A stretch of DNA of 39,679 nt from a virus (Duplodnaviria; Caudoviricetes). The translations under genes were made by a program, and so were the position numbers. This document shows positions 1 through 39,679 of this stretch, piece after piece (position 1 is the first letter of the stretch; each line of letters opens with the position of its first letter). The notes beneath the pieces were generated by a model. It worked only from the letters and a program-made list of their open reading frames with translations. It was not told the DNA's origin and made no database searches. The DNA lies in IMG/VR virus record IMGVR_UViG_3300032277_000022, positions 1 through 39,679 of that record; one strand, written 5' to 3'.

Positions 1-648
1 TTCCTGCCCGGCGACGAGACCGACCTCAACACGTGCGACTACCTGTTCAGTGGTCGCACCGTGCTTGCCGCCCCGGTGGCCCGCATCATCGAGGAGGAGG
101 TCGTGACCGGCCTCCTTGAGTCGGACACCGACGTGCCCATCGACTTCGACCAGTTCGACCCGGCCAACGGCACGCTGACCAGCGTGGAGGTCGGGCTGAA
201 GATCACCCGGACCAACAGCTTCGACCTGGGGAACACCAGCTCGTCCACGAACTCCATCGGGATCGGCGTGGCGAACGGCACCGGGAGCTTCCCGTTCGGC
301 TTCGACATTTGGGACGCCGGGCACACCCAGGGATCGAACTACCAGCGGGTCGTGATGAGCCGCGCCGGGGAATTCAGCTTCGCCCACTCGAACTATCACC
401 CCCTGCTCCTGCAAAGGATCGCGGGTGGGGACAGCCTGCTGATCGAGCAGACCGATGCCGAGTCCGACTACACCTGGAGCGGGACGATCACCGATTCGAG
501 TGTGCTCTCGGCGCTGACGGGCACCGGCACCGTGGAGGTCGAGTTCGACTCGAACTACGTGAACGGGTACCTGTCCTCGGGAAGCGGGTTCTCCCTGAGC
601 ACTACCTACGAGCTGACCGTCGAAGCGGCGATCCGCTACAACTACTGA
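1..648 (+). CDS. 5'-truncated beta-rich Ser/Thr/Gly protein; C-terminal domain resembles choice-of-anchor E
   Basis: Frame +1 is open from base 1 (FLPGDETDLNTCDYLFSGRT...) to TGA at 648; motifs FDQFDPANGTLTSVEV, LSALTGTGTV and terminal IRYNY; no PEP-CTERM tail. Confidence 0.55.
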   Translation, partial: FLPGDETDLNTCDYLFSGRTVLAAPVARIIEEEVVTGLLESDTDVPIDFDQFDPANGTLTSVEVGLKITRTNSFDLGNTSSSTNSIGIGVANGTGSFPFGFDIWDAGHTQGSNYQRVVMSRAGEFSFAHSNYHPLLLQRIAGGDSLLIEQTDAESDYTWSGTITDSSVLSALTGTGTVEVEFDSNYVNGYLSSGSGFSLSTTYELTVEAAIRYNY

Positions 649-716
649 GACGGAGGGGGGAGAAGGTGGGGGGGGGCTTCCCAGAGCCGCTTCCAACTCA
701 ACCCCCCGCCCACCGC

Positions 717-735
717 CCGGCCCACGTTGGGCCGG
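717..735. terminator. GC hairpin between convergent genes (possible terminator)
   Basis: CCGGCCCA-cgt-TGGGCCGG perfect 8-bp stem; an additional G-run/C-run pair at about 666-714; no clear U-tract. Confidence 0.4.
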
Positions 736-740
736 TGCTC

Positions 741-938
741 TCACTCCCAGAGCGCGTTCCACCAGTAGGCGATGCGCTCCCGCCTGGTCGGCGGCTTCGG
801 GGGCTCCGGGGGCTCCTCGAACGCGAGGACGATGGCCTTGTAGAACTCCATGTCGCGGCGCTTCTGGGCCACGTGGAGGTTGTGCCAGTAGTCGATCGCG
901 ATCACGCGCGGCTCCTCGGGCTCCTCCTGGCCGCTCAC
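741..938 (-). CDS. Hypothetical phage protein (65 aa)
   Basis: GTG start overlapping the upstream TGA (GTGA), GGAGGAG RBS, GC3-rich codons. Confidence 0.75.
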   Translation of the reverse strand: MSGQEEPEEPRVIAIDYWHNLHVAQKRRDMEFYKAIVLAFEEPPEPPKPPTRRERIAYWWNALWE

Positions 939-1159
939 GGCATCTCCTCCCCCCGAAACGGGCTGGTGACGTAGGCGTCGTACGCGCGCTGCGCGCCGGT
1001 TCGCGTGTCCTGCCTCTCCGGCTGCCCCGTCGCGGCGCGGTGGATGCGGCAGACCCAGGAGTGCCCCGTAGAGGGCTCGGGCTGCCAGTTGTCGAGGTTG
1101 CAGTTGCAGCGCAGCGTCTTCGCCAGCTCGCGCGTCCGCGCTTTCAGATCCGCGCTCAC
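935..1159 (-). CDS. Small Cys/His protein (74 aa), possible zinc binder
   Basis: CNC...H..VCRIH; GTGA coupling; GGAGG RBS. Confidence 0.75.
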   Translation of the reverse strand: MSADLKARTRELAKTLRCNCNLDNWQPEPSTGHSWVCRIHRAATGQPERQDTRTGAQRAYDAYVTSPFRGEEMP

Positions 1160-1407
1160 GGCTTCACCTCCAGGGCTTTGAGGAGCGCGTCAGTGAACTT
1201 GACGGCGTCCTCGGCCATGTTCTCGTAGTAGCGCCCGCCGGGCGTGAGGTCGTTGGCGGCCAAGAGCCCCTGCATCGCCAGCCCCGCGAAGTGCTCGCGG
1301 AGGGTCATGCCCTGGCTCGCCTGGCTGGTCAGCCACCGCTCCACCTGGTGGTCCCAGGTTTCTACCGCTTTCGTCGGGAACGCCGGTCGGTCTCCTTGCG
1401 CGCTCAC
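1156..1407 (-). CDS. Conserved small phage protein of the 'GMTLR.YFA..AMQG' type (83 aa)
   Basis: Start reassigned to GTG 1407 (GTGA overlap); PAFP...GMTLREHFAGLAMQGLLA...DALLKAL is a recurring phage hypothetical signature. Confidence 0.8.
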   Translation of the reverse strand: MSAQGDRPAFPTKAVETWDHQVERWLTSQASQGMTLREHFAGLAMQGLLAANDLTPGGRYYENMAEDAVKFTDALLKALEVKP

Positions 1408-1793
1408 GGCAGGAACCTCATCTCGGTCGTGTCGCCCGTGCCGTCCACGGTGCGGTGCCACCCCTGGTAGAAGGTGCCGCTCGGGGGCAGCTCGGGGAAG
1501 GCGTTGCCCTCGGCGTCGAACATCGAGACCGACGTGCGGCCCGCGCCGGGAACGAAGGGCTGGACGCACAGCTCGCCCCCGGTGAACGGGACGCCAGGCA
1601 TCGAGCTGGGCGAGTAGACGAGGAGCGCAGCGCGGCCCTCCAGCGCGGGCGTGCCCTGCATGATGATCCCGTTGAAGGCGGGGAGCAGGGTGACACCGCT
1701 CGAGCTGGTCGAGCAGTCGGAGGCGCGGCCCCAGGCGGCGAGCGCAGCGAGGGCGACGGACAGGGACAGGATGCGTGCGGTTCGGTTCTTCAT
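1404..1793 (-). CDS. Secreted small beta protein (129 aa) with signal peptide
   Basis: Start reassigned to ATG 1793 (ATGA overlap); MKNRTARILSLSVALAALAAWGRA signal peptide; PFTGGELCV and FYQGWHR motifs. Confidence 0.75.
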   Translation of the reverse strand: MKNRTARILSLSVALAALAAWGRASDCSTSSSGVTLLPAFNGIIMQGTPALEGRAALLVYSPSSMPGVPFTGGELCVQPFVPGAGRTSVSMFDAEGNAFPELPPSGTFYQGWHRTVDGTGDTTEMRFLP

Positions 1794-2032
1794 GGTGATG
1801 GGGTGGGGTTGGGGTGTTCGATGATCTCCCAGGACTCGACCTCGGAGGCGGGGTATCGGCTGAGGGCCTCGAAGCCATTGCCATTGTGGCGCAGGACGTA
1901 GACCAAGCGCCCGTCGCATTGCGCGTCCATGGCCGACAGCCAGTGGCCTGAGATGTGATTCGACCGCCGCACGGTCCACCTCCTGCCTCTGCTGTCCCGC
2001 AGCACCGTACCGGGTTCGAGGGGGTGCTTCAC
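1790..2032 (-). CDS. Hypothetical phage protein (80 aa)
   Basis: Coupled at both ends by GTGA/ATGA overlaps. Confidence 0.7.
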   Translation of the reverse strand: MKHPLEPGTVLRDSRGRRWTVRRSNHISGHWLSAMDAQCDGRLVYVLRHNGNGFEALSRYPASEVESWEIIEHPNPTPSP

Positions 2033-2235
2033 GACGGAGCCCCCTGGGCGTAGCGGCGTCCGCGCTCGGCACGGTCGCTCGCTTCCAGCTCACGTCCGGT
2101 CGCTGCCCAGGACTTGATGATGGCGGTGGCAACGCGAGCCTGGAAGCCGACGACAGGAACGTCGATGCCGTCCACCTCGACGCAGACGATGTGGTGCAGC
2201 GGATCCTCGGCGGGCCAGTAGTTGTCGAGGCTCAC
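2029..2235 (-). CDS. Hypothetical phage protein (68 aa)
   Basis: Coupled overlaps; C-terminus RAERGRRYAQGAPS nearly identical to that of the upstream gene. Confidence 0.7.
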   Translation of the reverse strand: MSLDNYWPAEDPLHHIVCVEVDGIDVPVVGFQARVATAIIKSWAATGRELEASDRAERGRRYAQGAPS

Positions 2236-2276
2236 GAAGGAGCCCCCTGCCAGTAGCGGCGTCCGCGCTCGGCACG
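2029..2276. repeat. 45-bp imperfect direct repeat at the 3' ends of two adjacent genes (2029-2073, 2232-2276)
   Basis: tcacgaCggagccccctgGGCgtagcggcgtccgcgctcggcacg vs tcacgaAggagccccctgCCAgtagcggcgtccgcgctcggcacg, 41/45 identical. Confidence 0.92.
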
Positions 2277-2447
2277 CCTGTTCTCCTCCACGTACCGCTG
2301 GAGCAGTCGGGCGTTGGTGGCAGCAAGCGGCGGCAGGCAGTTCGCCATCGCGTCGGCCATGTGTTGCTTCGCGGGGTCGTGCGCCCGGACGCGGAACGCA
2401 AGCTGCGAGCGGTCGGGCGGGTTGTCGTAGGGGTCGGGGTCAGGCAT
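2232..2447 (-). CDS. Hypothetical phage protein (71 aa)
   Basis: ATG with GAGGAGG RBS; ends RAERGRRYWQGAPS. Confidence 0.7.
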   Translation of the reverse strand: MPDPDPYDNPPDRSQLAFRVRAHDPAKQHMADAMANCLPPLAATNARLLQRYVEENRRAERGRRYWQGAPS

Positions 2448-2697
2448 CGGGAGCCTCCTCGTAGGTCGCCTCGAAGATGTCGGGCTTGCACGGGTAGAAC
2501 TCGCCCTGCACGCCCCGGAGGATCCAGTCGCCCGGCTGCGCGGTCATCACGCCCTCTAGCGTCTGGATGGCGAGCCCGTCGATCCTGATGACGGACCCCC
2601 CGACGGCCCACGCGGCCACCTGTTCGGCGTTCGTGCCGTCGTACTGCATCGCCTCGATAACGACGGGGCGCTTCCTGAACTTGCGGGGCTCAACCAT
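2440..2697 (-). CDS. Widespread phage protein of the RK(K/R)PVVIEA...TLEG...GEFYPCKPDIF family (85 aa); candidate nucleotide-signal sponge
   Basis: All family motifs present: KFRKRPVVIEA, IQTLEGVM, PGDWILRGVQGEFYPCKPDIFEATYE; AAGGAGGAG RBS. The functional label is tentative. Confidence 0.8.
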   Translation of the reverse strand: MVEPRKFRKRPVVIEAMQYDGTNAEQVAAWAVGGSVIRIDGLAIQTLEGVMTAQPGDWILRGVQGEFYPCKPDIFEATYEEAPDA

Positions 2698-3214
2698 CGG
2701 TCTTCTCCTCCTTGGTGGGGGTGCAGCCGGGACAGTCCATGTACGGGCGACCTCCCGCCGCGCTGCTCAAGTCGTCGGCAACGGCGCCCGGCCCCCAGGG
2801 GCCGCCGCTGCACAAGCTGCAACCACCCTCGTCCAGGATCCGCACGATGGTTGCGGGGTGCGGTGGGTGAGGCAACTCGGGCTCCTCCTTGGTGGGGGTG
2901 AGGGCTTCGCGGATCTGATCTACGACGAGTCGGACGTTCGAGTCGAAGGGGAAGTCGGTCTCGAAGGCGTCCACGACTTCCTCGATCACTTCCCGCAGCC
3001 TGTCCCGCTCCCCCTCCAGCTCGGCCACGCGGGCCTCGAGCGCGTCGTGGGAGTTGACGGCGCGGACGATCAGGTCGGCGTCTTCTGCGGGGACGATCTG
3101 GACGTAGCCCTGCGGGTGTTCCCAAGGGACTTCACCAGGCACGCGGCGCACCAGCGTCTTGCCGCCTTGGCTGCACTCCTGAAGGGTCCACGGTCTCGGC
3201 GTCGGATCAGGCAT
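2690..3214 (-). CDS. Ead/Ea22-like mosaic phage protein (174 aa)
   Basis: Start reassigned to ATG 3214 with AAGGAGG RBS; TPRPW...DADLIVRAVNSHDAL followed by coiled coil EARVAELE; C-terminal CxxC...CxxC. Confidence 0.7.
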   Translation of the reverse strand: MPDPTPRPWTLQECSQGGKTLVRRVPGEVPWEHPQGYVQIVPAEDADLIVRAVNSHDALEARVAELEGERDRLREVIEEVVDAFETDFPFDSNVRLVVDQIREALTPTKEEPELPHPPHPATIVRILDEGGCSLCSGGPWGPGAVADDLSSAAGGRPYMDCPGCTPTKEEKTDG

Positions 3215-3241
3215 CGGTCTCCTCCTTGGTGGGGGTGAGGG
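2705..3241. repeat. Three copies of a 19-23 bp RBS-containing repeat (2705-2723, 2882-2904, 3219-3241)
   Basis: ctcctccttggtgggggtg(aggg); on the minus strand CACCCCCACCAAGGAGGAG, encoding TPTKEE and containing a Shine-Dalgarno. Confidence 0.92.
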
Positions 3242-3732
3242 CGGCGCGGATAGCGCGGAACTGCTCCAGTGACAGGGTCGCCCCCCACTCCGTCCCCACG
3301 TGGATGCTGTAGAACTCGTCCCCCGCGCCACCGAGGGGCTTCGCTTCCCAGCAGGCGAGGAAGTGAAGCACCGGAGCCACGGCGGCCTCCAGCTCGGCCA
3401 CGCGGGCCTCGGAGGCGGCGAGCTGTGCATCTAGCTCGGCGCGCACCGAGATCAGCATCTCGGAGAGGTGCTGCCGCCCGTACTTGCTGGCGTCCGACGG
3501 CTCGGAGGCGGGCTCGCCCTTGAGGGCGGCGCGGGCGCGGTCCCTGATCTGGTGCGCTGGCGACTCCGCTTGTCCGCCAGCACCCTGCGGTCGGTCGGCT
3601 CCGTAGGTGCGGTCGATGAACTCCAGCGCCCGCTCCAGCTCGGCCACGCGGGCCTTCAGTCGCTTCTCTGCGGACAGGGCCACACTCTTCCACTTCTCGA
3701 ACTCGGCCTCCAGTTCCGCCACGCGGGCCTCG
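3014..3732. repeat. Four copies of a ~25-bp repeat encoding (E/K)ARVAELE (3014-3038, 3387-3412, 3633-3655, 3708-3732)
   Basis: ctccagctcggccacgcgggcct(cg) is conserved at DNA level across two different genes. Confidence 0.9.
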
Positions 3733-3842
3733 GCCTCCTTCAGCCGGGTGTAGTAGACCTTCGCCTTGGTGTCGTCGTCCACGGGGCACGCCTCGGCAGC
3801 GGCGCGGAGAGCGTCCAGCGGGTTGTCGTAGTCCTGGCCCAT
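3207..3842 (-). CDS. Coiled-coil mosaic phage protein (211 aa)
   Basis: Start reassigned to ATG 3842 (TGATG overlap); three ARVAELE coils; ends TPTKEETDA. Confidence 0.75.
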   Translation of the reverse strand: MGQDYDNPLDALRAAAEACPVDDDTKAKVYYTRLKEAEARVAELEAEFEKWKSVALSAEKRLKARVAELERALEFIDRTYGADRPQGAGGQAESPAHQIRDRARAALKGEPASEPSDASKYGRQHLSEMLISVRAELDAQLAASEARVAELEAAVAPVLHFLACWEAKPLGGAGDEFYSIHVGTEWGATLSLEQFRAIRAALTPTKEETDA

Positions 3843-5566
3843 CAGTCCCACCCCTGCGGCAGCGCGTTCGCCGCGTTGTCGGCCATCCAGGAGAGGCGAC
3901 CCTGCTCGGTCGCCACCTTGTCCGCCGTCCGCTGGCCCATCAGCCAGGAGTACCAGTTCGGGCCGTCAGGGTCCGACCACTCGGGCTTCCCCAGGACGCG
4001 CAGGTGCGAGCGCAACCCCTCGTCCTTCAGGCCGCGCCTTAGCTCTGACGCCAGGTGCTGCGCCTTGGTCCCCAGCTCGAAATGCCCCTTCTCGCTCAGG
4101 TGGGCCGCGCACGACATGGCGCGCAGGATGATCCAGGACTCGAACTGCACCTCCAGGTGCGGCGTCTGCCCCTCGGGGATGCGCTCGTCGTACTGGGCCA
4201 GCTTCGTGTCGTAGGCCGAGACCTCGTGGCCGAAGAGGGGGCACCAGCGCGGGATGGCGAAGATCGCGTGCCGGTCCTTGTCCAGGACGTGCTTGCCCAG
4301 GTCCAGCATGAGGCCCAGGTCGCTCTCGTAGGGCAGCCCGCGCTCCACAGCCTTGGCGAGCGTCCAGAGCGCGTGCCCGTAGGCTCGTCCCGTCCAGTAG
4401 CAACCCATCCCGCCGGGGTAGTGCTCGATGATGCCGTGCGCCGTCAGGTACAGGCTCTTCTCAGCCGACGGGGTCTCGTCCACGGCGTTCCACCAGGTCC
4501 AGGCGAGCCGAACGTCACCGGCCAGGAACATCAGGTGGACCAGAGCCTCCTCGTACCCCTGCTGCGCGCACCAGTGAGCCATGTGCGTAGCGCGGCCCAG
4601 GTGTTCGTGGTCGAGCTGGTCGTACAGCTTGCCGTCCTTGCCCAAGACCTTCGGACACGCCTTGCCGTAGTTCGCGCTCCTCCAGCCATTGGGGGCCTCG
4701 TTCCTGGAGCGATCCAGCCCGTACCAGGTGCCGCGCGGCAGCGTCCACGGTGTCACGCGCCCCTGCTCCCACTCCTCCTGATCCACCCGCCAGTAGGCGT
4801 TGCGGTTCGCCCAGCCGAGCTGCTGGTCGAGGGCCTGCTCGAGACCCAACCACGTCCCCGCGGCCCACGCGATGTTGTCGTAGATCCCAGCGCCGCCCCC
4901 ATCGTTCGCGCGAGGGGTTCCGGCCACGTCGGCTCGCGTGTTCCGTAGCACCACGAACGATGAGTCCCACCTCTCAACGTTCGCCTGACCCTCGGGGGTG
5001 CCGAGACCCGGATCGACGGCCTCGCCAGGTTCAACCACGTAGGTCGCGCAGTACCCAGGCTCGAGCACCACGTCCCCGTAGCTGACCCTGCCAATGTGCA
5101 GGTCGCCGTAGATGCGCCGCCCGTCGAAGGCGATGCAGTTCAGGACGCGCACGACGATGCGACCACCCGGGCCGAAGTGGGCCATGAACTGCCCCACCTT
5201 CACGTTGTTCGAGCTGATCCAGGTGTCGTGCAGGTTCTCAGCCTTGCGCCAGTGAACCAGCTTCCCGTTAAACGTCACGTCCACGTCGGTGAACGTCACG
5301 TCGGGCAGGTTCGCCGGCGCGGGGCGCGTCGGCCTCCCTTGCGCGGGGCGGGTCCGCAGCCCGCGATTTTTGGCGTGCTCCTCAAGCAGCTCCTCAGTCA
5401 GCGGGACGGGCTCGTACGGAGGCTGGGGGTCCAGGTTGGGCGCGGGGGTGCCTGTACCTACCACCCAGCCGCCGACCAGATCCTTCACGCGCAGTTGCTT
5501 CGCTCGTTCGAGCGCCTTAGTGGCGTCGTCCAGCGCGGACAACATCGGGTCTCGTTTGTCGGTCAT
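3842..5566 (-). CDS. Large hypothetical protein (574 aa), beta-rich N-half plus helical Trp/His-rich C-half
   Basis: Long ORF with GGAGAG RBS and strong GC3 bias; DHEH and GRAYGHALWTL segments. Confidence 0.85.
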   Translation of the reverse strand: MTDKRDPMLSALDDATKALERAKQLRVKDLVGGWVVGTGTPAPNLDPQPPYEPVPLTEELLEEHAKNRGLRTRPAQGRPTRPAPANLPDVTFTDVDVTFNGKLVHWRKAENLHDTWISSNNVKVGQFMAHFGPGGRIVVRVLNCIAFDGRRIYGDLHIGRVSYGDVVLEPGYCATYVVEPGEAVDPGLGTPEGQANVERWDSSFVVLRNTRADVAGTPRANDGGGAGIYDNIAWAAGTWLGLEQALDQQLGWANRNAYWRVDQEEWEQGRVTPWTLPRGTWYGLDRSRNEAPNGWRSANYGKACPKVLGKDGKLYDQLDHEHLGRATHMAHWCAQQGYEEALVHLMFLAGDVRLAWTWWNAVDETPSAEKSLYLTAHGIIEHYPGGMGCYWTGRAYGHALWTLAKAVERGLPYESDLGLMLDLGKHVLDKDRHAIFAIPRWCPLFGHEVSAYDTKLAQYDERIPEGQTPHLEVQFESWIILRAMSCAAHLSEKGHFELGTKAQHLASELRRGLKDEGLRSHLRVLGKPEWSDPDGPNWYSWLMGQRTADKVATEQGRLSWMADNAANALPQGWD

Positions 5567-5578
5567 GGTCTCTCTCTC

Positions 5579-5905
5579 CTACTTGATGGTGATGGTGATG
5601 GGGTACAGGTCTTCGACCTGGCGCTTCTTCAGCTTGAACATCTCGGTCTCTCGACCCTTCACGTCCACGAACAGCACAGCGCCGTCCGAGTGGAACTCCA
5701 CGAAGTCCACCACGTACCGGGTGTTGCCCGGCAGGTGGAACGGAACCTGGCGCAGGAACATCACGACCTCGCCCGCCTGCTCGCGCAGCTTGAGATCCTG
5801 GTAGTAGCGCGCCTCCTTGCGCGAGTCGAAGCGGAACCCGTCCACCTCTGTCGCCTTCGCCCCGTACTTGTTCGGGCGGCGCAGCTTGTGGAAGGGTCTA
5901 TTCAT
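5579..5905 (-). CDS. DUF1064-family PD-(D/E)xK nuclease-like protein
   Basis: NKYGAKATEVDGFRFDSRKEARYY, LRQVPF, YVVDF, VDVKG..TEMFKLKK family signature. Confidence 0.9.
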   Translation of the reverse strand: MNRPFHKLRRPNKYGAKATEVDGFRFDSRKEARYYQDLKLREQAGEVVMFLRQVPFHLPGNTRYVVDFVEFHSDGAVLFVDVKGRETEMFKLKKRQVEDLYPITITIK

Positions 5906-6242
5906 GCGCGGTCGCCTGCTGCTCGCGGCGCTTAGAAGCGCCGCGGCCCTTGCCCGGAGCGATGTACCCGTGCGCCGGGTTCACGCACGCCTGGTTCCCG
6001 CAGTTGCGCTTGAGGTACTGGCGTCCCAGCTCGACGCCCGTGTCCAGTTCGTAGACCACGCGGGCCGGGGCCAGGTACATGCGCTTGCCGCCCACCGCGA
6101 CCGGCAAGGCTGGCTGCCCGGTGCCGCTGTACGACCCCGTCCACAACCAGCAGAACTCGCGCCCCTCGCGGGGCGGCCAGGCCAGGCGCTCCCAGATCAG
6201 GTCCAGAACCTCGCCCTTCTCCATGCCTCCGAGGTCGATCAC
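5898..6242 (-). CDS. Degenerate HNH-like (His-Cys) protein
   Basis: CWLWTG...ARVVYEL..G...CGNQACVNPAH; the usual His before the first Cys and the downstream Asn are missing; GTGA-coupled start at 6242. Confidence 0.7.
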   Translation of the reverse strand: MIDLGGMEKGEVLDLIWERLAWPPREGREFCWLWTGSYSGTGQPALPVAVGGKRMYLAPARVVYELDTGVELGRQYLKRNCGNQACVNPAHGYIAPGKGRGASKRREQQATAHE

Positions 6243-6514
6243 GACTCCAGCTCCCACGCCCGGCGCAGGACGAACGCCAGCTGGCGGCGCTCCTCGGCGT
6301 CCTTCCCGTGAGCCATCGCCGCCATCTCAACCTCGGCCAGGGTCTCGGCCAGGTCTTGGCCGTTCGCCTTCGCGGTGCGCACCACAGCCCGCCCGTTGGC
6401 GAGGTTCCGGCGTGCACCGGCGGCGTGCTCGCCCAGGGTCTTGCAGCTGCCGAAGATCAGACCAGCTCCGCCGATCACCAGGATCAGCACCACGAACGCA
6501 AAGAATGTCTCCAT
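6239..6514 (-). CDS. Small membrane-anchored protein (91 aa)
   Basis: Start reassigned to ATG 6514 behind GAGGAGGAGG; N-terminal hydrophobic helix FFAFVVLILVIGGAGLIF. Confidence 0.8.
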   Translation of the reverse strand: METFFAFVVLILVIGGAGLIFGSCKTLGEHAAGARRNLANGRAVVRTAKANGQDLAETLAEVEMAAMAHGKDAEERRQLAFVLRRAWELES

Positions 6515-6524
6515 GTCCTCCTCC

Positions 6525-6833
6525 TCAGTCGGTCCACTCGGACCAGTCGTCAGCCGTGTGATCGTGGACCGCGCTGTGGCATGGCCGACAGAGCCAGGCG
6601 CGGTTCTCGGGCGTGTGCTTCCCGCCGCGAGAGCGGGGGAGGCGATGATGGGCGTCAACCCCACGCTCCCCCAAGCATCGCTCACACCTCGCTGGGGGGT
6701 CCAGTCGAAACAGGCGAATCTCCTCCGCTTCCCGCTTCGCCCTCGCCCCGATCTGCGACAGGGGCGACCTTCTTCCGAGACCGCTTTTTCCGCGGAGGGG
6801 CTTCCCCTGCTTCAGCCTGCTTGACCGCTTCAT
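6525..6833 (-). CDS. HNH endonuclease (about 102 aa)
   Basis: CERC...DAHHRLPRSRGG...EN...LCRPCH..VH; basic MKRS.L N-terminus typical of phage HNH proteins; exact start uncertain. Confidence 0.85.
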   Translation of the reverse strand: MKRSSRLKQGKPLRGKSGLGRRSPLSQIGARAKREAEEIRLFRLDPPARCERCLGERGVDAHHRLPRSRGGKHTPENRAWLCRPCHSAVHDHTADDWSEWTD

Positions 6834-7149
6834 GCATCTCCGAGAGAGGGATCGGCAGCGGCAGACGGGTCGCCGCGTCACACAGGTACTTGCCGCCGAG
6901 CCCGTCCTCGACATCCATCTCGCGTTGGTGCATCCGCTTGATCAGCAGCGGCCCCACGTTCTTCCCGACCGGCCTCGAGAACCCGTAAGCCGGGGGCCAG
7001 TCCGAGGGGCTGCCGTACTGCTGGCCGCCGCCCCGGGCACGCAGGTAGAACGCGTGCACCACCTCGGCGGGCGCGGCGCTGTGCTCCCGGTACACGTACC
7101 AGCCTTCCTGCGTGGGCTGCTTGTCGCCCCAGAGTGTCTTCGTGGTCAT
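6682..7149 (-). CDS. Hypothetical phage protein (155 aa)
   Basis: ATG 7149 with GGAGAG RBS; PTQEGWYVY N-terminal motif; basic low-complexity tail overlapping the HNH gene. Confidence 0.7.
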   Translation of the reverse strand: MTTKTLWGDKQPTQEGWYVYREHSAAPAEVVHAFYLRARGGGQQYGSPSDWPPAYGFSRPVGKNVGPLLIKRMHQREMDVEDGLGGKYLCDAATRLPLPIPLSEMHEAVKQAEAGEAPPRKKRSRKKVAPVADRGEGEAGSGGDSPVSTGPPSEV

Positions 7150-7324
7150 CGGTCTCTCCGTGGTGAGGGGTTGCGCGGGCGAGCGCCGCCTGCGCGTGCT
7201 GCGCACGCTACCACATCAGGCGGGATCCATCCGAGCGGCGGTCGGCGCGTCTTCCGTAGCGGCCCCTGGCCGCCGTGGTGCTCACCTACTGGCGTTCCCA
7301 CTCGTCGGCGGTCGGCGCGTGTGC

Positions 7325-7478
7325 CGTAGCCTCCCGGCGGGCCTCGGACGAGCCAGTGGCGTGCTGGGTGCCGTCCGCGCCGCGGGGCTCTCACTCACTA
7401 GGGGCTCACCGCGGGGTGTTGTCACCGGACGTTCACGCGCTCGGGCGGTCGTCGCTCTCTCGTAGCCTCCCGGCGGGC
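7325..7478. repeat. Perfect 18-bp direct repeat (7325-7342, 7461-7478)
   Basis: CGTAGCCTCCCGGCGGGC twice, 136 bp apart, in a stretch lacking a convincing ORF. Confidence 0.9.
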
Positions 7479-7783
7479 TTTGAGACTGGACATCGCCGTG
7501 CTGTGGGAGCCACCCGGTGCTCGCTGGTCGCGGGGGGCGTCGGTCGTCCCCTGGTGGTAGAAGAAGGCGCGCATGCGCTACGGCAGACGCGCCAACCTCC
7601 CTGCGTGCCCGAGCCCGCTGTTGTCCCTGGCCCGCAGAAGCGGGCTGCGGTGAAAGATGCGCCCACCAGCCTCTCGGTGTGAACCCCCGTTCGGTGGGAA
7701 GCCCCGCCTCTGGATGGGCTTTCCGGTCTGGACGATCCGCCCGCCTTCCCAACGGTAAGGCCGATGTGGCGAGATTCGCCTGC

Positions 7784-7814
7784 ACGCGGGCCTGCTAATT
7801 CGGCAGGCCCGCGT
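7784..7814. promoter_or_regulatory. Perfect 12-bp inverted repeat just downstream of the LexA-like gene (terminator, attenuator or binding site)
   Basis: ACGCGGGCCTGC-taattcg-GCAGGCCCGCGT; no U-tract on the minus strand. Confidence 0.6.
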
Positions 7815-7825
7815 AAGCCGCGGCG

Positions 7826-8086
7826 TCAGGCGGACCTAGCGCCACACCACGGGCAGACTTTGACATCGCACGGCCAAACCTGCACCGACTGGCTCGAGCG
7901 GCGCGTGTAGACGTATCCCTTTTCCTGCAGCTTGCTTACGTGCTCCGAGACCGTCTTCGCGCTGCGGCGCATCCGCCGGGCGATATCGGACAGGCACGGC
8001 AGCGGGTCTTCGGTTTTGGCGCGCGACATCATCGCGCGGCGGAGGTGGCGCATCACCTGTTTCTGTTTCGGGGTGAGATCTTCCAT
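7826..8086 (-). CDS. LexA-like winged-helix DNA-binding protein lacking the peptidase domain (86 aa)
   Basis: LTPKQKQV...PCLSDIARRM..SAKTVSEHVSKLQEKGYV matches LexA N-terminal domain spacing; ends with CPWC. Confidence 0.8.
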   Translation of the reverse strand: MEDLTPKQKQVMRHLRRAMMSRAKTEDPLPCLSDIARRMRRSAKTVSEHVSKLQEKGYVYTRRSSQSVQVWPCDVKVCPWCGARSA

Positions 8087-8163
8087 GCGAATAGCCTACC
8101 CCACAGCCGGGGGGTGGAGTACGTTCGGGGTGTTCGATTTCCCACGGACCACAGGAGGAACCC
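8087..8163. promoter_or_regulatory. Divergent promoter/control interval
   Basis: 77-bp gap between oppositely oriented genes, with AGGAGG RBS at 8153-8158; promoter elements not confidently identified. Confidence 0.6.
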
Positions 8164-8658
8164 GTGACTCAGAACCCGTTCGGAGAAGCCCTCGCCAAGC
8201 GTGACGAGGCCAACTACCACCGAGGCTTCGAGGCTGGCTACCAGGCCGGGCTCGCCGCCGCCGTCGATGCGCTGAACGACGCGCCGACCCCCACCAGCGC
8301 AGCGCCCGAGCCGAAGCCCGAGCCTGCGAAGACGACGCCCGCTCGCAGATCGAGCAGGAAGGACGCCCAGGTCGTGAAGCGCGGCTACCTGCGCATCAGC
8401 GGACGCCCCACCCGGATGGCGATCCTTGAAGCGATCGACCTGCTCGGGCCGCGCGCATCAGGACACGACGTCGAGGAGCTGTCCGAGGTGAAGTACGACA
8501 CCGTGATGGGGGCCGTCGCCGTCATGCGCGGCAAGGGATGGCTGACCGGCAAGTGGCGCGACATGACCGTCACGCCCGCCGGGATCCGACAGCTCGACGC
8601 CTGGCGCGCACGCCCCACCCAGAACAGCATCAAGCAGGAGGCCACCGATGCACTTTGA
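8164..8658 (+). CDS. Putative DNA-binding protein with C-terminal winged helix (164 aa)
   Basis: GTG start behind AGGAGG; Pro/Ala linker; RMAILEAI...GHDVEELS..KYDTVMGAVAVMRGKGWL...VTPAG wHTH pattern. Confidence 0.75.
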   Translation: MTQNPFGEALAKRDEANYHRGFEAGYQAGLAAAVDALNDAPTPTSAAPEPKPEPAKTTPARRSSRKDAQVVKRGYLRISGRPTRMAILEAIDLLGPRASGHDVEELSEVKYDTVMGAVAVMRGKGWLTGKWRDMTVTPAGIRQLDAWRARPTQNSIKQEATDAL

Positions 8659-9526
8659 GCCCACCCCCGGAGCCGTCTACGACGGACTCGACGCCGAGAC
8701 CTACCACGGCAGCTCGGGACTCAGTTCCAGCCAGCTCAAGAAGGTGTACCAGTGGTCGCCGCACCACTTCAAGCACGCCCCACCGATGGGCGACACCGAA
8801 GCCCTCAAGGATGGCAGGCTCCTGCACTCGATGGTGCTCGAGCCGGACACGGTGGACGACCTCTACGCCTTCCCTGCGGACTGGACCGAGAAGAAGCCCA
8901 ACGGGAACAAGAAGGTCGAGAACTACACCGACGAGGAGAAGGCCTACGTGCAGCGCCTGGCCGCCGCCGAGCGCAAGACCGTGATCAAGGACTCCCGGCT
9001 GCACCACCAGCGGATTGCGGACGCGATCCGCGCGCACCCGCTCTGGGAGAAGATGCAAGGGCCTGAGCCCATCGTGGAGCGCAGCTACTGGTGGGTGGAC
9101 GAGAAGACCGGCCTGCTGCTGAAGTTCCGCGCCGACTCGATGAACACGCTGACCTGGTTCGACGGGAAGCGCGCCCTCATCGTAGACCTCAAGGGTGCCC
9201 GCGACCCGCGACCGTTCGCGTTCTCGAAGCAGAGCCACGATCTCGGCTACGACTTCAGCGCCGCCATGTACTGCGAGGGCGCGCGCCAGATGCTCGGCAA
9301 GCCGGTGGACTTCTGCTGGTTCGCCTTCCAGAAGGAGGCACCCTACGGGGTGACGATCGCATTCCCCGGCGACAAGATGCGCGACCGCGGAACTAGGCTG
9401 TTCAGACACTGCGTTGACACGGTCGCCCGATGCGAGAAGTCCGGCCACTGGCCCGGCATCGGCAACGGTCGCCCCGTGATCATCGACCCCCCCGCTTACG
9501 CATCGCTGCCGAAGGAGGAAGCCTGA
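8648..9526 (+). CDS. recE: RecE/exonuclease VIII-like PD-(D/E)xK exonuclease (DUF3799 type)
   Basis: YH..GLSSSQLK, GRLLHSMVLEP, ERSYWW.D..TGLLLKFRAD, IVDLK, GY...AAMY; adjacent to RecT. Confidence 0.88.
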   Translation: MHFEPTPGAVYDGLDAETYHGSSGLSSSQLKKVYQWSPHHFKHAPPMGDTEALKDGRLLHSMVLEPDTVDDLYAFPADWTEKKPNGNKKVENYTDEEKAYVQRLAAAERKTVIKDSRLHHQRIADAIRAHPLWEKMQGPEPIVERSYWWVDEKTGLLLKFRADSMNTLTWFDGKRALIVDLKGARDPRPFAFSKQSHDLGYDFSAAMYCEGARQMLGKPVDFCWFAFQKEAPYGVTIAFPGDKMRDRGTRLFRHCVDTVARCEKSGHWPGIGNGRPVIIDPPAYASLPKEEA

Positions 9527-10518
9527 TGTCCCAGACCGACACCGCCGTATTGCCCATCGCCCACTTTCTGGGGCTCGCCCCGAACATGCGCAAGATCGAG
9601 CAGTCGCTCGGCGGCGCGCTGAAGGTCGAGCGGTTCATGCAGCTGGCGATGAACACCATCCGCCGCACGGACAAGCTGCTGGAATGCACCCCCGAGTCGG
9701 TGCTCGCCAGCCTGACGCAAGCCGCGGAGCTGCAGCTCTACCCCGGCAACAACCTCGGCCACGCCTACCTCGTCCCCTTCTGGGACAAGAAGGCGGGCGC
9801 GCAACAGTGCACCTACATCCTCGGCTACAAGGGGATGGTCGCGCTCTGCCACCGGAGCCCGAACGTGCTGAAAGTCGAGGCGCACCTGGTGTACGAGGGC
9901 GACAAGTTCTCCTGCGCGCACGGCGACGGCGAGCACCTCGTCCACGAACCCGACTACTTCGGGGACCGCGACACGATGCTCGGGGCCTACGCGCAGGCGA
10001 CCCTCGCCAACGGCACCAAGATCACGAAGGTGCTCAACATGAAGGAGCTGGAGGCCGCGAAGCGCCGCTCGAAGGCCTCGAGCTACGGCCCCTGGGTGAC
10101 CGACTTCGGGGCCATGTGCATGAAGACCGCCGTCCGACGCCTGGCCCCCTGGCTCCCCCTGGAGCCCTCGGACCAGGTGGCCGTGGCCGAGGATATGGAG
10201 AAGGAGTACGGGGACGCCGTCGAGGAGCCCCGCGAGGTGGCCGCCGAGGACGTCTCCCCCGAAGACCTCATCTCCGAGCTGGCCGGGGACGTGGTGGACA
10301 TGATCAACGAGGAGCCCGAGCAGACCCCACGCTGCACCGAGGAACAGCGGAACCGCCTCCTCGACTGGCTCCAATCAGAACATGTGGACCCGCACGCGCT
10401 GCGGAGCTACATGCGCGACTGCTTCGGGGAAGCCGAGATCGAGTCACTCTCGGAGGAGCAGGCGCAGGAGGTGTTGAACGGGGTGGAGTCGGGGGACTTC
10501 GCACCGGCAACGGAATAG
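9526..10518 (+). CDS. recT: RecT single-strand annealing protein (330 aa)
   Basis: Start at ATG 9526 (TGATG overlap, AAGGAGG RBS); LLECTPESVL, LGHAYLVPF, LGYKGMV.L, VYEGDKF, GPWVTDF.AM..KTAVRRL. Confidence 0.95.
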   Translation: MSQTDTAVLPIAHFLGLAPNMRKIEQSLGGALKVERFMQLAMNTIRRTDKLLECTPESVLASLTQAAELQLYPGNNLGHAYLVPFWDKKAGAQQCTYILGYKGMVALCHRSPNVLKVEAHLVYEGDKFSCAHGDGEHLVHEPDYFGDRDTMLGAYAQATLANGTKITKVLNMKELEAAKRRSKASSYGPWVTDFGAMCMKTAVRRLAPWLPLEPSDQVAVAEDMEKEYGDAVEEPREVAAEDVSPEDLISELAGDVVDMINEEPEQTPRCTEEQRNRLLDWLQSEHVDPHALRSYMRDCFGEAEIESLSEEQAQEVLNGVESGDFAPATE

Positions 10519-10541
10519 CCTAGTATTCAATCCTCCTCCTG

Positions 10542-10587
10542 GGTGGGGGGTCGGGCGCAGTCATGCCGCTCGGCCCTCCGCCTTTTT
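10542..10587 (+). terminator. Rho-independent terminator of the recE-recT operon
   Basis: 16-bp stem with G-U pairs (GGTGGGGGGTCGGGCG / CGCTCGGCCCTCCGCC) followed by TTTTT, at the convergence with the giant gene. Confidence 0.8.
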
Positions 10588-13500
10588 ACATGGCCCCCGT
10601 GAGCTTCCGGTAGCGCTTGGCGAACGCCATCTGCAGCCGGTCGATCTCCGTGTCGATCTTCCGGCCCGCCGCCGGGTCATCCAGAGCCTTCTTGCGGCTC
10701 CGCAGCTGGCGCAGGCGGGCCTCGGTCTTCTTGAGGACCGGAGCCAGGGTCAGGAGCGGCCTGTCGCTCACGCGCAGCTCCTTCACGCGCTGGCCGTCGC
10801 GCCGCTCGCGGGCGTCGTCCAGGCGGTCCACAGCGCGCCTCACGCGAGACCGCTGCTGGTAGTACCGCTCCCGGTCGAAGCGGTCGTCGTGCTCGCCCAC
10901 CAGGCGGCGCACCAGGGGCCAGTCGAACAGCTTCGTCTCGCGGCCCTCCTGGTTCGCGTCGAACAGCCGCTTGATCCGGTTCGCCTGGCGGCCAGGGCCA
11001 CCCGTCAGGAACTCGAAGGCGTGCTCGAGCGTCTCCGGGGAGACGTCCACCTTGCCCGGCGTCACCGCGTCCCCGCCGGTGATCTCGTTCATCCAGGTCG
11101 CCAGGTGCTTCCACTGAGCACCCACCGAGCCCCAGTACCGGCTGGAGTCCGGGGGCGGCGGGTCGCCGTAGGCCGTGGGCATGACCGGGGCACCCGTGAA
11201 CGTCTTGTTTTCGCCCACCTGCGCGATCGGGTCGAGGAGCGTCGGGGTCACCGTCTGCAGCAGCGTGGCCTCGGAGCCCAGCGGGTAGAAGGACTCCCAC
11301 GCCACCGCGAGCAGATCCTCCGCCGCGTCCACCTTGCTCTTTCCGCCCACCATCACCGACGCAGCCTGCTGGCCGATGCCGTGGAAGATGTTGTACCCGT
11401 AGGGAAGCGGGATCTGGATGCGGTCGCCGGACCCGGAGGGGTCCATGATGATCAGGTTGCGCGACTTCACCCACTCGGGGATCTTGTCGTAGAACGGCAC
11501 GCCGTCCTCGTCGTCGCCACCGTTCGCGCGGTTCCACAGGTCCAGCATGAACGTGGCCGCCACGATCCCCGCCGCCGTCCGCTGCACGCCGGGGTGCTTC
11601 ATCGCGGACAGCAGGCGCATCGTGCCCTGCACGCTCGCGTTGTAGAACATGTACAGCGCGTTGAACAACTGGTCCTCGCCCCGCCGGTTGAAGTTCACCG
11701 TCAGGTTCTTCGACAGGTTCGCAGCCTCGATCGGGGTCGCGCCGTTGTCCCGAGCAGCGGCGTAGGCGGCCAGGCGCACGTTGTTCTCCACCGCCTGGTT
11801 CGCGTGCTCGACCCAGTCCTTCGCCTGCATCAGGACGCGCTCCGCCTGCTGCAGCGGGGAGTTGCCCAGCCTCCGGGCCTCGCGCTGGATCGCGCGCACC
11901 TGGCCCTCGAAGTCCGGCATCGTCCAGAAGCCCACCGTGCCCCCGTTCTCCTCCATCTCCTTGAACCAGTCGTCCCACTCGTTCTCGCGCGCCTTGCCGC
12001 GGAGGCCGCGCCACACCGCGCGACCGGGCTGGCCGAAGATCGCGTCCTTCATCACGCGGGCAGCCATCGCCCCCGACTCCTCGCCGCTCAGGTTGATCCC
12101 GGCGGTCTGCAGGTCGCGGAAGAAGTTCGAGAGCATGAAGCCCGGATCGAGGCTGGTGTTCAGCGAGGCGATCATGCGCATGACCGAACCCGCCGCGCGC
12201 AGCGCCGCGGGCGTGCTCTCCTGGCCCAGGTTCCGCAGCGAGGCCAGGAGCCTCGGGTCGGTGACCCGGATGTAGTGCTGGCGGCCCTTCACCTTCAGGC
12301 TGAACTCGTCCTCCGCGGCGCGGGGCTCCGAGGGCAGCAGCTCACCGTTCGTGTCCTCCTCCGTCGCCCCCTCATCGCGGACGCGGAACGACTTCAGGAG
12401 GTCCGCGTGCTCCTTGATCAGCGCCAGGAAGCTCTGTCCCACCCGGTTCTTCTCCGACCGGATGATCGCCTTCTGCGCGTCGAGTAGCGCCCAGGTCAGG
12501 GGCGAGTGCGCCAGCGTGCCGCGCCCCTTCGCCTCCTTCGCCTCCGCGCCGCTCACGTTCATGCCCGAGCCGGTGCCGTACCCAGCGCCCTCGAACAGCG
12601 TCCGCAGCGGCACGTAGTGCTGGTACTGCGCGTCCCACGCGGCGCGGGTCTTCTCGCTGATCAGCCCGCCCTCGACCATCGTGTCGCGGGTCTCCGCCGT
12701 CATCGCGCGCACCAGCTCCGCCGCCTGCTTGTACTGCTCGTACCCCTTGCGCTTCCGCACGCGGTCGAGGATCTGTCGCCGCATCTGCGCGGGCATACCC
12801 GAGCCGCCGACCTCGGCGTCCTCGAACCGCTCGGGGAACTTCTCAAGCAGGTGCTCGTCGCGCTCCTTCGCGTGCAGCGCGTACAGGTACTCTGCCAGTT
12901 GCTCGTCGGTGATGTCGCCATCCGACATCAGCTTCGCCAGGCGGTCGAGGTAGCGCTTCTTCCACTTCCGCAGCCGCGAGGTGGTCTTCCCGCTGAAGCG
13001 GTCCATCGCCAGGTACAGCGAGTCGTCGGGGGACAGCACCCCGCCAGCCGCGCGCAGCGCCTCCTCGAGCCTGCGCACGCGCAGATCCTTGTCCTGGAAC
13101 CGGCGGCGCAGCGCGTCCACCAGCCCCTCGCCGCCCATGTCGAAGCCGCGCAGCTCCATGTGCCGCTGGGCCGGGGGCACCGAGAACAGCGGTTGCCCCT
13201 TCTCCAGAACGCTGGCCTTCATCTCCTCCGTAATCGGCATCGAGTGGACCGCCTTGAATCGCTCGATTTCGCCATTCTCGTACTCCTTCAGCTCGGCCTC
13301 CAGTCTCTCGATCTCCTCCCCGGCGAGCTTTGCTTCCATCTCCGCCTGCTCGATTTTCTCCTGGTGCGCGGCCTTGCGCCTCTCGACCACCCCGGGCGCG
13401 TACTCCTCGATCGGGGCGTTGAACATCGCGGGCCTAGTTGGGTGCGTCAGGGGGAGTCGCTTGAGATCCTTCACTCTCTCAAGAGCCACTCTGCGGTCCC

Positions 13501-16500
13501 TCTCAAACCCACGGATATCCCGCTGCAGGGAGTCGGGAGCGGACTCGGGGCCAGCACCGATCTCCTTCGACCGCACCGCGCTGCCGAACTTCTTGCCGAG
13601 CTTCTTGGCCGTGTCCACCAGACGCTTGTCGTAGAAGGCCCGCATGCCCTTCCCGCCAACGGCGATGTCGTCGCCCTTGACCATGCCGTCTTCCGCCGCG
13701 GCGATCTTCTCGGCCATCTCCCTGCCGAGGTAGTCCGCGATCGTCTTCGAGGGGTCGTCCATCTGCTTGCCCTCCACGTCGAATCGCTCGTGCCAGGTGA
13801 CCAGGCCGTCCTTCATCCCGACGACCGTGACCATTCCCTCCTGGGAGACCCCACTAGACGACTTGGCGAGCATCTCCTTGGTGATGCGGTGCGCCATCAT
13901 GGCGCTGGTCGCCTCGACGGTCATCACGCGCTCGCCGTTGACCATCACATCGAAGTCGCGGAGGCCAGAGCGCCCGGCCTCGTCCTGGAACGACGAGGCC
14001 CCACCCTCCTCCAGCCGGTACGGCTTGTTCACGTAGCTCGTGTCCCAGGTGATCTTGTCCACGACGCGCCGCGTGGCGCCCTGGTAGCGCGCGATCTGGA
14101 TCACGCCGGTGGACCACGACAGCTCGTCGTGCCCGCCCTCCGCCGCCATGCGGATCATCCGACGCATCACCATCGTGGGCCAGGAGGTCTTGAACGGGGC
14201 GTCCGGCACGCCGCTGGTCTCCGCCTGAACGAGATCGCTGTGGGCGTCAGACGCCTTCTTTCCCGCCGCCTTGGCCTTGACGGTGAGAGCCTTCAGCTTC
14301 TCGCCAAGGATCGCCTCCTCCGCCTCGTTCAGAGTGTCGTTCTCGACCTTCCACTTCACCTCGTCCCGCGCCGCCTGCGCCGCCTCGTAGGCGGACCAGG
14401 TGCTGCGCTCCGCCTGCTTCATGCGGTCCAGCGCGGGGCCGGGCATCAGTCGGTAGCCACGATCGCGCCCGGACTGGTGCCAGTCGGATTGGATCTCATC
14501 GATGTACAGCGCCCTCTTGCCGTCTGCGGTCAGCCGGTCGCTGACGCGAGCGTGGGCCACGATGTCCTCCTCCGACCAGTGGCCGCCGCGGAACCTCGGC
14601 TTGTGCACGCCGAAGTCGCCGTCGTTCCAGATCGAGACCTCCGTGGCGAACCATTCGAGCCACGCGGCCTTGTCCTCGTAGCTGCTCGAACCGCCGTACA
14701 GGTCTTCGGCCAGCTTGAGCACGGCATCGTGCACTTCCTCGGTGGCGATCACGCCATAAGGGCGTCCGTCGAACCAGTTCTGGACCCTGTGCAGAAGCAG
14801 GCGCTGGTCCTCCTTGCTCGGGAGGGGGTGCTTGATTCGGATCCCCCCATCGGCAAGCGCCTCGGTCGGGATGGCAATCGTGGCGCTATCTTCGTGGTTC
14901 TCGGTCGCCCCCCAGGCCATGCGCTGCAGGTCATCCATAGAGGGACGGGCCGGTTTCGTATCCTCGTCCGGGAGCTGCAGCAGAATCTCCCGGTAGTTGC
15001 TCCCCCCTGCGAGGGAGAGGGTCTCGTCCCCGTACCGGACCCGCCTGTTCGGGCCGGTGGGGACGTCCGCCTGGTCCGGTAGAAGCTCGAGGATCGTGTC
15101 CTCGGACTGAGCGTTCGCCCAGGCCAGCGTCTTGTCCTCGCCCGCGCGAATGGCCTCCTCCTGCGTCTCGTAGAAGATGGGCTCGGGCATCCACGCCAGA
15201 TCCAGTTCGTAGCCCTTGCCCATCGTGTACGAGATGCTGCCGGGCACGTCCGACTTGAACTCTTCGTAGAGCGCTTCGCGCATCGCGACCAGCCTCTCGT
15301 CAACCCCGGAGTCCGGCAGATCCACGCCGTCGACCTCGAGCTGCGTGGCGAGCTGCGCGTCCGACAACCCGCCGTAGAAGTTCAACATGTAGTCACGAAG
15401 GTCGTCCTCCGCGTCCTCCTCGTCTTCGAAGTACTGCTGGGCCGTTTCCCCGTTCCAATCCCATGTCCACCCTTCAGGCTCGTCGTGCGTGACGTCCTGA
15501 GAGTTGTTCATCATGTGATCCACCAGGGCGTTGATCGCTCCCCAGCGATCTTGCGCCACGCGTGCTGCGCTGATCGGCTGGTCGCCAGAGACCAGCTCGT
15601 TGATGATCAGGCGCGAGTTCTGGATGAACTCCAGAAGCTCCTCGCGGTCGATCTTCTCGCCCTTCGGCTTCGCGGCGAGCCAAGGCTCCAGGCCCATCCA
15701 GTCCAGCTCCTCCTGCTTCGCCCCGCCCTTGATGAGCCGCGGGATCACCTGCGCCGGTAGGAACCGCTTCTGCTCCACGGAGTGCAGGGCGCTCTCGACC
15801 GTCGAGTAGAACCCGAGCTGGTCCACGATCGGGACGCTGTACAGGGTGCCCTCGTCCCACTCACGAAGGGCGCGCTCCTCCGCGCTCTCCGTGTCGTCGC
15901 GCCGCTTGCGCGCGACCGGAACCTTGGCGGCCTTCCGCTCGAGCTGAACGGCCCGGGTCTCCTCACCAGCCTGGCGGGCAAGGTCAGCCCTCGCGCGCAG
16001 GCGGTTCGATCGCTGACGCAGACGCTTGGTCTGCGCCCCGGTCAGCGCGGACTCTGCTTCTCGCTCTCGTCGGTCGGGACGTTGAGCACGTCCATCATCC
16101 GCTTGCGATCCCCCTCCAGCCCGTCGCGTTCTTTCCCGACGAACCCGGCCCAGAACGTCTCGCTCTGCGCCTGCTTCTGCAGGTCGTCCGGCAGGTTGTC
16201 CCACATCGCGCCCGCGCTCATCGCGAGCAGCGCCACTTCTGCTTCGTCCATGAATGACTCCCAGCACCTCGGGCTGCTTCTTCGCGCCACGGTTCCAGGT
16301 GCTGACGGTCATGTTACCTCCGAAGGCGTCCCGAAGTGCGTCCTTCACGCCCTGGGTGCCCTTGTTGTGGTAGATGACCGTGTTCCCGGGCAGCATCTGC
16401 GCACCGACCTCGGCATTCAGCTGCAGGAAGTCGGCCCCCGCGAAGGCGTAGTCCTTCCCACCCGCGCTGTAGGTGCCCGCCGTGGTCTCGTGGTACGGCG

Positions 16501-19396
16501 GGTCCAGCAGCACCAGGCCGCGCCGACCGCCCTGCGTCAGCGCCACGGCCTCGGGCGAGACCGCGTCCACGCCCACGACGGTGACCTTGATCCCCTTCGC
16601 CTTCGCCGCGTCGAACTGCGCCTTGATCCGGTCGCCGTCCTCCTTCGCCGTGCGCAGGATCTTCTCCCAGGTGGACACGCGCTGGCTGAACATCACGTCG
16701 CGCACCGCGAGCACCGCGGTCTTCGAGCGCGCCGAGAGCCCGCGGACCTGCTCCACGTACCGCGCGAACCGTTCGTGCTTCTTCGACTCCCGCTCGCCCG
16801 CGGCGACGTCCAGGGCCAGGGCAGCCGGGGAGCTGCTCTTGCCCCTGGTCAGGGGCTCCAGCTCCGCCGCCAGCTGGCGCAGGACCGGGTCCGTCTCCCA
16901 GGCCTCCATGAACGAGCCGCCCTCGCGGCCCGCCCGCTCGAGACGCGCCCGGCGCTCCGGGTCGATCTCGTTGATCACCACCTCCTCGACCTCCGCCGCA
17001 GCACCCGAGGTTGCGACCGACAGGCCATAGGTGCCGCCCCCGGCGTAGAAGTCGAAGATCACCTTCACCGCGGACGGACCCCCGAGGATCGCCGCCGCCA
17101 GGCGCTTCGCGTTCTTGAACAGGAACTCCCGCTTATTCCCCATGTACCGGGTCTGCTGACGGGCCGCCGCCTGGAGCGGCTGTACGAGCGGCTGTGTGCT
17201 CGTCCGCGGCACGGCCTCCGCACGCACCGCCTCCGGGGCCGGGCGCGCTCCTGGCGCAGCCGAGGCGGGCGTGGCGGCCTCCTGGGCCTCCGCGGGCTCG
17301 CCGCGCTCCATATCGGCCTGGAACTCCGCCTCCCAGGGAAGCCGCTTCCGAGGCCCCTTGTCGTCGTCGCCACCGGACCGCACCTGGCCCGTTGCCGCGG
17401 TCGGCGGGAGACCAGCGGCCACGCCCAGCGCCTCCGCCAGCGCCATCCCCATCTCGGCAGCCTCGGGAGACCAGACCCATTCGGCGCTCCCAAACCCTTG
17501 TGCCATAAGGCTTTGCTGCGCCTTCTCCAGCCGCTTCTCCTGCGTCTTGCGCACCTCGACGCCGACCAGCTTCAGGGCGTCCGAGGCCAGGTCGCGGAGC
17601 TGCTGCAGCCCCGTGCGACCGCCGTTCTTGATCAGGTTCGCGACCGCCTGGCCGCCCTCAGGCGTCAGCGACAGCCACACCCACGGGGCCAGGGACTCCG
17701 CCTTCACCGCGCGCCCCTCCTTCCCCAGCGTCTCGGCGTCCTCCAGGGCCGGGAGCCCCGCGGCCTCCAGCCGCTCGTTGTACCAGCCCGCGAACTCCTG
17801 CACCTGCGGGCCGTGCTTCTCGAGCACCGTGTCCAGCCACTCCGACACCCCGGGGTGCGTGCGCTCCAGGTTGTGCCGCAGCTCATGGGTCAGCACCTCC
17901 GCGGGGTGCTGCTTCGAATTCACGTCCCACAGCACCACGCCGGGCCGCGGGCTCGCGCCCTGCCGCTTCTTGAGCGGCTCCCCGTCCTTCGAGCGGACCG
18001 GGATGATCTCGATGCCAGAGCCTTCGAAGGCCTTCCGGTAGACCTCGACGCGCTCCTGCTCAGGAGACAGCGGCTCCCTTTCCGTGGGCTGTTCGGGGGT
18101 GCCCCCCTCTCCCCCATCCGTGTTGTCTTTGTCGGAAGTGGCCCCAGTGGCCCCATCGGCCTCTGGCATCTCGACCTCCTCGATCGGGACGCCCACCTCC
18201 TCTTCGAAGCCTCGGATCAGCTCCTCGCGGGCCTCGGGAGTCACCTCCTCCGCAGCCTGGCCGGGGCGACCGACCGTGGCGAAGCCCTGCTTCGGCACCG
18301 CGGCGTTCGCGCCAGGCCCCGCCGCAGCCACCAGCCCCGCGCGGCCAGCCGCCGGGACGCTGAACGCGATCAGCTCCGCCGCCTGCGACTGCAGGTCAGG
18401 CCACGCGTTCGCCAGGATGCCGCCCTCCTCCGCGCCGGTCGCGCCCTTCAGCGCGCCGCCGAAGCGCTCCTCGAGATACTCCTCGATCGGGCCGTCCCAG
18501 CCGCCAGCCTTCCCCAGCTTCGTCAGGGCGTCCACCAGCGGGCCAGGCGCGCGCTCGCGGAAGTGGCTGAAGACCTCCTTCTGCATCGCGTGCAGGTACG
18601 CCACCGGGGGGATCCGCTTCGCCCCATCCATCAGCGCGCTGCCCGACCGCTCGGAGATCAGCTCGATGTACTCGGACAGGATCGCGTCGGGCAGGGCGTC
18701 CATGAAGTCGCCCGTCGTCCCCTGCATCACGATCCCCACCTGCCCCGACTCGTTCTCGGTCAGCTCCATGCCGGGCAGCGTCCGACGCCACGCGCCAGCC
18801 TGCACCCGAGAGCCACCTAGCACCTGGCCGATCGCCTCGTTCGCCGCCAGCTGACCAGCCGACAGGACCGAGCCGTCCACCGCGCGCCGAACCAGCGAGC
18901 GCTCCGCCTTCTTCGTCGCCGCCTTCTCCACGGCCTCGCGCACGGCCTTGCCCATCAGCTTCCGGCCAGCGACCGAGCCCGCCTTCGTGGCGATCGCGCC
19001 GCCCGTCAGGAACTCCCCGATGAACGCGGGCATCTCCGCCAGGATCGACACGACGTCGTACCCCAGCGACGTGTTCCGCTGCGCGTCCTCCAGCCACTCG
19101 GCCATCACGCGGCCCTCCTCCTCCGTGGCCTCGCCCGACTCCATGCGGGTAGAGATATCGTGCAGGCTCGCGTACTTCAGCGTGTCCGAGACCGCGCTCT
19201 TGTAGGGCGCGAGCTTCCACGGGTCCGCCTTCAGCTCCTCCCACGCGTCCCCGGCGGTCTTCTTCGTCGTGTCCACCAGCGCGCGCACGCGCGGGCTCCA
19301 CTCCTCTTCGGGGGCCACGGGGGTCTCGGTGACGGGCTCTGCAGGCCCGCGCCCCAGCAGGGCCAGGGTGCGGGGGGAGTACTGCTTGTCCTGCAT
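10586..19396 (-). CDS. Giant polyvalent internal-virion (ejection) protein, 2936 aa: zincin HExxH, Dam/D12-class DNA adenine methyltransferase domain, EIQSDWHQ domain, C-terminal LPD38-like domain
   Basis: HELRH at aa ~504; YMGNK (~751), FDFYAGGG, VINEID, LLDPPY (~965); GFYS, GGSNYREILL, IDEIQSDWHQ (~1634), PDAPFK, GMRAFYD; KIPEWVKSRNLI..IPLPYGY..ENKTFTGAPV. Last gene of the virion module after two ejection-type genes. Confidence 0.85.
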   Translation of the reverse strand: MQDKQYSPRTLALLGRGPAEPVTETPVAPEEEWSPRVRALVDTTKKTAGDAWEELKADPWKLAPYKSAVSDTLKYASLHDISTRMESGEATEEEGRVMAEWLEDAQRNTSLGYDVVSILAEMPAFIGEFLTGGAIATKAGSVAGRKLMGKAVREAVEKAATKKAERSLVRRAVDGSVLSAGQLAANEAIGQVLGGSRVQAGAWRRTLPGMELTENESGQVGIVMQGTTGDFMDALPDAILSEYIELISERSGSALMDGAKRIPPVAYLHAMQKEVFSHFRERAPGPLVDALTKLGKAGGWDGPIEEYLEERFGGALKGATGAEEGGILANAWPDLQSQAAELIAFSVPAAGRAGLVAAAGPGANAAVPKQGFATVGRPGQAAEEVTPEAREELIRGFEEEVGVPIEEVEMPEADGATGATSDKDNTDGGEGGTPEQPTEREPLSPEQERVEVYRKAFEGSGIEIIPVRSKDGEPLKKRQGASPRPGVVLWDVNSKQHPAEVLTHELRHNLERTHPGVSEWLDTVLEKHGPQVQEFAGWYNERLEAAGLPALEDAETLGKEGRAVKAESLAPWVWLSLTPEGGQAVANLIKNGGRTGLQQLRDLASDALKLVGVEVRKTQEKRLEKAQQSLMAQGFGSAEWVWSPEAAEMGMALAEALGVAAGLPPTAATGQVRSGGDDDKGPRKRLPWEAEFQADMERGEPAEAQEAATPASAAPGARPAPEAVRAEAVPRTSTQPLVQPLQAAARQQTRYMGNKREFLFKNAKRLAAAILGGPSAVKVIFDFYAGGGTYGLSVATSGAAAEVEEVVINEIDPERRARLERAGREGGSFMEAWETDPVLRQLAAELEPLTRGKSSSPAALALDVAAGERESKKHERFARYVEQVRGLSARSKTAVLAVRDVMFSQRVSTWEKILRTAKEDGDRIKAQFDAAKAKGIKVTVVGVDAVSPEAVALTQGGRRGLVLLDPPYHETTAGTYSAGGKDYAFAGADFLQLNAEVGAQMLPGNTVIYHNKGTQGVKDALRDAFGGNMTVSTWNRGAKKQPEVLGVIHGRSRSGAARDERGRDVGQPAGRPAEAGAERDVLGRVRRERTRRAGGGSQADDGRAQRPDRREREAESALTGAQTKRLRQRSNRLRARADLARQAGEETRAVQLERKAAKVPVARKRRDDTESAEERALREWDEGTLYSVPIVDQLGFYSTVESALHSVEQKRFLPAQVIPRLIKGGAKQEELDWMGLEPWLAAKPKGEKIDREELLEFIQNSRLIINELVSGDQPISAARVAQDRWGAINALVDHMMNNSQDVTHDEPEGWTWDWNGETAQQYFEDEEDAEDDLRDYMLNFYGGLSDAQLATQLEVDGVDLPDSGVDERLVAMREALYEEFKSDVPGSISYTMGKGYELDLAWMPEPIFYETQEEAIRAGEDKTLAWANAQSEDTILELLPDQADVPTGPNRRVRYGDETLSLAGGSNYREILLQLPDEDTKPARPSMDDLQRMAWGATENHEDSATIAIPTEALADGGIRIKHPLPSKEDQRLLLHRVQNWFDGRPYGVIATEEVHDAVLKLAEDLYGGSSSYEDKAAWLEWFATEVSIWNDGDFGVHKPRFRGGHWSEEDIVAHARVSDRLTADGKRALYIDEIQSDWHQSGRDRGYRLMPGPALDRMKQAERSTWSAYEAAQAARDEVKWKVENDTLNEAEEAILGEKLKALTVKAKAAGKKASDAHSDLVQAETSGVPDAPFKTSWPTMVMRRMIRMAAEGGHDELSWSTGVIQIARYQGATRRVVDKITWDTSYVNKPYRLEEGGASSFQDEAGRSGLRDFDVMVNGERVMTVEATSAMMAHRITKEMLAKSSSGVSQEGMVTVVGMKDGLVTWHERFDVEGKQMDDPSKTIADYLGREMAEKIAAAEDGMVKGDDIAVGGKGMRAFYDKRLVDTAKKLGKKFGSAVRSKEIGAGPESAPDSLQRDIRGFERDRRVALERVKDLKRLPLTHPTRPAMFNAPIEEYAPGVVERRKAAHQEKIEQAEMEAKLAGEEIERLEAELKEYENGEIERFKAVHSMPITEEMKASVLEKGQPLFSVPPAQRHMELRGFDMGGEGLVDALRRRFQDKDLRVRRLEEALRAAGGVLSPDDSLYLAMDRFSGKTTSRLRKWKKRYLDRLAKLMSDGDITDEQLAEYLYALHAKERDEHLLEKFPERFEDAEVGGSGMPAQMRRQILDRVRKRKGYEQYKQAAELVRAMTAETRDTMVEGGLISEKTRAAWDAQYQHYVPLRTLFEGAGYGTGSGMNVSGAEAKEAKGRGTLAHSPLTWALLDAQKAIIRSEKNRVGQSFLALIKEHADLLKSFRVRDEGATEEDTNGELLPSEPRAAEDEFSLKVKGRQHYIRVTDPRLLASLRNLGQESTPAALRAAGSVMRMIASLNTSLDPGFMLSNFFRDLQTAGINLSGEESGAMAARVMKDAIFGQPGRAVWRGLRGKARENEWDDWFKEMEENGGTVGFWTMPDFEGQVRAIQREARRLGNSPLQQAERVLMQAKDWVEHANQAVENNVRLAAYAAARDNGATPIEAANLSKNLTVNFNRRGEDQLFNALYMFYNASVQGTMRLLSAMKHPGVQRTAAGIVAATFMLDLWNRANGGDDEDGVPFYDKIPEWVKSRNLIIMDPSGSGDRIQIPLPYGYNIFHGIGQQAASVMVGGKSKVDAAEDLLAVAWESFYPLGSEATLLQTVTPTLLDPIAQVGENKTFTGAPVMPTAYGDPPPPDSSRYWGSVGAQWKHLATWMNEITGGDAVTPGKVDVSPETLEHAFEFLTGGPGRQANRIKRLFDANQEGRETKLFDWPLVRRLVGEHDDRFDRERYYQQRSRVRRAVDRLDDARERRDGQRVKELRVSDRPLLTLAPVLKKTEARLRQLRSRKKALDDPAAGRKIDTEIDRLQMAFAKRYRKLTGAM
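16042..16251 (-). CDS. Putative nested gene (69 aa, acidic, helical) in an alternative frame inside the giant gene
   Basis: ATG at 16251 preceded by GGGAG-tcattc; 62 of 69 codons end in G/C by my count; the giant's own frame here becomes Arg/Gly low complexity with many A/T-ending codons. Confidence 0.65.
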   Translation of the reverse strand: MDEAEVALLAMSAGAMWDNLPDDLQKQAQSETFWAGFVGKERDGLEGDRKRMMDVLNVPTDESEKQSPR

Positions 19397-19405
19397 GGTC
19401 GACCT

Positions 19406-20788
19406 CTACGGCTTGTAAACGGACCCGCCTTCGAGGCCGGGCTCCATCGCGGGGGATCCAGCCTTCATCAGCGCGTCGATCTTCTCGACCCAGCCAGGAA
19501 GGATCTCCTTGACGGCCTGCTTCGCGCTCTTCCTCTGATAGCCCTTGTGGCGCCCCTTGAAGGCCCGCGACTCCAGCACCTTCGCCTTCGCCTCCTCCAG
19601 GATGTCGAACATCAGCGCCTCGGTTCGCGGGTTCGGGTCGTCTCCCAGGAGGAGCGCCGTCGCGTTCTCGGCAGCCGCCGGGTTGTCGTCCAGCATCGCC
19701 TGCACGGCGTTCGACAGCACGGTCACGTGCTTCGACTTGGTCGAGAGCCACTCGGGGGCCTTCCAGTCCGGCTCGGGGACCGAAGCGGTGTCCGGCAGCG
19801 AGGCCCGATACCCCTCGGGGGTGTTCGGGTCCGGCGCGGGTGCCCCCTGCGCCGGTGCGCCCTGCGCCGGGGCCTGGCCGGTGCCGAAGAACCGCCCGCC
19901 GCCAGGCATCTGCTGGCTGGTCATCTTCGCGCCCATCGACAGCACGGTCTCGAGCTGCTTCGGGTGCAGCTGCAGGATCGACAGAGCCTCGTCCGCGGTG
20001 ATCTTCCCCTCCTGGAACGCCCGCTGCCAGCCGTTGTAGTACTGCGCCAGCTCAGGGCTCGCCAGGCTCACGCCGTCCGCGCCGTAGGCCTCCGCGATCT
20101 TCGCGGAGAACGCACCGAACACCATGCTGCGCTCGATGTCCCGCTGGCCCGCCTTGAAGACCGCGTCACCCAGCTCGTTGAGCTTCTCGTTGGCCTGGTA
20201 CGGGGACAGGATCCCCGCCTCCAGCTCGGCCATGATCTCCTGCGTCTTCTCCTGCGCGCCCTGGAGCGTCTGCTGGTAGTTCAGCGAGCCGTCGCCCTCC
20301 GCCTGCTGGGGGCCGTACATCCCCTCCGCAGACAGGATCTGCTGGGCCTGCTGTTCCACGTGGAACATCGCCGCCTTCGCGCTCTCCGTCGCCTGGGCGA
20401 TCTGCCAGTCCTCGCGGATTCTGGCCTTCGTCTTCTCGTCGCCGCGGACGTACAGATCCCACAGCGGCTTCGGCATCTCCATCGGCGCGCGCTTCACGCC
20501 TTGGATCCCCGTCTCGCCGGTGTCGTGGAACTCCGCCGCCATCAGGCCGCCGGGGCCGTACTTCTCGAGAACGCCCGCCGCGCTGTCGCGCAGCTGCATC
20601 TGCTCCTGCTCGGCGTCCAGCTCCATCTCCGCCGCCTCGATCTGGAGGCGGTTCTTCTTGATCTGCTGGATGCCCTGCTCGTACTCCGAGCGCGCCTCGA
20701 CGCCATCGACCGTACCCGCAGCCCCAGCGCCCAGCGCCTGCGCGGCTACGCCCAGCGCGACCGGACCGTGTTCGATGATGCCAGCCAT
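19406..20788 (-). CDS. Probable internal virion/ejection protein (460 aa)
   Basis: Gly/Ala N-terminus, Gln/Glu coiled coil, position between pilot-like gene and giant; call based mostly on synteny. Confidence 0.6.
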   Translation of the reverse strand: MAGIIEHGPVALGVAAQALGAGAAGTVDGVEARSEYEQGIQQIKKNRLQIEAAEMELDAEQEQMQLRDSAAGVLEKYGPGGLMAAEFHDTGETGIQGVKRAPMEMPKPLWDLYVRGDEKTKARIREDWQIAQATESAKAAMFHVEQQAQQILSAEGMYGPQQAEGDGSLNYQQTLQGAQEKTQEIMAELEAGILSPYQANEKLNELGDAVFKAGQRDIERSMVFGAFSAKIAEAYGADGVSLASPELAQYYNGWQRAFQEGKITADEALSILQLHPKQLETVLSMGAKMTSQQMPGGGRFFGTGQAPAQGAPAQGAPAPDPNTPEGYRASLPDTASVPEPDWKAPEWLSTKSKHVTVLSNAVQAMLDDNPAAAENATALLLGDDPNPRTEALMFDILEEAKAKVLESRAFKGRHKGYQRKSAKQAVKEILPGWVEKIDALMKAGSPAMEPGLEGGSVYKP

Positions 20789-21489
20789 CAGAAGCTCCCG
20801 TTGGACTGGAGGGGGCCGTAGTCGCCAGGCCCGTAGCCGTTGGCCGTCTGACCCACCGAGGCTGTGCCTGTGCCGTCCGGGTTCGACAGGCCGAACATCA
20901 GCAGCTTCGACAGGTTGCCCATCATCGAGGCCACCTGGGGGCCGATGCTCGACGCGACGTGCTGGTTCGCCATCTCGGTCTTCGCCTGCATCCCCGCGTA
21001 GCCTCCGTACATGTCAGCGAGGCGGGAGTAAGCCCTGGCCGTCGCGACCCCCTGGTTCTGGAACAGGCTCGCGCTCTGCGCGCCCACGCTCTCGTCCACG
21101 CCCGCGAGGGCGAGGTTGGTCTGGTCGTGGACCGATCGGCGGTTGCCCATCGCTCGGGTGCTGCTGTAGAGCCCCCGGTTCGACATCTGCGCGTCGGAGG
21201 CCCCGAGCATCTGGGACTCGCGCTGGAGGATCCGCGCTCTAGCTGCGCCCCCCTGGCCCTGGAGCGCGCCCTGCGCCTGGCCGAAGCCCTTCTTCAGCGC
21301 CCCGATCCCCTTCATGTGTGCGCCTTCGCCCTTCGCCCACCCCTCCTGGAGCCGGATCAGGGCGCGGTTCATCGCGTCCGTGTTGGCCGCGTTCGCGCTG
21401 TCCTGGCCCTGCTTGCCGAAGATGCCGCCGAGGACAGAGCCGCCGAGGTTCATCGCCCCAAGCCCGAAGAGTGCTCCTGTTCCGATCAT
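20788..21489 (-). CDS. Probable DNA pilot/ejection protein (233 aa)
   Basis: Gly/Ala/Gln/Met-rich, hydrophobic Gly-rich N-terminus, SNRGLYSS motif; downstream of the nozzle. Confidence 0.65.
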   Translation of the reverse strand: MIGTGALFGLGAMNLGGSVLGGIFGKQGQDSANAANTDAMNRALIRLQEGWAKGEGAHMKGIGALKKGFGQAQGALQGQGGAARARILQRESQMLGASDAQMSNRGLYSSTRAMGNRRSVHDQTNLALAGVDESVGAQSASLFQNQGVATARAYSRLADMYGGYAGMQAKTEMANQHVASSIGPQVASMMGNLSKLLMFGLSNPDGTGTASVGQTANGYGPGDYGPLQSNGSF

Positions 21490-21791
21490 CGTTGCTTCCC
21501 GTCGTCAAGGGCTCCGCTCTCGCGCAGCTCGTCCACCAGTTTGTTGAAAGCCGCCGCCGTGTTCTCGGCCAGTTGTTGCGTGTCCTCGGATCCGGCCACG
21601 TCCACCTTCTCGACGCGCCGCGCGGGGGTGACGCGCAAGCGACCCCTGGAGTCCCGCTCCACACCCTTCCCAAGATTCAGGTGGGACGCCTGGGCCGCCT
21701 GCGCGTTCCGGTAGCCACGGGGGTCCGCAGCCCCCAGGCTCTTACTCACCCGGCCCTGTCCGACCGGGACGTTTCCCTTCTTTCGGGCCAT
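21486..21791 (-). CDS. Small virion-associated protein (101 aa)
   Basis: Start reassigned to ATG 21791; C-terminal FNKLVDELRESG resembles the N.L...LR..G motif of head-fibre-type proteins. Confidence 0.65.
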   Translation of the reverse strand: MARKKGNVPVGQGRVSKSLGAADPRGYRNAQAAQASHLNLGKGVERDSRGRLRVTPARRVEKVDVAGSEDTQQLAENTAAAFNKLVDELRESGALDDGKQR

Positions 21792-21793
21792 GG

Positions 21794-24700
21794 CTACATT
21801 CTGCGCGCCCCAGCCTCGCGCGCACGGGCAAAAAGACTCTGGAGTGCCCACTTCTCTCCGAAGGCACCGTTCCGCAGCCGCACCCACAGCTCGTTGCCGA
21901 GCGCCGTGAACGCCAGGTCGCCGCCGTAGCCTGCTCCAACGTAGTGCTCGAACACCGGGTCATCGCCCCCCTGGAAGTCGGGGGTCGCACCGGTGTAGAC
22001 CTCGAGCCAGACCCCGCCGTACCCAGGCTTGCCGACCAGGACGGGCTCGAGCGCCGTGAACAGCACCTGGCCCAGCTCCCCAGGGGTCAGCGGCCCCAGC
22101 ACCACCTCGCTCTCGATCCGGTACGCGCCGTCGTCGGTCGCCCGCTCGTCCTCGATGCGGATCATGCCGTCCTCCGAGCCGATCACCACGCCCCGGTCGG
22201 TCGGCTCGTCGCCGTCCCAGACGGAAGTGCAGACGGGCTGGACGGCCTCGTCGGACCAGTCATCCGGCCACCAGCCCCCGGTCTTCGCGTCCCACCAGTA
22301 GCTCTCCGTCTTCTGCGGCCCCTCGACCTTCGGGGTCACGTACACGTGGAGCCCCCGCTGCCGGAAGGACCAGGCCATGACGACATCGTAGGTCGCCAGG
22401 TCGATGTCCTGCATCCGGCGCTCGATCCAGCCTTCGGTGATGAGGTCCACCGCGCCGTTCGGCGCGAGCCTCCAGATCCCCGTGTTCTGGCCCTTCACGT
22501 ACACCTCGCCAGACGGACCCACGGCCCAGGCATCCCCGAAGGCCATGCCCTCAAGCTGGCTCACGTTGTCCATCTGCCCCTGGCCGCCCGGATCGCCCGT
22601 CAGCCGCGTGAACGACTGCGCGCCCCCGATGTAGAGCAGGTCGTCGCGCGCCGGGATGATGCAGTTCACCAGGTCGTGCGAGCGGAAGTGCAGGTTCCCC
22701 GTCGAGTTGCCTGAGAAGGCCGAGAGCGGCGTCAGCACCGTGGGATCCGTGTCCCAGTCGTCTGGGCTGCCACGCCCGCTCATGTGCAGGTTGTGGGGGT
22801 CGTCGTCCGTCCGCGCGAGCACGATCCGGTCTCCGAACACGCAGGCCAGCTTCGCGCCCTGGGGGATCTTCCCCGCGCCCTCCGCTTCCCACTCCTCGAC
22901 CCGGTTCGTCTTCGGATCCCAGACCACGTAGTTCAGCCCGTCGAGCCCGTAGAGCTTCTGGCGGTACACCCAGAGCTTCGTGAAGGGCGACAGCGGGTTG
23001 AACCGCCGCGCCCCCAGCTCGACCACCGAAGGAGCCCCGCCGCGCGGGGTCTGGTACAGGTGGCCCGCCGACACCGCCACGTGCGCCGTGCGCCGCGGGC
23101 TCGCGTTCTCCCCGATCACCTGTCGGCGCTTCACCTGGGCCAGCTTCTTGATCGTCGGGTCGTCCTCCGTCCCGTCCGTGAACAGGCCCACGTACACGTT
23201 CTCCGCCGTCCCCTCTCGGTCGTCGTCTTCCGGCCACAGCGGGATCACCGGATCCGTAGCCACCGCCAGCGCGCGCGCCTCCCCGAACTGCTCGTCGTAG
23301 GTCAGCGAGCCGTCCTCCGCATCGCGCAGCTCGAGCCGCGCCTCCTTCTTCGCCTTCAGCGTGAGGAGTGTCGCCGCGGGGAACACGGCATCAGAGGGCC
23401 ACTCGTCGAAACTCATCCGACCGAGGCCGGGGGAGATGAGGATCGAGGTCGCCACGAACGCCCCCCTGCGGGTCAGGCGCACGTGAGGCGTGCCGCCCTG
23501 GTCCTCGAAGGTTGCCACCCACTCCGTATTCGCGTCCAGGGGGAGGTACTGCGCGTTCGCCCCCGTGTCGTTGCCCGTGTCGTTGATCGCAGCGACGAGG
23601 TTCAGAGCGTCCTCCTCCGCGTTGCTGCCACGCTGCACCGAGTTGGTCCCGCCCACCACCGACAGGGTGGCCTGGAAGAGATAGCCCGTCGTCACACCGC
23701 CGACCGTCGTAGCGATCACGTCCAGGTCGTTCACGTGGGCCGTGAACTCGATCAGCACCGTCGCTCGCGCGTCCTCACGCGGCCAGTACAGGCTCCCCTT
23801 CACGTCCGTCGCCAGACCGCGCACCGGAACCCGCGCCGGGTTCGCAGCCTCCTCGATCGCCCAGGTGTCGTCACCCGTCGCCCGGTAGGTCGAGCCCAGA
23901 TCCTTCAGCCGCTTGGCGACCGTCGTGTCGCTGCCGTCGTGCCGACCCACCGTGAGCACCGAGCGATCCGGCCCAGCGAGCACGCCGAGACCGTGCCCGT
24001 TGCCGGACAGCGCCCACGCGACCTCCCCGCTCGCGTTCATCTTCGCCACAATCTCCTTCGGGGAGAGCAGCGCCACGCCGGAAGGCCCCAGCGTCACGCC
24101 GCCCGCCGCAGCTCGTCCAACCGGGGGCCGGGGGGTGTTCCACGGGGAACCGCTACCATCGACCTCGCCGTAGGCGAACGGGTGCTTGTTCTGGAAGATG
24201 TTGCCCAGGCCGAGTCCGCCTGTCCCCAGGTGCCCCACGGACTCGTCCACGCCAGCGCCGGGCAGGATGTCGCCGCACCCGTGCTTGTACGCCAGGTAGC
24301 CCTCCATCTGCTCGACCGTGCTGGCGTTGGCCGTGTACTGCTCGCGCGTGTCCGGCGACGTGCCGTAGCTCCCCGCCGTCATGTCCGACCACTGGTGTTC
24401 CGTGAAGGGATCCGCAGGCGTGTCCGATGCCACCACGCCAGGCCACCGCACCTGGTTCGGGTTCGGGTCGCCGCTCGATGCGCCGCTCGTCCCGCCCACG
24501 ATGCCGATGGCCTCCATCAGGTCGCCGTGCCAGGAGGACAGGTGAGTGAGGCCGGGGTGGCCGTGTTCGTCCGTCGAGCCCCCGAAGATCGCGCCCGTGT
24601 AGATCGCGTCGGCCAGGTCGCTCGCCATCTTGAGCTTGCAGACCAGCCGCCCGTTGATCCGCACCATCGAGTTGCCGTCCGACTGGAGCGTGCCCCCGCT

Positions 24701-26608
24701 ATCGTCCACCTCGCCGGATCCGTGCTTGCCGTTGTGGACGATGGAGATCAGCGCGACCCCCCGGTCGTTCGAGAAGTCGTCCCAGTAGTCCGTCGAAGTC
24801 GTGCTGGTGGCCGCACCAGCCGGGTCTCCGTACTCCCCCGTCGCCAGGTTCACGCTGGGGATCTTGAACGCGGTCGTGTCCACGACAGCCGTGCCGGTAG
24901 TCGCTCCTGTGTAGCCCGTGGGCGTCCCGATGAGAGGCGAGCCGAAGTCACCAACGCGACCGATGAAGACGCTCAGATGGTTCTGGTTGAGCGAGACCTG
25001 CGTGTCGTTGGATGCGTACCCGTTCAGCGTCTTGTCACCTGTGGCGTAGGTCGAGCTGCTGTGCATGTTGTGGAGGATGGCGAACTCGTCCCCAGTCCTC
25101 GAACGGTGGTGGAAGATCACCTCCCCGTGCGTGGACGGGTTGCATCGCACCAAGAAGAACGCCGCCCAGGGAGTGTTCGGGCCGCCAGGGATGATCGAGC
25201 CCTGGCTCTCCATCAGGCCGTCCGAGTCCGGCAGGTCGTCGCCAGACGTGTCGGACTTCTGCCCGCTGTTCGTCTTGTTCTCGCCCAGGCGCAGTTGACC
25301 CCCGGTGAGGTTGTCCACCTTCCAGTTGTAGATGTTCTGGTTGAGTTCGGTTCCGTCCCAGAGGAAGAACACGCTGCCGTAGTCGTCGTAGCTGCGCCAG
25401 GGCGGGCGACCCTCCGGGCCGATGAAGTGGATCGTCGGGTTCGGCCCCGCGCCGGTCTGCTTGTAGATGGGGCGACGGAAATTCGAGTAGAGGTCACCCT
25501 TCGCCGGGCGCGCGGTCAGGTCCGTGGGAGCCACGTAGGACAGGTCGCCGTCCGGCTGCGCCATCCCGTCCTTCAGCTCAGTCGGGTCGATCTGCGTGTG
25601 CAGCCAGCGCCGGTCCTTCACCCGCGTCACCGAGTCGTTGTTCACGTGCTCGTTCGCAACCGTGTCCGCGTCGATCCAGAAGTGCGCGCGCTGCGAGAAC
25701 GAGTTACCCGTCGCGTCGATGCTGCCGCCGCCGTTGCCGATCTCATGCGGGGAGAACAACGTCAGCCTGGCCGTCCACCCCTCCTCTGTGATCGGGTTGC
25801 CCCCACGGTTCGCGTTGGCGTCCACGCTGAACAGGATCTCCGCCGCCTCGTTGAAGTCCACGCTCGTCACCGGGCTCGGCACCGACGACTGCCCAGCCTC
25901 CACCGGGGCCGTCGCGTAGAGCTGCGACAGCACCGTGATGTTCTCCTCGTCGCCCTCCTCGCCCTGGCCGTAGAACCGCGCCACCGCGCAGAGCCCCGCG
26001 CGCACCGCGAAGTCGCGGATGCCCCAGAGCCCCTGCCAGCGCCACGCGAGGTCGTAGGTGTCCGACTCGTCCTCGTTCTCCACGCGCTCGTACTTCGACA
26101 GCGTGCTCGAGAACCCGTCCCCGTTCGTCGTCGCCACGTAGACGTTGCCGTTCGAGTCCACCTGGATCCGCTCGACCACCTTCTCAAGCTGCGGCACCCA
26201 GATCGTCGTCCGGTTCCGCTCGGCCCCGTCCGGCCCGTACACGATGAACACGCCGTCGCCGTCGATGGCGTAGACGTTGCCCTCGAAGTCCACGGCCAGG
26301 CCCGGCGCGCAGTTCTGGCACGGCGTGATCCGCTCCCACTTGACCGTGATCGTGCCCTCGCCAGGCCCCACGAACTCCGTCTTCGGGTGGTCGTAGGTCA
26401 CCGTCGCCGCGGCCTCCACGCGCGCGGGAAGGGCGCACGCCAGCGCGTCCGTGTAGCCCGCTCGCTGCGCCATCTGCACGCGACCCGTCTCCGGGTCCAG
26501 CGCGCGCACGTTCCGCGCCTTCGGGCTCGTCATGGGGAGCTGGTTCGCCTCCCCCTGGTCCTCGCTCACCCCGCGAAGGGCAGGTCGGAGCTGGAATCGC
26601 TTGTTCAT
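21794..26608 (-). CDS. Tail nozzle/stabilisation protein (tail tubular B or P22 gp10-like) with a ~1100-aa insertion (1604 aa)
   Basis: Start at ATG 26608 (ATGA overlap); ARNV..R.G N-terminus; C-terminal propeller-type motifs FGDRIVLA, MSGRGSPDDW, WWDAKTGGWWPD; follows the adaptor gene. Confidence 0.75.
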   Translation of the reverse strand: MNKRFQLRPALRGVSEDQGEANQLPMTSPKARNVRALDPETGRVQMAQRAGYTDALACALPARVEAAATVTYDHPKTEFVGPGEGTITVKWERITPCQNCAPGLAVDFEGNVYAIDGDGVFIVYGPDGAERNRTTIWVPQLEKVVERIQVDSNGNVYVATTNGDGFSSTLSKYERVENEDESDTYDLAWRWQGLWGIRDFAVRAGLCAVARFYGQGEEGDEENITVLSQLYATAPVEAGQSSVPSPVTSVDFNEAAEILFSVDANANRGGNPITEEGWTARLTLFSPHEIGNGGGSIDATGNSFSQRAHFWIDADTVANEHVNNDSVTRVKDRRWLHTQIDPTELKDGMAQPDGDLSYVAPTDLTARPAKGDLYSNFRRPIYKQTGAGPNPTIHFIGPEGRPPWRSYDDYGSVFFLWDGTELNQNIYNWKVDNLTGGQLRLGENKTNSGQKSDTSGDDLPDSDGLMESQGSIIPGGPNTPWAAFFLVRCNPSTHGEVIFHHRSRTGDEFAILHNMHSSSTYATGDKTLNGYASNDTQVSLNQNHLSVFIGRVGDFGSPLIGTPTGYTGATTGTAVVDTTAFKIPSVNLATGEYGDPAGAATSTTSTDYWDDFSNDRGVALISIVHNGKHGSGEVDDSGGTLQSDGNSMVRINGRLVCKLKMASDLADAIYTGAIFGGSTDEHGHPGLTHLSSWHGDLMEAIGIVGGTSGASSGDPNPNQVRWPGVVASDTPADPFTEHQWSDMTAGSYGTSPDTREQYTANASTVEQMEGYLAYKHGCGDILPGAGVDESVGHLGTGGLGLGNIFQNKHPFAYGEVDGSGSPWNTPRPPVGRAAAGGVTLGPSGVALLSPKEIVAKMNASGEVAWALSGNGHGLGVLAGPDRSVLTVGRHDGSDTTVAKRLKDLGSTYRATGDDTWAIEEAANPARVPVRGLATDVKGSLYWPREDARATVLIEFTAHVNDLDVIATTVGGVTTGYLFQATLSVVGGTNSVQRGSNAEEDALNLVAAINDTGNDTGANAQYLPLDANTEWVATFEDQGGTPHVRLTRRGAFVATSILISPGLGRMSFDEWPSDAVFPAATLLTLKAKKEARLELRDAEDGSLTYDEQFGEARALAVATDPVIPLWPEDDDREGTAENVYVGLFTDGTEDDPTIKKLAQVKRRQVIGENASPRRTAHVAVSAGHLYQTPRGGAPSVVELGARRFNPLSPFTKLWVYRQKLYGLDGLNYVVWDPKTNRVEEWEAEGAGKIPQGAKLACVFGDRIVLARTDDDPHNLHMSGRGSPDDWDTDPTVLTPLSAFSGNSTGNLHFRSHDLVNCIIPARDDLLYIGGAQSFTRLTGDPGGQGQMDNVSQLEGMAFGDAWAVGPSGEVYVKGQNTGIWRLAPNGAVDLITEGWIERRMQDIDLATYDVVMAWSFRQRGLHVYVTPKVEGPQKTESYWWDAKTGGWWPDDWSDEAVQPVCTSVWDGDEPTDRGVVIGSEDGMIRIEDERATDDGAYRIESEVVLGPLTPGELGQVLFTALEPVLVGKPGYGGVWLEVYTGATPDFQGGDDPVFEHYVGAGYGGDLAFTALGNELWVRLRNGAFGEKWALQSLFARAREAGARRM

Positions 26609-27345
26609 GACGGGTTGGTCACGGCAGAGTCCCACCAGCCGGTGTCGATCTCAGCGCGCTGGGCCGCGCCACCCTCCATCTCGCCCAGCTCGTTCTGGCC
26701 CGCGCCGTCCACTTCCTTGAGACGCATCAGCCACTCCGACTGCTCAAGCGCCTGGAGCCGGTGTTCGACGTCCGCCCCGTCCCGGTGGAAGTACGCCTCC
26801 GCGTAGATCCGCGTCAGCCGACGCAGCAGGGGCTCCAGCTCGTCGATCACCTGGAGGTAGGTCGTGTCCGCAGCCTGGCCCGTGCCCGGAGCCACCAGCT
26901 TCGACGTGTACCGCAGCAGGAAAGCATCGGCCTGCGCGTTCACCGGCTGGGGGTACAGGCTGATCGCCTGCACGGGCCTGCCGCCGCTCGTCGGGGTCCG
27001 GTACTCGATGGTGCCCCAGTAGCCGCCGCTGAAGTCCTGGTCGTCGTCGTCCGCAGCGCGCAGCTCGGTGAGCCTCGCCGGGTCGGTCCACCTGAACCAG
27101 TTCACGATCCCCTGGTTGTAGCCGATCACCGCGCTGTCCCGGTAGTCCTCGGGCAGCGTCAGGTAGTCCTGGCCGGACACCAGGGACAGAGAGGCCTCCG
27201 CGCGCATCATCGTGCGCCAGGAGTGCATCGAGTTGAAGTACTGGAGCGCCTGCTTGACGATGGACAGGTCGGAGATTCCAGGCAGCGAGTTCTGCGCTCC
27301 GCTCGCGTGGCGCACCTCGGCCAACAGATCGGCAACGGTCAGCAT
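26605..27345 (-). CDS. Head-tail adaptor (tail tubular protein A-like)
   Basis: MLTVADLLAEV, HSW, GQDYLTLPEDY, ISLYPQP, LRY adaptor pattern; synteny. Confidence 0.75.
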   Translation of the reverse strand: MLTVADLLAEVRHASGAQNSLPGISDLSIVKQALQYFNSMHSWRTMMRAEASLSLVSGQDYLTLPEDYRDSAVIGYNQGIVNWFRWTDPARLTELRAADDDDQDFSGGYWGTIEYRTPTSGGRPVQAISLYPQPVNAQADAFLLRYTSKLVAPGTGQAADTTYLQVIDELEPLLRRLTRIYAEAYFHRDGADVEHRLQALEQSEWLMRLKEVDGAGQNELGEMEGGAAQRAEIDTGWWDSAVTNPS

Positions 27346-27431
27346 GGGTCAGGCTCCAGGTTGTAGGGAGTGCCCCCCGCCGCCGATGGAACGCGACGAC
27401 GGGGAGCGGGGGGAGAGAGTTCTCTCGCGGA

Positions 27432-27962
27432 TCAGCTCGCCGCGTAGGTGGAGATGCCCACCCCGTCGAAGTAGATCTGCATAGCGACCTGGCCCGGCTC
27501 GTCGATCGCCGCGAAGGCAGCCGCTCCGTCCGTGGTCAGGATGCCGCGCTGGATCGCGCCGACCCCGAACGCGGGCGGGTTGATGACGTCCAGGTACGTG
27601 TCCAGGCCAGCCTCGACCCACAGCTTCGTGCCAGCCGTGGGCGCGGTCAGCGTCGAAGACGTGCCGACGTGAGCCATCGTGATCCCTCGGATCATCACCT
27701 TCCCGTACTCGCGAGCGGCAATCGGCACCTGGCAGATCGCCGTGATGCCGCTGCTGCGAGCGCCGCCCGTGAGCGAGTTGATGTTCGCCCAGCAGGAGTT
27801 TTGCGCTCCGACCGTGTTGGTGGTGGTCTCCGAGTCGTTGAACACGATGTCCAACATGACGTGATCCCACTGGAGGAAGTCCACAGTTCCAGAGTTGAAG
27901 ACGATGGCTTCCCAGGGCTCCGGGCCGCCCCAGCCATACGGGGGTTCGAGTCCAACAGACAT
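27432..27962 (-). CDS. Probable capsid decoration/cement protein (176 aa)
   Basis: Directly after the capsid gene; beta-rich, IAAREYGKVMIRG motif; GGAGA RBS. Confidence 0.55.
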   Translation of the reverse strand: MSVGLEPPYGWGGPEPWEAIVFNSGTVDFLQWDHVMLDIVFNDSETTTNTVGAQNSCWANINSLTGGARSSGITAICQVPIAAREYGKVMIRGITMAHVGTSSTLTAPTAGTKLWVEAGLDTYLDVINPPAFGVGAIQRGILTTDGAAAFAAIDEPGQVAMQIYFDGVGISTYAAS

Positions 27963-27997
27963 TTTCAGTTCTCCTTGTTCAGGTGTTCAGGGTGCGC

Positions 27998-29191
27998 CTA
28001 CGAGATGTTGGCGGAGGGGTAGACGCACGCCTGGCGGCGCAGGTCACGGCAGAAGTTGTTGTGCCACGAGTCGATCGGGAGGATGTTCGTCGTCGCCTGG
28101 TTGCTGGGCCGCTTGTTCGGCAGGTAGGTGAAGAACCGCTGCGAGTGGCAGATCTTGTGCAGCGTCATGAAGTCCAGCACGTGGTAGCGCGGACCACCGG
28201 TCGTGTTCGTCGTCGAGTCGTACGCCCCGTACGTGGTGTGCGTCGAGGTGTCGGCAGCCGCCGTCACGGTCGGGTAGATCGGAGCCGTGTCCAGCGCCTT
28301 GATCCACTCGATCTGCGTGCCGTCGAACTGGGCTCCGTACTTCGGGTCGTCGGGGCCGTGGCGATACCAGTCCTGGTTCAGGCGCAGGCTGCGCTTGAAG
28401 AAGATGACGCCGTCCTTCTGCGTGGCGACCACGTAGGGCTTGCTGATCGGGTCCGTGTACTCGGCACCGATGCCCGGCATCTTCTCGTACTGGACCTCCA
28501 TGAACACGTCGTCGAACGCCTCGAACAGGTGGCTCGTGGCGTGCTGGCCGACCGCCGCGTAGCTCGCGCGCGCGTTGTCCCACGCGCTGTAGGTCGTCTT
28601 GTCGATGCCCTGCACCGTGTCCGCACCGCCGTTGCCGCTCTGGTACGAGGCGTAGAGGCCCGCACCGTTGGCTCCCGAGATCTCGTTCGAGAACAGCGGC
28701 AGCGACTGGACGCCAGAGCCCGCCGTCAGCTCCATCTCGTCGTAGTCGGGCAGCGCCCACATCTCGTCTTCCATGCCGTGGATCAGCGAAGTGACCCCGC
28801 GCATGTTGACCTTCTTCCGCATGTCGATGAAGGCCTGGATGCGAACGTCGTCCTTGTACTCAGGACCGGTCGCGTTGTTGAGCATGATCTCCTGGTCGGT
28901 CCAGGAGATGTGGTCGAGACTGAACCGCCAGGGGCAGCTGTAGTTCTCGGTCACCTGGGGGTTCGACCAGGTCTGCTTGTCTTGCGGCTTGTACGTGGTG
29001 TACGTGCTGACCTCTCGGATCATCACGTCGCCACGAATGCTCGAGCCGCCCTGGCACATTTTGACGCCAGGGCCGCCCTGCACCATCCACTTCAGCGAGT
29101 AGCTGTTGCGGGAGATCAGGTTCTGAAGGCCCTGAGCGCCGCCGATGTCGGCAGGCCCAGTAGCCAGAATGAAGTCGGTAAACAGGTCCAC
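27998..29191 (-). CDS. Major capsid protein (397 aa)
   Basis: Size, position after scaffold, GGSSIRGDV and terminal CRDLRRQACV pattern of HK97-fold capsids in this phage type; GAGG RBS. Confidence 0.85.
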   Translation of the reverse strand: MDLFTDFILATGPADIGGAQGLQNLISRNSYSLKWMVQGGPGVKMCQGGSSIRGDVMIREVSTYTTYKPQDKQTWSNPQVTENYSCPWRFSLDHISWTDQEIMLNNATGPEYKDDVRIQAFIDMRKKVNMRGVTSLIHGMEDEMWALPDYDEMELTAGSGVQSLPLFSNEISGANGAGLYASYQSGNGGADTVQGIDKTTYSAWDNARASYAAVGQHATSHLFEAFDDVFMEVQYEKMPGIGAEYTDPISKPYVVATQKDGVIFFKRSLRLNQDWYRHGPDDPKYGAQFDGTQIEWIKALDTAPIYPTVTAAADTSTHTTYGAYDSTTNTTGGPRYHVLDFMTLHKICHSQRFFTYLPNKRPSNQATTNILPIDSWHNNFCRDLRRQACVYPSANIS

Positions 29192-29243
29192 GAGTCACCT
29201 CTCTTGAGGCTGCGCGGCCCGACCGTTCGTGGTGGGACCGCTG

Positions 29244-30218
29244 TTACAGTCCCGCGGCGCGGTTGCCCGCCTCGGCACTCCCGGTCGGGAGCGCTGCGGC
29301 AAGCCAGGCCTTGGCCTTGTCGTCTGCCGACATGGGCGAGGCTGGGGCAGGTTGCTTCTTCGGGGCAACCAGCCCACCGTTCTGCGGGGGAGATTCCGAA
29401 AGCGAGACGCCCGCACCACCCAGCTCGATCTGCGAGGCTCGACCCATCACCGCGTACACCTGGTCGAAGGCGCTGCCGCCCTCCACCTGGACTCGCGGCT
29501 GGATCTCAGCCATCGCCTGCTTGACCTTGCCGAAGGCTGCGTCGTCTCGGAGCTGGGGGTATTGACCAGCCAGCTCCCGCCTCACGACCTCCTGCATTAG
29601 GTTCTGGACCTGCTCCACCACGGGGCCGACCGCTTCCGCGATCCGCTCCTCGGCGTAGCCAGCCATCACCTGGGCAGTCATCGTCAGGGCTTCAGGGATC
29701 CCCTCGTACAGATCAGCGTCCACGGGTTGCAGAGCCTTGGACATGTCCGGCCCCCCAGCAGGGGCCTCCGTGGGTTGCGCAGCGTCTTCGCTGCCCGCCT
29801 CGGTGTCCGTGCTCTCCGCCGCGCCACGCGCTTCGAGGGCTTCCAATCGCTTCATCAGAGCGTCCTGCTGGTTGAACTCCCGGTCCCGCTCGCCGCGCAG
29901 ACCCTTGAGGGTCTCCGCCTGCGTGAGCAGCTGCTCCGGGGTCAACGCTTCGATGATGTCCTTGTGGATCTTCGCGCGGTTCAGCTCCGCGCGCGCGTCC
30001 TCCAGCGCCTTCTCGTCGGGCGTGCTGCCCTCCGAGGCGTCTCCGCCCTCCGTTGCCGGGGCGGCACCCTCCGTGGCCTCCTGGGCCGCCACAGGCGCGG
30101 CACCGACCTCGTTGGTCAGGAGCCCCTGCAGCAGCTCGGCGTCAGCGGCATCGCGCGCCTGGGCCTGCTCCGCGGGCGTCGGGGCCTGCTGGCCCTCAGT
30201 CGTCTCGTTCTCTTCCAT
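29244..30218 (-). CDS. Capsid scaffolding protein (324 aa)
   Basis: Very acidic, Ala/Glu-rich, coiled coil; directly upstream of the capsid gene; GGGGAG RBS. Confidence 0.75.
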   Translation of the reverse strand: MEENETTEGQQAPTPAEQAQARDAADAELLQGLLTNEVGAAPVAAQEATEGAAPATEGGDASEGSTPDEKALEDARAELNRAKIHKDIIEALTPEQLLTQAETLKGLRGERDREFNQQDALMKRLEALEARGAAESTDTEAGSEDAAQPTEAPAGGPDMSKALQPVDADLYEGIPEALTMTAQVMAGYAEERIAEAVGPVVEQVQNLMQEVVRRELAGQYPQLRDDAAFGKVKQAMAEIQPRVQVEGGSAFDQVYAVMGRASQIELGGAGVSLSESPPQNGGLVAPKKQPAPASPMSADDKAKAWLAAALPTGSAEAGNRAAGL

Positions 30219-30242
30219 GTCGTCTCCCCGATTAGAGTTAGA

Positions 30243-30608
30243 TCAGCCGTCGAATTCTACGTCCATCCCCACGTCCCGCATTCTGGCCGCGTAGTCCCGT
30301 GCGTGGGAGCGGCCCTGGAACATGGGTGTTCCTCGCTTGTCGCGCCCGTCCGCGTGCCTGGTGATCGGGTCTTTCCGGTCCACCTGGTAGTTCTTGAACA
30401 TCCCGTCGAACTTCACGCAGACCTCATGCTGCCGCCCGCCGTCCCCGGAGGGCAGCCGGACGAGCTTCCGCCCGTTCCAGGTCGCCACCTCCCCGATGTC
30501 GTGGATCTCCTCGTCGTCGGCCAGCTCCATGAGCACCTTCTGGCCCGTCTCCTGGTCCTCGTAGCGGTAGATCCGCCGCAGTCCCGCCGTGTCCTTCGCC
30601 TTCTTCAT
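30243..30608 (-). CDS. Small portal-adjacent protein (121 aa), FmdB-like position and pattern but Cys-poor
   Basis: IYRYEDQETGQ pattern; lies between portal and scaffold. Confidence 0.6.
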   Translation of the reverse strand: MKKAKDTAGLRRIYRYEDQETGQKVLMELADDEEIHDIGEVATWNGRKLVRLPSGDGGRQHEVCVKFDGMFKNYQVDRKDPITRHADGRDKRGTPMFQGRSHARDYAARMRDVGMDVEFDG

Positions 30609-30611
30609 GCT

Positions 30612-32531
30612 CTAGAGCCCTCCGAGCCCACCGGGGGCCACCGGGGCCGCGCCCTGTGCGCCGCCTCCGCCGCCCGCGTACTGCCGTCCCTCATGCATCG
30701 GGCCGCTCGGACCCGTGCGCCTCGGCGGAGCGGCACCGCCGCCAACGCCCCTGTACTCGCCCACGTCCCGCGTCAGCCGCGGCTGGTTGTCCGGGGCCGG
30801 TCCCTCGAACGGGGCCATCGCCATCGCGGCCTCGTTGTCCACCAGGTCGTCCAGCTCCGGGATCCCGAACCGCTCCGCCATCAGGTCGTCCATCTTGGCC
30901 CAGTCCGCGAAGGGGAACTGCTGGCGCATCGGCAGTGACGGCAGAAGGTAGCCGTTCATCGCCGTGTCCACCGCGCGGCCCCACTCGCCCTGCCCCATGC
31001 GCTGCATCGAGTACGCCTCGATCTCAAGCTCGAGGTCATCGAACGTCGCATCGCTCGACTTGTCGTGCAGGCCACCGTGGAACCACGGCTCCTCCATCTC
31101 CATCTCCGCGGCAGCGTCCGCGCCCAGGGGGAAGACCACCGCCGAGTCGTGGTACAGGTAGTACGCCACGATCCGCAGCACGTCGCTCATCGCGTCACCG
31201 AACTGCTGGCGCAGGTACGACAGACGGCTGGCCGTCGAGTCCGCGGCGATCGTGTGCTCCGTCGCCGTGCCCTCCCCGGTCACCTTGCCCTGCTGCGCGT
31301 CGTCCATCGCAGACACGCGCTGCAGCGTGTCCACGGTCCACATCGCGCCCTTGTACTGCGTCTCCGTCGCGCCACCCAGCTCCGCCTGGGCGAACTTGTC
31401 CTTATCGAAGCCGGGGATGCCCACGTAGAAGTCATGCTGCGCACGCTTCAGGATCGCAGCGCTCTTCGCGTCCCGCTGGTTGTAGAGGATCACCCGCTTG
31501 TGCCGCTCGTTCGACCGCTCCACCGCGCGAGCCTGGCGGTTCGCCGCGCGGATCTGCGCCTCGACCGCGACCAGCGGCGACAGCGGCCACAGCCGGTTCG
31601 GCATGTGGTACGCGCCGAACACCACGTAGGGACCGCGCGCCGGGCCGTAGAACGGTTCGGGATCCTTCGCCAGCGTCCACTCGTAGTGCTTCGGGCCGCT
31701 CGCGGCCTTCGCCATCGTCATCAGCGTGCCGTGATAGCCCTGCTGCGTGCCCTTCGACTCGTCGCAGTTGTACCCAGCCACCCAGACGGTGATCATCTCC
31801 ACTTGCTCGGCCTTCGTGTCACGGTCGCCCGCCTGCTTCCGCAGCGGGTCCACGAACTCCGACTCGCCGCCAGGGGCCGCTCCGCCGTCGCGCAGCCTGC
31901 GCAGGACTTCCGCGCGCCACCCCTTCTCCGGGTGCGCCTCCGCCTCCTTCATCAGGTCATCGATCCGCGCGTACCACCCGTGCCCCATGTGCTCCGCGTC
32001 CGACAGCGTCAGCGCCTGCGAGTCCACGAAGAACAGCTTCTGCGGGATCCGGTACACGGTCGGCCACATCGCCTTCTTGACCGCGGGCACCACGCCACCG
32101 CTCTTGTCAAAGAACGCCCGCTCCGTCGTGTTCCCCTCCCAGCGGTTCGGCTCGCGCGTCACCATCGCCACGCCCCAGGCGTAGCAGAAGTCCGTCGCCA
32201 GCTCCTGGCCCACGCGGCGCAGGTTCACGTCGCGCACCCAGCGGTTCAGGCCGTGTCCGATCGCGTCCGCCACCTGCTGCTGCGTGCCAGGGCGGCGCGT
32301 CTTCACGCGCGTCCGCGGGTTGTCGTACATCAGCCGCCCCACCATCAGCGAGGTGTAGCTGTAGTAGTGGTTCCACGGCATGTACGTCGCCGTCACGCGC
32401 CGCGAGTAGTGCGGGCCGTGCGCGGCAGCGATCATCGTGTCCATCGACCACAGGTGGTCGTCGCGGAACTCGGTGTCCTGCTTGATCCGCGCGGACCAGC
32501 GTTCCAGGGCTTTCGGGTCTGCGTAGTCCAT
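30612..32531 (-). CDS. Portal protein (639 aa)
   Basis: Start reassigned to ATG 32531 (TGATG overlap); follows terminase; YDNPR, FFVD, WPLSP, GTATE motifs; Pro/Gly tail. Confidence 0.88.
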   Translation of the reverse strand: MDYADPKALERWSARIKQDTEFRDDHLWSMDTMIAAAHGPHYSRRVTATYMPWNHYYSYTSLMVGRLMYDNPRTRVKTRRPGTQQQVADAIGHGLNRWVRDVNLRRVGQELATDFCYAWGVAMVTREPNRWEGNTTERAFFDKSGGVVPAVKKAMWPTVYRIPQKLFFVDSQALTLSDAEHMGHGWYARIDDLMKEAEAHPEKGWRAEVLRRLRDGGAAPGGESEFVDPLRKQAGDRDTKAEQVEMITVWVAGYNCDESKGTQQGYHGTLMTMAKAASGPKHYEWTLAKDPEPFYGPARGPYVVFGAYHMPNRLWPLSPLVAVEAQIRAANRQARAVERSNERHKRVILYNQRDAKSAAILKRAQHDFYVGIPGFDKDKFAQAELGGATETQYKGAMWTVDTLQRVSAMDDAQQGKVTGEGTATEHTIAADSTASRLSYLRQQFGDAMSDVLRIVAYYLYHDSAVVFPLGADAAAEMEMEEPWFHGGLHDKSSDATFDDLELEIEAYSMQRMGQGEWGRAVDTAMNGYLLPSLPMRQQFPFADWAKMDDLMAERFGIPELDDLVDNEAAMAMAPFEGPAPDNQPRLTRDVGEYRGVGGGAAPPRRTGPSGPMHEGRQYAGGGGGAQGAAPVAPGGLGGL

Positions 32532-34078
32532 CAGTTCACGTAGCCGAGCGGGTCGATGTCTTCGTCGGGCCAGTGCTCGTCGATGGCCGTCGTGTCGTTG
32601 AAGCCGAGTAGGCGTTCGTCGTGCTCGTGCACGGCGTTGTGATCCAGCTCGGAGCCGTAGCTGCCCGGGGCGTGCTTCGGCCCCCAGGTCGGCGTCAGGT
32701 CCGTCCCCCACAGCCAGCCCAGGAACATGTGGGTCGCGTCGATCGCGTGGTCCACACAGCGCGGGTCAGGCGTCTCGCGCGCGGGCTGGCCGTCCTTCAG
32801 CACAGCCCACCTGAAGTCCGGGATCTCCTCAAGGAGCCCCTGCGGCTTGAACTGCTCCGCGCACACGGTGCACGGCTCTTCGAGGAAGGCGTCCTCCGCG
32901 AACAGCAGCGTCCCGTCCGCGAGGTGGTCCTGCATCATCTGCAGGTTGGAGAGCGCATACCCCGGCTTCTTGTCCGCCGCCACGATCAGGTCGCCCTCGT
33001 CGCGCCCACCCAGCGGGCCGAGGCGGTCGTTCAGGTAGTGGATCGCCGTCAGGTCCGCGCCGTCCGCCACGATCACCTTCAGGTCGAACCTGTCGATAGC
33101 CCGCTCGATCGCGCCAGCCCACCAGTCCGGGCGCATCTCGCGCCGGTAGATCTCGCCAACGCGAACCGCGGTCTCACCGATCATCCCGAACACTTCGAGC
33201 GCCTGGGCGTGCCGGTAGCCGAAGTCCAGGCCTGCCCCGTACCAGTCGAACTTGAGGCCCGCGCTCGGCTCCTCGGGGTCCAGGAGCCATTGGTCGAGCC
33301 GCGTGTGGTGCTTCGCCGGGTCGTAGTTCGAGAGGATCTGCCCCTCGGCGCTCACCCAGAGCCCATCGCGGAGCCGCGCGCGCCGCGCGCCCGAGAGAGC
33401 GTCGAGGCGGGCCTGGTCGCGCTTCGTGAACACCGGGTTGTCGCAATGCCGCGCTCGGATGCGCCGCATCTTCCCGTCGAGCGCGCGCTTGTTCAGCCAG
33501 TGGTTCGAGTGCGACGGGTTGCAGTCCGCGACCATCTGGTCCCAGTACAGCGCCTCGCCGTCCTTCCCCGTGCCGACATGGATCGCCTTGTTCCGCACGC
33601 GCGTGCCCAGCTTCTCCCACTCGTCCTGTTCCCCCTCCGTCGCTTCGAAGTAGCAGACGAAGTCGTACTCGGTGGACATGATCCGGTCTGGATTGTCCAT
33701 CCCCCCCAGCACGACGCGCGTCCCGTTCGGGAAGTCGTAGAAGTCCCGGTGCGACCGAGCTGGGCCAGACAGGCACGGGTGGCCCTTCGGCACGACGTGC
33801 TCCTCCCAGGTCACCAGAATGGACTCCGTCATCGACTTGCGCGTCTTCCGCACCCAGAGCTGCCGCATCCCGGCGAACTCGTTCGCCAGCATGTAGCACT
33901 TCTCCAGGAGCGTGCGCGACTTGCCGGTGTTGGCCGGGCCTTCGTACAGGATCTCGGGCTCGCACGCCGTCAGCATCTCGACGGACGCACCGTGGGCTCG
34001 GAACTGCGGCTTCGCGCTCCGCTCCTTGGCCTGGATCTCCTCGACCCCGGCGATCGGCCTGCCCACCCGCGCACCCAT
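32531..34078 (-). CDS. terL: Terminase large subunit (515 aa)
   Basis: Walker A GPANTGKS, VRKT, Walker B-like CYFEATE, DCNP..SNHWL, DNP, GLWVSAEG, nuclease GLDFGY and DHAIDA. Confidence 0.95.
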   Translation of the reverse strand: MGARVGRPIAGVEEIQAKERSAKPQFRAHGASVEMLTACEPEILYEGPANTGKSRTLLEKCYMLANEFAGMRQLWVRKTRKSMTESILVTWEEHVVPKGHPCLSGPARSHRDFYDFPNGTRVVLGGMDNPDRIMSTEYDFVCYFEATEGEQDEWEKLGTRVRNKAIHVGTGKDGEALYWDQMVADCNPSHSNHWLNKRALDGKMRRIRARHCDNPVFTKRDQARLDALSGARRARLRDGLWVSAEGQILSNYDPAKHHTRLDQWLLDPEEPSAGLKFDWYGAGLDFGYRHAQALEVFGMIGETAVRVGEIYRREMRPDWWAGAIERAIDRFDLKVIVADGADLTAIHYLNDRLGPLGGRDEGDLIVAADKKPGYALSNLQMMQDHLADGTLLFAEDAFLEEPCTVCAEQFKPQGLLEEIPDFRWAVLKDGQPARETPDPRCVDHAIDATHMFLGWLWGTDLTPTWGPKHAPGSYGSELDHNAVHEHDERLLGFNDTTAIDEHWPDEDIDPLGYVN

Positions 34079-34425
34079 CAGAGAGCGAGCCCCCTCATGG
34101 AGTCCACGGTTCGCGCCACCTGGCGAAGGCCGTGGACAATCTGCTTCGTCACCGGCTGCACGCTGCGCACCCAGTTGGTCTCGACCCAGGGCTCGGACAC
34201 CGGCTCGTCCAGGTAGGGCTCCAGCAGCTCCTTCGTGCGCTCCTCGCTCAGGTCGCGCCCGGTCGCCTTGGAGACCACCTTCTCATGCATCGTCACCGCG
34301 TTGCGGTCGGCCTTCTGCTCCTTGCCCACCATCCGGAGGCTGATCGGCCCCTCGGGATCCTGGAGCGCCTTGCGGATGGCCGCGGGCCAGTCCTTCGCCT
34401 CCTCGCTGCTGTACGTGAACCTCAT
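34078..34425 (-). CDS. Hypothetical protein (115 aa) at the terminase small subunit position
   Basis: Start reassigned to ATG 34425 (ATGA overlap, GAGG RBS); TerS role inferred only from position. Confidence 0.6.
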   Translation of the reverse strand: MRFTYSSEEAKDWPAAIRKALQDPEGPISLRMVGKEQKADRNAVTMHEKVVSKATGRDLSEERTKELLEPYLDEPVSEPWVETNWVRSVQPVTKQIVHGLRQVARTVDSMRGLAL

Positions 34426-34619
34426 GCCGTAGCCTCGGCCAGCTTCTCGGGGGCCAGCTCGCGCAGCCACGCGACTGCCTGCTTCACGCGAGCCTTGTCA
34501 CGGTCGCGCTTCTCATAGCCGGACAGGGGCAGCGCGTCCCGCTCGCGCAGGAAGCGGCCAGCCTCCCGCTCCTCCATCCACTTGATGCGTTCGATCTCTG
34601 ACTTCAGTTGTTCGGTCAT
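34422..34619 (-). CDS. Hypothetical helical protein (65 aa)
   Basis: AAGGAG RBS, ATGA coupling. Confidence 0.7.
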   Translation of the reverse strand: MTEQLKSEIERIKWMEEREAGRFLRERDALPLSGYEKRDRDKARVKQAVAWLRELAPEKLAEATA

Positions 34620-35023
34620 GTCGTCTCCTTGGTCTCGGTCTTCTCTCCACGCTTCTTCCTGCGCCGGTCGCGCAGCTGGTCGAGCAGCACCCCACCCGCG
34701 CCGGTGACGCCCACCGCACCCAGGAGGGCCATCTCAAGCACCCGCATCGCGCGGTCCTCGGCCTCCTCCTCGATCACGGCCAGGCGCTCGGCGTGCTGCT
34801 TGTCCGCCGCGTCCAGGCGGCGGTTGTAGGCGGCGGCAAGCTCGTCGGTCGCAGCGGCCTGCACCTTCTCCCGGCCCGTCCAGCTCGCGCGCATGTCCTG
34901 GAGGTCGCCCACCGTCGCCGGGGCGTACCGGCAGCTCGACGCGATGAGCACGATCAGCACGGCGATCGCAGCCACGAAGGCCAGGTCGAGCAGGTTCAGG
35001 GGCATCGGGTCGCGTCTCATCAT
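34616..35023 (-). CDS. Putative lipoprotein with coiled coil and C-terminal membrane helix (135 aa)
   Basis: Hydrophobic N-region ending LIASS-C, helical middle, ALLGAVGVTGAGGVLL then RDRRRKKR. Confidence 0.7.
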   Translation of the reverse strand: MMRRDPMPLNLLDLAFVAAIAVLIVLIASSCRYAPATVGDLQDMRASWTGREKVQAAATDELAAAYNRRLDAADKQHAERLAVIEEEAEDRAMRVLEMALLGAVGVTGAGGVLLDQLRDRRRKKRGEKTETKETT

Positions 35024-35024
35024 C

Positions 35025-35714
35025 TCAGCTCCCGAAGTAGGCTCGCGACGTTCGCCGGGGGATGGTGTCGATCTCCAGGTCCACGCCGCACATCCCCTTG
35101 GTCTTCGTCTTCACCGTGTACTCGGCCCGGTAGGTCCGCCCTCCCTCCGTCAGCAGATCCCCCTGGATCCGGTGCGAGAAGCTGTACCCCTGCGCGTCCG
35201 CCTTCCACGTGGCGTCCACCACCAGGGCCGTGCCGATGAAGTCGTCCACCACCAGCTCCTCCTGGTGCACCGGGTCTGCTGAGTCGTCCCTGCTCTCGTC
35301 GAACAGCAGGAAGATCACCGCAAACACGTCTGTCTGAAGGACTTGCGACAGGTCTGCGGAGGTGATGCGCCCTCGCACCCACACGTCCTGGCCCTCCTTG
35401 CTCTTGTACCGCTTGGTCATGGTCGGGTCGTTCCCCTGGTCAAAGAAGTGGCGGCCCGCGAGGGTCACCTGGACGGTAGGCACCAGGCCCGTGCCCTCGG
35501 CCTCTGGCCCGAAGGGCTCGATGAGCTGCGTGTAGATCGGGCCGACCCTATCGCTCACCACCGGGGCGAGCTGGTCGTCCAGGCGCACGTGCACCGAGAC
35601 CGGCACCCCCACGCGCCGGATGCGCGTCTGCGTCACCGGCATGAGCCCGGCGTCGACCGCGTTCACGCTGCTAGGCGTGCCGAGACCGTTCAGAATGAGG
35701 GTGACGAGGACCAC
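35025..35714 (-). CDS. Probable virion structural protein (about 229 aa)
   Basis: Likely GTG start at 35714 overlapping the upstream TAG; beta-rich C-half ending GGRTYRAEYTV; an internal start at MTKRYK is possible. Confidence 0.6.
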   Translation of the reverse strand: MVLVTLILNGLGTPSSVNAVDAGLMPVTQTRIRRVGVPVSVHVRLDDQLAPVVSDRVGPIYTQLIEPFGPEAEGTGLVPTVQVTLAGRHFFDQGNDPTMTKRYKSKEGQDVWVRGRITSADLSQVLQTDVFAVIFLLFDESRDDSADPVHQEELVVDDFIGTALVVDATWKADAQGYSFSHRIQGDLLTEGGRTYRAEYTVKTKTKGMCGVDLEIDTIPRRTSRAYFGS

Positions 35715-36340
35715 TAGGTCGCTTCGTAGAAGTCGATCACGATGCCGAGCGGCTGCGAGTTGCCCGCCCGGTTCGTGAGCCGGATGAGGTAGGTCTCGCT
35801 GTTCTCCAGCAGCCACTCCGCGAAGCTGGAGCCCGTGCCGCCTCCAGATTGCGCCTTCGTCCCGCCAGGGATCAGCCCGGCAGCGATCTGCGTCCCGTCC
35901 AGCGTGAGCGTGGGGGAGTGAGACACCGTGGTCGAGGCCACGTTCGCGCTCGTCCGGTTCTTGTTCGTGGGCGTGATCGAAGTCCCCGCGTTCGAGAACG
36001 TGGTCCCCTCGAACAGGTACGCCTCCGAGTCGCCGCCGACCGCCACCGACATCAGCGTGTGGGCGTGCAGAGAGGCGTCGATCTGGATCAGCAGCTCGAT
36101 GGATGCGTTGTCCGCGACAGCCATGTCGTGATAGCCCGCCGCGTACATCGTCCCTTGGTGGATCCGCAGGTGGATCGAGTCCTCGGTCACCACGGGCAGC
36201 CGGTTCTCTGCGGTGATGTCCGTCGCCGTGCCGTCAGCGCCCCAGGCGACCTTGACGATCTGGTACTTCTTCGCGCTCACCTCGTCGGCGGCGATCAGGT
36301 CGCCAGCCACGCCAGGGTTCAGTCGGATGTTGTCAGCCAT
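35714..36340 (-). CDS. Virion structural protein (208 aa)
   Basis: MADN...IAADEV...YQIVK.AWGADG.ATD....RLPV N-terminal motif recurrent in phage structural genes; Thr/Ser/Gly-rich. Confidence 0.7.
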   Translation of the reverse strand: MADNIRLNPGVAGDLIAADEVSAKKYQIVKVAWGADGTATDITAENRLPVVTEDSIHLRIHQGTMYAAGYHDMAVADNASIELLIQIDASLHAHTLMSVAVGGDSEAYLFEGTTFSNAGTSITPTNKNRTSANVASTTVSHSPTLTLDGTQIAAGLIPGGTKAQSGGGTGSSFAEWLLENSETYLIRLTNRAGNSQPLGIVIDFYEAT

Positions 36341-36762
36341 TACTCGGAGTCCGTCTCCCAGATCACCAGGCCGCCGCCCGGATCCACGGTGTAGTCCGTG
36401 CCGTCAGGCTGCGCGGCAACGTCCACGCAGATGAGCGGCACCCAGTCAGTCTCAGCCGCCGCGCCGGTCAGGTCGATCGCGTACAGCACGTGTTCGATGT
36501 CCGGCACGTTCGCCGCGAGCAGCGAGAACGTCACCGGGTCGTGGTTCAGGTACACCTGCGACCCCGTGGTCGTCAGCGTCACGCTCGCAGCCGTCTGCTC
36601 GGTAACGGCCTTGGTGTACGAGAAGTCGGCCAGGGTCGTCGCCGTGTTCCAGAGAGCGTCCGTGATGTCGCTCGACTCCTCGATCAGGATCACCTTGAGG
36701 TCGGTAGTCAGGTCGAGCTGGGCGGCGATGCCCTGCGGGCTTGTGCGTCGGATGGATGCCAT
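36340..36762 (-). CDS. Virion structural protein (140 aa)
   Basis: Start reassigned to ATG 36762 (TGATG overlap); DLKVIL...DPVTF...PLIC.D...PDG.DYTV pattern of small phage structural proteins. Confidence 0.7.
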   Translation of the reverse strand: MASIRRTSPQGIAAQLDLTTDLKVILIEESSDITDALWNTATTLADFSYTKAVTEQTAASVTLTTTGSQVYLNHDPVTFSLLAANVPDIEHVLYAIDLTGAAAETDWVPLICVDVAAQPDGTDYTVDPGGGLVIWETDSE

Positions 36763-36998
36763 CAGAATCTCTTTCCCAGGCGGAAGTCTCGGGGGTAGTG
36801 GTGCTCGGCGCGGTAGTACGCCGCGCGAATGCGCAGTTGCAGGTGCTCCGTGATCGGCTCGTCGCGCAGGTGGAACACGTGCTTGCGGTACTCGTCCATG
36901 CGGAACTCCTCGCCCCAGCCGGGCTGCATCGAGGCTTCCACGAACTCGGTAAACTTGTCCATGTCGTCGTCCCAGTCCTTCTCGAAGCGGCTCTTCAT
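36762..36998 (-). CDS. Hypothetical protein (78 aa)
   Basis: TGATG coupling at both ends; GC3-rich codons. Confidence 0.7.
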   Translation of the reverse strand: MKSRFEKDWDDDMDKFTEFVEASMQPGWGEEFRMDEYRKHVFHLRDEPITEHLQLRIRAAYYRAEHHYPRDFRLGKRF

Positions 36999-38905
36999 CA
37001 GGGCACCACCACGGGTTGTCCGAAGAAGGCCTGGTGCAGGGCGAGCAGCTCGATGCGCGCCGCGTCGTCGGCGCTCGAACCGCCAGAGACCACGTTCGTC
37101 GTCTCCTTCGGGTCCGTCGCCAGGTTGAACAGCTGGTAGCTCTGCGCCGTCTCGCCGGTCTCGAAGATTCGCCGCAGCTTGTAGCCCTCCCCGTCCGTGC
37201 TCGACTCCGTGCCCACGATGCTGAAGTCGTACAGCGTGACCTCCTGGGCCACGTCATCCACGTACCCAGGCTCGAAGACGCAATGGGTCGTGAACTGCTT
37301 GCTCGGCGCGGCCAGGTTCCAGAACGACTCGTAGAAGCTCTCGCCGTCGATCTTCGCCAGCTCCGTCGCGCCCAGGGTCGCGCGCCAGCCAGGGGCCACG
37401 ATGTCCAAGATGGTCGGGTAGAAGTCGCAGGCGTCCACGTACCGATCGCAGTCCTGCCCCCGCACATCGCTGGACAGCGGCCCGCCCCAGACGATCAGCG
37501 GGGTGAGGATGCCCTCGTCCTTCGTCGTGCCCTTCGCGTCGGAGTACACGTGGTACAGCTCGCTGACGGTCGCGCTCACCTCGCCGGTCGTCGTCGGCGG
37601 GATGCAGTTGTAGTACGGCGTGCCGGGGCCGCTTGACAGGTCCGTGAACTCAGGCGTCTCAAGCGGGGTCGCCGCGCGTTGCAGCTCGCCGTTGTCCGAG
37701 TAGTGCATCCACAGCGTCCGCGCGTACTCCTGCGGGTGGTTCACCTTCACGTAGTCGTTCAGCATCCCGGCCAGCGTGTCCACCACCTCAAGCGCGGCCC
37801 GCGCGCGCCGCCACTCGACGTGCACCTGGCCGCTCGGGCCGTAGACGCCCGTGGTCGGATCGTCGTCCGGCTGCCCGGTCCGGTCGAACCCGCCGTCCGT
37901 CGTCTCGCCGTTGTTCCCCGCCGCGTCCGGGATCAGCTCGGCTTGCGTGTAGCAGGAGAACAGCGCCACCTCCACGCCGTCCGGGTTCGCCGGGTCCACC
38001 ATGAGCTGCACCGGCTCCATCGCGGGCAGCAGGTCGTGAATCAGGTTCATCTCCCAGTCGATGATCCACGGCTTGCCCGCCGCCACGCACTCGTCGATGT
38101 AGTACGTGGCCTTCTTGTACATCAGCGCCGGGCTGTACACGTCGCCCTCGGGCAGCGGCAGCGCGCCAGGCGGCAGGTCGCCCTCGAAGTCGCCCGCGTA
38201 GTACACCTCGTGCACGTCCGCGTCCGTGTAGCTGTACGGGAAGTTGAAGAAGCCGTAGAGCGGCTGGCCGTTGCCCAGGCGCAGGCATTCGTGTGCCACA
38301 TCAAAGCCAGCCTCGTCCACGATGGCGCGCGGGTTGAGCCTGGTGCTCAGGATGCCCTCGCCCGTGACGACATCCGGCTGGTACTCGTACAGGTGGTACT
38401 TGCCGAACATCCCGGTGCCGTGGGGCGCTCCAGAGGCGCGGACCAGGCCCGGCCAGGGGTTCTGCTCGGCCACGATCCCGATGTGGAAGGGGTCGTTGCT
38501 GTCCGGCGTGTTCGCGATCACGTCTCCGACGCCCGTGCCGTCCGGGTGCAGCGTGGTCCGGTGCCCCTGCCTGCCGGTGAAGATCGCGGCCCTGGTCGGC
38601 GCGCACCTGGCGTCCACCCTTGCCTGCGTGAACCGGATGCCCTCCGTGATGAACCCGGCCAGCCTCGGCATCGAGGCGTGGGGGTACGTCCCCGGCCAGC
38701 GGTTGAAGTCGTCGTAGGACGGCATCTGGCTGCGCCCCGTGTCGTCCATCATCCACAGCACCAGGTTCAGCGGGGGCTGCGCACGGATCTGCTCGCGCCC
38801 ACCCACCTGGACGGGCTGGCGCTCCGGGTTGCCTCCTACGCTGACGGGTAGCTTCAAGGGGATGCGTCCTCGGGCGGTGGGGTCACTGGGGCCGGGAAGG
38901 GTCAC
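36998..38905 (-). CDS. Formylglycine-dependent (S1 family) sulfatase, 635 aa
   Basis: NLVLWMMDDTG, C-A-P-T-R-AAIFTGR (38591-38605), GMFGKYHL, LIH, YSDNG, KGT..DEGI.TPLIVWG, DFYPTI, IDGES, YKL, LFNLATDPKETTN. Confidence 0.93.
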   Translation of the reverse strand: MTLPGPSDPTARGRIPLKLPVSVGGNPERQPVQVGGREQIRAQPPLNLVLWMMDDTGRSQMPSYDDFNRWPGTYPHASMPRLAGFITEGIRFTQARVDARCAPTRAAIFTGRQGHRTTLHPDGTGVGDVIANTPDSNDPFHIGIVAEQNPWPGLVRASGAPHGTGMFGKYHLYEYQPDVVTGEGILSTRLNPRAIVDEAGFDVAHECLRLGNGQPLYGFFNFPYSYTDADVHEVYYAGDFEGDLPPGALPLPEGDVYSPALMYKKATYYIDECVAAGKPWIIDWEMNLIHDLLPAMEPVQLMVDPANPDGVEVALFSCYTQAELIPDAAGNNGETTDGGFDRTGQPDDDPTTGVYGPSGQVHVEWRRARAALEVVDTLAGMLNDYVKVNHPQEYARTLWMHYSDNGELQRAATPLETPEFTDLSSGPGTPYYNCIPPTTTGEVSATVSELYHVYSDAKGTTKDEGILTPLIVWGGPLSSDVRGQDCDRYVDACDFYPTILDIVAPGWRATLGATELAKIDGESFYESFWNLAAPSKQFTTHCVFEPGYVDDVAQEVTLYDFSIVGTESSTDGEGYKLRRIFETGETAQSYQLFNLATDPKETTNVVSGGSSADDAARIELLALHQAFFGQPVVVP

Positions 38906-38908
38906 CGA

Positions 38909-39679
38909 TCAGGTAGTGGCGGTCTTGTGGAGCTGCGCGGGGCTGGCGACCAGCTTCAGGCGGGCCGGGGCTTCCGCCGTGTGGTCGGAGTAGAGCCCGA
39001 ACAGGTCCGCGTAGCAGCGCCGCTGCGTGTCCGGCGCGGTGATGAGCGTGTTCGGCAGGTCGCCCGCGTCCATCGTGAGCGCGATGCCTCGCTTGCCGGT
39101 GCCACCGGTCAGGGGCTCGTCGGTGAAGTCGGCAGCCGCAGGCAGGTAGCCGCCCGTCGTCGTGACCGCGCACATGTTGCCCCAGGTGCCGCCGTCGCGC
39201 GCCTCGATGACCAGCGTGTCCGTGAGCGAGCGGTACGCGACCAGCTCCTCGCAGCTCTGCGTGCCTGGGCCTGCGGACATGATGTCGCCGGGGTCGAGCG
39301 TGCCGTTGATGGCGTTGACCAGGCGGTCGATCACGGTGCCGATCCCCGCAGACCCGGAGAGCGCGCTCTCGACGCGGATCTGGTCCGCACCGGAGAGCGC
39401 GGTCGGCGGGTCGGTCGCCTCGAACGTGTACGTGCGCTGCGTGATCGTCGGCAGGTCCGGGTTCGAGAGGTTCACGTACTCGATCACCATCGTGTCCGTA
39501 TCTGCCGGGATCGTGTCGATCGTGATCTCGAGCCCAGCTCGCACTCCCCGCTGCGTGGCTGCGCCCTCGGCCAGCAGGTTGTCGCGGTCGCTGTCCCACA
39601 GCTCCCAGGTGAGGCCCAGGCCCGGCGTGGGGGTCGTGGCCGTGTCGAAGGGCCGCAGGTTGGTCGCGCCCACGTCCAG
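38909..39679 (-). CDS. 5'-truncated virion structural protein
   Basis: Frame open to the window end; Thr/Gly/Asp-rich; TYTFE...LVNAING...IEARDGG.WGN...LTGG module. Confidence 0.7.
   Translation of the reverse strand: MDVGATNLRPFDTATTPTPGLGLTWELWDSDRDNLLAEGAATQRGVRAGLEITIDTIPADTDTMVIEYVNLSNPDLPTITQRTYTFEATDPPTALSGADQIRVESALSGSAGIGTVIDRLVNAINGTLDPGDIMSAGPGTQSCEELVAYRSLTDTLVIEARDGGTWGNMCAVTTTGGYLPAAADFTDEPLTGGTGKRGIALTMDAGDLPNTLITAPDTQRRCYADLFGLYSDHTAEAPARLKLVASPAQLHKTATT

What the first reader, a model, noticed from the sequence alone, without database searches (positions are those of the whole stretch)
16042..16251. Hidden gene nested out-of-frame directly behind the methyltransferase domain of the giant virion protein
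Seen: right after the MTase domain the giant's frame turns into HGRSRSGAARDERGRDVGQPAGRPAEAG..., with codons rare elsewhere here (CGA, AGA, GGA). The shifted frame has its own RBS (GGGAG), ATG 16251 and TGA 16042, and 62/69 G/C-ending codons. It encodes MDEAEVALLAMSAGAMWDNLPDDLQKQAQSETFWAGFVGKERDGLEGDRKRMMDVLNVPTDESEKQSPR. Both frames stay open, so the DNA looks dual-coding. Inference: an enzyme-plus-partner cassette (MTase with a small acidic inhibitor, chaperone or DNA mimic) was captured in-frame into the ejection protein. The partner could keep the enzyme silent during assembly and be left behind on injection. Alternatively a programmed frameshift could give a shorter MTase-ended isoform.
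Basis: partly seen in the sequence, partly recalled or inferred. Interest (0 to 1): 0.88.

Follow-up and report, generated by a model that had tools for sequence, protein, structure and literature searches.

The report
Hidden partner gene behind phage methylase
A 69-codon gene sits one base out of frame inside a giant phage virion-protein gene, starting exactly where a Dam-like DNA-methylase domain ends; the same arrangement recurs in many phages, and the small protein likely acts as the enzyme's built-in off-switch, which some bacteria appear to have captured on its own.

Summary
Confirmed, and not an assembly error. ORF 16251-16042 (-) has a strong SD, 62/69 G/C-ending codons and is the only frame switch in the 2936-aa LPD38 polyvalent protein. 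Its ATG lies in the last strand of a Dam-fold methyltransferase (Z 15.9 to E. coli Dam). Close homologues (protein only) keep the +1 ATG-compatible dipeptide in 12 of 13. For a sister subfamily, DNA shows a nested +1 gene at this spot in 18 of 19 loci. These genes have SD enrichment, pN<pS in their own frame, and 0 host-frame stops against about 34 expected. Enzyme plus nested gene moves as one module between unrelated giants. Free-standing copies of the sister family occur in five bacterial genomes where the enzyme was not found, one beside a type I R-M locus. Best reading (0.5): a cognate inhibitor, an effector-immunity pair whose immunity gene became nested when the effector became internal. 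Weak points: the window's peptide is not detectably homologous to the sister family, and no activity was tested. DNA mimicry and frameshifting are not supported. This scan noted nested genes in giants before on other DNA (at least 42 genomes); my look-ups found no note on this cassette or its orphans.

The parts
10586..19396 (-). Giant large-polyvalent protein gene (2936 aa), likely an ejection/internal virion protein
   Evidence: ORF; LPD38 E 7e-44; C-terminal 816 aa 33% identical to Stx-phage giants; the phi24B LPD38 giant gp47 was found in virions by proteomics (10.64898/2026.04.10.717836, passages)
16247..17155 (-). Dam-like (alpha-class) amino-methyltransferase domain, giant aa ~748-1050
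   Evidence: AF2 model pTM 0.81; VIA-align Z 15.9, rmsd 3.5, 225 aligned to E. coli Dam 9-270; Foldseek top hits M.CbeI, DpnM, Dam
17033..17056 (-). Motif I (SAM binding) FDFYAGGG
   Evidence: sequence; conserved in alignments A1 and A5
16493..16504 (-). Motif IV DPPY (catalytic)
   Evidence: sequence; DPPY or DPAY in all 13 close homologues
16258..16262 (-). Shine-Dalgarno GGGAG of the nested gene, written inside the enzyme's last beta-strand (L-G-V codons)
   Evidence: dG -6.8
16042..16251 (-). Nested +1-frame gene, 69 aa, acidic (net -7); read by the giant as a Gly/Arg/Ala-rich linker (aa 1049-1118)
   Evidence: called as a gene on an 855-bp ENA contig that may be the same sample
16150..16155 (-). 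Phe-Trp codons of the nested protein (V-L-G in the giant's frame), the conserved core in close homologues
   Evidence: [VIL][LV][GDA] at linker position 30-33 in 11 of 13 homologues
10910..11491 (-). LPD38 domain of the giant
   Evidence: Pfam PF18857, aa 2636-2829

Best explanation
The 69-codon ORF is a conserved nested gene with its own SD, start and stop, and its product is likely a cognate inhibitor of the Dam-like methyltransferase domain just upstream. Shown: the two-frame anatomy, the Dam fold with intact motifs, the strict positional coupling, selection on both frames in the sister subfamily, movement of enzyme plus nested gene as one module, and free-standing copies of the sister family in bacteria. 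Inferred history: a two-gene operon whose partner ATG overlapped the enzyme's last codons was fused into ejection proteins, so the giant reads through the partner gene as a floppy spacer. Inferred function: the injected domain would methylate incoming phage DNA, probably with low specificity, against restriction. During late expression ribosomes would also initiate at the internal SD, making the small protein from the same mRNA, and it would keep the enzyme quiet in the producing cell. Bacteria that capture the small gene alone could blunt the phage's methylase.
For: Position: the model aligns to Dam through residue 305, the ATG codon. Close homologues keep [H/D/Y]-G there in 12 of 13; H, D and Y share only the A-T bases of a +1 ATG, background 0.6-1.6% per site. 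DNA of the sister subfamily: nested ORF of 56-93 aa in 18 of 19 loci with sequence past the enzyme. SD median -6.35 vs -2.4, p 1e-6. pN<pS in the nested frame in 7 of 7 non-independent pairs; pN>pS in the host frame in 6 of 7. 0 host-frame stops against 33.7 expected over 19 ORFs. Module ends: similarity between otherwise unrelated giants stops at the nested stop codon (window aa 1116-1118 vs P0002 and P0005; L013/L017 and L010/L026). Stand-alone enzymes P0015 and P0059 end a few residues after the ATG motif. In 18 host genes only two other credible nested ORFs turned up. Orphans: five genomes carry the sister family un-nested (E 9e-14 to 3e-7) with no enzyme match. The G253 copy keeps the cassette's SD-ATG junction, has two tandem domains and lies next to HsdM/HsdS. 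A small ORF right behind an effector is the immunity layout described in PMC5576092 (passages). The partner evolves faster than the enzyme (35-50% vs 53-74% identity).
Against: The window's peptide is not significantly similar to the sister family (hhalign E 0.19; 320 of 1000 and 239 of 994 shuffles score as high), so the orphan and dN/dS evidence carries over by position only. No DNA of the window's own subfamily was found. Inferred +1 similarity to the window peptide was clear in only 3 of 7 close homologues. L022, P0013 and P0052 keep the enzyme without a recognisable nested gene. A DNA methylase is not a classic toxin: the paper on non-specific Dam-like prophage methylases has 0 hits for 'toxic' or 'lethal'. 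The orphan genomes are incomplete, and two orphans lie in mobile islands. Base and sequence specificity are unknown; the top Foldseek hit M.CbeI is, from recall, an N4-cytosine enzyme.
Confidence: 0.5

Rival explanations
1. The small protein is an activating or specificity subunit, or a chaperone, of the methyltransferase, co-packaged with the giant, like the beta chain of M.EcoHK31I that is encoded in an alternate frame.
For: The strict coupling and module boundaries fit any obligate partner. The target-recognition region of the model is all helical, with no strand between residues 65 and 191, so Dam's recognition hairpin (recalled) seems absent. Precedent: PMC2836561 (passages).
Against: The domain aligns to the whole of Dam with all motifs present. 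An activator is useless without the enzyme, yet orphans persist with the old host frame broken in 4 of 5. The enzyme occurs without the partner in L022 and P0013.
Confidence: 0.2
2. The small protein acts on a host target of its own, for example as an anti-restriction or anti-defence protein, and travels with the methylase only because both serve the same purpose.
For: Orphans without the enzyme, one beside a type I R-M locus and one beside a WYL gene. The window avoids many 6-mer palindromes, showing restriction pressure.
Against: Among the phage loci fetched, the family occurs only directly behind this enzyme. A late-operon position suits an anti-defence role poorly unless the protein is packaged. 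The charge is too weak for a DNA mimic.
Confidence: 0.17
3. A programmed +1 frameshift yields a shorter giant ending in enzyme plus the 69 residues, and the ATG is incidental.
For: The +1 frame is open for 19 codons before the ATG in the window.
Against: In 8 of 18 loci a +1 stop lies 1-3 codons before the ATG; SD and ATG are conserved; orphans are independent genes.
Confidence: 0.05
4. The ORF is a decaying relic of a captured neighbour gene, no longer translated in this phage, or a compensating double-indel artefact.
For: The peptide has no detected relatives by sequence and a poor single-sequence model (pTM 0.24).
Against: Near-perfect codon bias, an intact SD, ATG and stop, a conserved ATG/FW signature across enzymes only 36-50% identical to the window's or each other, and no indels in three runs.
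Confidence: 0.08

Closest known systems
Polymorphic toxin-immunity cassettes, e.g. phage MuF toxins (PMC5576092, passages read)
   Same: A virion-associated multidomain protein with a swappable enzyme module and a small, fast-evolving ORF immediately downstream; orphan copies of the small ORF (orphan immunity is recalled knowledge).
   Different: The enzyme is internal, so the small gene is fully nested in the +1 frame. The enzyme is a DNA methylase, not a known toxin. Neutralisation is untested.
ShiLan out-of-frame HNH insertion in actinophage methylase genes (PMC11855218, abstract read)
   Same: A hidden gene with its own start and stop inside a phage methylase-containing ORF that reads through without stops.
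   Different: ShiLan is a homing endonuclease inserted in the methylase. Here the nested product is small and helical, follows the domain, and moves with it.
M.EcoHK31I alpha/beta (PMC2836561, passages read)
   Same: A methyltransferase partner encoded in an alternate frame of the same gene.
   Different: That is a C5 methylase whose beta chain supplies motif IX. The domain here matches all of Dam, and the nested gene lies after it.
DarB methylase-helicase dyad of polyvalent proteins (PMC5512222, passages read)
   Same: An injected methylase in a giant virion protein, proposed to protect incoming DNA.
   Different: Here the fold is Dam/DpnM-like, with no helicase found by Pfam. That paper has 0 hits for 'overlapping' and 'linker'.
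Hia5/Hin1523/Nme1821 non-specific Dam-related prophage methylases (PMC3299994, passages read)
   Same: Dam-related phage enzymes with DPPY, FxGxG and a divergent recognition region; an analogue for broad anti-restriction methylation.
   Different: They are stand-alone genes replacing mom. No sequence comparison with them was run.

Membership tests
Dam/DpnM-type alpha-class amino-methyltransferase | Motif order I (FxGxG) - target-recognition region - IV (DPPY) | tested here: met
Dam/DpnM-type alpha-class amino-methyltransferase | Dam fold over the whole domain | tested here: met
   Z 15.9, rmsd 3.5, 225 aligned; next family at Z 11.9
Pfam MethyltransfD12 (PF02086) | Score above the gathering cut-off of 22 bits | tested here: not met
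   no hit for the window domain; 13.7-13.9 bits in four homologues
Dam/DpnM-type alpha-class amino-methyltransferase | SAM-dependent DNA methylation, base and site | not testable with these tools
   needs an assay
Large polyvalent protein | LPD domain plus enzyme modules in one giant ORF of a virion operon | tested here: met
   LPD38, terminase and adaptor genes upstream
Nested overlapping gene | Own SD, start, stop and codon bias inside an open host frame | tested here: met
Nested overlapping gene | Selection on both frames | tested here: met
   DNA-level for the sister subfamily; protein-level signature only for the window's own subfamily
Nested overlapping gene | Translation shown | not testable with these tools
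   needs Ribo-seq or proteomics
Effector-immunity pair | Small ORF directly behind the effector, moving with it as a cassette | tested here: met
Effector-immunity pair | Orphan copies of the small gene without the effector | tested here: inconclusive
   five for the sister family in incomplete genomes; none found for the window's peptide
Effector-immunity pair | Effector at the C-terminus (polymorphic-toxin layout) | tested here: not met
   internal here; near-terminal in L013, L016, L031, P0008 and P0009
Effector-immunity pair | Harmful activity neutralised by the partner | not testable with these tools
   needs co-expression and assay
DNA-mimic inhibitor | Consistently high negative charge | tested here: not met
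   net +1 to -9 over 18 proteins
ShiLan-type hidden homing endonuclease | HNH domain in the hidden frame | tested here: not met
   69 aa, no Pfam hit; sister family all helical
TnpV-like nested gene | Match to PF14198 | tested here: inconclusive
   no hit, but the DarB-adjacent 107-aa ORFs also miss it

The most novel reading that the evidence does not exclude
Phages inject a promiscuous DNA methylase as a module of a giant ejection protein and carry its antidote hidden in the +1 frame of the spacer behind it. Bacteria and their mobile islands have captured that antidote gene, in one case doubling it and placing it next to a type I restriction system, to switch off the phage's methylation shield. 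That would be a first protein inhibitor family for Dam-fold methylases, a counter-counter-defence, and a general rule that spacers of polyvalent proteins hide the immunity genes of internal effectors.
Probability: 0.3. Interest if true: 0.92.

Novelty: new variant of a known kind. Interest (0 to 1): 0.74.

Why it matters
Gene callers drop such genes, so a conserved protein family is missing from databases. The coupling gives a direct test of why polyvalent-protein spacers hide genes: a 305-aa enzyme and a 69-aa peptide can be assayed in a laboratory strain. A natural inhibitor or regulator of a Dam-fold methylase would be new biochemistry and a possible tool. Orphan copies beside restriction loci would add a layer to the phage-restriction arms race.

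Tried and rejected
Complex prediction of enzyme with peptide was not available, so there is no structural test of binding. No RNA holder was listed. No DNA of the window's own subfamily: viral contigs, metagenomes (only the window's own contig), genomes, isolate phages. The 69-aa peptide found only itself among 5.8 billion proteins, with no Pfam, PHROG or Atlas hit. The sister nested family has no meaningful Pfam, PHROG, PDB-sequence, BFVD or PDB-fold match (best Z 5.6, rmsd 4.0, 75 aligned); this neither shows nor excludes a new fold. The second-base substitution test on P0002/P0007 was inconclusive (0.51 vs 0.44 and 0.38). The enzyme-partner similarity correlation is weak (rho 0.25, p 0.037, n 16) and expected from shared ancestry, so it is not used. 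The pattern scan gave 31 loci: 11 repeats of earlier loci, 19 without DPPY upstream, 1 new (L031). Rows dropped from the 18-of-19 count: L018 and L027 (contig ends before the site) and L028 (an ordinary stand-alone Dam-like gene); L014 and L019 are 99% identical. The protein-only survey parsed 47 of 63 proteins, 36 of them ATG-compatible. G413 (E 8.5e-4) is too weak to count as an orphan. One search repeated the genome sample. GATC is not depleted in the window (600 vs 619). Vibrio phage D80 and ct8d5349 giants showed no nested ORF by my score.

Full report
Context. The window is a 39.7-kb phage record, 96% complete by CheckV, held by microbial-mat runs. The minus-strand operon has a terminase and an SU10-type adaptor and ends in a 2936-aa ORF (19396-10586) with LPD38. 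Its C-terminal 816 aa match 361 isolate-phage records, with Stx-phage giants at 33%. The LPD38 giant of phi24B was detected in virions and proposed as an ejection protein (10.64898/2026.04.10.717836, passages). The virion role here is inferred from that.

Observation. The +1 ORF 16251-16042 is as described. GC3 is 62/69 against 29/71 in the giant's frame; codon log-odds are +0.55 against -0.68; only 3 of 145 windows of the giant prefer another frame, all here. Its SD scores -6.8, like the giant's own -7.0. Contigs of three runs show no indel over the ORF (X3 covers only 15929-16214; X1 and X2 may be the source).

The upstream domain. An AF2 model (pTM 0.81) aligns to E. coli Dam residues 9-270 at Z 15.9, then to M.CbeI, DpnM and T4 Dam. 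Motifs I and IV are intact. It does not reach the Pfam D12 cut-off. The fold ends at the nested ATG. The recognition region is predicted all helical, which may mean low specificity (inference; analogue Hia5 family, PMC3299994, passages).

Close homologues, protein only. Thirteen proteins form the window's subfamily; among the eight compared pairwise, identity is 36-82%. Twelve end the domain in H-G, D-G or Y-G, residues that share only the bases of a +1 ATG. Eleven have [VIL][LV][GDA] 30-33 residues later, which reads as an aromatic or hydrophobic residue followed by Trp in +1. P0013 lacks both. The eight linkers examined are Gly/Arg-rich and poor in residues with A/T-starting codons. Inferred +1 similarity to the window peptide beat all 60 shuffles in 3 of 7. 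Similarity between the window giant and P0002 or P0005 ends at aa 1118 and 1116, the nested stop. No DNA for this subfamily was found.

Sister subfamily, DNA. The profile search found 60 proteins, mostly giants of 1000-5600 aa. Two stand-alone enzymes stop a few residues after the ATG motif, as an overlapping gene pair would. Twenty-two loci were obtained; three were dropped (two truncated, one ordinary Dam-like gene). Eighteen of 19 carry a 56-93-aa +1 ORF starting at the enzyme's end; L022 does not. They form one helical family with L-T-D-E-E and W-P-x-E-L motifs (model pLDDT 83). L031, not in the profile, scores E 4e-9. SD energies beat other +1 ATGs (median -6.35 vs -2.4, p 1e-6); two starts have a weak SD and may be misplaced. 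In 7 non-independent pairs pN<pS in the nested frame, and pN>pS in the host frame in 6 of 7; the alignments were made on the nested frame. Random synonymous recoding predicts 33.7 host-frame stops over 19 ORFs and none is seen, so both frames are kept. A comparable ATG-led ORF occurs in 0-19% of other 30-codon windows. Unrelated giants share just the enzyme plus nested gene. The window peptide is not significantly similar to this family; only a W-x-x-L-P-x-x-L motif is suggestive. Either they diverged beyond detection or two partners occupy the same slot.

Orphans. The sister-family profile was run on two overlapping genome samples (401 of the phylum of G001, 381 of the class of G253). Besides known cassettes it hit G253, G361, G349, G262 and G624 (E 9e-14 to 3e-7). 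None of these is nested behind the enzyme, and no enzyme was found in those incomplete genomes. The old host frame is broken in 4 of 5. The G253 copy keeps the cassette's SD-ATG junction and has two tandem domains. It lies between an integrase island and HsdM, HsdS, a reverse transcriptase and DUF1828/1829, followed by a frame I read from memory as HsdR. G349's copy is fused to RsfS behind a nadD-like gene; G361's lies near a WYL gene.

Mechanism. Shown: anatomy, coupling, selection, modularity, orphans. Inferred: internal initiation on the late mRNA, and the partner's role. The layout is that of effector-immunity cassettes (PMC5576092, passages) made internal by further fusion; near-terminal forms (L013, L016, L031, P0008, P0009) look like intermediates. 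An inhibitor explains why the small gene survives without the enzyme; an activator does not. An independent anti-defence protein would also explain orphans. I put inhibitor at 0.5, accessory subunit at 0.2, independent role at 0.17, relic or artefact at 0.08 and frameshift at 0.05.

Known and new. Out-of-frame genes in methylase ORFs are in print: ShiLan HNH (PMC11855218, abstract) and M.EcoHK31I beta (PMC2836561, passages). The polyvalent-protein paper PMC5512222 has 0 hits for 'overlapping' or 'linker'. Searches (listings only) showed no paper on nested genes in polyvalent proteins or on this cassette; the library lacks most subscription papers, and I read no supplements. This scan's notes report the general phenomenon in at least 42 genomes and a TnpV-like gene before DarB methylases. 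I saw such ORFs myself in 3 of 5 annotated giants. Look-ups returned nothing for this cassette or its orphans. Verdict: a real nested gene, a new variant of a known kind, interest 0.74.

Noticed in passing
window 1-39679: Strong avoidance of many 6-mer palindromes (CGGCCG 0 vs 36, GGGCCC 0 vs 26, GAGCTC 0 vs 23, TGGCCA 0 vs 22, GCCGGC 1 vs 28), while GGATCC and GATC are not avoided.
   Followed up: partly
L003:5762-5923 and 7628-7948; L004:5916-6092 and 7569-7889; L005:12531-12635: Unannotated +1 ORFs inside the DarB-like giants of isolate phages BcepMigl and Heva (two strong ones each, with SD and ATG; the 107-aa one precedes the DarB methylase) and in CF418P1.
   Followed up: partly
L068:128-682 (-), G349:C2: RsfS with a C-terminal fusion of the nested-family domain, behind a nadD-like gene.
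   Followed up: partly
L066:3230-17001, G253:C24: Integrase island with a small-terminase-like gene (recalled), the two-domain orphan, and a type I R-M locus containing a reverse transcriptase and DUF1828/1829.
   Followed up: partly
L011:14898-15227; L021:7617-7925: Second nested +1 ORFs (109 and 102 aa) elsewhere in those giants.
   Followed up: no
L022:1-1100: Methylase host frame has one TAA about 30 codons after the domain and then runs on; no nested gene, possibly a split or decaying giant.
   Followed up: partly
P0056: A second copy of the YxDEAWW methylase motif appears after the linker, suggesting a duplication or chimera.
   Followed up: no
window 36998-38905 (-); 8648-10523 (+): A sulfatase-domain ORF, and an exonuclease VIII plus RecT pair on the opposite strand.
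   Followed up: no
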